NCBI GenBank assembly: GCA_016188545.1
Contig: JACPHO010000001.1
Location: 14,249 to 78,248, forward strand
DNA: 64,000 bases
Reading direction: 5' to 3'
Source: Candidatus Shapirobacteria bacterium
GTDB lineage: Bacteria; Patescibacteriota; Microgenomatia; UBA12405
The stretch's first letter is position 1, and each line of letters starts with the position of its first letter. Below the pieces are notes generated by a model. That model did no database searches. It was not told the DNA's origin and saw nothing but the letters and a program-made list of their open reading frames with translations. The translations under genes were made by a program, and so were the position numbers. Shown piece after piece: positions 1 through 64,000 of the stretch.

Positions 1-112
1 GATGGCAATTCTTTTGTTAGGGGACCACTAAAACGTCAACTCATCAAACAATATTTTGATAGTATTTCTACAACCGGTGTTACTAAAGATTATTTTTGGG
101 GTACACTAACTT

Positions 113-1888
113 ATGAGTGAAAAAATTAACCTTTCCCATTTAGATATTCCCTCCACTACTCCATTAGTTACTCCATCCCTTCCACCAACCAAAACTTTTC
201 CTCGTATCCCACTCGCCGTCACCATTCCTATTATAGTTCTCATGTTTTTTGCCACATTTACCTATGCCTTCAACCTTGGTAAAAATACCAATCCTCCTAT
301 CGTCCAAGCACCTACCCCCACTTCTTACCCCCAAGTTTCTCCCACCCAATATGTTTCACCACCAACCCCCACTGGCATCTCATTAAATTTATCGACACTC
401 AATCCGGGAAATATTACCTGGCTCCAATTCCCCACACCTGCCAGTCTTGATGTATATCAAAAACCCGATGCTCAGGGATATATCGGTAATAGCAACATCA
501 TCTATAAGGACATCAAGTATCTCCAGGTAGGCAACTTTTCCGATGGCTCCAAGCTTATCAATGCCATGGTTCCTTCCGAAGGAATGGGTATTTGGTATCA
601 TGTTGAACATTTTGTTACGACTCCACAGGGAACTATCTATATGATTACCCCGGGTAAAAACATTACTTCCTATAACAATCCCACCGTCTATCTCAAGCCT
701 GAAGTAAAGTTTACCGACTTAAAGATTCCCGGACTCGAATCTCCCGATATTATTAGTACCGACAAAGGGGACTTCGGTTCTACTACCTTTTTTATGGATA
801 ACACCATCTCTTTTACCGAACTAAAAAATCCTGAACAAGTTATCGACACTCCCTACGGTCGTATATATAGTGTCTACACCGATTCTTCAAAAGATTTAAA
901 CATCACCATCGATGGTGGTATCTATGACCGCAAGTTTTGGCTTCGTCTCAAAGACGATACCGTCCGTGGTTATGAATTATCAATCAAGTTTATAACCGAT
1001 GATAAAATCCCCAAAATTACTTGGGACGATGGCACCTCCAACACCATAGCTTTCGATGCCGGCTTCGGAGGTAAGTGTGGTTCAAACTTTGCCAAACTTT
1101 TCCGAGGTAATACCCCAATGAACAGTCAATTTAGTAAAGTAGGTACAAATTCTCTTGGCGAGCCTGTCTACGCCATCAGTGATAAGTCCCATCCAGTCTA
1201 TAAACGAATCTATGACGGGCTCGACGTTAGTGCCCGACCCGATATGGACACCTTCCTTAAGCGTCACAATCACTTCATCTGGCAAGAGCCACTAGGTGAC
1301 TGGTGGTTATTTATCAGTACAGAGAACATTATTCAGGCCGAATGCGCCAAGCCGGTAGTCTATCTTTATCCTCAAAAAGATACTGTCGTTAATGTTCGTG
1401 TCGGTGCGCAAGTTACCGAGTCAGAACCACTTTACCCCAGTAATGGTTGGAACGTCTTAGCTCACCCAAATAGCCAGCTGGAATATCAAGGTAACACCTA
1501 TCCCAATTTATTTTGGGAGGGGACGGGCAACGGTATTTATCCCAACAAAGATAACTACGGTTTCGTCGTTTCCCAGTCAGAGTTAGTTTCTACTCTAAAA
1601 TCCCAACTGGCTCAGTTAGGACTTAATCCCCAAGAATCGGCAGATTTTATGGAGTTTTGGCAACCAAAGCTACCCACTAGTCCTTATGTAAGATTAACTT
1701 GGCTTAATACAGCTGATATGGACCGGCTCGCGCCTTTGACTGTATCACCACGACCAGATACTTCTATTAGAATATTTTTAGATTTTGCTCCACTTGATCA
1801 ACCAATTAGTCTAATTCCTCAAGAACTATCATCTCCAGCACGCCAAGGATTCACTTTAGTGGAGTGGGGTGGGTTATTAGTGAAATAA
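113..1888 (+). CDS. Membrane-anchored hypothetical protein with conserved C-terminal KPVVYLYP...LFWEG...VEWGG domain
   Basis: 591 aa ORF; N-terminal TM helix, Pro/Thr linker, recognisable uncharacterised C-terminal domain. Confidence 0.8.
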   Translation: MSEKINLSHLDIPSTTPLVTPSLPPTKTFPRIPLAVTIPIIVLMFFATFTYAFNLGKNTNPPIVQAPTPTSYPQVSPTQYVSPPTPTGISLNLSTLNPGNITWLQFPTPASLDVYQKPDAQGYIGNSNIIYKDIKYLQVGNFSDGSKLINAMVPSEGMGIWYHVEHFVTTPQGTIYMITPGKNITSYNNPTVYLKPEVKFTDLKIPGLESPDIISTDKGDFGSTTFFMDNTISFTELKNPEQVIDTPYGRIYSVYTDSSKDLNITIDGGIYDRKFWLRLKDDTVRGYELSIKFITDDKIPKITWDDGTSNTIAFDAGFGGKCGSNFAKLFRGNTPMNSQFSKVGTNSLGEPVYAISDKSHPVYKRIYDGLDVSARPDMDTFLKRHNHFIWQEPLGDWWLFISTENIIQAECAKPVVYLYPQKDTVVNVRVGAQVTESEPLYPSNGWNVLAHPNSQLEYQGNTYPNLFWEGTGNGIYPNKDNYGFVVSQSELVSTLKSQLAQLGLNPQESADFMEFWQPKLPTSPYVRLTWLNTADMDRLAPLTVSPRPDTSIRIFLDFAPLDQPISLIPQELSSPARQGFTLVEWGGLLVK

Positions 1889-1889
1889 T

Positions 1890-2096
1890 CTAGGTCAAAT
1901 CCGCTCTGTTAATGGCTGGAGCAACTCTTTCCGCGACACCTATTACTTCAGCCCCAAAAAGCAAAGTGCATCCGCGACATTCAGGTAAGGTACCGCAATC
2001 TTTTAAGGCTGGATTTAATGCCCTAGCTTGCTGATCATGCATAGCGGCAGTACTTACTGCTTGTCCCGCAGCTAACATCTCATGCATGGATTTCAT
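1890..2096 (-). CDS. Small hypothetical protein
   Basis: 68 aa ORF filling an intergenic gap; no recognisable motif apart from a CxxC-like cluster. Confidence 0.4.
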   Translation of the reverse strand: MKSMHEMLAAGQAVSTAAMHDQQARALNPALKDCGTLPECRGCTLLFGAEVIGVAERVAPAINRADLT

Positions 2097-2172
2097 TTCA
2101 CCAGAGTGAGATTTTATATTACACGTAGTAAATATTTAGTCGCTATATATTTGTTTTTCCTTCGGGCAAGTT

Positions 2173-2235
2173 AAGACAGGAAGTAAACCTAGAAATGAAT
2201 TAAAATTACGCATCAAAGGGTCCTTAGTTCTTTGA
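2173..2235 (+). pseudogene. 3' relic of a paralogous GIY-YIG gene
   Basis: Translates KTGSKPRNELKLRIKGSLVL*, versus KSGSKPRNELKLRIKESLIL* at the end of 2303..2560; 35-nt exact match 2184-2218 / 2509-2543. Confidence 0.85.
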
Positions 2236-2239
2236 CTGT

Positions 2240-2275
2240 GACCCGGTAGCCCGGCCAAGCCGGGTACAGCGGTCT
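2240..2275 (+). pseudogene. 5' half of tRNA-Cys with the D-arm replaced by a GC hairpin
   Basis: GACCCGGTAG-[CCCGGC CAA GCCGGG]-TACAGCGGTCT matches the 5' half of tRNA-Cys at 2565 and stops just before the anticodon. Confidence 0.85.
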
Positions 2276-2302
2276 TCATTTTGAAATCCGATATCTGACT
2301 GT

Positions 2303-2560
2303 ATGTACTATACGTATGTGCTAAAAAGCCTTAAAGATGGAAAACTTTATACAGGATATACTTCAGATTTAGAAAAACGTTTTACACAACATTGCACAGG
2401 ATTAGTTAAGTCGACGTGTAACCGCCGACCCCTTAAAATAATTTATTATCAAGCTTTCATTTCTGAGCAAGATGCAAGAAATGAGGAAAAGTATTTAAAG
2501 TCTGGATCTAAACCTAGAAATGAATTAAAATTACGCATCAAAGAATCCCTTATTCTTTGA
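2303..2560 (+). CDS. Small stand-alone GIY-YIG nuclease
   Basis: YTYVL...LYTGYT..L.KR..QH..G motif and A..EEKYLK. Confidence 0.92.
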   Translation: MYYTYVLKSLKDGKLYTGYTSDLEKRFTQHCTGLVKSTCNRRPLKIIYYQAFISEQDARNEEKYLKSGSKPRNELKLRIKESLIL

Positions 2561-2564
2561 CTGT

Positions 2565-2635
2565 GACCCGGTAGTAAAGCGGTTATACAGCGGTCTGCAA
2601 AACCGTTTAGGCGGGTTCAACTCCCGCCCGGGTCT
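2565..2635 (+). tRNA. tRNA-Cys(GCA)
   Basis: Cloverleaf: GACCCGG/CCGGGTC acceptor, GCGGT-CTGCAAA-ACCGT anticodon arm, GCGGG-TTCAACT-CCCGC T arm, U73; CCA not encoded. Confidence 0.96.
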
Positions 2636-2637
2636 CA

Positions 2638-3131
2638 CTATATTTTCTTTGGTATCTCCAGTAATTCTTTTTCCCATAGTTTCTGCGTCTCGTCAAACAA
2701 ATATCCTCCTGCGACATTTTTACCATTCAGTACTAATGGCAACCAATCCCTGTCATCATCCCACATCAGATCATAGGGTATCTCGTCAAATTTAAACCAT
2801 TTTGGAGCCATTTCCTCACTCTCTACCGGCTCTCCCTCCCAGTTCGTTGCCAAAAAGACAATTACTCTTTGACTCCACTCTGGTTTGTCATCGAAGTAAA
2901 AATCAATAGCCCCCACTTTCTCTAACTCTGTAGCAGTTACCCCTACTTCCTCCATCAATTCTCTTTTAGCTGCCTCTTCAATACTTTCGCCATCATTCTT
3001 CTTTCCCCTGCTCCATTCCATTTTCCTTTGCCAAAACCCCGCTTCTTCATCGCCAAAAGTATTTCGTTATCTTTCACCAAAAATACTATCGTCGCCTGCC
3101 GGAGGTCGGGGTATCTTCTTCGATTATCCAA
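2638..3131 (-). pseudogene. MTH1-like 8-oxo-dGTPase (Nudix), frameshifted near 3005
   Basis: Upstream frame gives QATIVFLVKDNEILLAMKKRGFGKGKWNGAG; downstream frame gives KKNDGESIEEAAKRELMEEVG...MWDDDRDWLP. One G is missing from a G run. Start uncertain. Confidence 0.75.
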
Positions 3132-3171
3132 AAGGTTTATTACTTATTTTAGACCTCTCCAATCAATTATC

Positions 3172-3381
3172 CTATTCGCGTGGTAGGTTATCCGCTAGGG
3201 ACTGGATACTTACAATTCTGGTTAGGGGCATACTGCATATAGGACAGCTCTCATTCGGTACAATCTGTCTAATTTTCATCAACTTAACTTTTTCTGGCGA
3301 CTCGGCCTCAGTTGTGGTTGTTATTGTACCGGTGCATGCTTCAGCACCAAAATGACCTATTGTCACCATATATTTAGGCAT
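3172..3381 (-). CDS. Small hypothetical protein (CPIC motif)
   Basis: 69 aa ORF with TATAAT 8 nt upstream of ATG. Confidence 0.55.
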   Translation of the reverse strand: MPKYMVTIGHFGAEACTGTITTTTEAESPEKVKLMKIRQIVPNESCPICSMPLTRIVSIQSLADNLPRE

Positions 3382-3397
3382 AGGATCGTATTATACC

Positions 3398-4096
3398 CTA
3401 ATATCCACCGACTTTGTACTTTTGTTCACTCATCTCAAATTTATCACCCATCGCCATGTCGAGACTCTCCAACACTCCATCAAATAAATCAGCACGTTCC
3501 TCAATCTCTCTTCTAGTCATCCAAACATTTTTTCCACCCTCAAAATCGGCGACCAGCTCTCCTTTGATTTGGGTCACAGATATTACCCAAAAGTATTTGT
3601 CTTCAAGAATATTTCCTTCCTGGTCATAGTCCATTTTATGCTTAATACCAGCTATTTTAAATTCCCCATCCAAGTCTGTTTCTTCTATCAATTCTCTTCT
3701 TGCTCCTTCCAATATTGTCTCCCCCCACTTTAATTTCCCGGTTACAAATCCCCAAAATCCATAATATGGTTGCTTCAATCTTTGCTGGAGTAGATAAAGT
3801 CTTTTTGACCCGATCCGTTTTGACACCACAATTAGTACCGCCACTTTTGCTTGTTTCTCAACCTCGTTCTCTTCCGTATCAAATCTATTTGCAAACTCTT
3901 TTCCTTTTGCAGTCAAACTGTATTTTGTATCAATTTTAGTCAATAGTTTCCAGTTTGCTAATTGCCTAATATGGAAACTAAATAGGTCGGTGCTTATTTT
4001 TTTCTTATTAAGTTGACCAAAGCCAGCACTAGTTACAAATAATAATTCCCTCAATATTCCTGCCTGTATTGGGTGAACATCAAAATCTTTGATCAT
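3398..4096 (-). CDS. Winged-helix plus Nudix hydrolase fusion
   Basis: N-terminal wHTH-like (FSFHIRQL...YSLTAKG); Nudix box GKLKWGETILEGARRELIEETDL. Confidence 0.85.
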   Translation of the reverse strand: MIKDFDVHPIQAGILRELLFVTSAGFGQLNKKKISTDLFSFHIRQLANWKLLTKIDTKYSLTAKGKEFANRFDTEENEVEKQAKVAVLIVVSKRIGSKRLYLLQQRLKQPYYGFWGFVTGKLKWGETILEGARRELIEETDLDGEFKIAGIKHKMDYDQEGNILEDKYFWVISVTQIKGELVADFEGGKNVWMTRREIEERADLFDGVLESLDMAMGDKFEMSEQKYKVGGY

Positions 4097-4145
4097 GCCC
4101 GATTGTCACCCAATACCCTCAGTTGGTCAAGTGAAACCAGATTAA

Positions 4146-4361
4146 CTAACTATTTTCGGCGTAAATTATTGTCACCTCAGGATGTTTTTCTGGTTCTTTT
4201 AGTACTGCCAGCAGTTGCATTAACGCGTTATACACCAGCCCGGATGTTACCCTGGTCGTCGGTACCTCTGCTACCTCAGTATTGGTAGATTCCGCCACCA
4301 TTGTTGACGCCTGCCTCTTATGTGGCCAGTTTATGGATTTATCAAGTGCACATGGCTCCAT
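4146..4361 (-). CDS. Small hypothetical protein
   Basis: 71 aa ORF co-oriented with neighbours. Confidence 0.4.
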   Translation of the reverse strand: MEPCALDKSINWPHKRQASTMVAESTNTEVAEVPTTRVTSGLVYNALMQLLAVLKEPEKHPEVTIIYAENS

Positions 4362-4378
4362 TAGCTAAGTCCCAAGAA

Positions 4379-4600
4379 TTATTTGACTGCTTCCTCCAGT
4401 TCTACTTCCCTAACTGCTGGCATTTCCGCAGTGACATATATTCCCATCATACTTCGCCCAGCATCATTTAATTGTTCGACTGGAATCTGTCTTCTTCCCC
4501 AAGTAACTATTTTTGGTTCACCTTCAATAAAAGTAAGTGCCGGTTTTTCTTGCCACAGTCTCATTTTTGTTTCTCTCCAAATTGGTGCAGGTCCGCTCAT
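4379..4600 (-). CDS. Small hypothetical protein
   Basis: ORF likely starts at ATG 4600, coupled to the upstream stop (TAATG). Confidence 0.5.
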   Translation of the reverse strand: MSGPAPIWRETKMRLWQEKPALTFIEGEPKIVTWGRRQIPVEQLNDAGRSMMGIYVTAEMPAVREVELEEAVK

Positions 4601-4938
4601 TATTTTCTCAAAACCATGAATGTCCAATAAGCTAGGTATCCCAAGAGTACTGCTTGAATTCCAATAGCTGCAGTGAACACATTTCCAGTGACTAGTACTA
4701 TTCGACCATATTTAAGTAGGTCATAAATAACTCGTAAAATAACGTAAAATATCATAGGGATCATAGCTGTCAAGCTGATTAAAAAAATCTGCGATTTATC
4801 TTCTTCGTCCCTGATTTTTTTAATCGTCAAGTAAGGGCGGTAGTAAAGATTGTATAAATTCCGACCCAAAAAATAGACTTGCCTAACGCAAATCAGAATC
4901 CACAACTGCCACAGTTTCTTTAGCCTTTTTACGATCAT
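4600..4938 (-). CDS. Small membrane protein (possible anti-sigma partner)
   Basis: Hydrophobic segments; overlaps the 3' end of the ECF sigma gene. Confidence 0.6.
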   Translation of the reverse strand: MIVKRLKKLWQLWILICVRQVYFLGRNLYNLYYRPYLTIKKIRDEEDKSQIFLISLTAMIPMIFYVILRVIYDLLKYGRIVLVTGNVFTAAIGIQAVLLGYLAYWTFMVLRK

Positions 4939-5419
4939 ATATCCATAGCCGTTGGAATTCCTTTTTTGCTCTTATCAACTTCGACTCAACCGACTTAATA
5001 CTGGTTGCAGTCATCTGGGCAATTTTGGCAATTTTCCAACCGTCTACGTACTTTAGTCGCAGTAATTTTGAATATCCTGCCTTCATCTCCATCAGGGTAT
5101 TTTCAATTTCACTTTTCAGTTCATTTTTTAATACATCTCTTTCGGGTGACAGCGCCTTATCGGCAATTTCCTCAAATATAGGGCTAGCCGAAAACAATAC
5201 CGTTTTCAATTTCTTTTTACGGTAATGGTCGATGACTTTGTGTTTGGCAATAGAACAGATAAACGAAAATTCTGAGCATCTTCCACCAAAACTCGGCATT
5301 GACTCAATAGCGTTCATCAACACATCATTTGTCAATTCATCCACAACCCCCTCATCATCAATCTTCCGGCTGATAAATCCCCGTATCCCTTTGTAGTACT
5401 TTTGGTACAGATCCTCCAT
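4883..5419 (-). CDS. ECF-type sigma-70 factor
   Basis: Region 2 (DELTNDV...FSFICSIAKHKVIDHYRKK) and region 4 (LKYVDG..IAKIA...SVESKLIRAK). Confidence 0.92.
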   Translation of the reverse strand: MEDLYQKYYKGIRGFISRKIDDEGVVDELTNDVLMNAIESMPSFGGRCSEFSFICSIAKHKVIDHYRKKKLKTVLFSASPIFEEIADKALSPERDVLKNELKSEIENTLMEMKAGYSKLLRLKYVDGWKIAKIAQMTATSIKSVESKLIRAKKEFQRLWIYDRKKAKETVAVVDSDLR

Positions 5420-5457
5420 AGTATCGATACTTTACCATAATTAATCTATACTAAATT

Positions 5458-6246
5458 ATGCTCTTCCGAAGATCTCCGCATGCCCTGGAAAAACTATCCA
5501 AAGAACTAAGGCAACTCATGCTTGATACTACCTATATTGCCGGTTCAGCTCATATCGGTGGTGCCCTCTCGGTACTCGACATAATTGTTGCCCTATATAA
5601 TTCTCCTGACCTGAACTTTGAAAAAGACCATTTTATACTTTCAGCCGGTCACCTCTGCTTGGCCCACTACGCCGTCCTTTCAAAAATTCATCATATATCC
5701 GAAAAACAACTTCAAACCTTCACTCAACTGGGATCCATCTTTCAGGGCCATGAATCTACTGATGTTCCAGGCGTTGAGTTTAGCTCTGGTAGCTTAGGTC
5801 AGGGATTATCTTTTGCGGCCGGTTTAGCCTTGGGTGACAAAGATAGTCATGTCGTTTGCGTCACCTCCGATGGTGAACATAATGAAGGTCAGATCTGGGA
5901 AGCTCTTATGTTTGCCAACAAGTATCATTTAGGTAACATTATTAATGTGGTTGACTATAACGGTATTCAGATTGATGGTAAGACTGAAGACATCATGCCT
6001 CTTGGTGAACTAGCCGCCAAATATCTTCGCTTCGGTTGGACTGTGACTACGGTCGATGGTCATGATTTTACCTCCCTTCTAAAAACTATCAAGCAAGCCA
6101 AAAATTCAACAATTTATCCTGCCTGTATCATTGCCAAAACTACCTTTGGTAAGGGAATTTCTTATATGGAAAACAATTCCGAATATCATCACATAAAAAA
6201 CCTTTCAGACAAACTTTATCAACTAGGGTTGGAGGAGCTATCTTAG
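5458..6246 (+). CDS. tktA: Transketolase N-terminal subunit
   Basis: HIGGALS, DHFILSAGH, GSLGQG, SDGEHNEGQIWEA TPP motif. Confidence 0.93.
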   Translation: MLFRRSPHALEKLSKELRQLMLDTTYIAGSAHIGGALSVLDIIVALYNSPDLNFEKDHFILSAGHLCLAHYAVLSKIHHISEKQLQTFTQLGSIFQGHESTDVPGVEFSSGSLGQGLSFAAGLALGDKDSHVVCVTSDGEHNEGQIWEALMFANKYHLGNIINVVDYNGIQIDGKTEDIMPLGELAAKYLRFGWTVTTVDGHDFTSLLKTIKQAKNSTIYPACIIAKTTFGKGISYMENNSEYHHIKNLSDKLYQLGLEELS

Positions 6247-6252
6247 TTTTTA

Positions 6253-6273
6253 TTCATACATCATAAATCATGA
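6253..6273 (+). repeat. Degenerate heptamer array (wTCATAh type)
   Basis: TTCATAC ATCATAA ATCATGA; same unit at 43465, 47230 and 55211. Confidence 0.55.
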
Positions 6274-7199
6274 GTCATATATCCCACAACCAAGCCTCCA
6301 TCCGTCAGTCGTTTGGAGACACTATCTACGAACTTGGATCGATTATGCCCGATCTCTATGTAGTTAGCATGGATCTACGTGAATCCATGAGGTTAACCCG
6401 ATTCGCCAATAAGTTTCGTTCTCGTTTTATCGAATGCGGTGTCTCTGAAAACAACGCTGCGGGTGTCGCTGCTGGCTTGGCAAAAGCTGGTAAGACAGTT
6501 TTTCTTGCTTCCTTCGCCTGTTTTTCTCCTGGTGTCAACTGGGGTACAATTCGTGAATCAATTTGTTACAACAATGCTAATGTCAAAATTGTTGGAGGTT
6601 ATGCTGGTTTAATGGCAGGAGTTCTCGGGGCCACTCATCAAATGTTGGAGGATATTTCTCTCGTCAGAGCCCTACCAAATATGGAAGTTTTTTCACCCGT
6701 TGATGCTACGGAAACTGCCAAGATTGTTAAGGCAATCGCTCGCACCAAGTCACCTGCCTATCTTCGAATTGTAGCTCCAGAGACACCATTAGTTTTTCCT
6801 CCACATCTCTCGTTCACTATTGGAAAGTCGAACGTCTTAAAAAAAGGTCGGGACATAACTATTATTGGTCACGGTCCTATTTTGACATCAGCCTTTACCA
6901 TCAACAAACCATCACTTGAAATTATCAACTGTTCATCAATCAAGCCTTTAGATGAAAAAACCATCCTAGCAAGCATCAAGAAAACCGGTCGTTGTATTGT
7001 CATCGAGGATCATCAAAAAAATGGTGGGCTAGGGGAGGCCGTCGCCTCGGCTATTCTCTCGTCTGAAGTAAAGTGTAAGTTCGCCCATCTGGCAGTCGAC
7101 AATCACTTCGGTCAGTCCGGCAAGGATTATCATCAACTATATTCCCATTATCATATAGGTCAAAAGAACCTAGAAAACGCTATTAAAAAAATCCTATGA
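6270..7199 (+). CDS. tktB: Transketolase C-terminal subunit
   Basis: RFIECGVSENN, GATHQ, IEDHQKNGGLGEAV. Confidence 0.93.
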   Translation: MSHISHNQASIRQSFGDTIYELGSIMPDLYVVSMDLRESMRLTRFANKFRSRFIECGVSENNAAGVAAGLAKAGKTVFLASFACFSPGVNWGTIRESICYNNANVKIVGGYAGLMAGVLGATHQMLEDISLVRALPNMEVFSPVDATETAKIVKAIARTKSPAYLRIVAPETPLVFPPHLSFTIGKSNVLKKGRDITIIGHGPILTSAFTINKPSLEIINCSSIKPLDEKTILASIKKTGRCIVIEDHQKNGGLGEAVASAILSSEVKCKFAHLAVDNHFGQSGKDYHQLYSHYHIGQKNLENAIKKIL

Positions 7200-8026
7200 A
7201 CACGCTAAAAGAACAATTAACGCACTACAAAAATGAACACCGTGCCATGCCCTCTTTTAATATCGATTCTTTCGAGATTTTCCAGGCCGTAGAACATGCT
7301 GTCAAAGAAACTAGTCTCCCTTGTCTAGTCCAATTATCGGCCAACGAAGACAAATTTATCGAGGCCGAAAAACTATTTCTGTTAGTCAAAAAAGCCCAGC
7401 TCGAAGGCTTACCAATCTATCTGAATATGGATCACGGTAAAGATCTTCCTCGGTTATCTAAACTAGTCCAACTGGGTTTTGATATGGTCCATTTCGATGG
7501 GTCAGCTCTTCCATATCAAGAAAATCTGTCTGCAGCAACCTCGTTTATAAAAACACTTAAATCTACTCATCCAAATATCTTGGTAGAGGTTGAGTTTAAC
7601 CACATCAATTTACTTGAGGATGGAGTTGATCCAAAAAGTTTTACCGACCCCAGTCAAGCTGTAGAGTTTATGCAGACATCTGGCGCCGACCTATTAGCCG
7701 CTTCTATCGGCAATCTTCATGGCGCTAGTACCACCCTCCCCGAGAATGTCGACTTGGACTTACTTAAAACAATCACCTCTCTTCTTCCAGATAAGTTTTT
7801 TACTCTCCACGGCGGTTCTGGTATATCTACTGAGCAAGTTGCCGCTGCCATCGATCTGGGAATAGTTAAGATAAACATCAACACCGATCTCCGACAGCAG
7901 TTCAAAAGATCGCTAAAGTCAGCTATGGATACTATCAACTCTGAAAAGCTTTACGATTATTTTTATCCGGTTATTGATGCAGTCAAGTTAGTTGCGACAA
8001 ATAAACTTATCCAGTTTTCTCAATAG
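7196..8026 (+). CDS. fba: Class II fructose-bisphosphate aldolase
   Basis: MDHG, FDGS, GNLHG, LHGGSG, KININT. Confidence 0.93.
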   Translation: MNTLKEQLTHYKNEHRAMPSFNIDSFEIFQAVEHAVKETSLPCLVQLSANEDKFIEAEKLFLLVKKAQLEGLPIYLNMDHGKDLPRLSKLVQLGFDMVHFDGSALPYQENLSAATSFIKTLKSTHPNILVEVEFNHINLLEDGVDPKSFTDPSQAVEFMQTSGADLLAASIGNLHGASTTLPENVDLDLLKTITSLLPDKFFTLHGGSGISTEQVAAAIDLGIVKININTDLRQQFKRSLKSAMDTINSEKLYDYFYPVIDAVKLVATNKLIQFSQ

Positions 8027-8060
8027 TTACCATATTGTCTTTGTGCATTACAATTAATCT

Positions 8061-8981
8061 ATGTACGACGTTATTAGTCTCGGTGCTGCCACAGTTGATA
8101 TCTTTGTAAAATCTGACGGCTTTTCACTCCAGGATGATAAACTGGCGATAACCTATTCTAGTAAATACGAGATGACCGACAGTTTAATCTGCTCTGGTGG
8201 TGGTGCTACCAATTCTTCTGTCTCTCTTTCTCGGCTTGGGCTCAAGACCAGTTGTGTATCTCTTCTTGGTAACGATCCTTTGAGTTTGTATGTCTTTAAC
8301 GATCTCAAAGAAAACAACGTTAGTACTGACAATCTCGTTCACCTTAACAAAGAAGATACTGATTACTCGGTTATTTTGGTCGGTCCTGATGGGGGAAGAA
8401 CAATAGTTACTAATCGTGGTGTCAGTCGGCTTGAAAATGAAAACCTAAATTGGGATAAAATATCTCAGACCAGCTGGTTTTACATCACTTCACTTGAAGG
8501 AAACCTTGATCTACTAGAACAAATAATCGGCTTTGCCACCGAGCATCAAATCCGGGTTGCTCTCAACCCCGGCAATCGCGAATTGATGGATAGTAAACGT
8601 CTCATTCCATTGTTGTCTCACGTGGATTTTCTTTTACTAAATGGGATTGAGTCAGAGACTTTGACTGGTGTCCATGTCAACGAAGGCAACTACTGGGAAA
8701 CTTTACTTAGCTACGGTGCCAAAATTTCAGCTGTGACCAATGGTCGTCAGGGAGCCTACGTACTTACTTCCGAAGAGAAGCTATATTCACCAATTATTAA
8801 CACAACTCCAGTCGACGAAACTGGGGCAGGAGATTCTTTTGGTTCAGCTTTCGTTGGTGGTATTATCAACCGACTTTCTCCGGCAGATTCACTCTTTTGG
8901 GCTATTAAAAATTCTGCCTCAGTGGTTTCCGGTCTGGGAGCCAAAACGGGACTGTTAACTCTAGCTGAAATCAAGCAATAA
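8061..8981 (+). CDS. PfkB-family carbohydrate kinase
   Basis: GGGATN N-terminal motif and DETGAGDSFG. Confidence 0.93.
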   Translation: MYDVISLGAATVDIFVKSDGFSLQDDKLAITYSSKYEMTDSLICSGGGATNSSVSLSRLGLKTSCVSLLGNDPLSLYVFNDLKENNVSTDNLVHLNKEDTDYSVILVGPDGGRTIVTNRGVSRLENENLNWDKISQTSWFYITSLEGNLDLLEQIIGFATEHQIRVALNPGNRELMDSKRLIPLLSHVDFLLLNGIESETLTGVHVNEGNYWETLLSYGAKISAVTNGRQGAYVLTSEEKLYSPIINTTPVDETGAGDSFGSAFVGGIINRLSPADSLFWAIKNSASVVSGLGAKTGLLTLAEIKQ

Positions 8982-9003
8982 CCGATAAATATAAAAAATA
9001 AAT

Positions 9004-9648
9004 ATGCTAACGAAACTTGAGATGAGCAAAAAGAAGTCATACTCTTCAGACGTGCCGCCCGAAGAGGTGAGTGACTTATCTGAAATAAAACTCAAAAAAA
9101 AGCGCTTTTTTATAATACTTTCTATTGTCCTAACTATAGGACTAAGTCTGGTTTTTATCATTTATCGACAGGTGAAAGAGATAGTTGTCAACCCCAAGCT
9201 TTCTATCCCTCGTTTACCTCAGCTATCTCTTTCAAAACCAGTTGTCACTAGCGCCGATATTGAAGACCTGACCGCCGCCATTTCCCAAATTATTACCATC
9301 GATCAATCAAATTGGAACATCGTCGTTGCCAATAGTACTGCCGTGTACAATTGGCCTAGCAATCGTAACCATTTTGATCTGTCACAGGTAACTGCTATTT
9401 CCAATAAATTTTCCCGACTCCTCCCATCAACCCTACTTGCTGAGCTACTTCCCCAGGGACTTTTAGTTCGGGAAGAGTCTAGTAGTAATCAGGATCAACA
9501 AAAAATCACCGCTGTCATTTATCCACCAACATCTACTCCCATTTTTTTTGATCTCCAATATGAAGGAACAGCTGAAGAATTTCAAAAAATAATCACTGAA
9601 CTTATCCCTACTATTTACTGGAGTACGATTAGCCAATCAACCCCTTAA
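9004..9648 (+). CDS. Single-pass membrane hypothetical protein
   Basis: KKKRFF followed by a TM helix. Confidence 0.7.
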   Translation: MLTKLEMSKKKSYSSDVPPEEVSDLSEIKLKKKRFFIILSIVLTIGLSLVFIIYRQVKEIVVNPKLSIPRLPQLSLSKPVVTSADIEDLTAAISQIITIDQSNWNIVVANSTAVYNWPSNRNHFDLSQVTAISNKFSRLLPSTLLAELLPQGLLVREESSSNQDQQKITAVIYPPTSTPIFFDLQYEGTAEEFQKIITELIPTIYWSTISQSTP

Positions 9649-11681
9649 GGTTGTGGTGTTGGTGTAGCTTTTGGTGAAGGACATTTTATATCTTTCTCTG
9701 TTCCGCTAATAAAATATTCTTCCCGACCACAAACATTTTTCTTTGCTACCCCCTCCGGAGGGATTAACCATTGAGTTGACTTTCGTGAGGCTATCATTTC
9801 TCTCATAATTTTATTCCAAATTGGAGTTGCCCCAGATACCCCAGACGCTACCCAGCTCATCGGACTATTGTCGTTGTTACCAACCCAAGCTGCCACCATC
9901 ACATCGTTAGTCCAGCCAATACACCAATTGTCTCGCAGACTATTTGTCGTCCCTGTCTTTACAGCCACAGTTTCATTATCTATTTTTAGTTTTGAATTCA
10001 AACCAAAAACAGGGGATCTGGCTTGGTTATCGCTCAGTGCACTATTTATCAAAAATGCCTGCTTTGGATCAATTGTTTCCACCCCCACTGCCTCACTCCC
10101 AAATACCTTTTCACCCAAGTAGTTCTCTATTTTAAGCACTGATGTTAGTTCAACCTTCTTTCCCATATTCGCGAAGATACTATATGCACTTGCCAGTTCT
10201 GTCATCTTAACTTCGCCAGCCCCCAGGGCGAGTGAAAGACCAAACCGACTCTTATCTTTCCAAGTATTAATTCCCATTTGTTCTGCCAGGTCGATCATAT
10301 TTTCCACTCCATTTGTCGCCAATAGTTTTACCGAAGGGATATTTAGTGATGAAGCGAGAGCTGTCCGTAGAGTTACATTCCCCAAATACTTACCATTATA
10401 ATTTACCGGTATGTAAGGCTTACTTTGACCAGCAATTTTGTATACGACCTTTTCATCATCGATTATCGTCGCCAAGTTTTGCCCTTTTTTTAGTGCCAGA
10501 AGATAGTTTATTGGCTTGATTGACGACCCTGGTTGTCGGAGTGCTGTTGTTACATTAAACTTACCATCCATATTTGAGGCAAAGTAATTTCTTGAACCCA
10601 CCATTGCTAATACTTCACCGCTTCCAGGGGATAGCACGATTGCTGCCCCGTTAGTGATTTTTAGTCTCTCAACAGAAGATACTTCCTCGGCGACAATTTT
10701 TTCGGCCATCTTCTGTATTTGGATATCAAGACTCGTTACCACTGTCATTCCTCTTCTGGCAAAATTGTCATAACCAAGCTTCTTTTCCAAAAAATCTTTG
10801 ACATAAAACACAAAGTGAGGGGCCTGAATGGTTGGTCGATTAACGACTATCTTAAGATCTTCCGCCCTCATGTCAGAGGCTTCTTTTTCCGTTATAAATC
10901 CGGCCGACTCCATTTCTGATATCACATGTTTTTGTCTTAAAAATCCAAATTTTGGGTTATCACCGGTGGGCGAGTATGAGCTAGGTGCTGCCGGTAAACC
11001 GGCCAAAAATGCTGCCTCTGCCCCAGTTATCTCCCATACATTTTTACCAAAATATTTTTTAGCTGCTTCCTGAACTCCATACGTCTCACCACCGTACGCC
11101 ACTTGGTTAAAATATCGCTCCAGTATTTCTTCCTTAGATAATTTTTTCTCAACCATCAGCGCCAGGAGAGCCTCCCGCATTTTTCTTTTCCATGTCTTCT
11201 CGTTTGAGAAAAATACGCTTTTCACTAACTGCTGAGTTATTGTCGATCCACCCTGAAGTGTTCCGTTATTTTCTCTTTTAAGCATGTTGTAGATTAGTGC
11301 CTGACTTATTCCTTTAACCGATATCCCCTGATGCTGTAAAAAGCTTTTATCTTCTATCGCCAGAGTTGCTATAACTAAAGACTTAGGAATCTTAGCCAAC
11401 GGTACCCAGCTCCTATCCTCATCTTCATAAAATTTATAAAGTAATACCCCGTTTCTATCCAAAATTTTTGAAGAGAGTCGAGGTGGGTTGTATATTTCGT
11501 TAACGTTCGGCAGGCCTACTATCACTTTCAAATACAACCATATCAACACCCCACTCATCCCCAGCAGTATTGATCCTAAAAACAGGTATGATCGGACAAT
11601 TCGTAATCCAAATTTTAAAATAATCAGTAGCGGCCATCCTAATGCGATTAGCATTTTTTTAAGTAACAGAATTGGTCGCAT
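9645..11681 (-). CDS. Class A penicillin-binding protein (transglycosylase/transpeptidase)
   Basis: EDKSF..H, GGSTITQQLVK, QPGSSIK, SLN, KTGTT. Confidence 0.95.
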   Translation of the reverse strand: MRPILLLKKMLIALGWPLLIILKFGLRIVRSYLFLGSILLGMSGVLIWLYLKVIVGLPNVNEIYNPPRLSSKILDRNGVLLYKFYEDEDRSWVPLAKIPKSLVIATLAIEDKSFLQHQGISVKGISQALIYNMLKRENNGTLQGGSTITQQLVKSVFFSNEKTWKRKMREALLALMVEKKLSKEEILERYFNQVAYGGETYGVQEAAKKYFGKNVWEITGAEAAFLAGLPAAPSSYSPTGDNPKFGFLRQKHVISEMESAGFITEKEASDMRAEDLKIVVNRPTIQAPHFVFYVKDFLEKKLGYDNFARRGMTVVTSLDIQIQKMAEKIVAEEVSSVERLKITNGAAIVLSPGSGEVLAMVGSRNYFASNMDGKFNVTTALRQPGSSIKPINYLLALKKGQNLATIIDDEKVVYKIAGQSKPYIPVNYNGKYLGNVTLRTALASSLNIPSVKLLATNGVENMIDLAEQMGINTWKDKSRFGLSLALGAGEVKMTELASAYSIFANMGKKVELTSVLKIENYLGEKVFGSEAVGVETIDPKQAFLINSALSDNQARSPVFGLNSKLKIDNETVAVKTGTTNSLRDNWCIGWTNDVMVAAWVGNNDNSPMSWVASGVSGATPIWNKIMREMIASRKSTQWLIPPEGVAKKNVCGREEYFISGTEKDIKCPSPKATPTPQP

Positions 11682-11686
11682 TAATT

Positions 11687-13873
11687 TTATTGATTTATTA
11701 TCGTTGTTGGTAATTGACTTCCGGTCGTATCACCGGGATTTATATTTAAAGGACAGTCCAAGCACACCCATACTCCACTAGCATCTCTAACCGCTTGATG
11801 TTCCTGCCACTCGACGTTAGTTTTTACCTCACCGTCTTTGACAATTCTATTTGTGTCCTTGTCTATTAACACATTATTTTTGATCGGCAACCTTTTTGTT
11901 GGGGAATACTCTTTTTTGAAATATTCATAATGTGAGTCACATCCTGCCTCTGGGGGTAGCTCACCAGTAAAGTTACAAACTGCAATCTTTTGAACATCAA
12001 CCGGCACTACCGGCTTTTTGACTGGCTTGTCTTTAAGTAGATAGGTCATTACTTTGTTCCAAATCGGTGCTGCTCCAGTAGTACCTGATACCAGATATCC
12101 CATTTTGCTATTGTCGTTATTTCCCACCCACACAGTGGTCACAAAATCAGGTGTGTATCCAATCGTCCAATTGTCCCGCAAATCATTGGTTGTCCCTGTT
12201 TTGGCTGATACTTCGGGATGTCCCTTGATAGTCAAAAGCGATCCCCGTCCAAACACCATACTTCGAGACCCGTCATCAGACAAAATATCGGTGATAATAA
12301 AACTCGTATCCCTAGACAAAACTCTTTCTCCTGGAATGTCCTGGTAGCTCTCTAGAACCTTCCCATGTCTATCAGTTATATTCAGTACGGAAACAAGGTT
12401 CTGCCTTATTCCACCATTGGCAAATACTCCGAATGCTGTATTCATCTCCGTCATCATAACTTCACCACCACCAAGAGTTATTGATAGTCCGTATAAGGAC
12501 GGATCTTTATAAGTAGAGATTCCCATAGCTGATGCTGTCGCCACAAAATTTTCAAGTCCGACTAGTTGAATTGTTTTAACGGCTGGAATATTTAGTGAGT
12601 TACCCAGCGAATTACGCAAGCTTTGTATACCACTGTAACGCCCACCATAATTAGTCGGACAGTACATCTTTTGATTCTCGACTTTAAAGCATGTCGGACT
12701 ATCGTCAAAAATTGTGGCCGCAGTCACTTTCCCCATCTCAATCCCAGTGGCATAGTTCAATGGTTTTATTGACGATCCTGGTTGTCTTAACGCAGTGGTC
12801 ACATTGAATTTGCCTTCTATATCATTAGCAAAAAAATCTTTTGAGCCCACCATAGCTAATATCTGCCCCGTCTTTGGCTCAGTGACTAGCCCAGCTCCAT
12901 TGGATATCTTTTGTTTAGCCAGCTTTGTAGTCTCAGAGGCTATTGTGTGTTGCATCATCTCCTGAACGTTTGAATCAAGGGTTGTGGTGATCTTCAGTCC
13001 ACCTTCGTTAACCAACTTCGCACCATACTTTTCAACTAACATTTCTTTGACATAAAAAACAAAGTGAGGCGCTACGATCTCGTCTTTATTAATGTAATAG
13101 TTCAACGGTTCCTTTTCTGCCGCCAACTTCTCATCTTCTGTTATGTAATCCAATTCACGCATTCTCGTCAAAACCAGCTCTTGTCTTTTTTTAGCAGCGT
13201 CGGGGTGAGCAAAAGGGGAATATCTGGTCGGTGAGCCCGGCAGTCCAGCTAGTAACGCCGCCTCACCTGTGGTCAGATCTTTAACTTCTTTATTAAATAT
13301 TCCCTTGGCGGCTGCACCCACACCCCAGAGAGTTCCACCGTATGGAGTCTGGTTAAAATACATCTCCAGAATCTGTTTTTTGGTATACAGCACTTCAGTT
13401 GATACTGTTAATAATGCCTCTTTTACCTTTCGAGTCCAGGTCCTCTCCGGTGTCAGTAGTGCATTTTTCACCAACTGTTGGGTAATAGTTGACCCACCTT
13501 GCAACCTCTTTTGGACTAGCGTTCTAAAGAGTCCTCGGACAATACCCCTCAAATCAAATCCTATGTGACTATAAAAGTTAGCGTCTTCCACTGCCAAAGT
13601 TGCTTTAACCAATCTTTCTGGGACATCATCAATTTTGACAATATTTCTTCTTTTTTCAGAGAAAATCTCATAAATCAATTTCCCGTTTCTGTCCATAATT
13701 TGAGAATTTTCTGGATAAATATCCGACGTTAGACTTCTCGGGTTTGGCATATCTTTCAAAAGAAATGCCATGAAAATTACGAAAGGGATTAATACAGCGA
13801 GACCAATAACTAAGAATCGATTCTTAGTAATTCCACGTATATCTATTTTTTTCTTGTTGTTTGTTCCAGCCAT
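11687..13873 (-). CDS. Class A penicillin-binding protein (second paralog)
   Basis: EDANFYSH, GGSTITQQLVK, QPGSSIK, SLN, KTGTT. Confidence 0.95.
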   Translation of the reverse strand: MAGTNNKKKIDIRGITKNRFLVIGLAVLIPFVIFMAFLLKDMPNPRSLTSDIYPENSQIMDRNGKLIYEIFSEKRRNIVKIDDVPERLVKATLAVEDANFYSHIGFDLRGIVRGLFRTLVQKRLQGGSTITQQLVKNALLTPERTWTRKVKEALLTVSTEVLYTKKQILEMYFNQTPYGGTLWGVGAAAKGIFNKEVKDLTTGEAALLAGLPGSPTRYSPFAHPDAAKKRQELVLTRMRELDYITEDEKLAAEKEPLNYYINKDEIVAPHFVFYVKEMLVEKYGAKLVNEGGLKITTTLDSNVQEMMQHTIASETTKLAKQKISNGAGLVTEPKTGQILAMVGSKDFFANDIEGKFNVTTALRQPGSSIKPLNYATGIEMGKVTAATIFDDSPTCFKVENQKMYCPTNYGGRYSGIQSLRNSLGNSLNIPAVKTIQLVGLENFVATASAMGISTYKDPSLYGLSITLGGGEVMMTEMNTAFGVFANGGIRQNLVSVLNITDRHGKVLESYQDIPGERVLSRDTSFIITDILSDDGSRSMVFGRGSLLTIKGHPEVSAKTGTTNDLRDNWTIGYTPDFVTTVWVGNNDNSKMGYLVSGTTGAAPIWNKVMTYLLKDKPVKKPVVPVDVQKIAVCNFTGELPPEAGCDSHYEYFKKEYSPTKRLPIKNNVLIDKDTNRIVKDGEVKTNVEWQEHQAVRDASGVWVCLDCPLNINPGDTTGSQLPTTIINQ

Positions 13874-14438
13874 CAATTCTAGTTAATAGTTTTGTATATT
13901 TTTCACTATCGATTTCAATTCCTTTCTCATTTCTGTGAAATATTTCTCTATACGCCAATCCTGCCCACAGAATTTGCTTACGTATCTGTTTTGATTGAGC
14001 ATCAACGTTTTTTGCCCCCATCACTAACTCGTTGGCATATTCTAATTTATCTATGGCTTCATTGCCAGACTCAACTGCCAACCCTCTCTCACCTTTTTCT
14101 GTCAACTTTTGGAATTCAGCAATTTTTTTATCTGCCATAAGTACCGCCAACTTTACCTTATTTTCCCCTCCACTAAGAGTCATCCATACATAATCTCTCA
14201 CTTTTTTGAAACCATAGAACACATGATTTGGTAGCATTCCTGCATCAGGGAGTTTATATGTTCCCGAAACAGTTTCTCCATCTTCAAAATTTACCAGAAA
14301 CTTTACTTCTTCGTTTCGTAACGAGTCCATCTCTCCATCTTGAGCCATTAGGTTTAGTCCAGCCTTAGCAACTGACACAAAAAGTATAACTAAACCAATC
14401 AAGACGACAAAAACCCTACCTATTATCTTCATCAGCAT
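13824..14438 (-). CDS. DUF5667-like membrane-anchored helical protein
   Basis: LPDAGMLPNHVFYGFKKVRD...ADKKIAE pattern. Confidence 0.65.
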   Translation of the reverse strand: MLMKIIGRVFVVLIGLVILFVSVAKAGLNLMAQDGEMDSLRNEEVKFLVNFEDGETVSGTYKLPDAGMLPNHVFYGFKKVRDYVWMTLSGGENKVKLAVLMADKKIAEFQKLTEKGERGLAVESGNEAIDKLEYANELVMGAKNVDAQSKQIRKQILWAGLAYREIFHRNEKGIEIDSEKYTKLLTRIDGWNKQQEKNRYTWNY

Positions 14439-15216
14439 ATCTTATTCTATCACTTGGGTGAAAAAATGCTGACCGAAGTCCCACAATTTCTGAACTAATT
14501 TTCCGTTTCATGTACCACCACTGCGGCCAAAAAACTAACCAATTTATCAAATCCAAGATTCTGTTGTCCGTTGTTTTTACTTTTAATTTTTTACTTTTTA
14601 CTTTTGACATTTTACTTCCATATCCATTAGCTACATGCTTACCTACCCAGTCATTTTCGGCCAGAAAATTTTCATAAGTCTTATTCTTGTTCAAAATTGG
14701 AACCATCAAAATAGTATCCATCGCGTTCCTTAGTGTTTGTTTATTTTTTGGTAGTTTCATTTCACCTTCTTCTATCCACAGGTTAAAACACAAGTCATCT
14801 TTATTTTCACTTAATCCAAACTTTCGGTGGGGGATTTTATTAAAAAAAACATACAGTCTCAGCACTAATCTATTAATCCACAAGCGGTTACTCTTAGTGA
14901 CAATCATTAGGTCAATGTCGTCATTTTGTCTACAATACCCAGCCGCCACCGATCCAGTCACCGTTATCAGTAAGATATCCGGAAAAACCACTGCCAATTT
15001 TTTTGCAAAAAGACTAACTTTTTCTAGTTTGGACTCAGTAAACTCACTTTTTTTAGTAAACTTTTCAATGTCCTTTGATAGTCTTTTCTTAATGTCTTCA
15101 CTACTATAACAGTGACTACTAATTAGCCGCTTTGTTAACTCTTCAGGACTGTATACCACCCCAAACTGACTACCGTATTCTCTTGTTTTTTTAATTTCCT
15201 TATCCAGTTGGTCCAT
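14416..15216 (-). CDS. Nucleotidyltransferase (Pol-beta fold) domain protein
   Basis: VTGSVA......DDIDLMIV. Confidence 0.8.
   Translation of the reverse strand: MDQLDKEIKKTREYGSQFGVVYSPEELTKRLISSHCYSSEDIKKRLSKDIEKFTKKSEFTESKLEKVSLFAKKLAVVFPDILLITVTGSVAAGYCRQNDDIDLMIVTKSNRLWINRLVLRLYVFFNKIPHRKFGLSENKDDLCFNLWIEEGEMKLPKNKQTLRNAMDTILMVPILNKNKTYENFLAENDWVGKHVANGYGSKMSKVKSKKLKVKTTDNRILDLINWLVFWPQWWYMKRKISSEIVGLRSAFFHPSDRIRYADEDNR
14575..14616 (+). repeat. Heptamer array (TTTTACT) inside a CDS
   Basis: Six degenerate units; encodes SKMSKVKSKKLKVK on the minus strand. Confidence 0.7.
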
Positions 15217-15252
15217 ACCTCTATTCTACCTTGGTATAATATATCTCGATCT

Positions 15253-16755
15253 ATGAAGAAAAATGGCAGAGCTTACCGGCTTCTTGAAATGGTTCCAGGC
15301 ATTTTTGCTTGGACAGCTATCACCTTTCCAATTTGGGGAGCCTTTATCTTTCCCCGTATAGTTGCGTACTTTGTTATCGCATTCCTAATTTATTGGCTTT
15401 ATCAATCCTTCAAAGCAGCCTTCTTTGCCATCATCGGTTACTTTAAAATAATCGCTGCCCAAAAGACTCCTTGGCCTGACTTATATAAACAGAATAAGAC
15501 AAAAAGTTGGCTATCTTTTACTGAAGTTGACCATGTTATTGTAATTTCTTCCTATAAAGAGCCGGTAGATGTGATCGATATGGCTGTAGGTAGCTTGGCC
15601 GCCCAGATCGACATAAACCTGAAACAGATCCACGTTATTGTTGCTCAGGAAGCTCGGGCCGGCAAGGAGAACAATGAGGCTACTATCAGTTACTTTACAT
15701 CTAAGTACAAAAACGTTTTTGGTAATTTGATCTTTACCTCCCACCCCTCCGATACTCCGGGTGAAACCATAGGCAAACATAGTAATGAAGCCTTTGCCGC
15801 CAAATACTTCAAGAAAAATTTTATTAAGAAGGGGACTTTTGACATCGACAAATTAACACTAACCTCCTGTGACGTCGACACTATCTTTAACCCTAAATAT
15901 TTTTCCGCTCTGACATATTCATTCGCGTCATCAGAAAATCGCTATTATAGATTTTGGCAATCGCCAATTTTTTGGCACCACAATATCAATAGTGTCCCTG
16001 GCCCCATTAGAATTATCGGAACACTTGGTAATGTAATTCATATAGCCAATATTCAGGAACCAGATGGACTTTTCTTTAACTATTCCTGTTATTCATCATC
16101 GTACCGACTAATCGACTCAGCGGGTTACTGGGACATCGATATGATTCCTGAGGACTGGCATATCTTTCTCCAAACCTTCTTTAGTAGTGGTGGCCGTAGT
16201 CAAGTCGAGCCAATTTTTCTCCCCACCATCGTCGATGCTCCAGATGGTAAATCATATTTTGGTGCTCTCAAAAATCGTTATTCTCAGTGTGTCCGCCACG
16301 CCTGGGGTGCTATTGATATTCCCTATGCTATCAAACAATCCATCAACCATCCTGAGATTCCCATTATCACCCGAATCCTTCGTGTTTACCGTCTGATAGA
16401 AACTCATTTTATTTGGTCTAGCAACTGGTTCATTCTTACTCTTGGTACCTCTCTTCCAGTTATTCTTAACCCCACTTTTTTTCAGACCTCCATTGGTTTT
16501 AACCTTCCCCGAATCTCCAATATTATTCTGACTGTCTGTTTAATCCCTTTGATTTCCCTAATAATTCTCGACTGGAAACTTCGACCAAAATACCAAAAAA
16601 CTGGTCTCGGTAATATTCTCAAAAATATTCTTCAGTGGCCGTTCATGCCCTTGGCCACCCTGACCATGTCTGTTTTACCCGGTCTACATTCTCATACGAG
16701 ACTAATGCTTGGCCATCGACTTGAGTACAAGACCACCCAAAAAAAGGCAAAATAG
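15253..16755 (+). CDS. Membrane GT2-family glycosyltransferase
   Basis: CDVD, PEDW, QCVRHAWG motifs plus TM helices; start moved to the ATG after TATAAT. Confidence 0.88.
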   Translation: MKKNGRAYRLLEMVPGIFAWTAITFPIWGAFIFPRIVAYFVIAFLIYWLYQSFKAAFFAIIGYFKIIAAQKTPWPDLYKQNKTKSWLSFTEVDHVIVISSYKEPVDVIDMAVGSLAAQIDINLKQIHVIVAQEARAGKENNEATISYFTSKYKNVFGNLIFTSHPSDTPGETIGKHSNEAFAAKYFKKNFIKKGTFDIDKLTLTSCDVDTIFNPKYFSALTYSFASSENRYYRFWQSPIFWHHNINSVPGPIRIIGTLGNVIHIANIQEPDGLFFNYSCYSSSYRLIDSAGYWDIDMIPEDWHIFLQTFFSSGGRSQVEPIFLPTIVDAPDGKSYFGALKNRYSQCVRHAWGAIDIPYAIKQSINHPEIPIITRILRVYRLIETHFIWSSNWFILTLGTSLPVILNPTFFQTSIGFNLPRISNIILTVCLIPLISLIILDWKLRPKYQKTGLGNILKNILQWPFMPLATLTMSVLPGLHSHTRLMLGHRLEYKTTQKKAK

Positions 16756-16768
16756 GCTAAACTATTTC

Positions 16769-18226
16769 ATGATCAATCTTCTCGAAAAGAAACATCGTTT
16801 CGTGCTAATTGCCTCACTTCTTTTTTTACTTCTTAGATTACCTTCACTTTTCGAACCATATTGGTACGGTGACGAGGGGATTTATCTGGTCCTCGGACAG
16901 GCCCTCCGAAAAGGTCTAGTTCTTTATCGTCAAATTCATGACAATAAGCCACCGAGTCTTTATTATCTAGCTGCCATTGCTCAGACTGTCTTTGGTTTCC
17001 GTCTCTTACTTGCTATCTCTATGGCTTTCTCGTCTGTAATTTTCCACAAGTTCTCCACCAAACTTTTTTCAGCCAAATTCGCCAAGATATCTACGATTCT
17101 GTTTATTATTCTTACCTCAATTCCCCTAATTGAAGGCAATATCGCCAATGCCGAAATCTTCATGGTACTCCCAACTCTAGCGGGAATTTATTACTTCTTC
17201 TACTCAAAATCTACTCTACATTACTTAGTTTCCGGATTATTGCTTGGTCTCGCTTTCACTTTCAAAGTTCCGGTCGCAGTCGAGTTTGCTCTCCTTTGTG
17301 CTTGGGTTTTGGCATTCAATTTTGAACGTTCCAAAATAAAATTAATCGCAATTAGCTGGTTCGCTCTGGTCGTTGGTTTTGTTCTACCAATTGTTCTTTT
17401 TTTTGCTCTGTCTATTTATCAACGAGCTGGCAATGAGTTTTTATTTTCCGCCTTACTCCAAAACTTTGGATATCTGTCATCTTGGTCAACAGGCTCGCAC
17501 TCCGGTAGTGCCACCAGCGGTGGTCTAGTCAACCGGGCAGTGATCATGTCAATTTCTTGGTTAATCATTTACTTCTTATATCTAAAAAAACACATACCCA
17601 AAAGTGCTTTATTTGTATTTACTTGGTTTTGTGCCACTGTCTTTGGAGCACTTCTCTCTACTCGTCCCTATCCTCACTATCTGATTCAATTAGCTCCTCC
17701 ATTAGTCTTAATCTTAACTCTTATATTTTCAACTCTAGCCACACTCAAACAACGGATTATTTCCATAATCTTACTTGCTGGACTTGGATTTTACCTTGTT
17801 AGTTATAAATTCTATTACTACCCAGTCGTTTCTTATTACAAAAACTTCTACGCTCACATTTTTAGTCTGAACTCAGTCGAATACCGCAATTACTTTGGTG
17901 CTCGAGTCGATGATACTTACCAAATTGCTCAGTTTCTTAAGAACACCACAGCTCCAGAGGAAGACATCTTTATTTGGGGTGACGAACCCTATATTTATGC
18001 CCTATCGGACCGTCTCCCTGTTGGAAAATACACGGTTGCCTACCATGTGGCCGACTTCAACCAATATGAGAACACTTATAACCAATTAATAGTTCAATTT
18101 CCCAAAACCGTTATATACTACCCTCAGCCAGGACGTCCTTTTCCTGACTTAGATCGATTCATAAAACTATACTATTCACCGGCGACCGCCTTTGGCGAAG
18201 CCACTATCTACACCCGTAATGAGTAA
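16769..18226 (+). CDS. GT-C (ArnT/PMT-like) membrane glycosyltransferase
   Basis: WYGDEGIY, DNKPP, many TM helices. Confidence 0.88.
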   Translation: MINLLEKKHRFVLIASLLFLLLRLPSLFEPYWYGDEGIYLVLGQALRKGLVLYRQIHDNKPPSLYYLAAIAQTVFGFRLLLAISMAFSSVIFHKFSTKLFSAKFAKISTILFIILTSIPLIEGNIANAEIFMVLPTLAGIYYFFYSKSTLHYLVSGLLLGLAFTFKVPVAVEFALLCAWVLAFNFERSKIKLIAISWFALVVGFVLPIVLFFALSIYQRAGNEFLFSALLQNFGYLSSWSTGSHSGSATSGGLVNRAVIMSISWLIIYFLYLKKHIPKSALFVFTWFCATVFGALLSTRPYPHYLIQLAPPLVLILTLIFSTLATLKQRIISIILLAGLGFYLVSYKFYYYPVVSYYKNFYAHIFSLNSVEYRNYFGARVDDTYQIAQFLKNTTAPEEDIFIWGDEPYIYALSDRLPVGKYTVAYHVADFNQYENTYNQLIVQFPKTVIYYPQPGRPFPDLDRFIKLYYSPATAFGEATIYTRNE

Positions 18227-18608
18227 TACTCTGTCATTATCAAATTTATCAAGCTCACTCGCCAAAGTAGGTCTGTTTTGGCAGGAGAAACTAAACGGAA
18301 CAGTTTTCCGCTGGAATTTGTTTGTGGCTATAATGCAGTTTGCTTTTGTTTGGTACAAATACAACGACCTCCCCCCCGAAATCCCTCTCTTCTATTCCCG
18401 ACCTTGGGGAGCCGAGCAGTTGGCAGCGAGTTCTTCGGCTTTCTTGCTTCCAGTAATCACTTTTATAGTTATTATTGTTAATAATTTTCTAGCCGTGTTC
18501 CTACTTCGGTCAAACTCACTTCTTTCCCGGCTACTAGTTATCACTTCTCTTCTTTTTGCCATTCTTTCGTTTATTGCTATGCTGCGCTCTATTAGTCTAG
18601 TAGTCTAA
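18219..18608 (+). CDS. Small membrane protein (DUF1648-like)
   Basis: LPPEIPLFYSRPWG loop between TM helices. Confidence 0.7.
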   Translation: MSNTLSLSNLSSSLAKVGLFWQEKLNGTVFRWNLFVAIMQFAFVWYKYNDLPPEIPLFYSRPWGAEQLAASSSAFLLPVITFIVIIVNNFLAVFLLRSNSLLSRLLVITSLLFAILSFIAMLRSISLVV

Positions 18609-18610
18609 CC

Positions 18611-19666
18611 ATGCCTACCAATTTCTTTTTTAGTCTCCTAATCGCCTTTTTACTCTCTTTCATTGCCACACCCCTTGTTCGTAATTTTTTGGTATCCCAC
18701 TCCCTGGTTGAAGATCCTGTAAAAAAGCAAAAAAAAGATAAAAACTCTACCGCCACAGCCGCCATACCTCGGGGTGGAGGAGTACCCATATTTTTGGGAA
18801 TTATTGTTGCAGTGCTGCTTTTCCTTCCTCTTGATCGTCAACTAATAAGTATTATCATCGCTCTGACACTTACTCTAGCTGTTGGAATTTTTGATGACTT
18901 GTTCGACATCAGTCCCAAGTTAAGGCTGGTTACCAACATCACAGCCGCCATTATCGTGGTTGCCTCGGGAATTGGTATCGCCTATATATCAAACCCTTTT
19001 GGCGGAGTATTTGACCTATCTTTTATCCGGATTGAATTTGATTGGTTTGGTCCACATAGTATTTGGTTAATCTCCGATCTTCTGGCTATTTTTTGGATAG
19101 TCTGGTGTATGAATATCACCGGCTGGTCAGGTGGGGTTGAAGGGCAGCTTCCTGGATTTGTGGGTATATCAGCCCTCTTTATCGGACTTTTAGGTCTTAA
19201 GTTTTCTCAGGATATCCAGCAGTGGCCAGTAATTATTTTGGCTGGAGCTGTCTCCGGAGCTTACTTTGGTTTTTTACCTTTCAATTTTTACCCCCAAACC
19301 ATCATGCCTGGATACAGTGCCAAAAGCCTGGCGGGTTTTAGCCTAGGAGTTCTATCAATCCTCTCAGGTGCCAAGTTAGCAACACTTTTTTTACTTCTCG
19401 CCATTCCTATGCTTGATGCAGTTTTTGTTATCGGGCGTCGCTATGTTCAGGGAAGGTCCCTCGTTAAACCGGATGGTCAGCACTTACACCACCTCTTGCT
19501 CCGTCTTGGCTGGAGCCGGCAAAAGATAGCCATTCTTTATTGGCTGGTTAGTTTATGCTTGGGACTAGCAACTTTACTATTTAACACCCAACAAAAACTC
19601 TACGTTTTTATTTTAGTAATAATTACCTTTACAGCCTCTCTTATCAAGATATATCGGCATATTTAG
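18611..19666 (+). CDS. WecA/TagO/MraY-family polyprenyl-phosphate sugar-1-phosphate transferase
   Basis: PRGGG, GIFDD, FNFYP..IMPG, HLHHLL. Confidence 0.88.
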   Translation: MPTNFFFSLLIAFLLSFIATPLVRNFLVSHSLVEDPVKKQKKDKNSTATAAIPRGGGVPIFLGIIVAVLLFLPLDRQLISIIIALTLTLAVGIFDDLFDISPKLRLVTNITAAIIVVASGIGIAYISNPFGGVFDLSFIRIEFDWFGPHSIWLISDLLAIFWIVWCMNITGWSGGVEGQLPGFVGISALFIGLLGLKFSQDIQQWPVIILAGAVSGAYFGFLPFNFYPQTIMPGYSAKSLAGFSLGVLSILSGAKLATLFLLLAIPMLDAVFVIGRRYVQGRSLVKPDGQHLHHLLLRLGWSRQKIAILYWLVSLCLGLATLLFNTQQKLYVFILVIITFTASLIKIYRHI

Positions 19667-20435
19667 CCAATATCCAGCCACTTTTACCGTTACCCAAGTC
19701 AATCTTCAGCCACTCTTTATCCTGATCGATCATTCGATATTTTTCATTTGGTTTAACTTTAGTTACTTCTGCTCCGCTGCTGCTCGGGGTATCACGAACT
19801 CGTAGCCAGCCAGTCTCAGTTTCCTTAATCATAATTAAGTGGCCGGCAGGTTCAGTACTTATTGGAGTAGGTGCTGCGGATGGGGTTGTCGCCACCGCTT
19901 TTTCTTCCGATAGGTCGGTTTCGACTACTAGCTGATATCCGTTAACCAGTCTCACATATGAGTTGATACTCTTATGCCCAGGAAAAGAAACCGTCAATTT
20001 TTTATCACCTTCCCCTATATTTTCAATCCGCACTGGGCTATAACCTTTCACCTCATCATCCACAAAAACAGTCGAACGATCTGGTCTAGAGCTGACCATT
20101 ATTCCTGCCTTTTCTATGTTTCCAGTAGCTTCAAAATAGAGTGTATATCCTCCATTTTCGCCGTTATCTCCAAATTCACGGTTGATTACTGTGTTTGCCC
20201 CATTCTGCAAGTGTATGTTTTTGGTCCATTCCTGTCCGTTGGTAGCCAATTTTATTTTTAGTTCACCTGGCTTTACCGTGTTGTTTTTATATGGTGTCAT
20301 CCCTGCTTCTTTATCGTTGATAAACACCTTTGCCGGTGGATAGGATATAATTTCAATACCAGATTTCTGCATGTTAAAGTTGCATCCAGATAGTACCAAG
20401 CTAAATAACAGCACCGCTAACGCCCGCAGTTTCAT
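19644..20435 (-). CDS. PEGA plus SH3b domain lipoprotein
   Basis: LSGC lipobox, two PEGA repeats, GWLRVR...W.KI..G..GWI SH3. Confidence 0.88.
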   Translation of the reverse strand: MKLRALAVLLFSLVLSGCNFNMQKSGIEIISYPPAKVFINDKEAGMTPYKNNTVKPGELKIKLATNGQEWTKNIHLQNGANTVINREFGDNGENGGYTLYFEATGNIEKAGIMVSSRPDRSTVFVDDEVKGYSPVRIENIGEGDKKLTVSFPGHKSINSYVRLVNGYQLVVETDLSEEKAVATTPSAAPTPISTEPAGHLIMIKETETGWLRVRDTPSSSGAEVTKVKPNEKYRMIDQDKEWLKIDLGNGKSGWILAKYADIS

Positions 20436-20442
20436 ATCATCA

Positions 20443-20450
20443 AGTATACT
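20443..20450. promoter_or_regulatory. Palindromic bidirectional -10 box (AGTATACT)
   Basis: TATACT on each strand, 7 nt from the ATGs at 20435 (-) and 20458 (+). Confidence 0.6.
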
Positions 20451-20457
20451 AAATCAA

Positions 20458-21411
20458 ATGCGTGCAGTGCGAATCCTCTTACCATTGTTGTTTATAGCTA
20501 CCAGTATTGCTTTCTTTTCTAATATCTACACCACCACCCAACAACTCGTCATTAGCCCTTCCTCAGACACGACTCTTGACTCACCAACCATTTCTCCCTC
20601 CACAACCCCCACTCCTGTACCTGCGCTAACTATAGGGCTTGCTGGCGATCTTGGACTTGGACGACATATTACTTCAACTGCTCGTTCCAAAAACGATTTC
20701 ACCTGGAGTTTTAAAGAAATCAGCCCCTGGCTCATGGAAAATACTTTTAATCTTGCCAATCTCGAATCACCCATCATTCCCCTCTGTCCAGAAGGTAAGA
20801 CGGGGACATTTACTTTTTGTGGAGATGAAAGATTTATTCCAGAACTAGCCAAAAATAAGTTTTTTCTCAACTTAAATAATAACCATATTCTCAACTATCA
20901 CCCCCAAGGACTTATAGATACCAAAAACCTTTTAACTAGAGCGTCTATCCCATATTTTTTTGATGATCTACTTATAAAAGAAGTCAACGGAGTCCGTCTT
21001 GGATTTCTCGGGTATGATTTCATAACCTACCCCTCCCTTGATAAACAAAAAATAATCGATACGATTAAAACTTCAAAACCAAAAGTTGACTATCTATTTA
21101 TTTCCATTCATTGGGGAAATGAGTATCTCCCCGTAGCCGAGAAGTGGCGTGTCGATTTTGCTCGCCAAATGGTTGACGCTGGAGCAGACATTATTCATGG
21201 CCACCACCCCCATGTTTGGCAGGGTGTCGAAAAATATAAAGATAGTCTAATTTTTTATTCATTCGGTAACTTCGTTTTTGACCAAAGTTGGTCCTATGAA
21301 ACTTCCCACTCCCAAATTGCCCGACTTAAGATCCAAAAAGGGGAGCCACTAACTTATGAACTTTTTCCGATAGAAATTCGGTCTAACTCTCAACCTGTAT
21401 TAATGCCTTAA
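20458..21411 (+). CDS. CapA / poly-gamma-glutamate synthesis metallophosphatase-family protein
   Basis: AGD, NLESP, NNHILNY, IHWGNE, GHHPHV, YSFGNF. Confidence 0.92.
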   Translation: MRAVRILLPLLFIATSIAFFSNIYTTTQQLVISPSSDTTLDSPTISPSTTPTPVPALTIGLAGDLGLGRHITSTARSKNDFTWSFKEISPWLMENTFNLANLESPIIPLCPEGKTGTFTFCGDERFIPELAKNKFFLNLNNNHILNYHPQGLIDTKNLLTRASIPYFFDDLLIKEVNGVRLGFLGYDFITYPSLDKQKIIDTIKTSKPKVDYLFISIHWGNEYLPVAEKWRVDFARQMVDAGADIIHGHHPHVWQGVEKYKDSLIFYSFGNFVFDQSWSYETSHSQIARLKIQKGEPLTYELFPIEIRSNSQPVLMP

Positions 21412-21958
21412 GTACTTCTTCTGGTGTTTCTACTGTTGCCACCACCCTTTTTTCTTTTTCTTCAAAATGCATTTTGCCGATAATATCTTTAACGATTATT
21501 TCCCATTCTCTTCCAACAAATATCAGTGGTTCGTGATGGCCATATTCAAACTTTGCCAGTTCCCAAACTAACCCAACTTCGGCCAGTGTTCCCGTGCCAC
21601 CTTTAAAAATAACAAAGGAATCAGCTATCTCCACCAATTTGCTAACTCTCTCGTGAATATTCTTAGTTTTATAAATTTTTTCTGCATAATCCATGTTTCC
21701 CTTGTCACTACCCTCATAATTTCCTGGTTCAAACTTTGGGTCGATTATTACTAGTTCAACTTTCCCCCCACCCATCTCGGCTCCATCCGTCGATGCCTTC
21801 ATGATTCCTGGTCCACCACCGTTAACCACTATATATCCATTTTCTGCCAATAGCTTGGCTGTACTTTTCGCCAATACACAAGAGGTGTCATTTTCCGGTA
21901 AGTCAGCATCGCCAAAAAATGCCACCCGTTTTATTTTTTTGTCAGTTTTAGCGATCAT
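21383..21958 (-). CDS. LOG / Rossmann nucleotide-binding family protein
   Basis: NGGGPGIM, GGTGTLAE. Confidence 0.88.
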   Translation of the reverse strand: MIAKTDKKIKRVAFFGDADLPENDTSCVLAKSTAKLLAENGYIVVNGGGPGIMKASTDGAEMGGGKVELVIIDPKFEPGNYEGSDKGNMDYAEKIYKTKNIHERVSKLVEIADSFVIFKGGTGTLAEVGLVWELAKFEYGHHEPLIFVGREWEIIVKDIIGKMHFEEKEKRVVATVETPEEVLKALIQVES

Positions 21959-22395
21959 TTGTTTATAAAACTTTTTAATTTTTGGTCAAAAGTTACACTG
22001 TGATAGGCCTCTGGTAACAGCTCGTGTAGTAACTTACTCTGATATTCTCCACTTTGTTTGGCAGATATTACCTCGATTTCTTTATTTGTAGTCTGATAAA
22101 ACTGGACCAGGTACTGAAGACAAGTCCCACAAGGAAATATAAATTCTTTCTCGTCCACAACTAATATTGCTTTTATGTTGTATTTTCCATGAACTACCGC
22201 ATGATTTAGAGCGCTCGACTCTGCACATGTACCCATTCCCGATATCACCCCATCAACATTACACCCCCCATATATTTCTCCATCATCTGTTAAAACCGCA
22301 GCCCCAAACGAATGATTGGATTTAAAAATAAAAGCATTATCTTCCGCCTCGTTGGCGACTTTCAACATTTTTTCAATTATTTCTTTATCAAGCAT
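21955..22395 (-). CDS. cdd: Cytidine deaminase
   Basis: GAAV..DG.IYGGCN, CAE, PCGTC. Confidence 0.88.
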   Translation of the reverse strand: MLDKEIIEKMLKVANEAEDNAFIFKSNHSFGAAVLTDDGEIYGGCNVDGVISGMGTCAESSALNHAVVHGKYNIKAILVVDEKEFIFPCGTCLQYLVQFYQTTNKEIEVISAKQSGEYQSKLLHELLPEAYHSVTFDQKLKSFINK

Positions 22396-22978
22396 TTCTG
22401 AGCTTCCAATAATTAACTTCAGAATACACAATATCTGCTCCGGCTTCCTCAATCGCTTTCACATTATCAGTATCAGCCCCGCCATCTATTCCCACAATAT
22501 ATCCCATGTCCTTAATTTTTTTGATTTTATCAAGTACTTTTTTCTCAAACTCAAAATAACCAAAACCTGCCTTTCTGCCCATCAGTAGCACTATATCCCA
22601 ATCTCCTACAATTTTATCAACCTCCGTGTCCACATCAAAAGCTAGACCAGCCTCAGCTCCCTCATTCTTTATCTTTTCCAAAAAATCTTCTCGACTACTC
22701 ATCATTTCAACTTGTCCAATAACTCTACTTGCCCCTATATGGATTGCTTTATTTACCCAAGTACTAGGTTCTTTAACCATCAGATGGACATCCCACAAAT
22801 TGTTAGGGGTCTCAAAGTCTAGTTTACCCATAAGGTCCAAATCAAAGGTTCTTCCTGTCGCAAAAACACCATCACAAACATCAACCTGAATCCACCTTGA
22901 AGCATCTTTTAGTTTTTTGATAGCTTCTTCAGCATCATAGAAGTCCTTTTTTAATCCAGCAGTCGGAATTATTTGCAT
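22388..22978 (-). CDS. rpe: Ribulose-phosphate 3-epimerase
   Basis: QVDVCDG, DVHLMV, IDGG. Confidence 0.88.
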   Translation of the reverse strand: MQIIPTAGLKKDFYDAEEAIKKLKDASRWIQVDVCDGVFATGRTFDLDLMGKLDFETPNNLWDVHLMVKEPSTWVNKAIHIGASRVIGQVEMMSSREDFLEKIKNEGAEAGLAFDVDTEVDKIVGDWDIVLLMGRKAGFGYFEFEKKVLDKIKKIKDMGYIVGIDGGADTDNVKAIEEAGADIVYSEVNYWKLRNA

Positions 22979-24003
22979 ATATACATTGCCATTTCAATTA
23001 GACGGCAGGAATAGCCGTATTCGTTATCGTACCATGCTCCAATACAAACCATATCATCAGCCACTACATTAGTCATACGGGTATCAATCACACAAGATGC
23101 GTTGTTACCAATGATATCGGAAGATACTAACGGCTCATAAGTTACCTTGACCTTCCCCACCATTTCTGGACTGACACTGGCATCTTCAAAAATGGAGTTA
23201 ACTTCTTCGATAGTTGTCTTGCGAACCATTTTAAAAGTCAGGTCTGAGTAGCTTCCACAAATGACTGGCACCCGTATAGCTGTTCCAGCAAATCTACCCT
23301 TAGCTTCCGGGTAGGCGGCAATTACTGCCTCAGCTGCTCCAGTGGCAGTTGGCACTATGTTAATAGCTGCTGCACGTGCTCGGCGAGGATCTTTCCCGCT
23401 TCCATCAACAATATTTTGATTAGTTGTATACGCATGAATGGTGGTTAGTGATCCTTCTTGAAACCCAATTTTCTCATCAATCAGTTTGACGATCGGTGCC
23501 ACACAGTTTGTTGTACAAGAACCATTTGACACTAATTTTTCACCTTTATATCTATTTTCATTAACTCCCAGAATGAACACTGGAATTTTTGGGTCCTTGG
23601 CAGGGGCTGAGATCACCACTTTCTTAGCACCTCCGTTTAAGTGTAAAAGTGCCTTACTGTCAGTAAAAGCTCCAGTGCATTCTAATACCACCCCAACTCC
23701 ATAGTCGCCCCATTTTATTTTCCCAGGGTCACTTTCACCCAGTAGGGGAATGACAACATCACCAACTACCAGTCGGCCTATCTCTCCGCCTTTTTGTGGA
23801 TCAGATGTCTCCACTTTCATGGGAACTCTTCCGTATACTGAGTCATATTTAAACTGGTTGGCGTAGGACTCAGCGCTTAGGTCACCTTTAGTATTAATGG
23901 CAGCCACTTCAACATCGTATTTTTCCATTAGTATTGCCCTTAGTACTACTGTGCCAATTCTTCCAAAACCGTTTATACCTACTTTCAATTTTTTATTCTG
24001 CAT
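22969..24003 (-). CDS. gap: Type I glyceraldehyde-3-phosphate dehydrogenase
   Basis: INGFGRIG, SCTTNC, WYDNEYGYS. Confidence 0.97.
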   Translation of the reverse strand: MQNKKLKVGINGFGRIGTVVLRAILMEKYDVEVAAINTKGDLSAESYANQFKYDSVYGRVPMKVETSDPQKGGEIGRLVVGDVVIPLLGESDPGKIKWGDYGVGVVLECTGAFTDSKALLHLNGGAKKVVISAPAKDPKIPVFILGVNENRYKGEKLVSNGSCTTNCVAPIVKLIDEKIGFQEGSLTTIHAYTTNQNIVDGSGKDPRRARAAAINIVPTATGAAEAVIAAYPEAKGRFAGTAIRVPVICGSYSDLTFKMVRKTTIEEVNSIFEDASVSPEMVGKVKVTYEPLVSSDIIGNNASCVIDTRMTNVVADDMVCIGAWYDNEYGYSCRLIEMAMYICK

Positions 24004-25042
24004 AACTTAATGATATAGCATTTACCACTCGCTTCGCTACTCTTGGCTTCTGTAGTTCGTGATCTGGCACCGCTCTGGCTCTTTCCACCACTTTGTCAAG
24101 CCTAATCGGCATAAAAAATACCACGGCTCCAACCAGATCCTCACCTTCATCATTTCTCCTCATGGACTCAGCAAAATCTCGAAATATTCCCATACTAGCT
24201 CTAAACTTTCTTATCTCATCCACGTTATCATGTGTTCGTTCAAACGATCTTCCGCACTCCGCAAATGAGTTTGCGTCCAGCACATCATACTCTTGTGGAA
24301 AATCATGCCTTCCTTGGCGCACTTTAACTTGATAAAAAGTAGTTTTTCCATTTCCATTATCTGCAATCAAATCAACTTTATTATCCTGGTCATCAGCCTC
24401 ACTTCCAAATCGGACATTTTCCATTCCCATATCTTTCAGTAACCAAAAGGCAGCCATCTCTGCTTCGATTCCGTTGATGTATCGTAATCGTTTTCGCTCT
24501 CCCAGAAGCCTAAGAATCTTAGGGTTATCAAATACAGAATCAAACATTTTATACGATTGAACTTTGTCATATCCCAGCTCCCCAACGCATATTTCCATCA
24601 AATCTTTCCATGCTTTTCCAAAAGCCATTCCTTCATGCTTCTCTTCCTTAATGTTATGGTTTCTACTTAGTGACTCTATAAGACTATTAGTGGTGGCACA
24701 GCCATTAGCTACCAAAAAAACCAACTTCCTTTGGTCTTCACTAGTTGAATCAAACCCTCTCTGATCTACTTCATTCTTAGCCCAGACCCATTCCAAACTA
24801 TCATGTGACATATCACTTTCCAATATTTGAACTGCTTTCACAATTCTATTCGGTCTAGGTAAGTTTTCGAAACGAGCCTGAACCTTATGATCGGCTTGTC
24901 TGATAGAGGATTCTCTGATTTTTGGTCCTGGATCATCCATACACCACTCAACCAGTCGTTTACTCGAGTCAATTTGTTTTTCCCTACCATCCAATGGAGC
25001 TGCTAACCACTCAAATGTCGGAAGTGATCTTGCTCTTCCCAT
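23993..25042 (-). CDS. Hypothetical protein with PD-(D/E)xK-like nuclease motif
   Basis: GIEAE...DDQDNKVDLI...FYQVK. Confidence 0.6.
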   Translation of the reverse strand: MGRARSLPTFEWLAAPLDGREKQIDSSKRLVEWCMDDPGPKIRESSIRQADHKVQARFENLPRPNRIVKAVQILESDMSHDSLEWVWAKNEVDQRGFDSTSEDQRKLVFLVANGCATTNSLIESLSRNHNIKEEKHEGMAFGKAWKDLMEICVGELGYDKVQSYKMFDSVFDNPKILRLLGERKRLRYINGIEAEMAAFWLLKDMGMENVRFGSEADDQDNKVDLIADNGNGKTTFYQVKVRQGRHDFPQEYDVLDANSFAECGRSFERTHDNVDEIRKFRASMGIFRDFAESMRRNDEGEDLVGAVVFFMPIRLDKVVERARAVPDHELQKPRVAKRVVNAISLSYAE

Positions 25043-25043
25043 G

Positions 25044-26075
25044 TTATTCCCATGCTGGCAGACTGCCCTTCGTCAGTAGTTCTAACATCATCCCTCCACC
25101 AGAAGCGATTAAGTCAATTTGTTCTTTCATCCCCAAACTTTCTACAGATGCTGTCGTATCCCCACCAGCCAGTACTTTATACCCTGGACTACTGGCCACA
25201 GCCATGGCTATTTCTTTTGTTCCTTCTTTACAGTCATCCTTTTCAAACCACCCCATGGCTCCCGCCCAGACAACCATTTTTGACTGGCCGATAATTTCTT
25301 TAAATTGAGCTATGTCTTCTTTACTTAGATCAAATCCATCTTCTCGTAATTTTGCAACTTTTATTTTTTCACTTTTAACTATTAACTCTTCACTATTATT
25401 AATTAATAGTGGCAATTTCCCCCCAATTAACACATGATCGGCAATTTTTAGAAGTTCCGGCAAATGACTTAATTTATCTGCTTTTGCTCCACCCAATACG
25501 ATAGTCAATGGGTGACTAGGATCATCAACTACTTTTAATATTTTTTCTACTTCGGAAATAAACGCCAATCCATAAAATCCTGGCAAACTTTTATAAAGCA
25601 TATTAGATCTTTCCTTTCGGTGGGACACCGCCAGAGCATCATTTACAAAAAATTGGCAGATTTCCACAAGATTTTTTAAAAAGTCACTATCATTTGCCTC
25701 TTCACCTTTCCAGAATCTCAGGTTCTCCAAAAATACTATTTGATTTGTTGCCATCGCCATATCCAGCTTTTCAAAGTTACCCACATCCTCCACAAAAATA
25801 CTCTCTATCAAATTTTCACCGTTTGGTTCGAGTAAGCTCATTAGTTCCACATACACCGGTCTCATTGAATATTTTGGGTCATGCCCTTCAGGACGACCAA
25901 GCTTACCCACTATAGAGACCTGACATTTTTTGGCGAGCAGTAGTTTTATAGTAGGAATCGATTTTACTAGTCGGTAGTTATCGCTGATATCCCCATCATT
26001 CATTGGCACGTCTAAGTCTAGTTTTAGAATTACTTTTGTCTCTGGTAATATTTCCTCAACCGATCTCAGCTTCAT
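25044..26075 (-). CDS. pgk: Phosphoglycerate kinase
   Basis: DLDVP, LGRP, LENLRF, LGGAK, GGDT, SGGG. Confidence 0.95.
   Translation of the reverse strand: MKLRSVEEILPETKVILKLDLDVPMNDGDISDNYRLVKSIPTIKLLLAKKCQVSIVGKLGRPEGHDPKYSMRPVYVELMSLLEPNGENLIESIFVEDVGNFEKLDMAMATNQIVFLENLRFWKGEEANDSDFLKNLVEICQFFVNDALAVSHRKERSNMLYKSLPGFYGLAFISEVEKILKVVDDPSHPLTIVLGGAKADKLSHLPELLKIADHVLIGGKLPLLINNSEELIVKSEKIKVAKLREDGFDLSKEDIAQFKEIIGQSKMVVWAGAMGWFEKDDCKEGTKEIAMAVASSPGYKVLAGGDTTASVESLGMKEQIDLIASGGGMMLELLTKGSLPAWE
25367..25408 (+). repeat. Heptamer array inside pgk
   Basis: TTTCACT TTTAACT ATTAACT CTTCACT ATTATTA ATTAATA; encodes LLINNSEELIVKSE. Confidence 0.6.
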
Positions 26076-26502
26076 ATTTTTTTATTTTATTAATTCTTCT
26101 AATATACCTCTCTTCTGAGCCAAACATTGTTGCCAGAAAAACTGACACTATCTTCATGTTCTCATCCACACTGACGGCATCAGCTGATAGGCAAACAACA
26201 TTGATATCGTCGTCGTTTCGGGCAGCTCTGGCTTGTTTTTCAAAAGTACAAAGCCCAGCTCTAATCCCTTTTACTTTATTGACGGCAATTGATGCTCCGG
26301 CGCCTGATCCACAAACCAGTATTCCTCTACCATTTTCGACCGCCACCTTTTCACCAATTTTTATAGCAAAGTCGGCATAGTCGTCTTCCTTTTCGTACGA
26401 ATTTGCCCCCAGATCTCTAAATTCATAGTGCTCTGACTCCATCCATTTTTTTATCTCCTCTTTGAGCCTAAATCCGCGGTGATCAGCAGCAATATATATC
26501 AT
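26056..26502 (-). CDS. rpiB: Ribose-5-phosphate isomerase B
   Basis: ADHRG, DYAD, CGSGAG, NKVKGIRA. Confidence 0.93.
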   Translation of the reverse strand: MIYIAADHRGFRLKEEIKKWMESEHYEFRDLGANSYEKEDDYADFAIKIGEKVAVENGRGILVCGSGAGASIAVNKVKGIRAGLCTFEKQARAARNDDDINVVCLSADAVSVDENMKIVSVFLATMFGSEERYIRRINKIKKYEAEIG

Positions 26503-26522
26503 CTACTATAATATTACCACCG

Positions 26523-27215
26523 ATGTCTACTATCACTCTCTTAGGTCATGACTATTCGTATACGATAACCCGTAAGCTAATCAGAAGCCTATCTATCCGA
26601 ATTCACTCACGTCGTACTTTTTCGGTTTCCGCTCCACACTTAACCCCAGCTTTTTATATAGAACGCTTTATAAACGAACACTCGGCATGGATAGTCAAAA
26701 ATTCTAGTAAAATTACTAAGAAAAAAACACTAAAAAGTCTAAAAACATTAAAAATAGTCGATAAAGAGTACAAAATATTGATAACAAAATCAAAAATGGA
26801 TTCCGTTGTAATTTTCAAAGAAGAACAAAAAATTTATGCAAATTCTACAGCATTGACCAATATTCATTTAAAAAAACTTTTTGACACCCGTTTTCGCCCC
26901 TTTGCACTATCAATTATCAGTGAAGAATTAAAAAAACTGTCCCAAGAATTTGGTTTTAGTTACAGCAGAGTCTCTGTCAAAAACACCACCTCTCGTTTTG
27001 GTTCCTGCTCCAGTCGAAATAATCTAAACTTTAACTGGCAAATTATTTTTCTACCGTATCCTATTTTTCGTCACATTCTACTTCATGAGTTAAGCCACAC
27101 TGTCCATCACAACCATTCCAATAAGTTTTGGTCCCACCTAGCTGCTTGCGATCCTGATTGGAGAGTCAACCGACGCTATCTAAAAGCCCATGCCAGCTCT
27201 CATTTTATTATCTAA
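26523..27215 (+). CDS. YgjP/DUF45-family metal-dependent hydrolase
   Basis: SRFGSCS, HELSH...NHS..FW. Confidence 0.9.
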   Translation: MSTITLLGHDYSYTITRKLIRSLSIRIHSRRTFSVSAPHLTPAFYIERFINEHSAWIVKNSSKITKKKTLKSLKTLKIVDKEYKILITKSKMDSVVIFKEEQKIYANSTALTNIHLKKLFDTRFRPFALSIISEELKKLSQEFGFSYSRVSVKNTTSRFGSCSSRNNLNFNWQIIFLPYPIFRHILLHELSHTVHHNHSNKFWSHLAACDPDWRVNRRYLKAHASSHFII

Positions 27216-27245
27216 ATTATCTAATATTTTTTGTATAATACACAC

Positions 27246-28319
27246 ATGGACCCGTCAAAATCTCTTGTTTTCTACATCATAAGGGAAAAAAGTGAAGATG
27301 CTGCAAAAGACTTTCCCAACCTTATTTATGACATTCGTAACGCTTATGTCTTTGTCGATGTCATCGAAAGTTCCCCTCGCTCAGTCACCCTATCCGGTGA
27401 TGCGTCCTACAAATCAGAACTCGAGTATCTTACTACCGACAAACCCGAAAAATTTTCTAATTATTCCTTTTGCGCAAAACTAACAATTACCCAAGAAGAT
27501 TATTTAACCTTCAACAAGCTCCGCCAGTTCCTATCCCACCACCGCTACGAATATCGTATCTATAGCAATCAGCTCCATTCTTATCTTCCTAAGGACAGCG
27601 AACTTATCAATCTAGAATTTGGTTCAGTCAATCTTAAAACTTTTGAAGCTCTCAAAAAATTCTCTCTCATCCCCATCTATTTCTCCCAAAAGAATCGTAA
27701 CTATTACGCTATCAATTTGACCGATAAAAAAGTTCACCTAGTCAACCCCCATCTTCTCGCATTTATTTTTGACAAAACAATTCCCGAATCCACCATGCCC
27801 GAACTGAGTTATCCAGTTGCTCAAGATCTAAACCTTTTTTCAGCAATGTACGACAAACAACTTATACCCACTGACTTTTATCAATATTTCCAAAAATCTA
27901 CCAAGGTAATCAATAATAGTAACTTTGATATCGACAACCCCGGTCGAAAAGTTTTTATCAAACCATATATTCTAGAATTCAATGACAAAAACGGCGAGTT
28001 CTACACTTACGCCGGACCAGAGGGCGCCTCAATGCTATTAATGTCCAAAATCTTAAGAGGCGAGACTCTAGAAACTTGCTTACTACGTGTACTCAAAGAA
28101 GAACTGGGTATAGCCGAGGATTTTGTCGGCGCTTTTGTGTCACATGATATTGAGTTTGACCGTGATCGGGAAGGGAGACTCACTCCACGTCTAGTTGTCT
28201 TTGTTTATGTTGATAAAATCATCAACAAGGATAGGGCTCTTCAAATGAGTCAAACTGGTTGGCGCTCAGTCGATGGAAAGATCCCAAATTTGACCACACA
28301 AAATAAATCAAAAAGTTAG
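27246..28319 (+). CDS. Hypothetical protein with degenerate C-terminal Nudix fold
   Basis: GETLETCLLRVLKEELG. Confidence 0.7.
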   Translation: MDPSKSLVFYIIREKSEDAAKDFPNLIYDIRNAYVFVDVIESSPRSVTLSGDASYKSELEYLTTDKPEKFSNYSFCAKLTITQEDYLTFNKLRQFLSHHRYEYRIYSNQLHSYLPKDSELINLEFGSVNLKTFEALKKFSLIPIYFSQKNRNYYAINLTDKKVHLVNPHLLAFIFDKTIPESTMPELSYPVAQDLNLFSAMYDKQLIPTDFYQYFQKSTKVINNSNFDIDNPGRKVFIKPYILEFNDKNGEFYTYAGPEGASMLLMSKILRGETLETCLLRVLKEELGIAEDFVGAFVSHDIEFDRDREGRLTPRLVVFVYVDKIINKDRALQMSQTGWRSVDGKIPNLTTQNKSKS

Positions 28320-28754
28320 CTGGCTAATCTTTTCACAAAACTCAACTGAGTATTTATCACCAAATGCCTTTGAGGCATCAAGAGGTGACATCCATTCAAA
28401 ACTATCGTGTTCATAGTTTAACTTAATTTCTCCATCTGCCACTTCGGTCTTATAGATAGCCAGTATTAATCCCACGTCTCCGGCGATTTCGTTTTTCAAT
28501 CTAATCTGGGAAAATACTGTTGCAAAATAAGATGAATTTACAACTGTATAACCAGTTTCTTCCATCACTTCCTTGGCCAATGTTGATCCTATAGTATCAC
28601 CCCTCTCCACTCTGCCCCCTGGGATATCGTATTTCACCCCGCCGGTGTATCCCTTTACATTTTCAATTGCTTTCTGGCTAACTTTTAAAACTAATATTTG
28701 ACCCTTTCCATTACTAATAATTGCTTTGACACCGAGGTTAGATAAGTCTTCCAT
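28308..28754 (-). CDS. Nudix hydrolase
   Basis: PGGRVERGDTIGSTLAKEVMEETG, EH...W. Confidence 0.9.
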   Translation of the reverse strand: MEDLSNLGVKAIISNGKGQILVLKVSQKAIENVKGYTGGVKYDIPGGRVERGDTIGSTLAKEVMEETGYTVVNSSYFATVFSQIRLKNEIAGDVGLILAIYKTEVADGEIKLNYEHDSFEWMSPLDASKAFGDKYSVEFCEKISQLTF

Positions 28755-28760
28755 AGCCGA

Positions 28761-29531
28761 TTATACCTCTATCTCAATCCCTACTGGACAATGATCTGAA
28801 CCCATCACCTCAGTCAATATGAATGCCTCTTTGAGGTTTTTGCTCAGAGCCTTATCGATATAGATATAATCAATTCTCCAGCCTACATTCCTCGTTCGTG
28901 CCTTAGTAATTTGATCCCACCATGAATACATCACCTCATCTGGGTGAAGTAATCGAAATGTATCAACCCAACCTTGATCCTCCCATTGAGTCAGTATTTC
29001 TCTTTCCTCAGCTAGAAATCCTGACACCTTCGAATTTTCCTTTGGTCGAGCTAGGTCGATCTCTTCATGGGCCGTATTTACATCTCCACAAAAGATTACT
29101 TTCTCACCCTTTTTACGTAGTTCATTAACGTAAGCCAAAAAGTATTTATAAAAATCCATCTTATATTTCAGTCTTCCCAAGTCTCGCTTCCCATTTGGAA
29201 AATATACGTTTAGTAAGGTAAATTCGTCAAATTTAGTTATCACCACTCTGCCTTCGTTATCCCAGTCATTGTCCCTGTCTCCAATAATCACCGTCTTTGG
29301 TTCGTCTTTACTAAATGTCGCGACCCCAGAGTATCCGGCTTTTTCGGCTTCATTTAAATTCATATGGTATCCAGCCGGTTCGTCTATCGTGTGGGGGATT
29401 TGGTCTACTTTGGCTTTCATCTCTTGAAAGCAATAGACATCAGCCTTATCTTCCGCCATAAATTGATACACACCCTTTTTTACTGCTGCTCTAAACCCAG
29501 CGACATTCCAAGATATGATTCTAATTTTCAT
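28761..29531 (-). CDS. xth: Exodeoxyribonuclease III / AP endonuclease
   Basis: SWNV, QE.K, GYSGV, GDVNTAH, GWRIDY, GSDHCP. Confidence 0.96.
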   Translation of the reverse strand: MKIRIISWNVAGFRAAVKKGVYQFMAEDKADVYCFQEMKAKVDQIPHTIDEPAGYHMNLNEAEKAGYSGVATFSKDEPKTVIIGDRDNDWDNEGRVVITKFDEFTLLNVYFPNGKRDLGRLKYKMDFYKYFLAYVNELRKKGEKVIFCGDVNTAHEEIDLARPKENSKVSGFLAEEREILTQWEDQGWVDTFRLLHPDEVMYSWWDQITKARTRNVGWRIDYIYIDKALSKNLKEAFILTEVMGSDHCPVGIEIEV

Positions 29532-29536
29532 CACCT

Positions 29537-29544
29537 ATTATAAT
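29537..29544. promoter_or_regulatory. Palindromic bidirectional -10 box (ATTATAAT)
   Basis: TATAAT on both strands, 5 nt from xth ATG 29531 and 6 nt from ATG 29551. Confidence 0.65.
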
Positions 29545-29550
29545 GGAGAT

Positions 29551-29976
29551 ATGGATCATATCGCCATCATGAACAAGAAGCTTGGCTTAATTGACCGAAT
29601 TTTATCGGGAAGGAAAAAAGTTGAAACTCGTTGGTACAAAAATAAAATTGCCCCATATAACCAGATATCTGCAGGAGAGACGGTTTATTTCAAAGATTCT
29701 GGCAGTCTGGTTAGAGCCAAGGCCAGAGTCGCCAAAGTCGTCCAATTCGACAACTTAACCCCCACCAAAACAAAAGAAATAATAAGTAAGTACGGCCAGG
29801 AAATAGACGTTACCGACCCAACAGATCTTTCTTGGACATTGGGTAAAAACTTTGCCATTTTAATTTGGCTAGGCGACGTCAAAGCAGTAAAACCTTTTCA
29901 AATAAACAAAACTGGCTACGGCACCGGTTGTGCCTGGCTTGTCGTCAAGAATGTTGATATAATCAAAGCCGATTAA
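29551..29976 (+). CDS. ASCH/PUA-domain protein
   Basis: ILSGRKKVETR...I.AGETVYF. Confidence 0.85.
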   Translation: MDHIAIMNKKLGLIDRILSGRKKVETRWYKNKIAPYNQISAGETVYFKDSGSLVRAKARVAKVVQFDNLTPTKTKEIISKYGQEIDVTDPTDLSWTLGKNFAILIWLGDVKAVKPFQINKTGYGTGCAWLVVKNVDIIKAD

Positions 29977-29994
29977 AACACTATGTTTTAATTT

Positions 29995-30066
29995 CCAGCA
30001 GGAGCCGGGCGGTTAGGCAATGGTCTGTAAAACCATCATAAGTAGGTTCAACTCCTACCTGCTGGA
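29995..30066 (+). tRNA. tRNA-Tyr(GUA), C1:G72, short variable loop
   Basis: CCAGCAG/CTGCTGG acceptor, ATGGT-CTGTAAA-ACCAT anticodon arm, 5-nt variable loop, GTAGG-TTCAACT-CCTAC, A73. Confidence 0.93.
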
Positions 30067-30112
30067 CAAGACACTGGAGTATACTAATTGGATTAATGAT
30101 TAAACATAATCC

Positions 30113-31330
30113 ATGTCAGAATTCAAACTTAATCCAACATTTATATCCCAAGAACAACTAACTAAACCTGGTAATCCTGGTTCTGAGTCAATTCTGCCAA
30201 ATACAAACAGGGGGGGCTTTGATAAATTTACTCAAATCTATCAAAATATTTCAACATCAAATGCCACAGATCAAAGAAAGCAGTTCGAACAATCAAAAGT
30301 AGCGATTAGTGAAATACTCAGGGACACACTTACATCTGAAACCGTCATCGAAGTGCAAAATCCGTTTCAAAATGAGACAGATAACGATAAAACAATTAAT
30401 GTCCCACTCGATCAATACATCCAGTATTGGCAGCGCGACTTAGAAACTACTTTTGCCGCCCAAGATAATTTCGTAGCAATTTGTGAAGGAAAACTGTCGG
30501 GAAAACTACTAAAGCACGACAAAAATAACCCTTCATTATTTGTTAAAACAGCTGATTTATTAATTGGACATCTAACCAATGCCGGTGAGCCAAACGACGA
30601 GAGTAAAACGAAAATTGCCGAATTTGCCCTAAAACAACTTGAATCGACTACCACCAAGAAAATTGATGCACCGAGTGCTATCACTGCCGTTAATTTGGTC
30701 AATGCCGTATTTTATTGCAATGGAACCACAAAAGAGAAATCTGCTGAAATGTTGCCTCACGGATTGAATGTCATGCAAAACATAGTAAGAAACCAGCAGT
30801 TTAAAGATAAAAAACAGTATCCAACAAATATAAAAAGCAAATCGCTAGACGAACAACAGGCAATAAGACAAAAAGTGAACCTGGATAATCTTGACATTGA
30901 CTTTCACAATCAACAAGCAGAATCAGTGCTGCAAGCAATTGCCAAAACATTGTCGTTTCCACTTGATTACAGCCTAGACCAGGCAGAACCGTTGTTTAGT
31001 AGACTGCAAGATGTATTTACAAACGACAAAGCAGTACTTAATGATTTCAGAGTAAAAACGATTAATATGTACAAGGACGTGTTGCTAGATAAATTTAGGG
31101 ACCAGGCTATGAATCCACTACCGGAGACATTACTAAGCATGCCCAATGAGCAGCGGGCATCAGTTGTGACTACGGCCATTGGTTTATTGAAATTAATTTA
31201 TGACCAGGGTTACGATAAAACTGCCAGCCAGTTGCAGTTCAAAATACCTGACATTGCAATAATGTATATCATGCACAAAAAAGATAATAGCTATCGTGGT
31301 CCACAGACAGAGAGGTTTGTGAGGGTATAA
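30113..31330 (+). CDS. Hypothetical helical protein (accessory)
   Basis: 405 aa ORF, no recognisable motif. Confidence 0.75.
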   Translation: MSEFKLNPTFISQEQLTKPGNPGSESILPNTNRGGFDKFTQIYQNISTSNATDQRKQFEQSKVAISEILRDTLTSETVIEVQNPFQNETDNDKTINVPLDQYIQYWQRDLETTFAAQDNFVAICEGKLSGKLLKHDKNNPSLFVKTADLLIGHLTNAGEPNDESKTKIAEFALKQLESTTTKKIDAPSAITAVNLVNAVFYCNGTTKEKSAEMLPHGLNVMQNIVRNQQFKDKKQYPTNIKSKSLDEQQAIRQKVNLDNLDIDFHNQQAESVLQAIAKTLSFPLDYSLDQAEPLFSRLQDVFTNDKAVLNDFRVKTINMYKDVLLDKFRDQAMNPLPETLLSMPNEQRASVVTTAIGLLKLIYDQGYDKTASQLQFKIPDIAIMYIMHKKDNSYRGPQTERFVRV

Positions 31331-31332
31331 CA

Positions 31333-32307
31333 ATGGTACGAAAAACAGTAGATCGCCCCAACTTATCCGAAAACATCGTTCAAATAATAGAGAAGTCAGG
31401 TGAATATGGAAGCTCTTGTTGGCTAAGAGCCCAGGGGTTGATGGATAAATTAGTAGATGAAGGTATTGTGACAGTCCAAGCTGTTGGACTTAAGCCCCTT
31501 ATGGGGGATATGTCTAGGCCAGGCCATGTAGGGCTAATCATATTCAATAAAATGGTTTGGATTGATTCGGGTGACGGGCTGGGTTCTGCAACACATGACA
31601 TTAGTCCAGAAACTGTATTATCACCAAGATCAATTCTACACAACGGGACATATTACCGAGTTTTTGAGATAACCAGTGATAGACAAGAGTTTGAAGAATT
31701 CGTTGCGGTTCACAACTCTTTGTCTGATCTGGGCACTGATGTCAATGAACTGTTAGTAAATAATGGAACAGATCCTGAGATGGGGAAGGTTCTGTGGAAA
31801 CTGCAACTGCTCTCAGACAAGTTGGAACATTTTTTTGGAGTTGACACACAGTTGTCACAAGAATCACAACGAGAGTTATTGATAATGTTTACTGACACTT
31901 TTACGAAGACTGCAAAACACAACTTATCTGAACATTCAAGCGAGAATATGAATGAACTACTTAAAGGGATAATCTATCGACCTGAGTTTCTGTTGCAAAT
32001 GGTAATCGAGGAATCAGAAAGGCATCAAAACTATCTACACAAAACAGTGTCCAGGATTGCAAATGTGCAGAGCTTAGACGATGTAAACATTAGAAGCTGT
32101 GATGATTTTTGGAAAGAAGCAAATGACAGATTTAAATTATGGGAAAATTATTCAAAAAACATTACTTGCTTGTTAAAAGTTGGACATCCAATTTATTCAC
32201 AATCGACACCGAAGGAACTTGTTGACGCTATACAAGACTCTCTAAACAAAGTGCTGTTAGAAACATTGGGCTATATACGTATGTATAAGGAGGAAGGTGA
32301 AAATTGA
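31333..32307 (+). CDS. Hypothetical protein with putative Cys-His-Asp (NAT/transglutaminase-like) triad
   Basis: YGSSCW...GHVGLII...WIDSG. Confidence 0.6.
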   Translation: MVRKTVDRPNLSENIVQIIEKSGEYGSSCWLRAQGLMDKLVDEGIVTVQAVGLKPLMGDMSRPGHVGLIIFNKMVWIDSGDGLGSATHDISPETVLSPRSILHNGTYYRVFEITSDRQEFEEFVAVHNSLSDLGTDVNELLVNNGTDPEMGKVLWKLQLLSDKLEHFFGVDTQLSQESQRELLIMFTDTFTKTAKHNLSEHSSENMNELLKGIIYRPEFLLQMVIEESERHQNYLHKTVSRIANVQSLDDVNIRSCDDFWKEANDRFKLWENYSKNITCLLKVGHPIYSQSTPKELVDAIQDSLNKVLLETLGYIRMYKEEGEN

Positions 32308-32574
32308 TCCATTTCATCATTAATCCTGTATAGAAAGCACTAAAATACATAACGCTGAGCCAATTTTTCAACTGGTTAGTGGGCACGAGAGTCTCCTAAA
32401 TGGAAATTAGGTTAGCCATAATCCGTTTCCATCATACCAACATTCTCTTGACAGTCTTGTCATCTTCCATATTCTTTATTGCTGTGTGCGAGTTTTTCTC
32501 GTACGCGTAGCTTTCTAAATGAGAATGGAATAGAGCCGTAGCATAGTTTTATATCGTTTTGATACAATGTCCTC

Positions 32575-32895
32575 ATGAAAATAGAAACACTTACAGCCTG
32601 GCAACTAAGTGATTCTCCAGCATGCAATAGTGAGGCAGAAGAAATAATGGGGGAATTAATAAGGATCTCAGCTGATGCACAGGAGTGGAAACCAGTGCCA
32701 GTGACGGAGTTGGACAGACTATTTACGGGGGTAACCACAAGAGATAACCTGGAAGCACCCCTAAGAGAAGGCGTAATCAATCTAAGGACATCAGGACTAG
32801 TAACTCTGGAAGATGTCGATGGTGTCCGCTCTATAGTTGTCACTGAGAAATTCAAGACGTTTTATGAGAAAGCTTCTCAGAAAAAGTTGCCCTAA
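32575..32895 (+). CDS. Hypothetical protein
   Basis: 106 aa ORF with TACAAT 6 nt upstream of ATG. Confidence 0.65.
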   Translation: MKIETLTAWQLSDSPACNSEAEEIMGELIRISADAQEWKPVPVTELDRLFTGVTTRDNLEAPLREGVINLRTSGLVTLEDVDGVRSIVVTEKFKTFYEKASQKKLP

Positions 32896-32922
32896 AAACT
32901 GAATATCTCCATTTCCACCTAG

Positions 32923-33390
32923 TCAAGTCGCAGACAGATATTTCTTAATCGTTTTTTCTCCTGCTTTCTTTCCATCAACCTTGAAAAACGCCAAATATCT
33001 AAGCCAACTGCCCATATTTACTTTCTTCATTGTTGTTAGTATCAAGTTTGCAATCTTTTCTGTCGTCACCCACTTCTCTTTGGACAGTATTAACCTTTCT
33101 TCAACTTTGTCAAAAATTCCTACCGCCACAATACCAGCACTCCCTCTATCCAACTTTTTTTCGCCAACTACCGCATGATATATCGACGAATATAACTTTG
33201 CTCCAACATACTTAACTCTTTTTCCTGACTTTTTAACAACTGTAATATGTGCCAGATCAATTTTTTCATGAGTCGTAAATACAAATTCACACTTCAAGCA
33301 CTTCCTCCTTCTCCAAATTTGAGTTCCTTTATTGGTTGGTCTCGAGTTAGTGACTTCAATTTGTTCGCTTCCACAACTTGGACAAAACAT
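32923..33390 (-). CDS. nrdR: Transcriptional repressor NrdR
   Basis: CPSC...SR...RRRKCLKC..FTTHE zinc ribbon plus ATP-cone (VVKKSG). Confidence 0.92.
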   Translation of the reverse strand: MFCPSCGSEQIEVTNSRPTNKGTQIWRRRKCLKCEFVFTTHEKIDLAHITVVKKSGKRVKYVGAKLYSSIYHAVVGEKKLDRGSAGIVAVGIFDKVEERLILSKEKWVTTEKIANLILTTMKKVNMGSWLRYLAFFKVDGKKAGEKTIKKYLSAT

Positions 33391-33520
33391 ATCTATATAT
33401 TGACATGTAACTATAGATTTATCAATTTAAATATTAATTATAAACCTAAAACAGTTGTCATGCATATCTACATCATGTTCTATCAAGTAGGCCGCTATTA
33501 ATTTTAAATATAAGTATCAA

Positions 33521-33907
33521 ATGACCAAAGACCATAAAACAGAAATTATAATTAGTGAACCAGAGCAGATATCATTGTTTGTCAGACAAGCCAATCACTT
33601 TATAGAATCAAAACTATATTTGGGAGTCCACACCATCGGATCCAACCCAAGTGGGGTAATTTCATATCCTACTGGAAATGTTGAAAACTCAACTCTGAAA
33701 CCAACTGTCAAACCTGTATCCATAACCCCACCTTTTAGAATTTCCTTTTCACAAAATGATGAGGACACTAGTGTTTTTCACTCGAATTGTGAATTCTCAC
33801 CTGATCCATCACAGGATTGGATGCTGGACATTCTAAAATACCATTTCGCCCGTGCTGTCGCCACTTCTCTTCCAAAACCAAGATCACCTACTTCTATTAA
33901 CAGTTAA
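33521..33907 (+). CDS. Hypothetical protein
   Basis: 128 aa ORF; resembles the next ORF. Confidence 0.6.
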   Translation: MTKDHKTEIIISEPEQISLFVRQANHFIESKLYLGVHTIGSNPSGVISYPTGNVENSTLKPTVKPVSITPPFRISFSQNDEDTSVFHSNCEFSPDPSQDWMLDILKYHFARAVATSLPKPRSPTSINS

Positions 33908-33914
33908 ATCAAGT

Positions 33915-34223
33915 ATGAACAATATAGTTCTTAGTCAGCCAAGCAAAATTTACTCAATTGTTAATTCGCTAAACGACTCAGACATTTTCAGCTCAATAAA
34001 TATTAGCTCATTTAGTGCTGGCCAAGACTATCTCAAGTGGTTGGCCCCGTCGCTAGAATATCCCTGTATTTTCAATCCTTACTATCTTTTTTATCCATTC
34101 AAAATAGGCTATGGTCCACGACCATTCATTACATTTACTGATGAAATCGGCGAAAACAAACTCTTGCTCGATCAGGTCAAAACAAAAATACTGGCGATAA
34201 TTCTAAATACATCAAAGTTTTGA
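33915..34223 (+). CDS. Hypothetical protein
   Basis: ATG at 33915 after the upstream stop; resembles the previous ORF. Confidence 0.55.
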   Translation: MNNIVLSQPSKIYSIVNSLNDSDIFSSINISSFSAGQDYLKWLAPSLEYPCIFNPYYLFYPFKIGYGPRPFITFTDEIGENKLLLDQVKTKILAIILNTSKF

Positions 34224-34381
34224 TGCAGTTATTTGTAGTGTCAGATATTAGGCGAGAATTAAAAAGCATCAGGCAATACCGTAAAAAACTGGGGTTAAAC
34301 TAAGCCAGTTCTTGATTTTACTTTTCTAAATACTTAGTATTAATTATCACTAAAATAATTAAGGCACCACTTCTTTGCATT

Positions 34382-34798
34382 TTGTTTTTGATATTAGGTT
34401 TTTTTATAGGCAATAAACTGCAGCTACAAAAAGAAAAATCATGGTTTGAATCCATCAAACCAGTCCCCTTTGCCGGTGTCCAACAATATGCCACTTATTA
34501 TTACCAGGTAGATGATGATTTACCTAAATTTAAAGTTCAGGCATCAACATTTATCGAAGATCCGTATAGTGAGTTGTGTAATGATTGTGTTAATCAAGAA
34601 ATAAAAATTGGCAAAAACGAGATAACTTTAATGACCAATCCTAATCGAAAAAATCCTATATCAATCTATATTGTGCCAGAAGAAAACTACGGCAGTATCT
34701 ATAGTTTTCAATATTATCAACTTGATCAAAAGGGAAACGAAATTGAGTTTGAAGATGGCGTAAAGGAGGAAATTATAAGAGAAATTGAAAATTGGTAG
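34382..34798 (+). CDS. Hypothetical, probably membrane-anchored protein (start uncertain)
   Basis: Hydrophobic N-terminus then GNK; CNDC. Confidence 0.55.
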   Translation: MFLILGFFIGNKLQLQKEKSWFESIKPVPFAGVQQYATYYYQVDDDLPKFKVQASTFIEDPYSELCNDCVNQEIKIGKNEITLMTNPNRKNPISIYIVPEENYGSIYSFQYYQLDQKGNEIEFEDGVKEEIIREIENW

Positions 34799-34811
34799 AA
34801 CTATTTAATAA

Positions 34812-35675
34812 CTAGTCACGTTCTTCAATCAGTCTTTCAACTGCCTCCGCTGTTTCTTCTGGTTTTTCCACTGTCAACACATGTCCTGCCTCATCAACTT
34901 CCTCAATATGATATTTACCCCTACCATCCAGTAGTTTTCTTGCTTGAGTCGCATTAGTTAGCTTATCGAATTTTCCGAAAATTAGATCAATTGGGATAGT
35001 ATTATTTTCAATTAAGTCATCGATGTGAGTCTTTGAAATCGCCATCCCCATATCCACATAAACTTCCTTCGACGCCTTTAACTTCCCCTCAAAACCTGTC
35101 TCATCGATTATTTTCTTATCAAACTTATACATATTTATATGTTTGGCAGTGAAATAGGTATAGCGTTTTGTATCGACAATCCGCTTAACCGCGCTCATAG
35201 CTAATTTGCTTTTGCGAAGCAGCCGATACATCACTCCCATAACTTTCACCATCGCTGTTTTATTGTTTTTTAAAAACATTGGGGCAATCAGAATTATGTG
35301 ACTAGCTACTTTTGGATGGCGGCTATAAAAAGTCGATACTACATAAGCCCCCATCGAATGACCCACAACTACCGGTTTTTTTATCTTCATACTTTTGATA
35401 AAACCAGCCAGATAATCCGCTTGGTTCCTAAGATTATAAGAATCTAGTCGGTCGCTATCTCCAAAACCGGGAAGATCTACCCCGATAAATTGATACTCTT
35501 TATATAGATACCGTGCCATTGGGATAAACCCCTTCCAATTATTTGTCCATCCGTGCACAAACACGAGAGGACGACCTTTTCCCGAAGTAGCATAGTGTAT
35601 AACAGTATCTCCAACTTTTACCTCTGCTTCCTTAAATATTGCTACTTTGGCACCTTTTGTGATATCTTTAGACAT
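34812..35675 (-). CDS. Alpha/beta hydrolase
   Basis: VHGW, DLPGFGDS, GHSMG, G.FD, AGH. Confidence 0.93.
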   Translation of the reverse strand: MSKDITKGAKVAIFKEAEVKVGDTVIHYATSGKGRPLVFVHGWTNNWKGFIPMARYLYKEYQFIGVDLPGFGDSDRLDSYNLRNQADYLAGFIKSMKIKKPVVVGHSMGAYVVSTFYSRHPKVASHIILIAPMFLKNNKTAMVKVMGVMYRLLRKSKLAMSAVKRIVDTKRYTYFTAKHINMYKFDKKIIDETGFEGKLKASKEVYVDMGMAISKTHIDDLIENNTIPIDLIFGKFDKLTNATQARKLLDGRGKYHIEEVDEAGHVLTVEKPEETAEAVERLIEERD

Positions 35676-35677
35676 AG

Positions 35678-36739
35678 ATGTATCTTAGCAAACTTCACCT
35701 TAATTTCTTCCGTTCTTATCAAGATAGACTGATCGAATTTGGACCAAAAACAAATCTTATTGTCGGTCACAACGGTACTGGTAAGACCAATATTCTTGAG
35801 GCTATCTACTTCCTATCTTCTGGTAAAAGTTTCCGAAGTAGTGCCTTAGGTCAACTCCTCAAGTGGGACTCAACATATACTATCGTCACTGGAATAATCA
35901 ACCTCAATGATCACCAGACTGAGCTCGAATGTCAGCTCAGTAAAGAAATTGGAAAAGTTTCTGCAACCCGTAAATTTTTTATCGACAGAGTCGTCAAAAC
36001 CCGTCCCAAATACTTAGGTACCCTCAAAACTGTGGTCTTTGAGCCTGAGGATATCCGCCTTGTCACCGGTTCACCTTCTCGCCGCCGTGATTATCTCGAT
36101 AGTGTCTTTAGTACTACGCAGTGGCGTTATGCTGGCGCTCTTTCCCAGTACAACCGTGCTCTCAAACATCGTAACGAGCTATTGGACATGATTCGGGAAA
36201 ACCGCTCAAACAAATCAGAACTTTTTTATTGGGACCAATCTCTGATTAAAAATGCCACTATCATCCAAGATTTTCGTCAAAACTACATCCGTTCAGTCAA
36301 TCGTTACTTTAGTCAGCATGCTCTATCCGAAATACAACAACTTTCTCTCAATTACCGACCCTCCACTCTCTCCCAAGAAAAATTAGATCAACAGTATATT
36401 ACTGACCTCAACTTTGGCTACACTCAAGCTGGAATTCATCGTGATGATTTTAGCTTTGACAGTAAAGCCTTTTCAGCTTCCAACAAAAATCTGGCTTTTT
36501 GGGGGAGCCGAGGACAACAGAGGTTGTCGGTCCTTGCTCTCAGATTAGCCCAGATCAACTATCTCGAAGAGACATATCACCAAAAACCCATCCTACTACT
36601 GGATGATATCTTCTCAGAACTTGACCCGGAACACCGCCAACTAGTAGTCGACATTTGCCAAAGCTACCAGACAATCTTTACTTCAGCCGAGAGTACTACT
36701 TGCGATATCTTACCTACTTCTCAACAGATAATCCTCTGA
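35678..36739 (+). CDS. recF: DNA replication and repair protein RecF
   Basis: FRSY, GHNGTGKTNILEA, SRGQQR, PILLLDDIFSELD. Confidence 0.95.
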   Translation: MYLSKLHLNFFRSYQDRLIEFGPKTNLIVGHNGTGKTNILEAIYFLSSGKSFRSSALGQLLKWDSTYTIVTGIINLNDHQTELECQLSKEIGKVSATRKFFIDRVVKTRPKYLGTLKTVVFEPEDIRLVTGSPSRRRDYLDSVFSTTQWRYAGALSQYNRALKHRNELLDMIRENRSNKSELFYWDQSLIKNATIIQDFRQNYIRSVNRYFSQHALSEIQQLSLNYRPSTLSQEKLDQQYITDLNFGYTQAGIHRDDFSFDSKAFSASNKNLAFWGSRGQQRLSVLALRLAQINYLEETYHQKPILLLDDIFSELDPEHRQLVVDICQSYQTIFTSAESTTCDILPTSQQIIL

Positions 36740-36823
36740 ACTAAACTTACCCCCTGCACAAATGATGTTTTTGTACTATAATAGCTACACAGTCGTTGAG
36801 ACTGTTTTCTTTTGTACATTAAC

Positions 36824-36868
36824 ATTCAATCACTTTATTTGAAGCCACGGCTGTTAGTGCCAGAAGGA
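36824..36868 (+). other. 5' arm of the pre-16S processing stem
   Basis: ATTCAATCACTTTA...GAAGCCA...CTGTTAGTGCCAGAAGGA is complementary to 38568-38611. Confidence 0.8.
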
Positions 36869-36923
36869 TGACACCGATAATTCGGTATTTCTTTCTAAAA
36901 AATTATCCCGATCATTCGGGATT

Positions 36924-38501
36924 TGTACTAAGAGTTTGATCGTGGCTCAGGGTAAACGCTGGCGATGTGCCTAAGACATGCAAGTCGAACGGGATTTGTA
37001 GTCTACACGAAGACATTGATAACTTCTTAACTTTTTTTAAGTCTTTCCACTTTTGGAATATTTTTTTGAACTTTGATAAGAATCGATTATTGTAATCATT
37101 TCGATGTTTTCGTGTAGATTATAGATTCAGTGGCGAACGGGTGAGTAATGAGTACGAACGTACTCTCAAGCGGAACATAGCCCACCGAAAGGTGGGGTAA
37201 TTTTCCATAGTCTCGAAAGAGTAAAGACGCAAGTCACTTGAGAAGCGGCGTACTTGCCACCAGCTAGTTGGTAGGGTAACGGCCTACCAAGGCTATAACG
37301 GCTAACGGCTCTTAGCGGAGAGTCCGTCACAATGGGACTGAGACACGGCCCATACTTCTACGGAAGGCAGCAGTTAGGAATCTTGCACAATGGACGAAAG
37401 TCTGATGCAGCGACATCGCGTGAAGGATGAAGGCTCTCGGGTCGTAAACTTCTTTTATTTTGCCATGAAGGCATTTTGAATCAGCAACTACTAACTACGT
37501 GCCAGCAGTCGCGGTAATACGTAGGTTGCAAGCGTTACCCGGTTTTATTGGGCGTAAAGCGTCTGTAGGTGGTTTTATAAGTCTTATTTCAAAGACTCCG
37601 GCTCAACCGGAGATAGGGGTAGGATACTGTAAGACTAGAGTGATATCGGGGTTACTGGAATTTTTAGTGTAGGGGTAAAATCCGTGGATACTAAAAAGAA
37701 CACCAAGCGCGAAGGCGGGTAACTAGGTATTTACTGACACTCAGAGACGAAAGCTAGGGTAGCCAATCAGATTAGAGACCTGAGTAGTCCTAGCCGTAAA
37801 CTATGTATGTTAATTCTCTGCAATTTATTGTGGGGGATGTAAGCTAACGCGTTAAACATACCGCCTGGGGAGTATAGCCGCAAGGCCGAAACTCAAACGA
37901 ATTGGCGGGGAGGCGCACAACCAGTGGAGCATGTGGTTCAATTCGATACAAAGCGATGAACCTTACCTGGGTTTGACATTTATCTGCAAACCCCCAGAAA
38001 CGGGGGAATCCTTAGAGGGTGATAAACAGCTGTTGCATGGCTGTCGTCAGCTCGTGACGTGAGTTGTTCTCTTAAGTGAGGTAACGAGCGCAACCCCCAT
38101 CCGGTGTTATTGTGTCACCGGAGACTGCCTAGCATTATTTTGTTAGGAGGAAGGAGGGGACGACGTCAAGTCAGCATGATGCTTATGTCCAGGGCTACAC
38201 ACATCCTACAATGGGGAGGACAATGGGTCGCGAAACCGCGAGGTGGAGCCAATCCCACAAACCTTTCCTCAGTTGGGATTGCAGGCTGAAACTCGCCTGC
38301 ATGAACCCGGAATTGGTAGTAATCGCGCATCAGCAGCGCGCGGTGAATACGTTCTCGCCTCTTGCACACACTGCCCGTCAAATCAACAAAGTTGGGGGTA
38401 CCCGAAGCTTGGCCTTTGGCCGAATCAAGGTAAATCCAGCGATGAGGGTTAAGTCGTAACAAGGTATCTGTACTGGAAGGTGCAGATGGATCACCTCCTT
38501 T
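36924..38501 (+). rRNA. rrs: 16S rRNA (stand-alone), CPR/Microgenomates-like
   Basis: AGAGTTTGATC, GTGCCAGCAG.CGCGGTAA, AAGTCGTAACAAGGTA, GGATCACCTCCTTT; ends approximate. Confidence 0.98.
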
Positions 38502-38567
38502 GAGGATTTCTTTGAAAATATGTTCTATGGTTCGCCCAAAAAACAGTTTTCATTGCATGAATCAAGC

Positions 38568-38611
38568 TCTTTCTGGTACTAACAGTATTGGCTTCTTTAA
38601 AGTGATTGAAT
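38568..38611 (+). other. 3' arm of the pre-16S processing stem
   Basis: Reverse complement of 36824-36868 with few mismatches. Confidence 0.8.
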
Positions 38612-38612
38612 A

Positions 38613-38631
38613 CCTGCCCGCCTGTGGTGGG
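38613..38631. repeat. Short palindromic element CCTGCCCGCC-nnn-GGNGGG
   Basis: Related copies at 48841-48859 and 63498-63512. Confidence 0.65.
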
Positions 38632-38643
38632 AAAAAGAAAATT

Positions 38644-38672
38644 AAAAATCTCCCAGCAATGGGGGATTTTTT
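38644..38672 (+). terminator. Intrinsic terminator after 16S
   Basis: AAAAATCTCCCA-GCAA-TGGGGGATTTTTTT hairpin with U tract. Confidence 0.75.
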
Positions 38673-38726
38673 TGTATCTAATGACTAAAAGCAAATACTT
38701 TGTTAAAATCCATCGACCAAACAACT

Positions 38727-39449
38727 ATGGCAGATATTCAAACCAATCCTAATCTAGACCTTCAAAAATTACCCAAGCACGTCGCGGTCATTATGGATGG
38801 AAACCGTCGCTGGGCTAAAAGTCGGGGTATGGGTTCAACCGAAGGCCATCGTCAGGCTGCTCTAAATACTATTGAACCAATTATCGAAAGATGCGGCGAA
38901 CTGGGTATTAAATACGTTACCTTCTGGGCATTCTCCACCGAAAATTGGAAAAGAGACGAAGAAGAATTAAAAGGCTTATTTGATGTTTTTCGTCTTGGAT
39001 TGGCCTCACTGGCCGCTCGTTTTATCCAAAAAGGAGCCAATCTGCGTATTTTAGGTGACATTAACCGATTTCCTGCGGACATCGCCAAAAAGACTTTGGA
39101 AATGATGAGTCAGTCTAAAAAGAACGATAAAATATTTGTCACTTTTGCCCTCAACTATGGCGGCCGCGATGAGATCCTCCGAGCAGTTAAAAAAATTGTC
39201 AATGAAAAGCTCCTCTCTGACTCCATCACTGACGAAGTGTTTTCTTTACACCTAGACACCGCTGGCATCCCTGACCCTGACCTTATCATCCGCACCGGTG
39301 GTGAGCAAAGACTATCCGGTTATCTCCCGTGGCAGTCAGTTTACGCGGAACTTTATTTTGTATCCACACTTTTTCCAGACTTCAGTCCAGTTGAGTTTGA
39401 AAAAGCACTATTTTGGTATCAGCAGCGCGACCGCCGTCTCGGCAAATAA
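38727..39449 (+). CDS. uppS: Undecaprenyl diphosphate synthase
   Basis: HVAVIMDGNRRWA, AFSTENW, NYGGR, DLIIRTGGEQRLS. Confidence 0.96.
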   Translation: MADIQTNPNLDLQKLPKHVAVIMDGNRRWAKSRGMGSTEGHRQAALNTIEPIIERCGELGIKYVTFWAFSTENWKRDEEELKGLFDVFRLGLASLAARFIQKGANLRILGDINRFPADIAKKTLEMMSQSKKNDKIFVTFALNYGGRDEILRAVKKIVNEKLLSDSITDEVFSLHLDTAGIPDPDLIIRTGGEQRLSGYLPWQSVYAELYFVSTLFPDFSPVEFEKALFWYQQRDRRLGK

Positions 39450-39452
39450 AAT

Positions 39453-39779
39453 CTAGTTCTTATTTGTAAATCTAACACCCGGTACATTAGCACATTGTAA
39501 CTGATTAAACACTTTTAAATTTTCATCTCTGGTTGTTAATACCGTCTTCCCCCGATTTAAAGTTACTACAACACCTCTTATCGCAACATCATCAACCAAA
39601 ATTGTTACTGGATTAAGTGAATTTCCAAATTCCAACATCACAGTTCCTTTGGTACTTGCTGTCAAGTCTCTCACAACATTGTAAAGTGATGGTTCGCCGT
39701 CAACAATATCAACCTCCAGACTACCTCCAACAACTCTCCTATTTAATAAAACATTTTCTATCAATATGTTTTTCTGCAT
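39453..39779 (-). CDS. Hypothetical protein
   Basis: 108 aa ORF downstream of the pilin-like genes. Confidence 0.5.
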   Translation of the reverse strand: MQKNILIENVLLNRRVVGGSLEVDIVDGEPSLYNVVRDLTASTKGTVMLEFGNSLNPVTILVDDVAIRGVVVTLNRGKTVLTTRDENLKVFNQLQCANVPGVRFTNKN

Positions 39780-39791
39780 ATGTCAAATGTC

Positions 39792-40073
39792 CTACAAAAA
39801 CTTCACCCCAAATACCACTTGCACCAGCTGGGCAACAAAGTAAGCAATGAAAATTATGATAAATCCGATAATTCCCGCCGAGATTTTACCGTATCCTGAC
39901 TTTGATTTTGCTGGGTCACCACCAGCAGTCATCAATCCAATCCCTCCAGAAATAATCATTAAAAGCATTGCCAGTCCAGCAATGACATATACATAAGGCA
40001 ATGCCGCGTTCACCACCGACCCTAAGTTGGGAAACTTGTTACTAACTGCATCTTTCGGAAGAGTTATTGCCAT
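39792..40073 (-). CDS. CPR pilin-like protein (TrbC/VirB2-like)
   Basis: TM-GGxxLMTAGGDP.K..G..KI...IIG-TM. Confidence 0.8.
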   Translation of the reverse strand: MAITLPKDAVSNKFPNLGSVVNAALPYVYVIAGLAMLLMIISGGIGLMTAGGDPAKSKSGYGKISAGIIGFIIIFIAYFVAQLVQVVFGVKFL

Positions 40074-40074
40074 A

Positions 40075-40482
40075 TTAGTTAATTCCTGGAATTTTTAATA
40101 TCCCCACAGCAATTAGTCGCAGGAGGAACAGTGCAAATATCGAAAGAAGTAATCCAGTTATTGCTGAGGTAATTGTTTCCTGAGCTCCAGCCACTTTTTT
40201 TGGATCACCACTGGAAGTGGTTAACAGAATAAATCCATAAACCATTAATAAGAAAGCAATTCCTCCGGAAATGCCAAACATAAACGGCAATAGCCAGGCC
40301 ACAAAGGCATCTATTTTTACCGGCACACAACCAAATGCAGTGTCTACTTTTGGATCATTTCCTGTTTGGCAAAATGCTTTACTGGCGGCAGCCTGGACAG
40401 GACTTACACAATTCGCCATCAAAACCATCACAAATAACAGTACTTTCGCCAATTTCCCTAAATGCATACCCAAGTATAACAT
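40075..40482 (-). CDS. CPR pilin-like protein (TrbC/VirB2-like)
   Basis: TAFGCVP, YGF.L.TSSGDPKK..GA.ETITSAI.GL. Confidence 0.8.
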   Translation of the reverse strand: MLYLGMHLGKLAKVLLFVMVLMANCVSPVQAAASKAFCQTGNDPKVDTAFGCVPVKIDAFVAWLLPFMFGISGGIAFLLMVYGFILLTTSSGDPKKVAGAQETITSAITGLLLSIFALFLLRLIAVGILKIPGIN

Positions 40483-42238
40483 GACCTATTCAATGCTAAA
40501 ATTATTAGTGGTCCACAAATTTATATTTATTTTTACTCTTTACTCTTTACTTTTTACTTTTGTTGGCAGAGTATTTGCCGACGAGGTCGATGATTGTATC
40601 AAAAATAATCCCGGTAATCAGGACCCATGTATTTCCCTTATTAGCAAAAAAATAACCGACCTCCAAAATGCTATTAACCCACTTCAAAAAGAGTCCACCG
40701 GACTCCAATCCAAGATCACCTCCGCTAAAGTAACTATTGCCAACATGGAGAAACAAATTGTGACATTGGGTGAAAAGCTGATCAACAAAGAAACCAACTT
40801 AGAAGTCCAAAAGACCTTGTTGTATGAGCGGGTTCGCCAGTACTATATCAACAGTCGAAAATACAACCCTCTTCTGGTCTTTTTCTCCAGCCATGAATCC
40901 ACTTCTCTTTTGCGGTCTTACTCGTGGTACCAGGCGGTTATTAATCAGGATAAAAATACTATCACCACCTATGTTTCCGATATTTCCAGCTTAAATCAAA
41001 ACAAAACAAAACTAGAAAGTGAAAAAACTAAATTAGCTTCACTCAAAAAAACCTTCGAATCTCGAATCACTTTTCTTGGCGGAGAAATTAAAAAAGCCGA
41101 AGCGTATAAAGCTGACCTAAGTAAACGCCAACAGTCCTTAATTGCTGAAAAAAACGCTCTCTTTTCAACTAGTGTCGGAGATGTCAGTAGTAGTGACGAT
41201 CCTGCCTCACGCTCGGACTACAACCCTGGCTTCTCACCAGCCTTTGCTGTCTTTTCCTTCGGAGCCCCGCACCGCAACGGTATGAGCCAATACGGCGCTT
41301 TCGGTCGGGCCAAAGCCGGGCAAAACTACGAAACAATCCTCAAAGTCTACTATGGTGACATTCGTGTCGAAAAAATCGACACCGGTAGTTCCATCAAAAC
41401 TGATGTTGGTACTTTGCCTTTTGAGGACAACTATTTAGTTGGAATTGCCGAAATGCCGGCCAAATGGGGTGATGAGGGTGGTTATGAGGCTCTCAAAGCA
41501 CAGGCTATTGCTGCTCGAACCTATGCTCTTAGTCGCACTGAAAACTTGAACAAACAAATTTGTGTTACTGAAGCCTGTCAGGTCTATAGTAAATCACGTC
41601 TTAATTCTCCCGGTCGTTGGCGTCAGGCTGTTGCTGATACTCGGGGTATGGTTGTCAAAAGTAACAAAACTGGCCAAATTTTCTCTACCAAATACGCCTC
41701 CACCTCTGGTGGCTCAATTCTTTCCTATTCCTCCTCAGGTCACTCAACGCCTATGTTGTGGGACACCACCTGTGGTAATCAATCTTGCTGGCCTAGTAGC
41801 TCTTATGAAAAGTCGGCTGGGTCTGCTTGGTATTACAAAGGTTGGTACAAATCGCGCACCGGATCCGCTTACGGGCGTTCTCACCCTTGGTTAAACAACG
41901 AAGAGTTTAGTGACATCGTCAACGCTGTTTTATATTTCACCAAAACTCAAGACCAAAGTCACCTTTCTCAGAACCAAAACTGTATTAGTGGTTGCGATCC
42001 GGACTCATGGTCGAGAGATGAATTAAAACGTCAGGTCTCTGATAAAGGTGGTCCGGTAACACGAGTTAATTCAGTTAGCGTCGACTATTCCACAGGTGGC
42101 TATACTAAGACCGTCCGTGTCGGTACTGATAAGGGTGACTTGGTTTTTGATGGGGGAGACTTCCGCGACATTTTTACCCTCCGCGCCCCTGGCGCTCTTA
42201 CCGCCAAATCCGGGTTATTCAATATCGAGAAAAAATAG
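40481..42238 (+). CDS. Secreted coiled-coil plus SpoIID/LytB peptidoglycan hydrolase
   Basis: Signal peptide, coiled coil, HRNGMSQYGA, EALKAQAIAARTYA, CQVY; start 40481 or 40493. Confidence 0.88.
   Translation: MTYSMLKLLVVHKFIFIFTLYSLLFTFVGRVFADEVDDCIKNNPGNQDPCISLISKKITDLQNAINPLQKESTGLQSKITSAKVTIANMEKQIVTLGEKLINKETNLEVQKTLLYERVRQYYINSRKYNPLLVFFSSHESTSLLRSYSWYQAVINQDKNTITTYVSDISSLNQNKTKLESEKTKLASLKKTFESRITFLGGEIKKAEAYKADLSKRQQSLIAEKNALFSTSVGDVSSSDDPASRSDYNPGFSPAFAVFSFGAPHRNGMSQYGAFGRAKAGQNYETILKVYYGDIRVEKIDTGSSIKTDVGTLPFEDNYLVGIAEMPAKWGDEGGYEALKAQAIAARTYALSRTENLNKQICVTEACQVYSKSRLNSPGRWRQAVADTRGMVVKSNKTGQIFSTKYASTSGGSILSYSSSGHSTPMLWDTTCGNQSCWPSSSYEKSAGSAWYYKGWYKSRTGSAYGRSHPWLNNEEFSDIVNAVLYFTKTQDQSHLSQNQNCISGCDPDSWSRDELKRQVSDKGGPVTRVNSVSVDYSTGGYTKTVRVGTDKGDLVFDGGDFRDIFTLRAPGALTAKSGLFNIEKK
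40530..40557 (+). repeat. Heptamer array (TyTTTAC) in the signal-peptide region
   Basis: TTTTTAC TCTTTAC TCTTTAC TTTTTAC. Confidence 0.65.
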
Positions 42239-42957
42239 TGCCCGACTTTACTGCCGAAAATTATCCAAAAAGCTTCGGTACTGTTGACTCTCACAACTTT
42301 CGACTCAAAAGTTATCTCGACCTATCAAATCGTCAGTTGTACTTTGTCGACAAAAAATTTTGGGATTTCATCAACCTTACCGCCCACCAAATAATCCCTA
42401 TTACTGTATACAAAAACTATCAATACCTCGCCCACGGCTGGGAATGGTCAGTGTTTCGTGATGGAAATTCTGTTATCAAAATACCCTCAGGTAAATTTAT
42501 TGAAGTAAATGACCCAAAGTATCTCGACAATACCAAAACAGCCTATGGTCTAATTTGCCAATATTTCCCATCAAAATTTATTGCCCAAACTACTTTTGAA
42601 AGAAACCAAGGTCTAAATATCATCACTCAAGAGTATATTTCCGGCAAGTCAAATTTCAAAATTGGCTACCACTCTCAAAACAAACTATTACTTCGCAACC
42701 TCCAAAAACTACTTGAATCAATGCTTGCTTTACTAAGGGCGCACAATTGGCTTCCCGACTTCGACATTCATCGTGACCACGGCGGTTTTGTGTTACGAAA
42801 CATCATTTTTACCAAATATCATTGTCCCAAAATCGTCGACTTCACCGCCTATTACGATGTTTATCGGCTTTACCCCTACCGTCAGCAAAAAGAAATACTA
42901 TCCAAGCGCCGTCAAATCAAAGACTTTCTCAGCTGGATCAAACAAAAAAATGGCTAA
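42238..42957 (+). CDS. Protein-kinase-like fold protein
   Basis: LAHGWEWSVF, VIK, QEYI, D...RNII, KIVDF. Confidence 0.6.
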   Translation: MPDFTAENYPKSFGTVDSHNFRLKSYLDLSNRQLYFVDKKFWDFINLTAHQIIPITVYKNYQYLAHGWEWSVFRDGNSVIKIPSGKFIEVNDPKYLDNTKTAYGLICQYFPSKFIAQTTFERNQGLNIITQEYISGKSNFKIGYHSQNKLLLRNLQKLLESMLALLRAHNWLPDFDIHRDHGGFVLRNIIFTKYHCPKIVDFTAYYDVYRLYPYRQQKEILSKRRQIKDFLSWIKQKNG

Positions 42958-43471
42958 TTCAATCCTCATCTATGCCTTTAGCAACCAATGGGCCACCAAT
43001 ATCTCCCGACGTGTCTTATCAGAACTCCAAAATAACCTAAAATCATCTGACATTACCTTCCTCCCCATCCACTATCATCCCAAAAGCTTTTTCAAAAAAC
43101 ATATTGAATTCAATAATTATTCCTTAATTATCGGTCTGGGGGATTTCTTCGGTAAAACAGACAAAATTAGATTGGAAACAATCACTCACAACGTCTATGG
43201 TGAAAATTCAATCTATCCGTTTTCCCCAATCAATTTAGAAATATCCCTCCCTCCTCTTGACTGTCTTGACACCCGTATTTTTACAGTTGGTGAGCATATG
43301 GGCAAATACAATTGCAATTGGTTAGCCTATTCAACCGAGCTCTACATCCAGCAATATTCTCCCAACACCAGACAACTATTTTTTCACCTCCCCAAAACCC
43401 AAAAAGCCACCATTCTGGCAAATCAAATTATTACAATGTTCAAAAATAATAGTATTTTGCCCTATTCATAA
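42950..43471 (+). CDS. Pyroglutamyl-peptidase I (C15)-like protein
   Basis: IIGLG, IRLE, GKYNCN, FFHLP (Glu/Cys/His triad). Confidence 0.75.
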   Translation: MANSILIYAFSNQWATNISRRVLSELQNNLKSSDITFLPIHYHPKSFFKKHIEFNNYSLIIGLGDFFGKTDKIRLETITHNVYGENSIYPFSPINLEISLPPLDCLDTRIFTVGEHMGKYNCNWLAYSTELYIQQYSPNTRQLFFHLPKTQKATILANQIITMFKNNSILPYS

Positions 43472-43499
43472 ATCATATGTCATAAAACTTAAATCATTG
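43465..43499 (+). repeat. Heptamer array (wTCATAh type)
   Basis: TTCATAA ATCATAT GTCATAA AACTTAA ATCATTG, directly before TATAAT. Confidence 0.65.
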
Positions 43500-43510
43500 T
43501 ATAATTCACT

Positions 43511-44254
43511 ATGCCTCGAGTTTCTGATGTTGATACTATTGCCCCAGATGATCAAATAACTTCAACCCCTACTCCATCTCCAGTAAAAAAATCTGTGACC
43601 CTCAAAAAAGATAAGAAAGTCACTAAAACTCCAGAAGTTGTCACCTCCTTACCAACTACACCTAATACAAATCCTTTGGTTGAAAGTGTCTACAAAATTC
43701 TGGGCCACACCCGCCACCCTTTTTCTTCAACCCTAATCCATCCCCATGTTTTTGACTTTCAGGAAAGGGACGACGACGAAATTGTCCTAGTTGTCGCTCG
43801 ACAACATTGGTTCACCAACGTCAGGTGGATACTTATCAGCTTATTCATGGTTTTATTCCCTTCACTCTTTCGTTTTGTTCCTACTTTACTCGAAATCCCC
43901 GGTACCTATCTTTTTGTGGGGTATTTGTTTTGGTATCTCATTACATTTGCTTTTGCCTTCGAAAGTTTTCTCTCTTGGTATTTTAATGTTTATATCATTA
44001 CTTCCAAAAGAGTTATCGATATCGACTTTAACAATCTATTAACCAAAAAATATTCTGAAGCTACTATCGATGCCATCCAAGATGTTACTTCTACAGTCAT
44101 TGGTGCAATCCCCACAGTGTTCAACTATGGCAACGTCCTTATTCAAACCGCCTCAGAAGTCAACGAGCTCGAGTTCGGCAGAGTAGCCAATCCTGAAAAA
44201 ATTATCAAAGTCCTTCAGGAAGTTCGTGACCAATACAAAGGAGGTCAAATCTAA
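43511..44254 (+). CDS. Membrane protein with bacterial PH domain
   Basis: RQHW, two TM helices, YIITSKRVID, IQDV, FNYGNV.IQTA. Confidence 0.85.
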   Translation: MPRVSDVDTIAPDDQITSTPTPSPVKKSVTLKKDKKVTKTPEVVTSLPTTPNTNPLVESVYKILGHTRHPFSSTLIHPHVFDFQERDDDEIVLVVARQHWFTNVRWILISLFMVLFPSLFRFVPTLLEIPGTYLFVGYLFWYLITFAFAFESFLSWYFNVYIITSKRVIDIDFNNLLTKKYSEATIDAIQDVTSTVIGAIPTVFNYGNVLIQTASEVNELEFGRVANPEKIIKVLQEVRDQYKGGQI

Positions 44255-44472
44255 TGTTTCCCCAAATCAACACCTACATGCTCCTGGTTCAAAAATTTTC
44301 TTTTGTTCTCGGATCAATTCTTTATCTACTTTTCGCCTTTATTGTAGTCAAGCAAACCACCATGATGAGCAAAAATGTCAGCGATAAGTTCAACACCGTA
44401 CTAATAACATTTGCCTACCTTCACGCTGCATTTGCCATATTTCTTGTTTTTCTCACTCTTACTATCTTATAG
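44254..44472 (+). CDS. Small two-TM protein (DUF5657-like)
   Basis: YLLFAFIVVKQ..MM pattern. Confidence 0.65.
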   Translation: MFPQINTYMLLVQKFSFVLGSILYLLFAFIVVKQTTMMSKNVSDKFNTVLITFAYLHAAFAIFLVFLTLTIL

Positions 44473-44814
44473 TCTGGGTGCCATTACTGTTCCAGTCTTG
44501 CTTATTCTTATTGTGACACTTTCATTTTGGACACTTTTAATTGCACTGTTAACACACCAACCATCGTCACCTTTTTCGCCAAGGTAGGCCCCCATGAAAG
44601 TTACTCTGTCTCCTTTTTTTACATAAAGCTCAGCCAAACTTGGGCTAGCTGTCACTGGTATAACGACAACATCATAACTCGCACTTCTACCCTCCTCGCT
44701 ATTTGATGCGACATGAATATTTTTGGCATTACGTAATGTTGCGTTAATTTTTTCCAGAGCATTTTCAGCAGCAACAATCTGTTGCTTATCCATTGCGCCT
44801 CTATGGTTTTTCAA
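44467..44814 (-). CDS. Hypothetical protein
   Basis: 115 aa ORF; start uncertain. Confidence 0.5.
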   Translation of the reverse strand: MKNHRGAMDKQQIVAAENALEKINATLRNAKNIHVASNSEEGRSASYDVVVIPVTASPSLAELYVKKGDRVTFMGAYLGEKGDDGWCVNSAIKSVQNESVTIRISKTGTVMAPRL

Positions 44815-44953
44815 GTCGTTTTCAATGCAACTAGAATGAATTATGATATTTATATCTCGTCCAGTTATATCCTATATTATACAATAAGTTGACTATAAAA
44901 TCAATGTTACCTATTAAATTTGTAATCTAAAAAATTCAGTTTACACTTAATTA

Positions 44954-45298
44954 ATGAAGATTTCTCGTTTTGAAGAAATTTTAGTCTGGCAAAAAACCAA
45001 GCCATTTATTGTCGAAATCTACAAATCATTTTTAAATGTCGGCGACTATTCATTCAGAGACCAGGTACTTCGTGCCAGTGTTTCAATTATGAATAATATT
45101 GCCGAAGGTTTTGAAAGAGGCTCCAATCCTGACTTCAAAAAGTTTCTTTACATTTCCAAAGGATCAGCCGGTGAGGTCCGCTCCATGCTCTATCTTGCAC
45201 TGGACTTATCATATATTACCCAAGAAAAATCCGCTAAACTTATACAAGAGACAGAAGAGATCTCAAAAATGTTATCTGGCTTAATTAAAGTACTTTAA
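44954..45298 (+). CDS. Four-helix-bundle protein (23S rRNA IVP / Avd-like family)
   Basis: FEEILVWQK, DQVLRASVSIMNNIAEGFER, FLYISKGSAGE. Confidence 0.93.
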   Translation: MKISRFEEILVWQKTKPFIVEIYKSFLNVGDYSFRDQVLRASVSIMNNIAEGFERGSNPDFKKFLYISKGSAGEVRSMLYLALDLSYITQEKSAKLIQETEEISKMLSGLIKVL

Positions 45299-45302
45299 TA
45301 CT

Positions 45303-45351
45303 AACTTTATGAACCTTACAAACTTTATAAACTTTTTAACTTTATAAACTC
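45303..45351 (+). repeat. Nonamer array (AACTTTATA) after the four-helix-bundle gene
   Basis: AACTTTATG AACCTTACA AACTTTATA AACTTTTT AACTTTATA AACTC. Confidence 0.8.
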
Positions 45352-45355
45352 AATT

Positions 45356-47206
45356 ATGCACTTCATTTGTCGATCTTTTCTGGGCCATACCGAAGAAAAC
45401 TCATGGTCCCAATATTGGGAGAATGAACCAGATGATCGACAGTTGGTTTTAGAGAAAGGACACTTATTTGCCCTAGTAAATATTGTTTCTGATCAAGATA
45501 GCTCAACTAGTGACCTGGGACACCGGCTTATTGAAGAGATTAATGGACAATATTTTTCTTCAACTGGTACCACGATACCTATCTCACTGAAAAGTACAGT
45601 CGAATCGGTAGTCGCCAGTACCCAAAACGAATTGGTCGACATCTCCCTCACAGTAGCTATAGTTCACCGTTCTCAGCTATATATTGCCATGTACAATTCC
45701 GGCTATGGGTTTTTAGTTAGGGGTAAAAGTATTTCAAAAGTAATTAGTGGTAAAACCGGTGAAGTAACCATGATCTCTGGTAAGGTGCTATCAAACGATT
45801 TGCTGTTTGTTTGCACATCAGGTTTTTATGACAATCTATCTCCAGAAAAGTTAAAATCGTTTTTATCTTATTCGACAATTCAGGAAATCGAAGAAAGCTT
45901 TTTATCTGAACTTTACACCCTTTCGCAACAACACACTCTTGCCGGACTTCTGATAGGAGTTTACGAAGAAGACCAACGTCTTCCCCTAATGTCCGAGCCA
46001 AAATCAGTTCCCAGAGAAATACACGAGGTAGAAACAGTTACACTTCCTTCCGAAGAAGTGTCAGCTCCCGGACAACCATCTGTTTATATTACATCTCATG
46101 ATTCATCAGGAATCAAAAAACGTCGCCGGTTAAATATAGCTATTGGGTTAATTATCCTGATTGCCTTATCCATCAGTATTTTTTTTGGTTCAAAACGCAA
46201 CCAAGAAGCCAAAATAGAGTCAGAATATCAGTCACTCAAAACTCAGTATCTCGCCAAAATCGACAACGCCAAAGCCGTTAAAAACATCAATCTAACCGAG
46301 TCCCAAAATCTCGCCAAAAACGCCAAAGACATCGCATCCAAGATGCATGATCTAAAAATTCATGAGGAAGAAGTAAAGCAACTAATTGCATCTACTGATG
46401 AAATTCTTTCTCAAACTGGCTCAGCTGATAGTTACCAGCCACAACGTTTTTACGACACTACTCTTATAAACTCAGAAGCTCAGTATTCTCAACTTATCAT
46501 CCAAAAGAATAACCTTTTCCTCTTAGACACATCCAACGGTCATGTAGACAAGCTCGACGTTTCCTCTAAGAGCCAACAAAAAATCGTCTACAATGATGCT
46601 CTCAAAAACACAATAAGCTTCAGTGAAAACAACGGTCAATTATATTTTCTTACCGACAAAAAGATCCAATCTTTTAATGGTGTCTCGCTTACGTCTGTAC
46701 TTACCATTACTGATGGTGTCAAAGATTTTGAGTGGGGCAAGATCGCCATGTGGAATGGAAGTCTGTATTTAATGGGTAAAACTCCTACCTCAACCAGCAT
46801 TTGGAAATACACCCCCTCGGGGAATTCCTTTGGTTCAGTCACAGAATGGGTCAAAAAACCCTCCGAGTTTCCCTCTAACGCCTCCTTCTTTGCTATCAAC
46901 GGCCAGGTCTGGGTTATTACCAAAGATGGCAGCATAGTTCCATATAATCGTGGTGAAAAAGGCCAGTTTAAGTCCCAAATTACTAGCAGCCTCTCAGCTG
47001 CTAACAACTTAGTTACTGCACTCAGCTCCGAAACTCTGGCTTTTACCGAAAAAGACAACTTCGTCTATGTCTATCGTAAGGACGGTTCTACTGCCTCGAG
47101 TTACAACTTTGGTGATCGTCATGTTCTTAGTATTGCTCTTGACTCTACTGCTAATCGATTATTCGTGCTCTGTGGTGATAAAAAAATCTATCAAATTAAG
47201 TTATGA
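45356..47206 (+). CDS. Membrane protein: degenerate PP2C-like N-domain, TM helix, external beta-propeller
   Basis: GHLFALV, DLLFVCTSGF, KKRRR plus TM, repeated YLL/IWKY/VWV beta blades. Confidence 0.65.
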   Translation: MHFICRSFLGHTEENSWSQYWENEPDDRQLVLEKGHLFALVNIVSDQDSSTSDLGHRLIEEINGQYFSSTGTTIPISLKSTVESVVASTQNELVDISLTVAIVHRSQLYIAMYNSGYGFLVRGKSISKVISGKTGEVTMISGKVLSNDLLFVCTSGFYDNLSPEKLKSFLSYSTIQEIEESFLSELYTLSQQHTLAGLLIGVYEEDQRLPLMSEPKSVPREIHEVETVTLPSEEVSAPGQPSVYITSHDSSGIKKRRRLNIAIGLIILIALSISIFFGSKRNQEAKIESEYQSLKTQYLAKIDNAKAVKNINLTESQNLAKNAKDIASKMHDLKIHEEEVKQLIASTDEILSQTGSADSYQPQRFYDTTLINSEAQYSQLIIQKNNLFLLDTSNGHVDKLDVSSKSQQKIVYNDALKNTISFSENNGQLYFLTDKKIQSFNGVSLTSVLTITDGVKDFEWGKIAMWNGSLYLMGKTPTSTSIWKYTPSGNSFGSVTEWVKKPSEFPSNASFFAINGQVWVITKDGSIVPYNRGEKGQFKSQITSSLSAANNLVTALSSETLAFTEKDNFVYVYRKDGSTASSYNFGDRHVLSIALDSTANRLFVLCGDKKIYQIKL

Positions 47207-47229
47207 GATAATCACATAGTTTTGTCTTA

Positions 47230-47264
47230 TTCATACTTCTTAAATCATATTTCATAAATCAATA
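47230..47264 (+). repeat. Heptamer array (wTCATAh type)
   Basis: TTCATAC TTCTTAA ATCATAT TTCATAA ATCAATA, ending at the smpB ATG. Confidence 0.7.
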
Positions 47265-47668
47265 TGAAATTCTTCAATCGAGACTCCTTAGACTACGAAT
47301 TCAAAGACACTTTCGTTGCCGGTCTCGTCCTTACTGGTTCAGATGCCAAATCACTGCGCACTCAAGGTGTCCAATTCAACGGATCAAAAATAGAGATAAT
47401 TAACGGCATACCCACTGTCTTTAACCTTACTATTGAACCCTATAAGTTTGCCCAGTCACAGGAAGTCGATAAAACCAAGGAGCGTAAAATACTCCTTTCA
47501 AGTAAAGAAATAGCCAAGCTCCAAAGTCTTCGTAATCAAAAATATATGATCATCCCTGTCAGTATTTTTCTCAAACACAACTGGTTCAAGATGGAAATCG
47601 GCGTCGGCCGCAAGCTCCGCAAGTTTGAAAAAAGGGACAAACTCAAGAAAAAAGAACAAATGATATAA
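47264..47668 (+). CDS. smpB: SsrA-binding protein (divergent)
   Basis: NR...DY....F.AGLVLTG.D.KSLR, I.PY, RKILL..KEI.KL, K.EIG.GR....EKR. Confidence 0.88.
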   Translation: MKFFNRDSLDYEFKDTFVAGLVLTGSDAKSLRTQGVQFNGSKIEIINGIPTVFNLTIEPYKFAQSQEVDKTKERKILLSSKEIAKLQSLRNQKYMIIPVSIFLKHNWFKMEIGVGRKLRKFEKRDKLKKKEQMI

Positions 47669-47674
47669 TAGGCT

Positions 47675-47908
47675 ATGGCTAACAAAAACACCCAAGGCTC
47701 AATTGAATTAGTACTGCCGAAAGATACCGTAGAGGCAATCAAAGCTTATGCAGAATTTGTTCAACCAAGAATTACATTCGAACAAGCCGTTTCACACTTT
47801 ATTAGTGTTGGTATGGACGTTGAATTGTTAGTCAGAAGCACTCCGGGAATTACTCTCGATACTAGATATGCAAAGAAGGTTTCTGCTACCAAAAAAGGTA
47901 AAAAATAG
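47675..47908 (+). CDS. Small hypothetical protein (ribbon-helix-helix-like)
   Basis: TATAAT 5 nt upstream of ATG; IELVLP..TV.AI...A pattern. Confidence 0.55.
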   Translation: MANKNTQGSIELVLPKDTVEAIKAYAEFVQPRITFEQAVSHFISVGMDVELLVRSTPGITLDTRYAKKVSATKKGKK

Positions 47909-47910
47909 TT

Positions 47911-48156
47911 TTATTCTTCAAAATGTTTCTTGGCAAATGCAATTCCTGATCCGGTTTTTAAATATTTCTCAAACTTAAAAGCAACCTCTTTATTTCTAAA
48001 ACAATGATATTGCCACAAAATCACTGGCAATCTTGATTTGGTATTTTTTACGTTACCATCCGTATGTTCCTTAAATCTATTTTTAAGGTTATCTGTACAC
48101 CCTACATAAAAACCATTATCCGCACACTTTAAAACATATACGATTTGCGCCACCAC
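47911..48156 (-). CDS. Small stand-alone GIY-YIG nuclease
   Basis: VYVLKC.D..FYVGCT.NL..R..EH..G, A..FEKYLKTGSG; start uncertain. Confidence 0.9.
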   Translation of the reverse strand: MVAQIVYVLKCADNGFYVGCTDNLKNRFKEHTDGNVKNTKSRLPVILWQYHCFRNKEVAFKFEKYLKTGSGIAFAKKHFEE

Positions 48157-48224
48157 AAAATAATACGCTAGTTTTATAGAAAGTAAAATATATTACAAGA
48201 AAAATATAAAGGAGGACTTTGTCA

Positions 48225-48255
48225 CTCCGAAGCTCCCCAAAGGGGAGCGAAGGAG
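48225..48255. repeat. Palindromic element abutting the tmRNA 3' end
   Basis: CTCCGAAGCTCCCC-AAA-GGGGAGCGAAGGAG; same family as 48334-48356. Confidence 0.8.
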
Positions 48256-48744
48256 GAGATGCCAGGTATTGAGCCCGGGTCCGAAAGTGGACAATAAAAA
48301 ACTTCTACAAGCTTAATTAATTTTACTTGCCAGTCCGTAGCTCAAAGAGCGAAGGATGGTCCGTCAGTCAATGGAAATTAACAAACCATTGTTGACTGTC
48401 GATTATTGAGGGCATTACCCCTCGCTTGTTACCTACCAAAATCGAGATTGATAGACCAGCATTCTTGTTTAATTTACACCGACTAACCTCCTCAAGAATA
48501 GGGGATTAACCGATGGTCAGCTCAATTATGCTTGCGCGTAGTTGAGATCAGCTTTTGAAGTACCCAAACCGAAGCCTGAGAAATCTAGAGCTAAATTGAC
48601 ACCGAAGTTTTTAGCTTTGGCATGTTTTTGTTTGACCCTGTTTTATCCGTTTTACAACAGATCCGGCTCGGCCGGACGACTCAATGGATCAAAGTCGGCT
48701 TGCGGTTTTTTAAGGTACTCACTCCGTCGATGCAATACATCTCC
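48254..48744 (-). ncRNA. ssrA: tmRNA (about 491 nt); tag ORF 48621..48526
   Basis: 5' GGAGATG...TCGAC; 3' GGAC-CCGGG-CTCAATA-CCTGG-CATCTCC; tag AKAKNFGVNLALDFSGFGLGTSKADLNYAQA*; smpB nearby. Confidence 0.88.
48334..48356. repeat. Palindromic element inside tmRNA
   Basis: TCCGTAGCTC-AAA-GAGCGAAGGA. Confidence 0.75.
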
Positions 48745-48773
48745 GAGTCTAGAACAGGAAAATTATACCATAT

Positions 48774-49334
48774 CTATCGTAGCTTTTCAATAATCTGCTT
48801 CCAACTTTCAAAAACTTTGATATTACTTAAGTCTCCCTTGCCTGCCCGCCTTTGGAGGGTCAAGGGAGATTTAGAGGGATTGAAATACCACACGCTCATT
48901 TTTGGATAGTTTTTAGCTAGCTCTACTACAGTCGGCCAGTTATCATCAATATGAATATCCGACCCTACCTTTCCCACGTTTTGCACTTTACTCTTCACCC
49001 CCCCAATCTCTCTATCATCAAAAAAGTACCCATCATACAAGTCAAAGTAACCCCACCTCTTCATCCATTCATAAGTAATCGCCCTAACATAACCTTTTCT
49101 ACTGGTTACCAACATCACCTCAAAACCCATCGCCTTTAGTTTTTTCAATCCCGCCTGGCTACCCTCAATTGGCCTTCTCCACCGCTGGTTAACCTGTCTC
49201 CACCACAAGTCGATAAGTTTTAATATTTTTGGCATTTGACCACTCTCGACTTTCTTCTGTTGTGTCCAATCTCTTCCCCACAGCTTTTCAATAATCACAC
49301 CATCAAAATCAACCGACACAATTCTTTGTTTCAT
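48774..49334 (-). CDS. HAD-superfamily (5'-nucleotidase-like) phosphatase
   Basis: VDFDGVI, VTSR, K, HIDDN. Confidence 0.88.
   Translation of the reverse strand: MKQRIVSVDFDGVIIEKLWGRDWTQQKKVESGQMPKILKLIDLWWRQVNQRWRRPIEGSQAGLKKLKAMGFEVMLVTSRKGYVRAITYEWMKRWGYFDLYDGYFFDDREIGGVKSKVQNVGKVGSDIHIDDNWPTVVELAKNYPKMSVWYFNPSKSPLTLQRRAGKGDLSNIKVFESWKQIIEKLR
48828..48881. repeat. Nested palindromic insertion, in frame in the HAD gene
   Basis: AAGTCTCCCTTG-[CCTGCCCGCC TTT GGAGGGT]-CAAGGGAGATTT-AGAGGGATT. Confidence 0.75.
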
Positions 49335-49353
49335 AGACAGTTTAATTCTATCA

Positions 49354-49837
49354 ATGAAAAGGACATTTCTGGTTCAGATGATGGAGAAATATTACGAATA
49401 TTTCCATCTTAGGTTTGGCTTATTAAGTTTACTCATCACCCTCCTAGTTTTTCCTCAATCAAATTTTCTAGTTATGTTGTTTTTGGCTGTCTTGGCCAGC
49501 TTTTTACCCGATTTTGATCATGTTCTAGCTATATTCATCTATGCTCGTTCGACCTCATACTCCACCTCAATTCGCCATCATCTCAGCCACTTTGATTTTC
49601 CCTCTGCAATCGAATACATCCGTAAACATCAAAAATTCAACCACTTTATTCTATCCCACAATTTACTCACTCCATTTGCATTTTTTCTGCTATATATATT
49701 TTGTCAAACAGTCTTCCCCAAAACTATCCATTTTTTGTCTCTCTTTTGCCCTCCATTTTGTCTTCGATCTTCTCGAAGATCTTTTGGCCCTTGGCCGTCT
49801 CAATCCCAATTGGTTTCTTCGGTTCAGGCGTGACTAA
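49354..49837 (+). pseudogene. Membrane metal-dependent hydrolase (YbcI/YdjM-like), frameshifted near 49690
   Basis: Frame A: SFLPDFDH...SHN; frame B: LHFVFDLLED. Adding one TA unit in CTATATATATTTT joins them. Confidence 0.7.
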
Positions 49838-50466
49838 ATACCATCCCTCTGTCTTAGGAGAAACTCTCTGATTCCCACTTTGTTGCCGCTAACCGTTATT
49901 ACCCCGATCTCCTTCGAATCAACTGCCGCGGCCACTCGTTCTGCCAACTGGTCCACATTAACTGGGTCAAATTGCCAACCTGGATAAATTAAGTAGGGTA
50001 TGAAGGGCAATCTTTTTAGCCAGGTGTGCATTAACTTCACCTCTGGTGACCCTTCGCCAACAATTAGCTTTGGCCTAAGTATCAATAGATTTGGCACTTC
50101 TTTTATTAATATTTCTTCGGCTCGTCTCTTGGATCTGGCAAAACTATCAACCCGATAATTTACTGCGTTCGAACTCACAAAAATCATTTTGTTTGCACCT
50201 GCGTTATTAAATATTTTTGCCATGTTTTTCGCCATTATCACATTGTCATTATATGTTCCATGAATTCGCCTCTTGTTCAATGAAGTTATCCCAGCCATAT
50301 GTATGATCACATCAAACCTGTCATTTGAATATCTCCCGACCGTCACTTTCGATAATAGATTATTTGATTTTCTGTCAATTATCACCCACTGATACTTCTT
50401 CTTTGTTAGTAGTTCGCACACCCGCTTACCCAAAAATCCACCTGCACCAGTCACCAAAACTTTCAT
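49834..50466 (-). CDS. NAD-dependent epimerase/dehydratase (SDR)
   Basis: MKVLVTGAGGFLG, IIHMAG, FVSS, FARSK (YxxxK Tyr replaced by Phe). Confidence 0.85.
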   Translation of the reverse strand: MKVLVTGAGGFLGKRVCELLTKKKYQWVIIDRKSNNLLSKVTVGRYSNDRFDVIIHMAGITSLNKRRIHGTYNDNVIMAKNMAKIFNNAGANKMIFVSSNAVNYRVDSFARSKRRAEEILIKEVPNLLILRPKLIVGEGSPEVKLMHTWLKRLPFIPYLIYPGWQFDPVNVDQLAERVAAAVDSKEIGVITVSGNKVGIREFLLRQRDGI

Positions 50467-51029
50467 TTTTGTTTTATAGACAGCACTTGTCTTAAATACA
50501 GGCCAAATGCCCACCAGCCAAATATCGTCCCTAATACTAGTATCCATTTAATCGATTCGTGGATTATTGTCCCGTAACTACCCATGTTTGGATAACTTAG
50601 CAATATGGCCATCAGAATTACCGACAAATTTTCAGTAATAAATTTGAGTTTACCCAATATATGGGCCTTCAAGAAAACTAACTTTATTGCCGCCAATTGT
50701 CTTACTCCCGCTACCAGAAAATCTCTGATCAAATTAGCAATCAATAATATCAATATGATTACACTGGGATAAAAGTATAGATAACAAATCAACATAGTCG
50801 TTACAATCGCCCTATCAACCGACAAGTCAAAAAACTGACCTACTTCTGAAGCTTGATTAAACGTTCTAGCCACCCATCCATCAAGTTTGTCCATAAAAAA
50901 TACCAGAATATATGTCGGTAAAATATATGGTCTCAACCAAGTAATATTTCCCAACAATACAACCAAAATTAAGACATATAGCAAAAACCTTATTAGGGTA
51001 ATCCAATTTGGAATGGTGTTTATCTTCAT
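50463..51029 (-). CDS. pgsA: CDP-alcohol phosphatidyltransferase (PgsA-like)
   Basis: PNWITLIR, DKLDGWVAR..NQ.S..GQFFD..VD, GKLK. Confidence 0.9.
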   Translation of the reverse strand: MKINTIPNWITLIRFLLYVLILVVLLGNITWLRPYILPTYILVFFMDKLDGWVARTFNQASEVGQFFDLSVDRAIVTTMLICYLYFYPSVIILILLIANLIRDFLVAGVRQLAAIKLVFLKAHILGKLKFITENLSVILMAILLSYPNMGSYGTIIHESIKWILVLGTIFGWWAFGLYLRQVLSIKQK

Positions 51030-51031
51030 GC

Positions 51032-51547
51032 TCAGATTATAGTGTTATTCAGTCTCAAAAGATATCCCAGTACCTTAAATAGCAAATGTAGAGCCATGCC
51101 GGCCAATAATAGCACTGCCATTTCTTTTAGGCTTAAAAGCCTCCAAATAGTTGATATTGGAATCACCCCAACTATCCAATCAATCTGATCCCATGGGAAC
51201 CAGGATACTCCCGATGCCACCCCGGCTCGTCGCTTGAAAAAACTCTTAATCGCATCCCCCCCCAACCCTCCCAGTCCCATTGCTGCTCCAAAATACCAAG
51301 GTAGGGGATAGTTGGCTTCACGAATCACCACTCCTTTTAGAATTAAAAAAATTATTTCGGCAGCCAATATTCCAGTTACAAACCCTCTTATTGTCTTGTG
51401 ATCACCAAAAATTCGCTTTCCGTCCCACGATTTCCCCATATCAATTGGTATGTTCCACTTCGGCCAAATTTTTACCGCCATTGGCGGTACCATGTTGGCG
51501 ATACCAGCCGGTAGCATTATCCAAAAAAGTTTCACCCAATCAATCAT
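51032..51547 (-). CDS. CDP-archaeol synthase-like cytidylyltransferase (CarS/DUF46)
   Basis: PAGIANMVP, PIDMG....GKRIFGDHKT.RG, GD...SFFKRR, DQID. Confidence 0.85.
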   Translation of the reverse strand: MIDWVKLFWIMLPAGIANMVPPMAVKIWPKWNIPIDMGKSWDGKRIFGDHKTIRGFVTGILAAEIIFLILKGVVIREANYPLPWYFGAAMGLGGLGGDAIKSFFKRRAGVASGVSWFPWDQIDWIVGVIPISTIWRLLSLKEMAVLLLAGMALHLLFKVLGYLLRLNNTII

Positions 51548-51631
51548 TAGCCTATTTTAACCTAAAACTGCGTCTTAGTGCCCAGTAGCATTCACTTCCC
51601 TCAAGTTATCATCGTGATAATCTCTTAGTAG

Positions 51632-52264
51632 ATGTCATATTTTATGGACATGATTTTTCCTAGAGTATGTAGCCAATGCGGCCGCACCGGGTTATATCTT
51701 TGCCTTGACTGTCGCGACAGTCTTCAAAGAATTGGGATTCATATTCCCAAGCACAGTCGACTTGAAGGACATCTCAGCCTTTTTCGGTATCGTGGTTTAG
51801 TGAAAGCCGCCATCAGGGAACTAAAGTTCGATTTTGTGTCAGACATAGTCCCAGAAATTTCGTCTCTAGTTGTCCACTCACTTGTCAATCAGTACCCACA
51901 CCTTCTCCGCTACTGGCAAGAAAACAACTTTGTCTTTTCCCCGATTCCACTTCACCTAAGAAGAAAGTTATGGCGAGGCTACAACCAATCAGCTTTACTT
52001 GCAGAAAAAATAGCCCTTGAACTAAATATGAATACTAGAAGCGATCTAATAACCCGTATTAAAAATAGTCTACCCCAGTCACTAATCAAAGATAGACGTC
52101 TTCGATGCCATAGCTTAAATAAAACCTTCTCATGCGCTACTACAACCCCTCCACCCAACATTATTTTATTTGATGATGTGTACACTTCCGGGTCAACTAT
52201 AAACTCAGCTGCGGGAGCACTACCGGAAAACTGTCATATCTGGGGTCTTTCTTTGGCTGGTTAG
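51632..52264 (+). CDS. comF: ComF-family phosphoribosyltransferase-domain competence protein
   Basis: FP..C..C...LC..C, PIPLH, RGYNQS, LFDDVYTSGST. Confidence 0.9.
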   Translation: MSYFMDMIFPRVCSQCGRTGLYLCLDCRDSLQRIGIHIPKHSRLEGHLSLFRYRGLVKAAIRELKFDFVSDIVPEISSLVVHSLVNQYPHLLRYWQENNFVFSPIPLHLRRKLWRGYNQSALLAEKIALELNMNTRSDLITRIKNSLPQSLIKDRRLRCHSLNKTFSCATTTPPPNIILFDDVYTSGSTINSAAGALPENCHIWGLSLAG

Positions 52265-52273
52265 GACATGTTC

Positions 52274-52957
52274 CTAATTTGATTTTGGAATGTTTCCACT
52301 TATCACTCGACTACTTCGAATCTCATCTTCTGTCTTCATTTCCCCGACCACTTCATTCTTTATTGAGATCATCGTATCCTCAATACCCTTACCTTCAATC
52401 GGAGTTAGTGAACTAAGGTAAAAATTTTCAACATCAAGTCCGTGGTTACTTAGTGAGTCGCGCAATTCTTGTTTTATCTCATCCTCAATATTACTGCGGC
52501 TGGTAGCCAGAGCCATTGCTAAAGTGTGGTTAGTCAGCACTTTTCTGATTCTACTTCTGGTTACTGGACGAACAACTTTGGAAACAAAATTTTCTCCAAT
52601 GTTTTGCCATATCTCCGGGAGTCTTTCGGTGTCTAGTTTTATTAATGCAGTAGCTTCCACTGCTACAAATTTATTATCTGCAGTCACGGCGTTAATTACT
52701 TCATCACCCATGATTTCTTTGTTATCTTTTACAGTTACGTCCTTTGAGATGGTGTATTCAATCAGTTGGGCATTAAACAGTTTTACTCTGTGAATAATCG
52801 GGATTTTAAAATGCATTCCGGGGTACCATACGTTCTGCAAAACTCCCTGAAAGATACTGTAAATACATCCGACATGTCCCGGAGGAACGGTTACAATAAA
52901 CCCTCCGACGACCTCGTCAACAAAAAGCGAAACTAAAAGATTATCAATTGAAGCCAT
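52274..52957 (-). CDS. SPFH/band-7 (prohibitin) family protein
   Basis: VPPGHVG, PGMHFKIP, VVRP..RS.IR. Confidence 0.88.
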   Translation of the reverse strand: MASIDNLLVSLFVDEVVGGFIVTVPPGHVGCIYSIFQGVLQNVWYPGMHFKIPIIHRVKLFNAQLIEYTISKDVTVKDNKEIMGDEVINAVTADNKFVAVEATALIKLDTERLPEIWQNIGENFVSKVVRPVTRSRIRKVLTNHTLAMALATSRSNIEDEIKQELRDSLSNHGLDVENFYLSSLTPIEGKGIEDTMISIKNEVVGEMKTEDEIRSSRVISGNIPKSN

Positions 52958-52960
52958 GGT

Positions 52961-53623
52961 TCAGTGAATTATACCAGTAAACCCCTCAACTAACTCCATA
53001 AGTTCCTTCTCTGGATCGGCAGACAATACAAAGTCACTGGCTGATACTACCCCTACCGCACCCATCTTTAAACAAATCTCCACATCAGATTTACTTTTAA
53101 TCCCAGCTCCAGCAACGATTTTTGTTCCCGGTGCTTTTTCAACTACATGCATTATCATTTTTGGTTCTTCCGTAGCTATGGACTTGTCCTTACTGGCAAT
53201 CAGGCTTGGTGGTTCAAACATAATGTAATCAGCTCCAGCCTGCGCCCCCCACTTTTCAATCTGACCAAGACTCCCTATACATAGGCAGATTTCAAAATCA
53301 TCTGGTTTTCCCTTAATAATTTTCAAAATTGTCCCCTTTGGCTTACCGTGTTCAGAGTGATTTAGTAAACTTCCTTTTATCCCCAAAGCCCTGGCTTGAT
53401 CCATTGAGGTCCACCCAGTTGCTCTTCCACCGCTGTATTCATCAACATTTTGCAGCCACACTTCCACTCCTGTTTCTTTGGAAATCCGTGCCGCGTCAAG
53501 AGCCGAAGCTACTACGATCATTCGTATACCAGTTTTATCAGCTACCTTTTTGACAATTTTAGCCAACTCTATCGCCTTATTACCATAAGTCTCTTTGTAT
53601 GTTTTGAAGTTTAATAAGATCAT
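52961..53623 (-). CDS. tpiA: Triosephosphate isomerase (short, archaeal-type)
   Basis: NFKTY, LLNHSEH, EPP.LI, GAGI, GA.GV. Confidence 0.9.
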   Translation of the reverse strand: MILLNFKTYKETYGNKAIELAKIVKKVADKTGIRMIVVASALDAARISKETGVEVWLQNVDEYSGGRATGWTSMDQARALGIKGSLLNHSEHGKPKGTILKIIKGKPDDFEICLCIGSLGQIEKWGAQAGADYIMFEPPSLIASKDKSIATEEPKMIMHVVEKAPGTKIVAGAGIKSKSDVEICLKMGAVGVVSASDFVLSADPEKELMELVEGFTGIIH

Positions 53624-53625
53624 TA

Positions 53626-55176
53626 CTATTTCAATGAATATTTTTGAATCATTTGGTTTATACCATTCCGCAGATCCGGCATCACAACTTCGGCAGTTAG
53701 ATTTTTCATAGCGAGACCGTTGATGGCATCAGCAAAGTATTTTGACATCTCATCATTTAAGCCCTCATCAAATGTTCGTGACGACATGTACCAGCCGTCA
53801 GCATTGTTGGCTACTTTGACAAATGGGCGGGTCAGAGGATTGGATTCCATCTTATCAGCCATACTTTTTCTCGGGTATATTTCGCCAAAACTCCGAATCT
53901 GAGATGCTGCAGTATACATCTTTTCCAAATTATCTTTTGATGATAAAAATTCCAAAAATTTCCACGCTTCTTTTTGGTTTTTACTTTTGGAGCTCACTCC
54001 CTCAGCCCAATACGTTGACCAATGAATGTTAGTCAAATTAGCTTCATTGTTTACTTGATCAGGCGGTACATCCTTTAGTGTTGGCAGTTGAGGCACAGTT
54101 GTTATCTCATACTTCAGTTCTGGAATTTTCTTTTCTTCTATGTTGAATGCTCTCCAGCTTGGCGCAAAATAAAACGCCAACTTTCCATTGGCAAACAGCT
54201 CAGTTGAGGAAGGTAGAGCTTCGTCCCATACCTGGTGTTTTGTCTTAAATAGGGAATAATATGTCAATACATCCTGAAGTTTCTTCTCACTATCCGCATC
54301 GGTTAAAAGCGGATTAACCCCGCCCTGTTTCAACATTAGTCCTACAATATCGCTCCAGTGATCGACATTGTCAACCAAACCCATGGCCGCCCCCGACACT
54401 GTGATCTTGCCATTAACATCTCTTACCGTCAGCTTAGTAGCTGATTGCTCCAGATCCCACCACGACTTTGGTAAGCCCACCCCAGCTGATTCGATTAGGT
54501 CTTTGTTGTAGAAGAGTGATAATCCGTCATACATCAGAGGAATACCCTGCCAGCTTCCGTTTGTCTTAATTGTATTTTTGTAGGCCTCAAAAAAATCAGT
54601 ATCGAGACCCACCCTACCGGCGGTATCGCTTGGCACTTTCGCCAGATCAGTTTTAAACAGTGGTACCCAGGCAGAATGGTATCGAAAAATATCCGGCGAA
54701 TCAGACCCACCTTCTTCAATTCTGGTCTTAAGTCTGGTTCTATAGTTTACTTTCTGGTTTCGGACATAGTTTATCTTTACTCCTGGGTTCTTAGACTCAT
54801 AATCAGCGATTATCCCCTGGATCGTCGATGGCTCTTCCCATAGACCCCAATAGTTCAGGGTGATATTTTCCTGTTTAGTTCCACCAAGGTTTGGAATTAT
54901 TACCTTAAATACCAGAAAAAGTATCACAACAATCAGCAATCCAATTCCGCCGATTATTAACAGCTTTTTAGTATCCACAGGTTTGGCTAATGGTAGGCTA
55001 TTACTGCTAGTAGTACTTCTCTGCACTTCGGGGTTTATTACTGTTGCACTGGCGACTTCATCTTGTTCCTTCGGCATGTTCACTACCGGAGATGTTTCTT
55101 GTTTATCATCTTCCGGATCATATAGGCTGCTAAACCTTCTTGGTGGAAGCGGCGACTTAATATCCTCTAAAGCCAT
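53626..55176 (-). CDS. Membrane-anchored carbohydrate ABC solute-binding protein (family 1)
   Basis: YWGLWE, PDIF, GIP..D.L.LFYNKDL, F..GKLA, AWKFLEFL. Confidence 0.88.
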   Translation of the reverse strand: MALEDIKSPLPPRRFSSLYDPEDDKQETSPVVNMPKEQDEVASATVINPEVQRSTTSSNSLPLAKPVDTKKLLIIGGIGLLIVVILFLVFKVIIPNLGGTKQENITLNYWGLWEEPSTIQGIIADYESKNPGVKINYVRNQKVNYRTRLKTRIEEGGSDSPDIFRYHSAWVPLFKTDLAKVPSDTAGRVGLDTDFFEAYKNTIKTNGSWQGIPLMYDGLSLFYNKDLIESAGVGLPKSWWDLEQSATKLTVRDVNGKITVSGAAMGLVDNVDHWSDIVGLMLKQGGVNPLLTDADSEKKLQDVLTYYSLFKTKHQVWDEALPSSTELFANGKLAFYFAPSWRAFNIEEKKIPELKYEITTVPQLPTLKDVPPDQVNNEANLTNIHWSTYWAEGVSSKSKNQKEAWKFLEFLSSKDNLEKMYTAASQIRSFGEIYPRKSMADKMESNPLTRPFVKVANNADGWYMSSRTFDEGLNDEMSKYFADAINGLAMKNLTAEVVMPDLRNGINQMIQKYSLK

Positions 55177-55210
55177 ACTCAATCATAGCAAACATATAGT
55201 CCTATTATTA

Positions 55211-55245
55211 TTCACAAATCATACTTCATAAATCATACTTCAAAC
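55211..55245 (+). repeat. Heptamer array (wTCATAh type)
   Basis: TTCACAA ATCATAC TTCATAA ATCATAC TTCAAAC. Confidence 0.75.
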
Positions 55246-55262
55246 AAATTTTACTCTATAAT

Positions 55263-56018
55263 ATGCCAATGTTGCCATTGTTATATTCCTTAACTGCTGT
55301 TGTAATCATTAGCTTGGTTTCAATTTTTGCCATTTATTGGCTTATTTCCCATATTGCCAATTTTTCCAGATTTATCACCCCTTTAGTCAGTTTAGCAGTT
55401 GGAAGTTTACTGGGCGATGCTTTTATCCACTTGCTCCCCGAAGCTAACGAAAATATCTCCAACCCAACAGTAGTTTCGTTACTAACCATTCTAGGCATTC
55501 TCATCTTTTTCTCCATCGAAAAATTTGTTCGTTGGCACCATTGCCACGACCCCGACTGTACTGAGGGTACCTCAGTCATCATCCCGGTCAGTTTAGTAGG
55601 TGAAAGTATTCACAACTTTATCGATGGAGTGATTATCGCTGGAAGTTTTATAATCAGTCCAAATTTGGGTGTGGCCACATCCATTGCCGTTTTACTTCAC
55701 GAAATTCCCCAAGAAGTCGGTGATTTTGGTATCTACACTCATCAAGGGTTAAGTCTAAAAAAATCTCTCAATCTGAATCTTTTGTCTGCTACCACTTCAC
55801 TCTTGGGTGTCATTGTCACTTTTTTGATTGGCTCTAGTTTGGCCAGTGCAATTCCGTATGTACTTCCAATTACAGCCGGGGGATTTATTTATCTTGCCGC
55901 TTCAGACCTCATTCCTGAACTACATGAACACAAAGAGAAATCTATCCACTCACTCCTGCAGATATTCTACTTATTAGTCGGAGTTGCTCTAATGTACAGT
56001 CTGCTGTTATTAGAATAA
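55263..56018 (+). CDS. ZIP-family zinc transporter
   Basis: HLLPEA, HNFIDG, HEIPQE.GD, DLIPELH. Confidence 0.94.
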   Translation: MPMLPLLYSLTAVVIISLVSIFAIYWLISHIANFSRFITPLVSLAVGSLLGDAFIHLLPEANENISNPTVVSLLTILGILIFFSIEKFVRWHHCHDPDCTEGTSVIIPVSLVGESIHNFIDGVIIAGSFIISPNLGVATSIAVLLHEIPQEVGDFGIYTHQGLSLKKSLNLNLLSATTSLLGVIVTFLIGSSLASAIPYVLPITAGGFIYLAASDLIPELHEHKEKSIHSLLQIFYLLVGVALMYSLLLLE

Positions 56019-56061
56019 TATATTTTGCAAACTACATATTTATTAGGTAACATATTACCAA

Positions 56062-56142
56062 GTGTTAAGAAGATGCTAATCCATTGGCAACCGAGCTCAG
56101 CCACGGTGCCCTCAATAACACGCCTTTAATAATTAACAAAGG
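56062..56142 (+). promoter_or_regulatory. Candidate minimal SAM-I-superfamily riboswitch with SD-sequestering hairpin
   Basis: AAGA junction, GGCAACCG...CGGTGCC P3, GTGTTA/TAACAC closing helix, CCTTT/AAAGG over the SD; upstream of metK. Confidence 0.6.
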
Positions 56143-56146
56143 AAAA

Positions 56147-57253
56147 ATGAATTATCCTCAGTTCTCTTCCGAATCTGTCTGTGAAGGTCATCCCGATAAA
56201 GTTTGCGATCAAATCGCCGATGCCATTCTCGATGCCGCTTATACCATTGACCCCAAAGCTCGTGTAGCCTCTGAGGTTTTGGCAACAGCCAATAAATTAG
56301 TTCTGGCTGGTGAAATCACTGTAAACGGTGAACTAGACTTCGAAGCCATTGCTCGCAAAAAGATTGCAGAGTTAGATTATCTAGATCCTGTTCTGCAGTT
56401 CACTGACAAATCAGACATTGAGGTATTTATCCACAAACAATCACCAGACATCGCTCAAGGTGTCGATGCTGGTGGTGCAGGTGATCAGGGAATGATGTTT
56501 GGTTATGCCTGCAAAGAGACTCCTGAACTAATGCCCCTGCCTATTTCTATGTCTCACAGTCTGGCTAGAAAAATGGATGAATTGCAACGTATTCACCGCT
56601 GGTTACGTCCCGACGGTAAGTCACAAGTAACTGTCAGGTACGATGGTCAAACACCTTCCGTTATCGAACAAGTAGTGCTTGCCAAACCAATAAATTATGC
56701 AGCTGCTCCCCAAGATTATGCGCATTTCTTTTATGAGAATGTAGTTGTACCGGTCTTATCGGAATACGGATTTTCCGTTACCGAAGGTAAAATGATCCTA
56801 AACGGCACTGGTAAGTGGGAAATCGGTGGACCATTCTCAGACACTGGCGTAACCAATCGAAAAATTGTCGTCGACACTTTTGGAGGTATGGGAAGAATCG
56901 GTGGGGGTGGATTATCCGGTAAAGATACCACCAAAGTTGATCGCAGTGGGGTTTACGCTGCCCGTTATTTAGCCAAAAATGTAGTCGCTGCTGGTCTTGC
57001 TGATCGCTGCGAAGTCCAGTTAGCTTATGCCATCGGACAAGTCCAACCTGTCGGTAAAGCCATCGAAACATTTGGTACTGCCCGTTCCGAACAAAAAGTA
57101 ATTGAAGATTTCGCCTGGCAACTCCTCGACCTTTCTGTTGCTGGTATCAATGAAGGACTTTCTCTCCGTGTACCTATTTACCAAAAAACTGCTCGTTATG
57201 GACACTTTGGCAACAAAGATTATCCTTGGGAAAAGATTATCGCATCTCAATAA
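56147..57253 (+). CDS. metK: S-adenosylmethionine synthetase
   Basis: SESVCEGHPDK, GAGDQG, RPDGKSQ, GGG.SGKD.TKVDRS; ATG 56147 follows AAAGGA. Confidence 0.97.
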   Translation: MNYPQFSSESVCEGHPDKVCDQIADAILDAAYTIDPKARVASEVLATANKLVLAGEITVNGELDFEAIARKKIAELDYLDPVLQFTDKSDIEVFIHKQSPDIAQGVDAGGAGDQGMMFGYACKETPELMPLPISMSHSLARKMDELQRIHRWLRPDGKSQVTVRYDGQTPSVIEQVVLAKPINYAAAPQDYAHFFYENVVVPVLSEYGFSVTEGKMILNGTGKWEIGGPFSDTGVTNRKIVVDTFGGMGRIGGGGLSGKDTTKVDRSGVYAARYLAKNVVAAGLADRCEVQLAYAIGQVQPVGKAIETFGTARSEQKVIEDFAWQLLDLSVAGINEGLSLRVPIYQKTARYGHFGNKDYPWEKIIASQ

Positions 57254-57291
57254 TACAACTATAGGATATTTGTGATATAATCTGCCCAATT

Positions 57292-57924
57292 ATGGGCTTT
57301 CGTCAATGGGTTGATCAACAGGGTAGACCGCTAATCCGCCGTTCATATGAACATGGCATTGGTTTGATCGTCACCCACGAAAACCGATATTTGTTCACTA
57401 TTGGCCACGAGCGTTTCTGGACACTAAGTATTGACCCCCCTGAAGTCACTTATTCTGCTTGTGGCGGACATCGTGAATTCGGTGAGTCATTTCCTCAATG
57501 TGCTCAACGCGAAGGCAGCGAAGAACTCGGGATTGAGGTGGAGTTGATTCCGTCACCAGAGACGGTATTTTATAGATTCCGAACTGATGACACTGAAAAA
57601 GTAGGCATAAGGGACACCTGTGCACCTTGGTTGATTTACGATATGCCGGTCAGACGTAATTTTGGCTATTCAGTCTGCGTTTATCCAGCTAGACTTAGCT
57701 CCACTCCGTTTCCATCACGCGAAGTCCCGGCGCTGTTATATTTAACTCCACAACAGGTGGTAGATACGATTGATCGTCCTCTCGATGAATTTCTCCGTTC
57801 TGGCGCAGAAATCGTCGAACAGCGTCCAGTACCAAGAAATGCTATCATCAAACCATTCGGGACAGCCAGAATCCTTAAAGGATATACGTCAAATCAACTT
57901 CCACTAATTTCATCAATCACCTAA
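57292..57924 (+). CDS. Nudix hydrolase
   Basis: GGHREFGESFPQCAQREGSEELG. Confidence 0.85.
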   Translation: MGFRQWVDQQGRPLIRRSYEHGIGLIVTHENRYLFTIGHERFWTLSIDPPEVTYSACGGHREFGESFPQCAQREGSEELGIEVELIPSPETVFYRFRTDDTEKVGIRDTCAPWLIYDMPVRRNFGYSVCVYPARLSSTPFPSREVPALLYLTPQQVVDTIDRPLDEFLRSGAEIVEQRPVPRNAIIKPFGTARILKGYTSNQLPLISSIT

Positions 57925-57930
57925 AATCTG

Positions 57931-59760
57931 ATGACAACCTCCCCCCTCAACCAGGCTTATCTAAGCCAACTGGATATTTATTTAAAAAATGAGGAGATAA
58001 TCTCTCCCTCTGAGCCGGTACCATCCCCAGGGCAACCATCTTTTTGTTTAGGTTACCCTGACACCTACGAACATGGCCTACCCAACCTAGGTATCAGCAT
58101 ACTTTCTCAACTATTAACCAAAAACGGTGCCACAATTAGCCGCGCATATTTACCAGACCTAGATAAATATTCAGTCAGCGAACTGTTGCCAATCGAGAAA
58201 GCTAATAATGGAAACAGGATACCGGTTTGTGACCACAATATCGTCTCATTTAACATCTCATTTGAAACACTCGGTCCAAATGTACTAACAATGCTCAAAC
58301 TTTCCAATATACCCATATTAGCTGTCGACAGAGACGAAGGCATCCCATTCAAACAGGAAAAGTATCCCATTGTCATTGGCTCAGGTGCTGTTGTAAGTTA
58401 CAACCCAGCACCATTTTGGCCATTTTTTGACCTGATTACAATTGGTGATGGGGAAGTCATGATCAAAGGGATACTTGATGTTTGGCGTGAGGGGTATATA
58501 GCAGGCTGGAGCAGAAAAGTGTTGTTAAAAAAGTTAGCCATCAATGTCCCTGGAGTATATGTACCGTCACTCTATGATGTTGAGTTTGTGAATGGGATCA
58601 CCAAAACACATCAATCTACAAATCCTGGTGATGGACTTTCACCACCAGTACGGCAAAAAACTGAAAACCTTGATGCTGATTTATCCAGAACCATATATTC
58701 CTCAACTTTGACCGTTTATGGCACAAAATCAATTTCTTTGGAAGTAGCTCGTGGCTGTCCTGGGGGTTGTCGTTTTTGTTACATGGGCAACTATCTCCGA
58801 CCTTCAAGATTCATGACTGTTAAAGACATTAAGAAATGGGTAGTGCTTGCTCGCGACCAACAACTTACATTAAGACTGTTTTATGAGGCACTCCCCCCAA
58901 AACTGTTTGAAGAAATGTTTGTGATGCTCGACCGCGAAATCCACGATATGCGCCTCAACCTCGGATCTTTTAGAGTTGATCAGCTGAGTGAGCAAGCCGT
59001 TCGTGTAGCAGGAAAAGGGAAATTGCAGTGTTTGATTGTTGCTCCGGAAACAACCAGCGCACTCAGGCCAGTCATTAACAAGAAAACCATTACCGACGAC
59101 CATATTTTTCAAGCGGTCGAATGGTCGCATCGATATGGTATCCCAAATTTTGGTCTCTATCTAATGATCGGACTTCCAACTGAAACCATCGACGATATTA
59201 CCGATCTCGCTGACCTTGCCATAAAAACCCGCCAGAAAATGAACGAAGTTGGCAATTCAGCTGGTATTATGGAAGTTCATATGAACACTTTCTTCCCCAA
59301 ACCATGGACACCCTTACAGTGGACTGAAGTTGACCTGGAACAGTCCAAGGTCAAACTAACCAAATTTATTAGTCGACTATGCGATAAGGGGATTAATGTT
59401 CACCATGATGAAATTAAAACAGTTACCGTCGGTGGTGGTGATATCCGCGAACAGTTCAATACCAACACTATTGTTATCAAAACAGTCATCGGTGGTGATG
59501 CTGAGTTTATCCAAACGATGATCGTTCGGGGAGATCGACGAATGGCCTTAGCCCTAAAGACTTTTTGTGACAACAATGGCAAAACCTCACGGGATTATAT
59601 CAATGCTATGAAAGTCCATGGTTTATCTCCTCATGAATACCTCCGCGAGCGAAGCCTTACCGAAGTTCTCCCTTGGGACTTCATAAATACAGGTATAAAT
59701 CGTAGGTTCTTGGAATTTGAGTGGAACAACGCCAATAAAGATAGATCACCACGAGAATAA
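57931..59760 (+). CDS. Radical SAM protein (COG1032/TIGR03960-like)
   Basis: YPDTYE.G..NLG, NPAP...FFD...IGDGE, RGCPGGCRFC, APE, MIGLPTE, PKPWTP.QW, LPWD. Confidence 0.9.
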   Translation: MTTSPLNQAYLSQLDIYLKNEEIISPSEPVPSPGQPSFCLGYPDTYEHGLPNLGISILSQLLTKNGATISRAYLPDLDKYSVSELLPIEKANNGNRIPVCDHNIVSFNISFETLGPNVLTMLKLSNIPILAVDRDEGIPFKQEKYPIVIGSGAVVSYNPAPFWPFFDLITIGDGEVMIKGILDVWREGYIAGWSRKVLLKKLAINVPGVYVPSLYDVEFVNGITKTHQSTNPGDGLSPPVRQKTENLDADLSRTIYSSTLTVYGTKSISLEVARGCPGGCRFCYMGNYLRPSRFMTVKDIKKWVVLARDQQLTLRLFYEALPPKLFEEMFVMLDREIHDMRLNLGSFRVDQLSEQAVRVAGKGKLQCLIVAPETTSALRPVINKKTITDDHIFQAVEWSHRYGIPNFGLYLMIGLPTETIDDITDLADLAIKTRQKMNEVGNSAGIMEVHMNTFFPKPWTPLQWTEVDLEQSKVKLTKFISRLCDKGINVHHDEIKTVTVGGGDIREQFNTNTIVIKTVIGGDAEFIQTMIVRGDRRMALALKTFCDNNGKTSRDYINAMKVHGLSPHEYLRERSLTEVLPWDFINTGINRRFLEFEWNNANKDRSPRE

Positions 59761-59780
59761 CTTTTTGCTATCATTCCTCT

Positions 59781-60197
59781 ATGAAAGTATCTGTCTACAC
59801 CGACGGCGGTTCTCGCGGCAATCCTGGTCATTCTGGCTTTGGAGTCGTCATCTATGATGAGAAAAAGCAGATTGTCGCCAAACTCTCCAAATATATTGGT
59901 ATAAGAACTAATAATGAAGCAGAATATTCGGCCCTAATTGATTCATTATTATGGCTCAGAGACAACTCGACACTCCACTCTATCTCTGCAGCCACTTTTT
60001 ATTCAGATTCTCAGTTGATGGTTCGTCAGCTTCAGGGCAAATACAAAGTTAAAGCGCAAAACATCAAACCATTATTTAATCAGGCAAAATCTTTACTCGA
60101 TAGTTTAAAATTAACTTATCAGTTCAGTGATATCCCTCGCGAGCAAAATTCACTGGCTGATTCTCTTGCAAACCAAGCAATGGATAGAAAATCATGA
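59781..60197 (+). CDS. rnhA: Ribonuclease HI
   Basis: TDGGSRGNPG, TNNEAEY, SDSQL, PRE.N..AD.LAN. Confidence 0.95.
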   Translation: MKVSVYTDGGSRGNPGHSGFGVVIYDEKKQIVAKLSKYIGIRTNNEAEYSALIDSLLWLRDNSTLHSISAATFYSDSQLMVRQLQGKYKVKAQNIKPLFNQAKSLLDSLKLTYQFSDIPREQNSLADSLANQAMDRKS

Positions 60198-61933
60198 AAT
60201 TATCTCCACCCATACTAATCAAAAAAACCTTTTTTTACTTTTTATTTTTTACTTTTGTTGCTTTTTTAATTTTTTCTTTGCCTTTAGTTTTTGGTTTTGG
60301 CAAAACCGGCAAAAACACCCAAATTCTTGGCAAAGACTATTCACTTCTTTCAAAAACAGAAATAATCTCCCGTCTCAAGTCAGACTTCCCTCTTCCGGAA
60401 ACTTTAGTAATCACTAACCCACCCCGTACCTTCGATCTTAGGTTATCGAGTATCAATGCCAGTATCGACTACAACCAACTCGCCTCAGATTTACTTTTTC
60501 GCCGCCTTAAAAGTGGAATTCTACAATACTTTCAAGCTTTTTTTGAACCAAAAAACTTTTCACTTGAAGTTTTAATTCGTGAAGATGAGCTCGACAAACA
60601 ACTCGCTGATATCACCCAACAAATCGACCGACCCTTTGTTCCCTCCCAACTTTACCTCGAGGACAAAAAATCAACTATCACGATAAAAGGCGGTGAGCTG
60701 GGACAAAAGGTAGATCAAACTGAACTAAAAAATCAAATTATTTCTTCTTTAAATTATTATCAAATTAATTCGCCAATTAATTTACCTATCGATCCGGTTG
60801 GGAGTCTTCCCTCAGAGGAAGAGATTACGCGGGCAAAAGCAGCAGCTCAAAATCTTATTGGCAAGCAACTGGAATACACCTCACCTGACCAAACAGTCAC
60901 CCTCGATGACAACACGCTCATCTCTTGGATCGACTTTAGCAACACTTGTCGTGGTTCTGCAGTTACCGATTACGTAGTTAGTCTCAAGTCCAGTTTAAAA
61001 AGGGATCCGATTGAAGCCGTCTTCAAATTTGAGAACGGTAAGGTTCTGGAATTTAAACCATCTCAAAACGGATATCTCCTTGATGACTCCGGATTAACCC
61101 AACAAATTTGTTCAAATATCGTCGAGTTAACCCAAACATCAGAAAAAGTTATTAAAAATAAATTTCCCACGATTACTCTCGAAGCTAAAACCGAAAATTC
61201 CGATGTCAACAACTTTGGCATCAAAGAATTGCTTGGTAGTGGTACCTCCACCTTCAAGCATAGTAGCGCCATACGAAATATGAATGTCGAGAGGGGAGCC
61301 TCTATTGTCAACCGAATTTTGGTCGCACCAGGCGAAACATTTTCTTTCGTCAAAGCCCTTGGCGATGTTTCCATTGAAAATGGTTACAAGATGGCCTATG
61401 TCATTCGAGCCGGCAAAACCGAGTTGGATGTCGGTGGCGGTATCTGCCAAGTCTCCACCACTTTCTTCCGGGCTCTTCTCAATTCCGGTCTAAACATCAC
61501 CAATCGCCAAAATCACGCTTATCGTGTCCAATATTACGAAGAAGACATGCCCCCGGGTTACGATGCCACCGTCTTTATCCCCAACCCAGATTTAAAATTC
61601 GTCAACGATACCGGTCATCATATTCTCATTCAGAGCAAATATGATGGCAAAGAAAAACGCCTTACCTACGACATATATGGTACTTCAGATGGTCGCAAAA
61701 CTGAGATAAATAACTATCGTCAGTGGGGTGCTGCTCCAGCTCCTCCGACAGTCTATATCGATGATCCAACACTAGCCCCCGGAAAAGTAATTCAAGACGA
61801 ACACGCCATTCCCGGTCTAAAAACTTCCTTTGACTGGAAAGTCACTCGTGAAGGACAGATCATTCATCAAAAAACATTTAGTAGTTCCTACGCCCCTTGG
61901 GCCGCCGTCTTCCGACGAGGTCCTCAAATATAA
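60194..61933 (+). CDS. VanW-family protein with peptidoglycan-binding repeats
   Basis: PGETFSF, GGGICQVSTT, R.NH, DATV, DLKF.ND. Confidence 0.92.
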   Translation: MKLSPPILIKKTFFYFLFFTFVAFLIFSLPLVFGFGKTGKNTQILGKDYSLLSKTEIISRLKSDFPLPETLVITNPPRTFDLRLSSINASIDYNQLASDLLFRRLKSGILQYFQAFFEPKNFSLEVLIREDELDKQLADITQQIDRPFVPSQLYLEDKKSTITIKGGELGQKVDQTELKNQIISSLNYYQINSPINLPIDPVGSLPSEEEITRAKAAAQNLIGKQLEYTSPDQTVTLDDNTLISWIDFSNTCRGSAVTDYVVSLKSSLKRDPIEAVFKFENGKVLEFKPSQNGYLLDDSGLTQQICSNIVELTQTSEKVIKNKFPTITLEAKTENSDVNNFGIKELLGSGTSTFKHSSAIRNMNVERGASIVNRILVAPGETFSFVKALGDVSIENGYKMAYVIRAGKTELDVGGGICQVSTTFFRALLNSGLNITNRQNHAYRVQYYEEDMPPGYDATVFIPNPDLKFVNDTGHHILIQSKYDGKEKRLTYDIYGTSDGRKTEINNYRQWGAAPAPPTVYIDDPTLAPGKVIQDEHAIPGLKTSFDWKVTREGQIIHQKTFSSSYAPWAAVFRRGPQI

Positions 61934-61943
61934 TTAACAATTA

Positions 61944-62594
61944 TTAATTAAGTTTATGTTCAGGGTTAACTTGTTTACTAGCTTTCGCCAACCAAGGACT
62001 AGGTCTTTTTGTTCCTCTCTTATATGATTCTTTGATCTCACTTATAAGGTTAGGTATGAATGGCAGTTCAATTTTTTCCACAATATTTAAGGTATTAAAC
62101 CAAATCATTTCCCAGCCTTCATGGTTATAACCCAAGTACTTCCACTCCTGCATTTCCAGTAGGTACGCCACCCAATCAGCTGTCTTAATTATTTGTTTTT
62201 CTTTGTCATTCAAATTTGATTTATACAAATCAATATCTACTTCTTCTTTTATCGACTCCAATATTTCTTCCATCGCCTTGTCTCCAGCTTTACCAACTTC
62301 CTCTCGGATATTAATTCCCCAAAAACTAGCATAACTTGGACTACCAGCTGGGATATCACCAACAATCATTTCTCTCCAATCGTGTGTCAAGGCATATCTC
62401 AATACTTTTTCCACCGACACTTCTTTGTCGCCCAGTACGTCGGCAAACAACATCGCCAAGTAGGTTACAGAGTAAGAATGTTCAGCAATCGAAAGGTTCA
62501 TGCTTGTCGGAAGTCCTATTGCCAAGTTGCCTCCGGCTCGTTTAATCCTATTCAAATTTTGTAAATTTTGTGCCAATTCAAATATTTTCTTCAT
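61944..62594 (-). CDS. HD-domain phosphohydrolase (YfbR/5'-deoxynucleotidase-like)
   Basis: SIAEHSY, HDW.E..VGDIP, K.AD. Confidence 0.88.
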   Translation of the reverse strand: MKKIFELAQNLQNLNRIKRAGGNLAIGLPTSMNLSIAEHSYSVTYLAMLFADVLGDKEVSVEKVLRYALTHDWREMIVGDIPAGSPSYASFWGINIREEVGKAGDKAMEEILESIKEEVDIDLYKSNLNDKEKQIIKTADWVAYLLEMQEWKYLGYNHEGWEMIWFNTLNIVEKIELPFIPNLISEIKESYKRGTKRPSPWLAKASKQVNPEHKLN

Positions 62595-62629
62595 TCTCTA
62601 TTATACCAATACTCATCTTGAATCGACTC

Positions 62630-62998
62630 TTACCTTTTTATCCAAGCCGCAGATATAACAGTCGGATGTACTTTACCAAAATGACTCAAATTTTGTCTTT
62701 TTACCCACGCCTTTTCAAAAGAGTCGTACACCATTACCACAGGTCCAACACCGGGAATGTCAATTGTTTTATTCAGCTCAACCATTTGGGAATGGCCAAC
62801 ACTTTGCGCTTGCAACCTTGTTTCTTCAACGACTCTCTCTACCACAAATTTCCCCGTGCCTAGTTTTTCCTTCATTCCTACCTCTATCTCAACCTCTTGT
62901 CCAACTTCAACCCTTGGCAATCTCATTGGGTCTGCTAACACGGATGCTGTAATCGGATCAACTCGACCATCCAGATCTTTTAAATGCAGTTGTTTCAT
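62630..62998 (-). CDS. Hypothetical protein
   Basis: 122 aa ORF with TACAAT 7 nt upstream of ATG. Confidence 0.6.
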   Translation of the reverse strand: MKQLHLKDLDGRVDPITASVLADPMRLPRVEVGQEVEIEVGMKEKLGTGKFVVERVVEETRLQAQSVGHSQMVELNKTIDIPGVGPVVMVYDSFEKAWVKRQNLSHFGKVHPTVISAAWIKR

Positions 62999-63109
62999 GA
63001 CCTATATTGTACAAACTGTTACTATTTTAGTCAATTATCTGCCACTAACTTATATCAAACTCCGCCACTTTGCCAAAACTCAAATATTTTTTTCATAATG
63101 TATCACACA

Positions 63110-63457
63110 TCACAATCTCGATGACTTCAATATTGCAGCAATTATTCTCGCCAACTCATCACAACAACCAATTGTTTCTTTGGCTACTTTTTCATCAATA
63201 TATTTCGTCTCTCGCAGTAATTTTAGCCAATAAATTGTCTCCCTTGTTTCTTTGTATGCTATTGAAAACTTAGAAACAAAATCTTTTTTACTTTGTCCTC
63301 CAATAGCCTCTTCCACATTTGCCCCAATTGATGTTCCCGATCTCAACATCTGTTTTGATAACACAAACTCCTTCTTACTCTCTGCCAAATGTTTATATAA
63401 GTTTATTATTTTTACAGCAAATTCAAAGCTCTTTTTTTGAACAATATTTTCTTTCAC
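63110..63457 (-). CDS. Four-helix-bundle protein (23S rRNA IVP / Avd-like family)
   Basis: KSFEFA..II.LY, KQ.LRSGTSIGANVEEA, SK.DF..K..IA.KE..ET.YWL. Confidence 0.93.
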   Translation of the reverse strand: MKENIVQKKSFEFAVKIINLYKHLAESKKEFVLSKQMLRSGTSIGANVEEAIGGQSKKDFVSKFSIAYKETRETIYWLKLLRETKYIDEKVAKETIGCCDELARIIAAILKSSRL

Positions 63458-63475
63458 ACAAAAAATTGTATACTC

Positions 63476-63535
63476 TTTCCAGAATTCCTAATTTTTACCC
63501 GCCCGTGGCGGGCCTAATTCCTAATTCCTAATTCC
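63476..63535. repeat. Heptamer array (AATTCCT) interrupted by a CCCGCC-CGT-GGCGGG palindrome
   Basis: AATTCCT units upstream of the four-helix-bundle gene, overlapping the tsaD stop. Confidence 0.8.
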
Positions 63536-64000
63536 ATCCTCGGATCTCTATCCAGTGTCTCCGGATCAGCCCACTCTTCTCTTTTGGCCATTTCCCACCC
63601 CACTCGGCCAATCATCGCCGCATTGTCGGTATTCAGCCATTTTTTAACAGGCATATATATCATTAGTCCTTTTTTCTTAGCCAACCTCCGCAGTTTTTTT
63701 CGCAAATCCATATTCGCTAGTACTCCACCAGACGCCATCAAAGTTTTCGGTTGAAATCTATCAATTGCCAAGTCAAATTTTCGTAATAATGTCTCAAACA
63801 CTGACTCTTGAAAAGTTGCCGCCAAGTTCCCTAGGTTTTTATTCACCTCTTCTTTAGGCCAATCTTTTATTTTGTAATAGAAACTGGTTTTCAGTCCGGA
63901 AAAGCTATAATCCAATATTTTTTTATCAGCCAGTGGTTTTGGCAGGGGAATAAAATCAGTTTTAGCTCCCTTGGCTAGTCGTTCAATTACTGGACCCCCA
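63514..64000 (-). CDS. tsaD: tRNA t6A biosynthesis protein TsaD (5' end outside window)
   Basis: DYSFSGLKT, A.FQ, SGGV.AN..LR, TDNAAMIG. Confidence 0.93.
   Translation of the reverse strand, partial: GGPVIERLAKGAKTDFIPLPKPLADKKILDYSFSGLKTSFYYKIKDWPKEEVNKNLGNLAATFQESVFETLLRKFDLAIDRFQPKTLMASGGVLANMDLRKKLRRLAKKKGLMIYMPVKKWLNTDNAAMIGRVGWEMAKREEWADPETLDRDPRMELGIRN

Follow-up and report, generated by a model that had tools for sequence, protein, structure and literature searches.

A tmRNA of Candidatus Shapirobacteria without the alanine identity elements: a predicted, repeatedly evolved switch to serine

Alanyl-tRNA synthetase (AlaRS) requires the G3:U70 pair together with A73, and leucyl-tRNA synthetase (LeuRS) requires A73 as well. 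Seryl-tRNA synthetase (SerRS) ignores the anticodon and reads the long variable arm, and the pair A3-U70 plays a role as a serine determinant; this pair is missing from the review table of Ser determinants. SerRS is sensitive to the shape of its substrate, since E. coli tRNA-Sec is serylated with an efficiency of about 1%. For tmRNA, the relevant sections of two reviews (PMC3985003, PMC3968760) call G3·U70 with A73 conserved in all ssrA sequences and describe helix 2 as pointing like the variable arm of a class II tRNA, while SmpB opens the elbow of the molecule to about 120 degrees (PMC3968760, same section). In part of another source, curators discarded tmRNA calls on the basis of alanine identity features (PMC4131195).

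The window analysed here is the whole stretch of 64,000 nucleotides of a Candidatus Shapirobacteria genome (GCA_016188545.1, contig JACPHO010000001.1, positions 14,249 to 78,248). It carries a tmRNA gene in which both canonical alanine elements, G3·U70 and A73, are absent, as a sequence-only reading had pointed out. The features of the locus are the following:

48251..48744, minus strand: tmRNA (ssrA) gene, 494 nt to position 76, RF00023 match of 67.2 bits
48738..48744, minus strand: 5′ acceptor strand GGAGATG; A3 at 48742 replaces G3, and the contigs agree
48255..48261, minus strand: 3′ acceptor strand CATCTCC; U70 at 48257 gives a Watson-Crick A3:U70 pair
48254, minus strand: U73 as discriminator; alanine-type tmRNAs have A73, and 39 of the 74 switched tmRNAs have G73
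48262..48278, minus strand: T arm with a 5-bp stem and a 7-nt loop, from the Rfam model match and the letters
48716..48729, minus strand: 5′ strand of helix 2a (variable-arm mimic), 6 contiguous pairs with 48279-48295
48279..48295, minus strand: 3′ strand of helix 2a, pairing with 48716-48729
48526..48621, minus strand: tag reading frame of 31 residues, from the resume codon GCC to the stop TAA, with NYAQA at its end
48216..48254, minus strand: palindromic repeat hairpin, which begins at U73-C74-C75 of the tmRNA
47264..47668, plus strand: smpB, 134 aa, convergent with ssrA and about 580 bases away, PF01668 match of 103 bits

The match covers positions 1-374 of the RF00023 model, whose gathering score is 47. 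All pairs are formed in the acceptor stem (7/7) and in the T stem (5/5), helix 2a contains 6 contiguous pairs, and the tag frame of 31 residues is open with its resume position identical to that of the aligned relatives; the tRNA-like domain, helix 2a and the tag frame were thus rightly described as intact. The gene does not encode CCA, since U73 is followed by CCT, and ARAGORN makes no tmRNA call at 48744-48251. The RNA nevertheless belongs to the tmRNA family, outside the alanine-accepting kind. The replacement of G3:U70 by A3:U70 is borne out by the letters at 48742 and 48257, and the U discriminator by the letter at 48254. Contigs assembled from the sequencing runs X1 and X2 span the stretch with 0 differences, although this DNA may itself stem from these two runs; contigs of runs X3 and X4 from the same study cover 48742, those of X4 also cover 48254, and no other letter appears. 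In the genome (981 kb, 92.6% complete) no second tmRNA over the RF00023 cut-off was found, and so no second, canonical ssrA copy of the kind that could have undone the claim. The C at the start of the T loop had also been noticed. It is present, and it does not mark the switch, being found in 21/74 tmRNAs with A3 and in 15/167 with G3. The RNA measures 494 nt versus about 430 in close relatives; the excess corresponds to hairpin insertions at 48331-48360 and 48645-48675 inside the gene and at 48216-48254 at the 3′ end (minus strand), one of the internal ones being a copy of the palindromic repeat of the genome. Elsewhere in the window, the 16S rRNA gene (36924-38501, plus strand) is interrupted close to the 5′ end by a long insertion, and 56057-56158 (plus strand) matches a SAM-I/IV riboswitch at 45.3 bits.

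The search for tmRNA then covered 41 relatives, 104 genomes of the family (f1, Ca. Shapirobacteria), 132 from its order and 151 from its class (Microgenomatia, in the Patescibacteria), as well as the whole of two further families. Both ends could be read in 241 tmRNAs, a subset of all matches composed of the top scorers and hand-picked low scorers, which is therefore non-random and favours variants. This set leaves out G071, G108, G136 and G171, whose loci run off a contig or have no 5′ end called, as well as G374, which has no 5′ acceptor strand, and G935, a tRNA-Ser. Among the 241, 167 have G3·U70 with A73, 39 have A3:U70 with G73, 35 have A3:U70 with U73, and none is mixed. In f1 bins, 66/70 tmRNAs carry A3 (35 with U73, 31 with G73). 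Two of the remaining four look foreign (G070 and G097a, the latter adjoining a foreign SmpB) and were counted but kept outside the reversions, and two are G3/A73 tmRNAs of the family type (G087, G098). The single tmRNA read in the sister family f3 is A3/G73, and the other four families of the order have G3/A73 in 14/14. In other parts of the class, A3/G73 occurs in 3/3 tmRNAs read in family f25 and in 4/73 of family f9, where two of the four have G3/A73 congeners. All 8 switched tmRNAs outside f1 have G73, and within the 241 tmRNAs the U73 state is restricted to the family of the window. Across f1 the switched state is conserved, A3 going with a discriminator that is either U or G.

Pattern scans extended this survey. 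GTDB contigs were scanned for a 3′ tmRNA pattern with a non-A discriminator and one exact stem, which gave at least 119 stretches; among the matches listed, many true tmRNAs belong to Ca. Shapirobacteria, and the tmRNA-like matches with both ends all have A3. A 3′ pattern retrieved, from 401 genomes of the class, 24 of f1 (own genome included), 4/4 of f25, one of f9, and one tRNA-Ser; these 401 include the unpublished G197, which has no match. No switched tmRNA was detected outside the class by this pattern in 401 genomes of the phylum, where the five matches besides the own genome were one tRNA-Ser, one 137-nt RNA with G3 and U73, and three chance hits; viral contigs gave 0 matches. The 137-nt RNA (L529:245-381, minus strand, genome G638 of another class) scores 54 bits with the tmRNA model and has G3·U70 but U73, and it is too short to hold a normal message domain. 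At locus L464 of G374, a tmRNA without its 5′ acceptor strand reflects a broken gene or an assembly fault. Metagenomes were scanned with an f1 5′-end pattern that allowed G or A at position 3 and was blind to position 73. The resulting 93 loci comprise 28 cut short and 65 with both ends, of which 35 are A3/U73, 24 A3/G73, 6 G3/A73 and 0 mixed. Most unique sequences (47/56) are not identical to any tmRNA of the genome set, and four of these 47 are further G3/A73 tmRNAs of the family type. The combination of A3 with A73 was therefore found in none of 74 genome and 59 metagenome cases.

The history of the two positions was followed on two trees. The tmRNA tree, built with positions 3 and 73-76 masked, gives 9 changes at position 3 and 9 at position 73; in 6/6 independent pairs on well-supported branches both positions changed in the same direction (sign test p 0.031), and among the A3 tmRNAs G and U were exchanged at position 73 about 21 times. 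A smaller number of events is not rejected by the tmRNA data taken by themselves (p-AU 0.30, 0.29 and 0.41). An RpoB tree was built for 28 genomes chosen for their contrasts, out of 30 searched, two of which were fragmentary. It yields 8 changes at each position, again with 6/6 independent pairs (p 0.031); G087 and G098 are nested within the A3 clade, below several of its starred branches, whereas G355 and G261 sit among G3 congeners. RpoB rejects a single A3 clade without revertants (p-AU 6e-8), a single clade of the four f9 genomes with A3 (p-AU 4e-33) and a single clade of the f9 genomes with G3 (p-AU 8e-43). The switch was gained in f1 with its sister f3, in one further family, and several times in yet another, and double reversions restored both bases. 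If close relatives exchanged ssrA by transfer, the number of events could be lower, but the coupling would stay intact. Positions 3 and 73 lie about 490 nt apart, do not pair with each other, and always change together; the joint change of two distant unpaired bases from the alanine set to a single alternative set, or back, is what a switch of identity would predict. The loss of alanine identity in tmRNA is real, conserved and repeatedly evolved.

We then compared the second set with tRNAs. The unbiased set is that of the own genome only, in which 30 tRNAs were found, without tRNA-Phe and tRNA-Lys. The G-G-A start occurs only in the three tRNA-Ser; each of them has G73, and two agree with the tmRNA in every one of pairs 1-4. 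In the relatives, 39/39 tRNA-Ser genes read have G1-G2-A3-R4 and G73, and tRNA-Ala keeps G3·U70 and A73 in 20/20 genes fetched, as in 3/3 of the own genome; since the relatives' genes were chosen by tmRNA-model score or with a tRNA-Ser query, these counts favour typical stems. Both tRNA-Tyr of the own genome are short (73 nt), which leaves tRNA-Ser and tRNA-Leu as the only long-arm tRNAs found in it. Because LeuRS and AlaRS both depend on A73, a discriminator that is G or U but never A fits a reading by SerRS that is guarded against both enzymes. In the tmRNA of the window, G1:C72, G2:C71 and R4:Y69 of the serine set are present, together with A3:U70, which is invariant in tRNA-Ser of the lineage. 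The serine discriminator G73 is not, and U73 occurs in 35/74 switched tmRNAs and in 0/39 tRNA-Ser read. The minor serine elements C11-G24 and G30-C40 are absent too, as tmRNA has neither a D stem nor an anticodon stem; for this reason the RNA would work like a tRNA-Ser and is not one. Helix 2a, the element described as mimicking the variable arm in sections of two reviews (PMC3985003, PMC3968760), is paired; the elbow of about 120 degrees may misplace it for SerRS. Among the other tRNAs of the genome, one tRNA-Tyr has C1:G72, a tRNA-Ile has the anticodon UAU and a tRNA-Arg the anticodon GCG; the genes of a tRNA-Met (U1:A72) and of tRNA-Asn are interrupted, at about 300 nt.

SerRS is encoded by a single intact gene in the own genome, and no change of SerRS tracks the tmRNA state: the revertants have the SerRS of the family type, and the switched G261 an ordinary one. 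In f1 and f3, motif 2 of SerRS reads RVH[F/N/Y/H]F for RVHQF, a change shared by the revertants and missing in G261; it could bear on the tolerance of U73. The alignment row of G034 in this comparison is a wrong protein. Neither helix 2a nor the D loop showed a feature separating switched tmRNAs from unswitched sisters, in a comparison in which the group means are unreliable and some rows mis-anchored. AlaRS (G000:C8:280287-281678 and relatives) is an enzyme of about 600 aa that stops once the editing domain is complete. The residue equivalent to Asp400, which in the E. coli enzyme positively reads G3 according to part of one study (PMC6055181), is Gln or Glu in 29/29 sequences, in G3 and A3 lineages alike; the equivalent of Asn303 is kept in the own genome and is Pro in f3. 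The loss of the Asp may be a permissive background that made the switch of the tmRNA cheap. It leaves the exclusion of A73 unexplained, A73 being itself a determinant for AlaRS. A-to-I editing at position 3 of the tmRNA was considered and rejected, as I:U is inactive for AlaRS in the results given there (PMC6055181).

The switched RNAs have kept the marks of a tagging function. The tag frame is open in 74/74, with a GCN resume codon and a hydrophobic end (for one or two of them the script chose a wrong start). The f1 tags have a median of 30 residues versus the usual 15, about twice as long, and often end in Cys. At the 3′ end, C74 is kept and positions 75 and 76 vary; a gene of the CCA-adding family is present in the genome. 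The neighbouring smpB, said to be intact, has an open frame scoring over the Pfam cut-off, yet it falls under two NCBIfam cut-offs and shares with its family an altered N-terminus and a short tail: in an alignment of 72 SmpB, the basic motif at the N-terminus is replaced by N[R/K][D/E]S in the f1 proteins, the Glu of GxEVKS is Asp, and the C-terminal tail is shortened. G261 combines a switched tmRNA with an ordinary SmpB. In the own genome (92.6% complete) no match was found for ArfA, ArfB or RqcH, nor for ClpP or ClpX; a clear ClpP was not found in 4/5 relatives, nor was ClpP in G168, a G3/A73 genome. Between smpB and the 3′ end of the tmRNA gene, beside a repeat hairpin, lies a gene of 81 aa for a GIY-YIG nuclease (47911-48156, minus strand; PF01541, 48 bits).

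Taken together, the tmRNA of the window is probably serylated by SerRS, and in rescue the tag would begin with serine instead of alanine. It also appears rather likely, from comparative sequence data, that within one class of Patescibacteria trans-translation uses seryl-tmRNA in several lineages, and that these have toggled at least 7 times, reversions included, between an alanine identity (G3·U70, A73) and a serine identity (A3:U70, G73 or U73), with SerRS reading the tmRNA, perhaps bound to SmpB, through variable-arm mimicry. This is supported by the fact that A3 never occurs with A73, that the gains outside f1 have A3 with G73, the pattern of tRNA-Ser, and that the reversions restore both bases. 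In such a scheme the 3′ end would be trimmed and CCA added; SerRS would read G1:C72, G2:C71, A3:U70 and G4:C69 and take helix 2a as a long variable arm, and the non-A discriminator would keep AlaRS and LeuRS off the tmRNA. G73 would be the state of entry and U73 a later, tolerated one. EF-Tu would deliver the Ser-tmRNA-SmpB complex, and tagging would continue as usual. The sequence-only reading had proposed charging with an amino acid other than alanine, serine being the most plausible; conservation, coupling, the tRNA-Ser pattern and the reversions lend it strong comparative support.

Other readings account for part of these data. A relaxed AlaRS, perhaps aided by SmpB, might still charge the tmRNA with alanine; this alternative, already raised, is kept alive by the Gln or Glu at the Asp400 position in all sequences, by the short enzyme ending after its editing domain, by the additional loss of the Asn303 equivalent in f3 and by the divergent SmpB of f1. 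We consider it unlikely, because the same form of AlaRS is found in G3/A73 lineages and tRNA-Ala retains its two elements, while G261 switched despite an ordinary SmpB. Such an enzyme should also mischarge tRNA-Ser, whose first four pairs are the same and whose discriminator is G73, and it predicts tmRNAs with A3 and A73, of which none was seen among the genome and metagenome cases. Slightly more doubtful is the possibility that only the G73 forms take serine, the U73 forms, including that of the window, taking another amino acid or being charged at a low rate by several synthetases. tRNA-Cys, tRNA-Gly and tRNA-Thr of the own genome do have U73, the review table lists U73 as a Cys and Gly determinant, and the first residue of the tag need not be alanine (Nameki 1999, as cited in a section of PMC3985003). 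However, the synthetases for Cys, Gly and Thr need the anticodon and C2-G71 or C3-G70, which the tmRNA lacks, those three tRNAs match it at no more than 2 of the first 4 bases, and the numerous exchanges between G and U in f1 fit one enzyme indifferent to the two bases better than a recurrent replacement of the charging enzyme.

That the RNA is not aminoacylated at all, acts without tagging, or changed at both positions for the sake of processing or folding is very improbable. The missing ClpP and ClpX matches and the long, unusual tags would suit such a role; against it, every switched RNA retains its tag frame, its resume codon and a hydrophobic end of the tag, ClpP was not found in the G3/A73 genome G168 either, and the reversions restore exactly the two alanine elements. 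A sequencing error, a pseudogene or decay after the adjacent hairpin insertion, the last of which had been named as an alternative, can practically be dismissed. The repeat hairpin, of which the genome has 27 pattern matches, does start at U73 and is somewhat commoner after U73 (10/32) than after G73 (3/31; Fisher p 0.06), following 13/63 switched tmRNAs overall; it may help to convert G73 to U73. It cannot cause A3, since an insertion at the 3′ end is unable to alter position 3, and it is absent from 22/32 U73 and 28/31 G73 copies, that is, from most switched ones. The run contigs agree, there is no second copy, and the conservation of A3 throughout the family refutes this explanation. Serylation by SerRS remains the reading that we prefer.

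If true, a natural and reversible switch would overturn the universal alanine rule of the reviews, would show that a synthetase is able to read the long-noted resemblance of tmRNA to class II tRNAs, and would provide a two-base natural experiment on how an RNA identity crosses a fitness valley. The charging switch is directly testable, since it comes down to two point changes and nature offers sister pairs within single genera. The finding also bears on annotation, ARAGORN having missed the tmRNA of the window. A literature search, with subscription journals mostly outside its scope, returned no report of a tmRNA without G3·U70 or of a serylated tmRNA, and the main text of a 2025 tmRNA database paper (PMC11915505) does not mention the switch; its supplements probably contain such sequences without comment.

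Compared with the standard one-piece tmRNA-SmpB system (RF00023, PF01668), the switched lineage is alike in its tRNA-like domain, helix 2, resume codon and tag, and neighbouring smpB, and differs in having A3:U70 with U73 or G73 where the standard has G3·U70 and A73. With bacterial tRNA-Ser it shares G1:C72, G2:C71, A3:U70, R4:Y69, a long helix at the position of the variable arm and independence of an anticodon; the discriminator G73 is common to tRNA-Ser and 39/74 switched tmRNAs, the copy of the window having U73. Unlike tRNA-Ser, the tmRNA has no D stem or anticodon arm, its long arm is helix 2, and SmpB fills the lower half. The engineered E. coli His-tmRNA (Nameki et al. 1999, as cited in a section of PMC3985003) indicates that alanine is dispensable for trans-translation; that switch to histidine was made in the laboratory and in vitro, whereas the present one is natural, repeated and reversible, with serine predicted. 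The tmRNA of Carsonella, with A1:U72, likewise deviates naturally in its acceptor stem and comes from a reduced genome, but as presented in part of that work it concerns pair 1 in one lineage, is explained by gene overlap, and alanine identity is assumed to be kept (PMC4131195). Finally, tRNA-Sec and allo-tRNAs, in the passages describing them (PMC7609411, PMC9976931), show that SerRS accepts non-standard long-arm RNAs with G73; these keep a cloverleaf and decode codons, and tmRNA does neither.
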